A stretch of DNA of 11,546 bases from an uncultured Thermus sp. (GTDB lineage: Bacteria; Deinococcota; Deinococci; Deinococcales; Thermaceae): NCBI GenBank assembly GCA_947085095.1, contig CAMTVD010000025.1:1-11546 (forward strand), given 5' to 3'. This document shows, one piece after another, positions 1-11,546 of the stretch. Below the pieces are notes generated by a model that saw only the letters and a list, made by a program, of their open reading frames with translations, did not search any database and had not been told where the DNA came from. Position 1 is the stretch's first letter, and each line of letters opens with the position of its first letter. The translations under genes were made by a program, and so were the position numbers.

Positions 1-198
1 GACATTGAGAAGCTCAGGGAGATCCGCCGCCTGACCCAGGAGCTTGGGGTGAACCTGGCGGGGGTGGAGGAGATCATGCGCCTCCGGGCTGAGCTGGAGG
101 CCCTGCAGGCCCGCTTTGAGGCCGAGGTGGCGAGGCTTAAGCTCCTCCTCCTGGAGGAGGGCAAGGGCTTCTCCCAGGAGAGTAGTATGGGCGCATGA
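1..198 (+). CDS. hspR: MerR-family transcriptional regulator, HspR-like (3' part, truncated by the window edge)
   Basis: Not in the ORF track; translated by hand in frame 1: [65 protein letters not shown]. [12 protein letters not shown] followed by a coiled coil is typical of HspR. The TGA at 196-198 overlaps the next ATG (ATGA). Confidence 0.8.
183..188 (+). promoter_or_regulatory. Putative -10 element (TAGTAT) for leaderless transcription of the M20 peptidase
   Basis: TANNNT hexamer 6 nt upstream of ATG 195, with no SD at the usual spacing. No convincing -35. Confidence 0.45.
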
Positions 199-1508
199 AC
201 GCCCTAGCCCCCCTTTTGGAGTGGCTCGCCATCCCTTCGGTTTCCACCGACCCCGCCCGCAAGGCGGACGTGCGCCGGGCGGCCCTTTGGCTTGAGGAGA
301 GGCTCAAGGCCCTGGGCTTTCGCACCGAGCTCCACGAGACCCCCCTCCATCCCATCCTCTACGCCGAGCGCCTGGTGGACCAAGGGGCCCCCACGGTCCT
401 GGTCTACGGCCACTACGATGTCCAGCCCCCCGACCCCCTGGAGCTCTGGGAAACCCCGCCCTTCGCCCCGGCGGTGCGGGAGGGGAGGCTCTACGCCCGC
501 GGGGCCTCCGACGACAAGGGCCAGCTTTGGGCCCACGTGGCGGCCTTAGAGGGCGTGGAGGTCCCGGTCAACGTGAAGTTTTTGGTGGAGGGGGAGGAGG
601 AGATCGGAAGTCCAAACCTCCTTCCCTTCGTGCGGGAAAACCGGGAGAAGCTGAAGGCCGATCTGGTCCTCATCTCCGACGGGGCCATGTTCGCCCCCAT
701 GACCCCTACCCTCACCTATGGCCTCCGGGGGCTTTGCTACCTGGAGGTGCGCCTTTTGGGGGCCAGGCGGGACCTCCACTCCGGGGCCTTCGGTGGGGTG
801 GCCCCGAACCCCATCCAGGCCCTGGGCTGGCTCCTCGCCCGCCTCAAGGACGGGAGGGGCAGGATCCTCATCCCCGGCTTCTATGAGAAGGTCCAGCCCG
901 TTTCCGAGGAGGAGAAGGCCCTTTGGCCCTCCCTGGATGAGGAGGCCCTGAAGGGGGAGCTCGGGGTGGACCACCTCCCCGGGGAGGAGGGGTACACCCC
1001 CCTGGAACGCCTCTGGGCCAGGCCCACCTTAGACCCCAACGGCATCTGGGGGGGCTACCAGGGGGAGGGTTCCAAGACGGTGATCCCCAAGGAGGCGGGG
1101 ATGAAGCTTTCCATGCGCCTGGTCCCGGACCAGGACCCCGAGGAGGTGGCGGGGATGGTGGAGGCCTATCTGGAGGCCATCCTTCCCCCTGGCTACCGCC
1201 TCAAGGTCCTGAGGCTCCACGGGGGGAAGCCCGTCCTCACCGATCCCCATAGCCCTCCCATGCGCCTCATGGCCCGGGCTCTGGAGGAGGTCTGGGGCCG
1301 CCCGCCCGTCTACACCCGGGAAGGGGGCACCATCCCCGTGGTGGCCGAGCTCAAGGAGGCCCTTTCCGCTCCCATCGTTCTTCTGGGCTTAGGCCTGCCC
1401 GACGACAACCTCCACGCCCCCAACGAGAAGCTGGACCTCATCAACCTGGAGAAGGGGATCGCCGTCATCCGGCGGTTCTACGAGCTTCTTGGGGCAGGGC
1501 CCGCTTGA
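195..1508 (+). CDS. M20/M25/M40 family metallopeptidase (ArgE/DapE-like dipeptidase)
   Basis: 437 aa with metal-binding and catalytic motifs [29 protein letters not shown] and C-terminal NLHAPNE. Confidence 0.93.
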
Positions 1509-2208
1509 AGATGAGGGCCTCCCCCACCCGGCCCACCAGGATGGGCACCGCGGGGCTCTTGGCCACCTGGGCTGCGAAGGGGACGTCGGCCTCGAGGCCC
1601 ACCGCCTTCAGGGCCTGGGCGGCGGCGGAGAGGGAGAGGGCCTCCAGGGGGTCCTGGTAGGCCCGCTTCACGGCCAGGGCGATCCGGGCCCCGTCCTCCG
1701 GCTCCACCTCCCCCATGAGGCCCAGGTACTCCGCCAAGACCCCGGCGGTGTAGAGGTCGTCCAGCCCCACCCGTCCCTCCTTGCCGGCGCAGAGGATGGC
1801 CACCTCCTCCGTGGCCAGCTCCCGGGCCAGCCGGGCGGCGGCGTGGGCGTTGAAGAGGGAGGCCAAGAGGACGTGTTTGGCCGTCTTGGCGGCGGCGTGG
1901 GCGGCCTTGGTGCCATTGGTGGTGCTCATGACCACGATCCTTCCCCCCACGGGGGCCTCCAGGGCCTCCCGGGGGGAGTTCCCCAGGTCAAACCCCGGGG
2001 GCTTGAGCCCCCCCGCCTCCCCGGAGAGGACCACGTCCTCGTCCTTGAAGGCCTTGGCGGCCTCGAGGCTCGCCGTGAGGTACAGGGCCTCCGCCCCCGC
2101 TTCCAAAAAGGCGCAGGCCGTGGTGGTGGCCCGGATCACGTCCACCACCAGGACCACATCGGGGTACGCCTGGTCTTCCACAGGCAAGGGATCCACCCTG
2201 ATTCGCAC
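1465..2208 (-). CDS. comB: 2-phosphosulfolactate phosphatase (ComB) family protein
   Basis: Motifs [37 protein letters not shown]. The start is re-called to GTG 2208 (VRIRVDP), with SD GGAGG at 2213-2217 on the minus strand. The track's upstream 82-aa extension overlaps the CRP gene. Confidence 0.9.
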
Positions 2209-2218
2209 GCTTCCTCCT

Positions 2219-2866
2219 TCACAAAAGACCGAAGGCCACCTCCTCCAGCAGCGAAGGGAGGAGCACCTCCACCTCCCCCGGCCCCAGGCGTATCGCCCCC
2301 TGGGCCCTGAGTTCGTGAAGTGCCCGGGTGGCCGTCTCCCGGCTGGTGCCGGCCAGGGCTGCCACTTCCTGCTGGCGGACCTTGAGCAGGGGGCCCTTTC
2401 CCTGGCGTAGGAGCTTGAGGAGGGCGTAGGCCACGCGGCTCCTCGCTTCCTCAAAGGCCAGGAGGTCCAGCTCCAGATCCGCTTCCCGCAGGCGGTGGGC
2501 CAGGAGGCGGGCCAGGTTGTGGGCGATGAGGGGAAGGCGGCGGATGAGGGCCAGGTAGGCTTCCTGGTGGAGGGCGAGGAGGAGGGAGTCCTCCTCGGCC
2601 ACGGCGCTGGCGCTCCGCTCGCTTCCGTCCAGGAGGCTCATCTCCCCGAAAATCCCCCCGGGGCCTATGTAGGCCAGGGTCTTCTCCTGCCCCCCCAGGT
2701 GGGTGCGGAAGAGGCGCACCTGCCCCGCTTCCACCAGGTACAGGGTCTGCCCCAGATCCCCCTGGTGGAAGACCGCTTTTCCCTTGGGGTAGGCGCGGCG
2801 GAGGAAGTAGGAGCGGGCCAGCTCCACCTCCTCGGGGGTCAGGCCGTGGAAGAGGGGGCTAGGCAT
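2219..2866 (-). CDS. crp: CRP/FNR-family transcriptional regulator (cAMP receptor protein type)
   Basis: cNMP-binding domain (FGEMSL...RSASA) plus C-terminal HTH ([13 protein letters not shown]). Closely resembles the T. thermophilus CRP as I recall it. ATG 2866 is preferred over GTG 2872 because of promoter geometry. Confidence 0.9.
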
Positions 2867-2874
2867 CGGCACCT

Positions 2875-2903
2875 ACTCTAACCGAAGCTTCATGTTTTGC
2901 CTA
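2875..2903 (-). promoter_or_regulatory. Putative sigmaA promoter of crp-comB: TAGGCA-N17-TAGAGT
   Basis: Minus strand -35 at 2903-2898 (4/6 match to TTGACA), 17-nt spacer, -10 at 2880-2875, 8 nt from ATG 2866. Confidence 0.55.
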
Positions 2904-3545
2904 GAGGATGAGAGGGTGGCCTCGGTGTTGGCGGCGCGGGACCTGGGCTTCACCTATGGCAACGGCCCCCTCTTCCAGGGGGTCACCTTCGCCCTGGCCC
3001 CCGGGGAGGCCTTGGCCCTTTTGGGCCCCTCGGGAAGCGGCAAGACCACCCTCCTCCACCTCCTGGCGGGGCTTCTCCCCTTGCAGGAGGGGGAGGTTTA
3101 CTGGGAGGGGGAGGCCATCCGGGGCCTTCCCGAGGGGGCTTTGGCGGGGAAGCGGCTTCGCTTTTTGGGCCTCATCTTCCAGCATCACTTCCTCTTTCCC
3201 GAGCTCACCGCCCTGGAGAACGTTCTGGCCCCCGGGTACCTGGCGGGCCAGGTGGACCGGGCCAGGGCCCTGGCCCTCCTGGAACGCCTGGGCCTCGAGG
3301 GGCGCGCCCACTTCTTTCCCCAGCGCCTCTCCGGGGGGGAAAGGCAGCGGGTGGCCGTGGCCCGGGCCCTCTACCTCAGGCCCCGCCTTCTTTTGGCCGA
3401 TGAGCCCACCGCCAGCCTGGACCGCCGCCAGGCCCGGGAGGTCCTGGCCCTCCTTTTGGAGCTCTCCCGGGAGGTGGGGGCGGGCCTGGTCCTGGCCACC
3501 CACGACGAGGGCCTGGTGGAAGGGCTTCCTGCCCTGAGGCTGTAG
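2892..3545 (+). CDS. ABC transporter ATP-binding protein (LolD/FtsE/MacB-like)
   Basis: Walker A GPSGSGKT, Q-loop IFQ, signature LSGGERQR, Walker B LLLADEPT, H-loop ATHD. The true start may be GTG 2916. Confidence 0.92.
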   Translation: MFCLEDERVASVLAARDLGFTYGNGPLFQGVTFALAPGEALALLGPSGSGKTTLLHLLAGLLPLQEGEVYWEGEAIRGLPEGALAGKRLRFLGLIFQHHFLFPELTALENVLAPGYLAGQVDRARALALLERLGLEGRAHFFPQRLSGGERQRVAVARALYLRPRLLLADEPTASLDRRQAREVLALLLELSREVGAGLVLATHDEGLVEGLPALRL

Positions 3546-3559
3546 TATCCTTAGGCGGT

Positions 3560-4267
3560 ATGAGTCCCATCCATGTGCGGGGAAAGCCGGGGGAGGTGGC
3601 CGAAAGGGTTCTGCTACCCGGGGACCCAGGCCGGGCGGAGTGGATCGCCAAGACCTTCCTCGAGGACCCCGTCCTCTACACCTCTAACCGGGGCCTCCTC
3701 GGCTTCACCGGGCGCTACCAGGGGGTCCCCGTTTCCGTGCAGACCACGGGCATGGGGGCCCCATCGGCCAGCATCGTGGCCGAGGAGCTCATCGGGCTGG
3801 GGGCCCGGGTCCTCCTCCGGGTGGGCACCTGCGGGGCGGTGGACGAGGGCCTGGCCCCGGGGGACCTGGTCATCCCCCAGGGGGCCGTGCCCCTGGACGG
3901 GGCCACGCGGCAGTACCTGGAGGGCCGCCCCTACGCCCCCGTGCCCGACCCCGGGCTGTTCCTGGCCCTCTGGAAGGGGGCTGAGGCCTTGGGCTACCCC
4001 CACCACGTGGGCCTCGTCGCCACGGAGGACGCCTTCTACGCCACCACCCCTGAGGGGGCCAGGGCCTGGAGCCGCTACGGGGTCCTGGCCTTTGAGATGG
4101 AGGCCAGCGCCCTTTTCCTGATCGGGAAAATGCGGGGTGCCCGGGCTGGGGCCATCCTCGCCGTCTCCAACCGGATCGGGGACCCGGAGCTGGTCGCCGA
4201 GGGGGTGCTTCGGGAGGGGGTTCGGCGTATGGTGGAGGTGGCCCTAAGGGCCCTTTTGGAGGTGTGA
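3560..4267 (+). CDS. deoD: Purine nucleoside phosphorylase (DeoD-type, PNP/UDP family)
   Basis: 235 aa with GDPGRA, TGMGAPS, RVGTCG, EDAFY and FEMEAS motifs. A -10-like TATCCT lies at 3546-3551. Confidence 0.88.
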   Translation: MSPIHVRGKPGEVAERVLLPGDPGRAEWIAKTFLEDPVLYTSNRGLLGFTGRYQGVPVSVQTTGMGAPSASIVAEELIGLGARVLLRVGTCGAVDEGLAPGDLVIPQGAVPLDGATRQYLEGRPYAPVPDPGLFLALWKGAEALGYPHHVGLVATEDAFYATTPEGARAWSRYGVLAFEMEASALFLIGKMRGARAGAILAVSNRIGDPELVAEGVLREGVRRMVEVALRALLEV

Positions 4268-4268
4268 G

Positions 4269-5084
4269 ATGGCAGAGGAGCACGAGCACGAGTTCATCCT
4301 GGAGATCCCGGAGTTTGAGCACCTCTCCTACGAGGTGGAGGAGGGCATCGCCCTGGTCACCCTGAGGCGGCCCGAGGCCTTAAATGCCCTCTCCCAAGAC
4401 CTCCTCAGGGAGCTTTCCGAGGCGGTGGAGGTCATCGCCCAGGACCCCGAGGCCCGGGTGGCCATCTTCACCGGGGAGGGGAAGGCCTTCGCCGCCGGGG
4501 CGGACCTGAAGGAGATCGCCGCCCTCAAGGACCCCTTCATGGCCCGGGAGTACGCCCTTTTGGGCCAGCAGGTCTTCTCGGAGATCGCCGCTTTGCCCAT
4601 CCCCACCATTGCCGCCATCAACGGCTACGCCCTGGGCGGGGGCCTGGAGCTGGCCCTGGCCTGCGACCTCCGGGTGGCCGCCAAGGGCGCCAGGCTTGGC
4701 CTACCCGAGGTGGGCCTGGGCCTCATCCCCGGCTTTGGCGGGACCCAGCGCCTGCCACGGCTCATCGGCCGGGGGCGGGCCTTGGACCTCATCTTCACCG
4801 GGCGGCACGTGACCGCCGAGGAGGCCCTCTCCCTGGGCCTGGTGAACCGGGTGGGGGAGGACGCCTTGGAGGAGGCCAGGAGGCTGGCGGAGAAGATTCT
4901 GAAAAACGGTCCCATCGCCCTGGCCCTGGCCAAGGAGAGCGTGGTGCGGGGGGAGGGGCTGGACCTGGCCGAGGCCTTGGAGATTGAGGCCGACCTCTTC
5001 GGCTACGCCGCCGCCACCCAGGACATGAAGGAGGGGGTGCAGGCCTTCTTGGAAAAGCGCCCCCCCAGCTTCAAGGGGGAGTGA
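4269..5084 (+). CDS. Enoyl-CoA hydratase / 3-hydroxybutyryl-CoA dehydratase (crotonase family)
   Basis: LNAL, FAAGADL, AINGYALGGGLELALACD, LPEVGLGLIPGFGGTQRL; both catalytic Glu are present. Starts 1 nt after the PNP stop, with GGAGG upstream. Confidence 0.93.
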   Translation: MAEEHEHEFILEIPEFEHLSYEVEEGIALVTLRRPEALNALSQDLLRELSEAVEVIAQDPEARVAIFTGEGKAFAAGADLKEIAALKDPFMAREYALLGQQVFSEIAALPIPTIAAINGYALGGGLELALACDLRVAAKGARLGLPEVGLGLIPGFGGTQRLPRLIGRGRALDLIFTGRHVTAEEALSLGLVNRVGEDALEEARRLAEKILKNGPIALALAKESVVRGEGLDLAEALEIEADLFGYAAATQDMKEGVQAFLEKRPPSFKGE

Positions 5085-5094
5085 GGTTCCCCTT
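5073..5094 (+). terminator. Hairpin over the enoyl-CoA hydratase stop codon (weak terminator or stability element)
   Basis: AAGGGGGA-gtgagg-TTCCCCTT forms an 8-bp stem with one G-U pair. No U-tract follows. Confidence 0.3.
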
Positions 5095-5114
5095 CACCCT
5101 GGGCCCGGCGGGAA

Positions 5115-5123
5115 TGGTATAAG
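5115..5123 (+). promoter_or_regulatory. Putative extended -10 promoter (TGgTATAAG) of the HD-domain gene
   Basis: TGn plus TATAAG (5/6 match to TATAAT), 7 nt before TTG 5131 and 13 nt before ATG 5137. Confidence 0.45.
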
Positions 5124-5130
5124 GTAGGGG

Positions 5131-6012
5131 TTGCCCATGACGGAAGAGCGCGTGGTTCACGTAGCCAGCCCCAAGGCCAAGCTCTACGCCGAGGCCGACC
5201 AGGCCATCCGCGAGCACCTAAAGCCTTTTCCCAAGGCCCTCAAGGCCTACGAGCTCCTCATCCAAGACCCTGAGGCCCGGGCCGGGTGGAACATGGCCAA
5301 CTACCTCACCATGCGCAAGCTGGGCTACAACGACCACGGCCGGGTCCATGCCCTCCTCACGGGAGCGGCCAGCGTGGCCATCTTGCGCCTTCTTGCGGAG
5401 GCGGGGGTGAAGCTGGACACTCTGGAGTCCGGGGCCGGGGAGCTGGAGGACGCCTACCTGGTGGTCCTCCTCGCCACCATGCTCCACGACCTGGGGAACC
5501 AGGTGCACCGGGACCACCACGAGGCCTTCGGGGTCACCCTGGCCCTGCCCATCCTGAGCCGCATCCTGGAGAAGATCTACCCCGACCCCGAGCAGCGCAC
5601 CGCCCTCCGTGCCCTCATCCTCCACGGGATCTACAGCCATGACCTGAACCCCGAGCCCCTGACCCTCGAGGCGGGCATCACCGCCGTGGCCGACGGCACC
5701 GACATCACCAAGGGCCGGGGGCGGAAGGCCTTCGCCCTGGGAAGCATAGACATCCACTCCATCAGCGCCCTGGCCGTGGACGAGGTGCGCATCCTGAAGG
5801 GGGAGAAGGTGCCGGTGGAGATCCAGGTCACCATGAACAACTCCGCGGGCATCTTCCAGGTGGAGGAGACCCTCACCAAAAAGGTGCTGAGGAGCCCCTT
5901 GCGCCCCTACGTGACCGTGGTGGCCATGACCGAGGGGAACGGGAACCAGGACCAGCGCATCGTCCACCGGGTGCGCCTGCACGAAAGGGAGGACCGCTTC
6001 GTCCTGGACTGA
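5131..6012 (+). CDS. HD-superfamily metal-dependent phosphohydrolase
   Basis: H...HD...H...D signature: NDHGRVH, LHDLGN, HGIYSHD, VADGTD. Alternative start at ATG 5137. Confidence 0.88.
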   Translation: MPMTEERVVHVASPKAKLYAEADQAIREHLKPFPKALKAYELLIQDPEARAGWNMANYLTMRKLGYNDHGRVHALLTGAASVAILRLLAEAGVKLDTLESGAGELEDAYLVVLLATMLHDLGNQVHRDHHEAFGVTLALPILSRILEKIYPDPEQRTALRALILHGIYSHDLNPEPLTLEAGITAVADGTDITKGRGRKAFALGSIDIHSISALAVDEVRILKGEKVPVEIQVTMNNSAGIFQVEETLTKKVLRSPLRPYVTVVAMTEGNGNQDQRIVHRVRLHEREDRFVLD

Positions 6013-6024
6013 GGCGCCAGGAGT

Positions 6025-6462
6025 TTAGGGGCTGGGCCAGAGGGCCCTCAGCTCCTTGGGCAAAAGGCCCACGATGTCCGCCAGTTCCCCTTCGGTGACC
6101 CGGTGGGCCAGCACCCCAAAGACGGCCCGTACCGCGGCCTCAGGGTCCAAGGCGGGGCCGGAGGGGGTCCTTAGCTCCCGGGCCACGTGGGCCAGGAACT
6201 CCTCCTTGTGCCGCTCCTTCAAGGGCTTGCCCGTGGGGTCCCAGCCCTCGTAGTAGAGCCCCCGGATGAGCATGGGGAGCTGGGCCCCCAGCTGGGCCGC
6301 TTCCTCCACGGTGAGGCGGTCCCTGAGGGCGTGAAGCACGGCCCTGAGGGCCATGTAGGCCCGGTGGCGGTCCTCAATGCCCAAGGTTTCCATGATCTCC
6401 TTGAGCCAGGTGTGGGTCTTGTGCAGGGTGCGGTCAAACACCTCCAGGCCAGTGGCGCTCAT
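6025..6462 (-). CDS. DUF2267-family protein
   Basis: 145 aa with FDRTLHKT..WL, AY.ALRAVLHALRDRL..EEA.QLGAQLP.LIRG.YYEGW and LP.ELR.LWP, typical of DUF2267. SD-like GGGGGTGA upstream. Confidence 0.85.
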   Translation of the reverse strand: MSATGLEVFDRTLHKTHTWLKEIMETLGIEDRHRAYMALRAVLHALRDRLTVEEAAQLGAQLPMLIRGLYYEGWDPTGKPLKERHKEEFLAHVARELRTPSGPALDPEAAVRAVFGVLAHRVTEGELADIVGLLPKELRALWPSP

Positions 6463-6482
6463 ATCTTCACCCCCGTACCTTG

Positions 6483-6511
6483 AGGCTATCGCTTGAGTCT
6501 ACCCTTGTAAA
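6483..6511 (-). promoter_or_regulatory. Putative sigmaA promoter of the DUF2267 gene: TTTACA-N17-TAGCCT
   Basis: Minus strand -35 at 6511-6506 (5/6 match), exactly 17 nt, then -10 at 6488-6483. A second -10-like TAGACT lies at 6501-6496. Confidence 0.65.
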
Positions 6512-6534
6512 GGCCTGGCCAAGGGGGGTGGGCC

Positions 6535-7488
6535 TCAGGCCCGGAAGTAGCGGTAGGGAGGGCCTTCCCGGCGCACCAGGCCCTCCTGGCGCAGGTATTC
6601 CAGGTGGGCCAGGGTCTCGGCGAAGGCGAAGCGGCGCCCGGCGGCGTCTAGGTCCTGGGGGAAGAGCCTTAGGGAAAGCTCCCAGGCGTTTTGGGGGATT
6701 TCTAGCAAGGAAAGAAGGGCCTCCAGGCGTTCCTGGTGGTGAGCCTGGAGTTCCTTGGCCCGTTCCCTGACGTTGGGGATGGGGCCAAAGTGGCCCGCGT
6801 AGGCCACCCTCGCCGGAAGCTCCGCCAGGAGGTCCAGGGAGTAGAGGAAGTCCTTTAGGGGGTTTTCCCGGGTGTAGGCCCAGAGGCCCACATTGGGGGA
6901 AACCCTTTCCAGGAGGGCATCCCCCGCCAGGAGCACCCCTTCTTCTTCCAGGAAGAAGGCCACGTGCCCGTCCGCATGCCCGGGCGTCCAGATAGCCCGG
7001 AGCCGCTTTCCCCCCACCTCCAGGACCATTCCGTCCTCGAGGGGGATGGGGTTCTCTGGGGGATGAACCCGCTCCCGGGTCTTTTCCATGTTCTCCCGGA
7101 TGCCCATAAGCGCCCCTTCCGGGGTCCCGTGCTCCAGGAAGAGCCGCCAGCTCTTTTCCTCAAAGAGGGCGGGCTCCCGCCAGAAGCGGTGGCCCCGGGA
7201 GAGTTCCTCCTGGTGCAGGTAGACCCTGGCCTCAAGCCCCTCAAAGAACCCGGCGAGGCCGTAGTGGTCGGGGTGGTGGTGGGTGAGGAGGACGGTCTTC
7301 ACGTCTGGGAAGCAGAGGCCAAGCTCCGCCAGGTAGAGCTCCAGGGTTCCCCGGGCGGCGCGGGTGCCCAGGGCGGTGTCCACCAGGGCCACCTCTCCTT
7401 TTCCCTTGAGAAGGTAGAGGTTCACCGTCTTCAGGGGGTAGGGGATGGGAACGGGAAGGAGGTAAACGCCTGGGAGAACCTCCCTCAT
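6535..7488 (-). CDS. Metallo-beta-lactamase-fold hydrolase with C-terminal helical extension
   Basis: LVDT, THHHPDH (HxHxDH), TPGHADGH, GDALL and AGHF motifs. The start overlaps the upstream gene's stop (ATGA, 7485-7488). Confidence 0.92.
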   Translation of the reverse strand: MREVLPGVYLLPVPIPYPLKTVNLYLLKGKGEVALVDTALGTRAARGTLELYLAELGLCFPDVKTVLLTHHHPDHYGLAGFFEGLEARVYLHQEELSRGHRFWREPALFEEKSWRLFLEHGTPEGALMGIRENMEKTRERVHPPENPIPLEDGMVLEVGGKRLRAIWTPGHADGHVAFFLEEEGVLLAGDALLERVSPNVGLWAYTRENPLKDFLYSLDLLAELPARVAYAGHFGPIPNVRERAKELQAHHQERLEALLSLLEIPQNAWELSLRLFPQDLDAAGRRFAFAETLAHLEYLRQEGLVRREGPPYRYFRA

Positions 7489-8378
7489 AGGAGTACCTTG
7501 AGGAGGAGAAGGGCGGCCAGGAAGGGGTCTTTTTCCGGGAGGTGCCAGGGGAAGCGGAAGCCCCCTTCCCCGTCCGCCTCCACCTCGAGGCCCCCCAGAG
7601 CCTCCACCAGCCTCTTCAAAACCTCCTCGGGGGGAAGGGCCTCCCCACCTGCCCCGTAGACCGCCAAGCGGTCCGCGTCCCCGTCCAGGGCAAAGCCCAC
7701 CGCCGGGGGCTCCTGGGCCTTGAGGAGGATCTGGAGGGTCCTGAGGTTCTCCGGCCTCGGGTCGGGGTCCACCCCGTAGAAGAGGGGATGGGGGAGGGGG
7801 TGGAGTTCGCGAAGCTCCGCCGCAAGCCCCAGGGCGCGAAAGGCCTGGGGCAGGATGCCGCTCCCGGCCCCGCCCATGGTGTCCAGGTAGACGACCCCGG
7901 TCCTGTCCTTGGGGGCCTCCCCCAGGCTTCTCGCCAGCAGGTCCAGGTAGTCCTGGCGCAAGTCCAAGGGGGTGAAGCTTCCCCGCTGGGGGAGGGTCTC
8001 GGGCAGGGGGAGGGCTTCTCCGGGGAGGGGCTTTCCCGCCTGGAGGCGGAGCTTCACCCCCTGGAAGCGGGCGGGCCTGCGGCTGGCGGTGAGGTAAAAG
8101 CCACCCGCCTCCTTGGTCACAAGGGCGAAACCGAAGAGGGGCAGAGGGGTGGGGCCCTTGAGGAGGTACGTCTCCAGACCCAGGCTCGCCAGAATCCCTG
8201 CGGCTTCCTCGGCCATCTCCTTGGCTAGGAAGCGGGCATCATAGGCCACCACCACCTTTTCTTGCCCTTCCGAAAGGAGGCTTTGGCCGAAGCCCGCCGC
8301 CAGGCGGGCCACCGCCTGGAAGGTAAAGCCCCGGGCCAGCTCACCTACGAAGCCTTCGGGCGTGGGGTAGAGTTCCAT
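7485..8378 (-). CDS. Short phosphoglucomutase/phosphomannomutase-like protein
   Basis: VVAYDARF, PTP, LTASRRP (TASHNP position), DTMGGAG, FYG..PDP, DGDADR metal loop, PEKD. Only 297 aa. Confidence 0.85.
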   Translation of the reverse strand: MELYPTPEGFVGELARGFTFQAVARLAAGFGQSLLSEGQEKVVVAYDARFLAKEMAEEAAGILASLGLETYLLKGPTPLPLFGFALVTKEAGGFYLTASRRPARFQGVKLRLQAGKPLPGEALPLPETLPQRGSFTPLDLRQDYLDLLARSLGEAPKDRTGVVYLDTMGGAGSGILPQAFRALGLAAELRELHPLPHPLFYGVDPDPRPENLRTLQILLKAQEPPAVGFALDGDADRLAVYGAGGEALPPEEVLKRLVEALGGLEVEADGEGGFRFPWHLPEKDPFLAALLLLKVLL

Positions 8379-8384
8379 GCCTTA

Positions 8385-8406
8385 GAGTCTACCCCGTGGT
8401 AGACTC
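8385..8406. promoter_or_regulatory. Perfect inverted repeat GAGTCTACC-ccgt-GGTAGACTC carrying back-to-back -10 elements (bidirectional promoter)
   Basis: TAGACT at 8400-8405 (+, preceded by TGn) is 7 nt from GTG 8413. TAGACT at 8391-8386 (-) is 7 nt from ATG 8378. Neither gene has an SD. Confidence 0.7.
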
Positions 8407-8412
8407 ACCCCC

Positions 8413-10518
8413 GTGGGCAAGGCGCATCCCTCCGAAGAGACCCTGCTTTCCTCCCTGAACGAGGCCCAGCGCCAGGCGGTCTTGCACTTTGAGGGGCCGG
8501 CCCTGGTGGTGGCGGGGGCGGGGAGCGGCAAGACCCGCACCGTGGTCCACCGGGTGGCCTACCTCATTGCACAGAGGGGAGTTTTCCCCTCGGAGATCCT
8601 GGCGGTCACCTTCACCAACAAGGCGGCCGAGGAGATGAGGGAGCGCCTGAAGGCCATGGTGCCGGGAGGGGGGGAGCTTTGGGTCTCCACCTTTCACGCC
8701 GCCGCTCTGCGCATCCTCAGGGTATACGGGGAGCGGGTGGGCCTGAAGCCCGGTTTTGTGGTCTACGATGAGGACGACCAGACCGCTCTTTTGAAGGAAA
8801 TATTCAAGGAGCTCGGCCTTTCCGCCAAACCTGCTCCCATCAAGAGCCTCCTGGACCGGGCCAAGAACCAAGGGGTGGCTCCGGAGAGCCTCCTCGCCGA
8901 CCTGCCCGAGTTCTACGCCGGACTTCCCCGGGGTAGGCTTCAGGACGTCCTCCTTCGCTACGGGGAGGCCCTTCGGTCCCAAGGGGCCTTGGACTTTGGG
9001 GACATTCTCCTTTACGCCCTAAGGCTTCTTGAGGGGGACGGGGAGGTCCTCAAGCGGGTCAGGAAGCGGGCCCGTTTCATCCACGTGGATGAGTACCAGG
9101 ACACGAGCCCGGTGCAGTACCACCTCACCCGGCTTCTGGCGGGGGAGGAGGCCAACCTCATGGCGGTGGGGGACCCGGACCAGGGCATCTACTCCTTCCG
9201 GGCCGCGGACATCCGGAACATCCTGGACTTCACCCGGGACTATCCCGGGGCCAAGGTGTACCGCCTCGAGGACAACTACCGTTCCACCGAGGCCATCCTC
9301 CGCTTCGCCAACGCCGTCATCGTCAAGAACGCCCTGCGCCTGGAGAAGAACCTGCGCCCGGTGAAGCGGGGTGGGGAGCCCGTGCGCCTCTATAGGGCCG
9401 GGGACGCCCGGGAGGAGGCCCGCTTCGTGGCCGAGGAGATCGGGAGACTTGGCCCCCCCTTTGACCGGGTGGCCGTCCTCTACCGCACCAACGCGCAAAG
9501 CCGCCTCCTGGAGCAGGCCTTGGCCCAGCGGGGGGTCCCGGTCCGGGTGGTGGGGGGGGTTGGCTTCTTTGAACGGGCCGAGGTGAAGGACCTCCTGGCC
9601 TACGCCCGCTTGAGCCTGAACCCCTTGGATGCCGTGAGCCTGAAGCGGGTCCTGAACACCCCGCCCAGGGGGATCGGCCCAGCTACTCTGGAGAAAATAC
9701 AGGCTATTGCCCAGGAGCGAGGCCTGCCCCTCTTTGAGGCCCTGGAGGCGGGGGCGGCGGTTTTGCCCCGCCCCGAGCCCGTGCGCCACTTCCTGGCCCT
9801 CATGGCCGAGCTCATGGACCTGGCCTTTGGTCCGGCGGAGGCCTTCTTCCGCCACCTTTTGGAGGCCACCGACTACCTCACCTACCTGAAGGAGGCCTAT
9901 CCCGAGGACGCCGAGGACCGCCTGGAGAACGTGGAGGAGCTCCTTAGGGCCGCCAGGGAGGCGGAAAGCCTCGTGGACTTCCTGGACAAGGTGGCCCTCA
10001 CCGCCCGGGCGGAGGAGCCCGGTGAGGCGGAGGGGCGGGTCTCCCTCATGACCCTGCACAACGCCAAGGGGCTGGAGTTCCCCGTGGTCTTCCTGGTGGG
10101 GGTGGAGGAGGGGCTTTTGCCCCACCGCTCCTCCCTGTCCACCCTCGAGGGCCTGGAAGAGGAGCGCCGCCTCTTCTATGTGGGGGTTACCCGGGCCCAA
10201 GATAGGCTTTACCTCTCCTACGCCCAGGAGCGGGAGATCTACGGCCGCCCGGAGCCCGTGCGCCCAAGCCGCTTCCTGGAGGAGGTGGAGGAAGATCTTT
10301 ACGAGGTCTACGACCCCCACCGTTCCTCTCCCAAGAAGCCCCTTCCGCCTCCTCACCGGGCCCCTGCTGGGGCTTTCAAGGGCGGGGAAAGGGTGGTCCA
10401 TCCCCGGTTTGGCCTGGGGACGGTAGTGGCGGCGGCGGGGGACGAGGTGACCGTGCACTTTGAGGGGGTGGGGCTGAAGCGGCTCTCCCTCAAGTACGCG
10501 GACCTGAGGCCCGCGTAG
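8413..10518 (+). CDS. uvrD: ATP-dependent DNA helicase UvrD/PcrA (SF1A)
   Basis: 701 aa: Q motif LNEAQ, AGAGSGKT, TFTNKAA, DEYQD, VGDPDQ.IY.FR, NYRST, YRTNAQ, TLHNAKGLEF, EERRLFYVGVTRA, plus the C-terminal Tudor-like domain (V.HP.FG.GTV...V.F). Confidence 0.97.
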   Translation: MGKAHPSEETLLSSLNEAQRQAVLHFEGPALVVAGAGSGKTRTVVHRVAYLIAQRGVFPSEILAVTFTNKAAEEMRERLKAMVPGGGELWVSTFHAAALRILRVYGERVGLKPGFVVYDEDDQTALLKEIFKELGLSAKPAPIKSLLDRAKNQGVAPESLLADLPEFYAGLPRGRLQDVLLRYGEALRSQGALDFGDILLYALRLLEGDGEVLKRVRKRARFIHVDEYQDTSPVQYHLTRLLAGEEANLMAVGDPDQGIYSFRAADIRNILDFTRDYPGAKVYRLEDNYRSTEAILRFANAVIVKNALRLEKNLRPVKRGGEPVRLYRAGDAREEARFVAEEIGRLGPPFDRVAVLYRTNAQSRLLEQALAQRGVPVRVVGGVGFFERAEVKDLLAYARLSLNPLDAVSLKRVLNTPPRGIGPATLEKIQAIAQERGLPLFEALEAGAAVLPRPEPVRHFLALMAELMDLAFGPAEAFFRHLLEATDYLTYLKEAYPEDAEDRLENVEELLRAAREAESLVDFLDKVALTARAEEPGEAEGRVSLMTLHNAKGLEFPVVFLVGVEEGLLPHRSSLSTLEGLEEERRLFYVGVTRAQDRLYLSYAQEREIYGRPEPVRPSRFLEEVEEDLYEVYDPHRSSPKKPLPPPHRAPAGAFKGGERVVHPRFGLGTVVAAAGDEVTVHFEGVGLKRLSLKYADLRPA

Positions 10519-10528
10519 GAGGACGGCG

Positions 10529-11242
10529 ATGTGGCCCCCTTACCACAAGACAAGGCCCCTCCTGGTGAGCTACCAGGGGGCTTCCCCCCTCTACGACCGC
10601 CTCCTGGCCGAAGTGGCCGCCGCCCGCCTGCCCCTTTTCCCCTACCCGGTGGAGATCAAGGACCCATGGCAGGCCCTTCCCTGCCTGGCGCCTTTGGACC
10701 TGGCTGGCGTGGTTCTGGAGGAGGCCCTGCCCCCTCCTGAGGGGGTGCGCCTCGAGCCCGAGGCGGAGCGGGCGGGTCTGGTGGACCTGGTGGTGCCGGG
10801 GACCCTGGGGCCCGTGGGGCACTACACGGAGGGGCTCGCTTTGGACAGGCTCCTTTCCGCCTTCTTCCCGGGGTCCAAGGCCCTTTGGCTTGGGCCCTTG
10901 CGCCCTGGCCTCGCCCCCTTTCTCCGGGCCTTGGGCCAGGTCTCCGTGGTGGCCAGAAGTTTCGCTGAGGGGGACAGCTTTCTGGCCCGCTTGCCCGAGA
11001 GGGCCCGGGGGCACGTGGCCCTGAGGCCGGAAGATGTGCGTGCCCTGGCCCTCAAGGTGGATCTCCTCGTCTTTGCCGGGGGCAGACTTCCCCTGGATGC
11101 CCTCCAACCCTTCCACACCCTCTTGGCCTTGGCCCCGGTGGAGCGGGGGGTGAAGGAGCGGGTCCTCGAGGTCCATGGCCCCGAAACCCTCCTGGACTTC
11201 CGGGTCAAGGCGGTGCTGGAGGCGCTAGGCTACGCCTTGTAA
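10529..11242 (+). CDS. Hypothetical protein with degenerate shikimate dehydrogenase (AroE)-like architecture
   Basis: SD GGAGG at 10518-10522 and normal codon style. LEPEAERAGLVDLV...GHYTE, KALWLG and VSVVARS align by eye to AroE A..IGAVNT...G.NTD, ALVLGAGG and V.NRT. Confidence 0.65.
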   Translation: MWPPYHKTRPLLVSYQGASPLYDRLLAEVAAARLPLFPYPVEIKDPWQALPCLAPLDLAGVVLEEALPPPEGVRLEPEAERAGLVDLVVPGTLGPVGHYTEGLALDRLLSAFFPGSKALWLGPLRPGLAPFLRALGQVSVVARSFAEGDSFLARLPERARGHVALRPEDVRALALKVDLLVFAGGRLPLDALQPFHTLLALAPVERGVKERVLEVHGPETLLDFRVKAVLEALGYAL

Positions 11243-11274
11243 AAAAACATCCCCACGTGCGTGGGGACTACTTT
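11241..11274 (-). terminator. Intrinsic terminator-like structure formed by the repeat hairpin plus T7 tract (possibly bidirectional)
   Basis: Minus strand: GC-rich stem followed by TG and TTTTTTT (A7 at 11241-11247 on +). Plus strand: the same stem followed by CTACTTT, just after the stop of the uvrD-linked gene. Confidence 0.55.
11248..11271 (-). CRISPR. Solitary, 3'-truncated type I-E CRISPR repeat (no array)
   Basis: The reverse complement reads GTAGTCCCCACGCACGTGGGGATG, the first 24 nt of the 29-nt Thermus I-E repeat as I recall it (..GGGGATGGACCG). It has a 7-bp stem TCCCCAC/GTGGGGA and a 4-nt loop. The final GACCG is replaced by TTTTT, and there is no second copy ~61 nt away. Confidence 0.82.
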
Positions 11275-11382
11275 AAGGCGGGGGTCAGGTTTCCCTCCCC
11301 GCGGCGGGCCTCTTCTCGGGCCAGGGTGTTTTTCCTTGGCCCGGACATGCCCGCGGTGACGAGCTTATCCCCCATAAGGGTC
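11272..11382 (-). promoter_or_regulatory. Possible CRISPR leader-like region
   Basis: About 110 non-coding nt directly 5' of the repeat on the minus strand, with A-runs (GGAAAAAC, TTAAA abutting the repeat) and a -10-like TAAGCT at 11367-11362. Positional inference only. Confidence 0.4.
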
Positions 11383-11546
11383 TAGTCTCTTCAGGAACCA
11401 GCTAAGGCTAAGTGCCAACCCCTTATCATGTCAACATGGCAGCCCCTCTTCAGATCCAGCTGACCCCTGAGGAGGACCGGCTCCTGCTGGAACTCTCCCT
11501 GGACCCGAAGACCCACAAGAAAACCCGCCTCTGGGCCGCCATGGTC
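11383..11546 (+). mobile_element. Left end of a probable IS630-family insertion sequence (truncated by the window edge)
   Basis: Transposase-like ORF from 11436. CTAG at 11382-11385 provides the TA target typical of IS630. The exact end cannot be confirmed without the right inverted repeat. Confidence 0.55.
11436..11546 (+). CDS. Probable IS630-family transposase, N-terminal 37 aa
   Basis: Hand translation MAAPLQIQLTPEEDRLLLELSLDPKTHKKTRLWAAMV fits the I.LT.EE...L..L.......R.RA pattern that precedes the HTH in IS630 transposases. A -10 TATCAT (11424-11429) lies 6 nt before the ATG. Confidence 0.7.
   Translation, partial: MAAPLQIQLTPEEDRLLLELSLDPKTHKKTRLWAAMV

Follow-up and report, generated by a model that had tools for sequence, protein, structure and literature searches.

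Insertion of IS elements into or beside CRISPR arrays is a general phenomenon. Solitary repeat units are known as well, among them the RNA anti-CRISPRs (Racr), in which a repeat-like unit is located outside of arrays, has its own promoter and is typically carried by a mobile element. In CRISPR arrays of different subtypes, terminal repeats have been reported to carry significantly more mutations than internal ones (PMC12839519). Degenerate terminal repeats are mutated at the 3´ end and have kept the hairpin and the 5´ part. For type I-E it has been described that the downstream repeat provides the 3´ handle of a crRNA, which is held by Cas6e, and that the upstream repeat provides the 5´ handle (PMC4499155). 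The same report presents an engineered I-E repeat hairpin with a U-tract, which acts as a transcription terminator both in vitro and in vivo in E. coli; a part of the crRNA-like transcripts made in this way enters Cascade (Semenova et al. 2015, PMC4499155). The consensus of the I-E repeats printed for Thermus is GTAGTCCCCACRCRYGTGGGGATGGMCSD (PMC6452258, Table 1).

The DNA analysed here (the window) is the whole contig C25 of a Thermus metagenome bin (G000:C25, 11,546 b), which ends inside a multicopy IS. A first-pass annotation, made from the letters of the window, had described a unit close to this end as a solitary I-E repeat with a leader-like flank. Our analysis assigns the unit to a known class of features, as the terminal repeat, in degenerate form, of an array that is itself ordinary. 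We consider it very likely that it is the leader-distal terminal repeat of a chromosomal I-E array, which in one Thermus lineage separates gene X from a dsbB-like gene, the two genes being convergent, and that an insert and the break at the IS left it alone on C25. Sequence identity, orthology to other array ends, the adjacency of two contigs and the nature of the flank carry this reading.

The unit resembles other degenerate terminal repeats in its place as the last repeat of an array, in its changed 3´ end and in the retention of the hairpin and the 5´ part. It differs from ordinary degenerate terminal repeats in that the lost 3´ part is a clean T7 tract abutting the stop codon of a convergent gene, and in that the last "spacer" of this array is not 32 nt long but a gene-bearing insert of ~770 nt plus an IS. 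With the engineered terminator of PMC4499155 it shares the repeat hairpin followed by a U-tract; that terminator, however, is a designed E. coli construct, whereas the unit is a natural Thermus array end for which termination is predicted, and it might be seen as a curiosity, the natural counterpart of the engineered repeat-hairpin terminator. As in other cases of IS insertion at CRISPR arrays, the locus is interrupted, in this case by an element of the IS630 type with a TA duplication; it is located in an inserted PIN gene within the array and not in a repeat or spacer. Racr are similar in that a single repeat-like hairpin is present without a recognisable array in a short DNA stretch. The unit, in contrast, is located on the chromosome at what is, by orthology, the end of a real array; no promoter-like site accompanies it, and apart from an adjoining decayed fragment it is not part of a virus or plasmid backbone; neither a location outside of an array nor a promoter of its own, as in Racr, was found for it.

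The unit spans 11248 to 11271 on the minus strand and comprises the first 24 of the 29 nt of a terminal (trailer) type I-E repeat, as judged from identity, fold and orthologous position. Read on the minus strand, 11271..11248 is GTAGTCCCCACGCACGTGGGGATG, after which comes TTTTTTTA. In the predicted fold (centroid -13.9 kcal/mol) a stem of 8 bp carries a loop of 4 nt, and the unit thereby has the GC-rich stem of at least 6 bp and the 4-nt loop of a crRNA 3´ handle. It retains the 21 nt that make up this handle, with the hairpin and, at the base of the stem, the cut site; the part that would provide the 5´ handle for a following crRNA is missing, and the U7 tract is located in that place. A search of the 2.08-Mb genome (G000) with the 24-mer, tolerating up to five substitutions, revealed 11 places, eight of them exact and three degenerate, the latter all on contig C13. 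Seven of the eight exact copies are located in two mini-arrays, with three repeats on C13 (11773-11918) and four on C29 (772-979), and the eighth is the unit itself; a second repeat in the window was not detected by this search. The repeats of both mini-arrays continue as GGACC(G/A) to 29 nt and are identical to the unit in 24 of 24 nucleotides. Positions 1-24 also match the consensus printed in PMC6452258, whereas positions 25-29 are TTTTT and not GMCSD, and the identical 24 nt are part of the repeat of locus 1 in Thermus sp. CCB_US3_UF1 (PMC4599208, Table 6). The misfit at positions 25-29 is the pattern expected of a terminal and not of an internal repeat. Because of the copies in the genome and the fit to the printed Thermus repeats, the I-E repeat identity of the hairpin is, as far as sequence can tell, real and far beyond chance. 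The annotation had thus correctly named a single 24-nt hairpin of the Thermus I-E repeat type, and the comparison with the genome's own arrays that it had proposed gave exact copies on C13 and C29. In the Rfam scan of 10900-11546 in E-value mode only two matches at chance level were obtained (E 0.5 and 0.6), and no CRISPR or sRNA family was among them.

The gene next to the unit, gene X, encodes a conserved hypothetical protein of 237 amino acids (10529..11242, plus strand, taken from the ORF list) without a Pfam or NCBIfam family, and orthologs were found by tblastn in 29 of 29 loci of relatives. Its stop codon TAA (11240-11242) begins a run of seven A residues on the plus strand. The array end and gene X are convergent, and the T7 tract of the minus strand (11241..11247) directly follows the repeat hairpin on its 3´ side, in place of the last 5 nt of the repeat. 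A 501-nt query spanning the end of gene X and the unit was compared with 32 Thermus genomes and matched all of them, but the match runs through the repeat only in G005 (85% identity, query positions 1-373) and G020 (70%). In G005, the nearest relative, the TAA of gene X is followed by AAAAAC and then by the hairpin, which is the last of ten I-E repeats; beyond these repeats a leader and a dsbB-like gene are located. G020 has an array of three repeats in the slot between gene X and the dsbB-like gene, and the loci of the remaining 27 relatives do not contain such a hairpin. In 17 of the 29 loci, gene X has the dsbB-like gene as its convergent neighbour, and in 14 of these 17 the 3´ ends are only 3-27 nt apart; the wider gaps measure 108 nt (L028), 317 nt (G020, with its array) and 720 nt (G005, likewise with its array). 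A hairpin followed by T5 occurs in G000 and G005, once in each, and is missing from the 30 remaining genomes. Of the representative genomes, three have an array in this slot; the T7 tract is present in two of them and absent from G020.

A scan of metagenomes for the exact junction of G000 gave no match. The looser pattern, in which the hairpin was demanded together with A(C/T)G and T7A, was found on 14 contigs, each with a gene X end similar to that of G005 after the unit; since the pattern demanded the T7 tract, these contigs cannot show its conservation. On every one of the 14 the unit closes an I-E array, of which the contig covers 3-33 repeats, and in 13 of them the preceding full repeat is located 61-62 nt upstream, which is the normal spacer interval. 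The proposal of a trailer repeat that is degenerate at its 3´ end is thus borne out by the place of the unit at array ends in G005 and on the 14 contigs and by TTTTT at positions 25-29 of the unit in the window, and the comparison of the locus across Thermus genomes, also suggested in the annotation, revealed the full arrays of ten (G005) and three (G020) repeats in the slot. The terminal loop differs between loci: in G000 it is GCAC, as in the internal repeats of this genome, and in G005 it is ACGC, which differs from the internal repeats of G005 and equals the loop of G020. Among the 14 metagenome array ends the terminal loops vary as well. Because of this difference between GCAC and ACGC, a strict one-to-one orthology of the units in G000 and G005 would require recombination or conversion between repeats. 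Recombination from repeat to repeat removes spacers as well, and it would account for the loop pattern as for the short array.

The remainder of the array is apparently located on C29. This contig contains, in this order, a dsbB-like gene (PF02600, NF002849), a leader, four full repeats, ~50 nt that could be assigned to no feature, a 68-amino-acid ORF, a PIN-domain ORF and an IS end. The leader is 75% identical to that of G005 over 119 nt (E 2e-16), and the four repeats are separated by three spacers of 32-33 nt, giving a spacing of 61-62 nt. The PIN piece matches PIN_3 (E 7.6e-20) and TIGR00305 (E 1.6e-17). No family match was obtained for the 68-amino-acid ORF upstream of it, which from its position and from a paralogous pair on C15 is probably an antitoxin-like (RHH) gene. 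On C29 the frame of the PIN ORF runs with ...LVTGDKDHLLSLKKVNGTRVV into the IS, and the ORF loses its PIN likeness exactly at the TA-preceded IS end; the frame that leaves the IS on the minus strand of C25 reads SLSWFLKRLDPYGG, followed by a stop codon. In the paralog on C15, a shortened PIN gene, ...LVTGDKDHLLSLGKVGKTRII is directly followed by SLSAFLKQISPYGR and a stop codon. The continuity was read from the translations of the C29 and C25 pieces against the C15 paralog, not from a scored alignment. Since the 15 codons after the IS continue the alignment with C15 up to the stop, the two pieces can be taken as halves of one PIN gene, and the split frame together with the synteny of the dsbB-like gene and gene X argues that C29 adjoins C25. 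The join rests on these two lines, and the 15 copies of the IS leave other joins conceivable; as G000 is a metagenome bin, C25 and C29 could also stem from co-existing strains.

Membership of the unit in an array, with spacers of ~32 nt and a position after a leader, is thus not visible in the window and appears after C29 is joined via the IS. The description of the unit as solitary, with neither cas genes nor spacers, holds for the window, which contains no other repeat and no cas gene in 12 ORFs, but not for the genome, in which the rest of the array is located on C29. The last interval of the array in G000 is abnormal, with ~770 nt plus the IS. A search of a phage collection with the C29 spacers and the stretch after the fourth repeat gave only a chance match to a Caulobacter phage (E 0.9). 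The best match of the RHH-PIN insert in the 31 other Thermus genomes has 66% identity (G026), and none of the matches is located within an array.

The break between the two contigs is explained by the IS. Its left end occupies 11411..11546 of the window (plus strand), the transposase ORF starting at 11436, and it is preceded by the TA target-site duplication at 11409..11410. Fifteen contig ends in the assembly carry the IS end found on C25 and 15 the one found on C29, and TA precedes 14 of 15 ends of either type at contig termini, those of C25 and C29 included; the exceptions are C2_R and C24_L. The repeated-element sequence at the contig end comprises 140 nt on C29 and 136 nt on C25. A full copy of the IS in G031, 91% identical, encodes ORFs with HTH_32, HTH_33, HTH_23 and DDE_3 domains. 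A DDE_3 transposase, an N-terminal HTH and a TA duplication are thus all present, a combination which we take to be that of the IS630 family. Read depth in the metagenome runs rises up to ~60-fold over the IS. Because the IS is present in ~15 copies, the assembly broke at it. For 10800-11410, four DNA runs and no RNA run were found, all four belonging to a single study from which this DNA possibly stems. None of their contigs covering 10500-11546 bridges the IS; all of them stop inside it at 11435, and an IS-free form of the locus was not seen among them.

Between the unit and the TA duplication at 11409-11410, 137 nt (11272-11408) are located, and the first-pass annotation had taken ~110 nt on this side (11272-11382) for a non-coding, leader-like flank. 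Comparison with translations of the C15 paralog assigns 11365..11410 (minus strand) to the 3´ end of the PIN toxin gene, with its last 15 codons and the stop codon (11367-11365). It overlaps the start of a second gene remnant, as it does on C15. This remnant (11293..11375, minus strand) was identified by blastn and translations as the decayed 5´ part of a packaging ATPase gene of the type found in Thermus IN93, P23-77 and Tsatsa. An ATG at 11375-11373 opens a frame of 35 codons that resembles the N-terminus of the P-loop ATPase encoded on C15; its Walker A motif is corrupted and the frame is closed by a TAG inside the repeat (11270-11268). Positions 11293-11364 are 74% identical to C15 27996-28067 over 72 nt, and 11293-11363 are 76% identical over 71 nt to the gene annotated as "terminase large subunit" in Thermus phage Tsatsa. 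At the protein level, the C15 paralog of this ATPase shares 80-92% identity with its counterparts in Tsatsa, P23-77 and IN93, which are packaging ATPases.

Compared with the C29 leader, the flank showed no similarity (best match 16 nt, E 0.33), so that the proposed comparison with the genome's own leader did not support the annotation, and a leader of this type, which would resemble same-type leaders and abut the first repeat, is not found at 11272-11382. Judged by these alignments, the flank is the 3´ end of a PIN gene plus a virus-type ATPase remnant and not a leader; insert and IS separate the unit from the array body and the flank consists of gene remnants, hence the "leader-like flank" is not a leader. 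The 21 nt next to the unit (11272..11292, minus strand) are outside of the blastn alignments to C15 and phage Tsatsa, and by eye ~10 of 24 positions match C15, which is near chance level. They are possibly the 3´ remainder of the original last spacer. ATPase homology running on into 11272-11292 would fit recombination between a spacer and a protospacer.

In the direction of the array, which is the minus strand of the window, the locus would read dsbB-like gene, leader, repeats 1-4, insert, 21 nt, terminal repeat, T7 tract and stop codon of gene X. The insert of ~770 nt between repeat 4 and the terminal repeat would contain the antitoxin-like ORF, the PIN toxin gene and the decayed 5´ piece of the ATPase gene. 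The IS630-type element would later have entered the 3´ end of the PIN gene, and the assembly break at this element would have left the terminal repeat stranded at the end of C25.

The downstream repeat provides the 3´ handle and the upstream repeat the 5´ handle; thus a terminal repeat needs only its hairpin part, and since there is no later spacer to serve, its 3´ part is free to change. This freedom fits the general excess of mutations reported for terminal repeats in PMC12839519. As the 3´ part is a U7 tract in this case, on the array strand the unit is built like an intrinsic terminator, with a GC-rich hairpin directly followed by a U-tract. A terminator scan flagged the minus strand at 11268..11249, with 8 pairs (5 of them G-C), a 4-nt loop and the tail GTTTTTTTAC. 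The scan found three sites in 10400-11546, compared to 1.4 +/- 1.6 in shuffled sequences, a count that alone is not significant. Hairpin and U7 tract might therefore act as an intrinsic terminator that ends the pre-crRNA, and in G000 they might also end the co-oriented RHH-PIN (toxin-antitoxin) transcript. Such a termination event would shield the convergent gene X from antisense read-through, and it could generate the 3´ end of the last crRNA without Cas6e. Termination is an inference here, and so would be any present-day CRISPR activity.

Searches for Cas6e, Cas7e and Cse1 (PF08798, PF09344, PF09481) gave no match in G000, whereas a control with Thermus thermophilus was positive. Of the 31 other Thermus genomes, 19 contain Cas6e, G005 among them. 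In the window, no cas family was detected among the 12 large ORFs scanned. The only Cas1 of G000, on C7, is split over two frames and has its best matches with non-I-E models. Since G000 is a metagenome bin and only 93% complete, missing cas contigs are a real possibility. The two arrays of this genome are tiny: they have three and four repeats, whereas arrays on related metagenome contigs have up to 33. Elsewhere in the genome, debris of degenerate or inverted repeats is found. Tiny arrays, debris and missing effectors fit a decaying, orphaned I-E repertoire.

These observations bear on whether the unit still has a role. It is possible, although rather unlikely, that it is an inert remnant, the terminal repeat of a dead array in a strain that has lost its I-E system, and that termination at the T7 tract is incidental. 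The effector genes not found in G000, the small size of the arrays, the disruption of this array by insert and IS and the repeat debris all point in this direction. Against it, G005 and G000 have both kept hairpin and T7 tract in spite of an identity of only 85% in the neighbouring gene. The unit also still shows all sequence features of an intrinsic terminator, and the cas genes are perhaps missing from the bin; the majority of the other Thermus genomes (19/31) contain Cas6e. A chance hairpin or a terminator unrelated to CRISPR is ruled out by the identity in 24 of 24 nucleotides and by the orthologous arrays.

Two further readings had been offered by the first-pass annotation. According to one, recombination between the first and the last repeat collapsed the array and left a leader and one trailer repeat, which could serve as a latent site of spacer acquisition. 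The window indeed contains only one repeat, and a locus of this kind is present on C13 (71811-71834(+)), where a degenerate repeat follows a leader-like end. At the unit, however, the 137-nt flank consists of PIN and ATPase remnants without similarity to the C29 leader, the leader orthologous to that of G005 is found on C29 with four full repeats, past insert and IS, and the unit itself lacks the last 5 nt of the repeat. With no leader at the unit and neither an I-E-type cas1 nor effector genes in the assembly, where the only Cas1 is the split non-I-E one, both the collapse and the latent acquisition site are very improbable. The other reading, a free-standing small RNA that binds Cas6e or Cascade in trans, Racr-like or regulatory, would be served by a hairpin and base-of-stem cut site that are intact in sequence and by a T7 tract that could end a short transcript. 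But the search of both strands of 10400-11546 for promoter-like sites gave none, the orthologs of the unit are ends of ordinary arrays, no Rfam family matched, and the Cas proteins it would bind were not found, this last point being a weak one in a bin that is 93% complete. Such an RNA is hardly to be expected here. The leader-distal end of an ordinary array accounts for the unit instead, and the case calls for some caution: what looks like a solitary repeat next to a leader may, at the end of a contig, be the tail of an ordinary array from which an assembly break at an IS has separated the body. Such cases are settled quickly by comparison with orthologous loci and with the remaining contigs of the assembly.

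Inserts close to the terminal repeat were seen in related arrays as well. On the metagenome contig L069, a cassette of small ORFs with 49% GC is located in the slot just upstream of the terminal repeat, and L068 and L073 have a common element of ~150 nt one slot further up; the Rfam scan of these three contigs with gathering thresholds gave no match. Gene-bearing or ~190-nt inserts in the arrays examined were all located in the last two intervals. It might be speculated that the array end was turned into a built-in terminator and that the slot upstream of the terminal repeat is a tolerated, recurrent landing place, in which foreign cassettes are expressed from array transcription and ended by the repeat, but we regard this as doubtful. 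The two cassettes differ in content, with RHH, PIN and a truncated ATPase gene in G000 and small ORFs in L069. A toxin-antitoxin and virus fragment inside the trailer end of a CRISPR array is a curiosity in its own right, as is the finding that in a related population (L069) this slot is occupied by another insert, of different content.

Another contig of the same assembly (G000), C13, carries a locus that fits a genuine array collapse better than does the repeat unit of the window. A degenerate I-E repeat is located at C13 71811-71834(+), with mismatches at four of its 24 positions; it is single, and the end of a convergent gene comes next. A leader-like stretch ending in ...CGCCGTCCTGGTCATGC precedes this repeat; in L049, the stretch cut from this contig (G000:C13:70500-72800), the locus is at ~1200-1335.

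C13 71478-71533(-) (L049 ~979-1034) holds a further degenerate repeat, with two mismatches, and the 33 nucleotides ahead of it match contig C15. Their identity to C15 27466-27498, part of a provirus-like region, is 94%. This stretch looks like either a lone spacer against the provirus-like element or a recombination scar. In the provirus-like region, an RHH-like ORF and a PIN ORF of reduced length occur together with a packaging ATPase (C15 ~27550-28650, in L048 = G000:C15:20000-33102), the latter being 91.5% identical to its counterpart in Thermus phage Tsatsa and 80-84% identical to those of IN93 and P23-77.

A three-repeat array on C13 is adjoined, at ~11940-12040, by a chimeric repeat that forms a perfect palindrome, its 3´ half being mirrored around the loop, and by one repeat in inverted orientation 32 nucleotides from it. 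The palindromic and inverted repeats suggest an inversion junction that arose at the repeat hairpin.

The sole Cas1 gene of the assembly is located at C7 22187-22976(-), within L044 (G000:C7:21261-24476), and its top NCBIfam models are non-I-E. Its match to the Pfam model is broken into two segments (positions 1-72 and 98-282) that are not in the same frame; the gene is a pseudogene with a frameshift, or else the assembly is wrong here.

Unusual "spacers" were found near the ends of related arrays from metagenome contigs. In L069, from a related population, the last "spacer", within the 474 nucleotides ahead of the terminal repeat, is ~440 nucleotides long, has a GC content of 49% versus 62% for the locus and contains a small ORF oriented as the array. 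Its first ~150 nucleotides also make up an odd "spacer" of ~190 nucleotides in L068 and L073, located one interval further upstream than the last. An Rfam search of all three contigs gave no match.

The window ORF convergent with the array end (10529-11242(+)) encodes a protein of 237 amino acids, for which no Pfam or NCBIfam family was found and which is conserved in all 29 of the relatives' 29 loci.

One IS630-type element, present in the window at 11411-11546, is behind 30 of the 82 ends at which the 41 contigs of the assembly terminate (15 left and 15 right ends, with TA duplications). C15 is another contig that terminates in this element. In the metagenome contigs, depth over the IS630-type element is up to ~60-fold higher.
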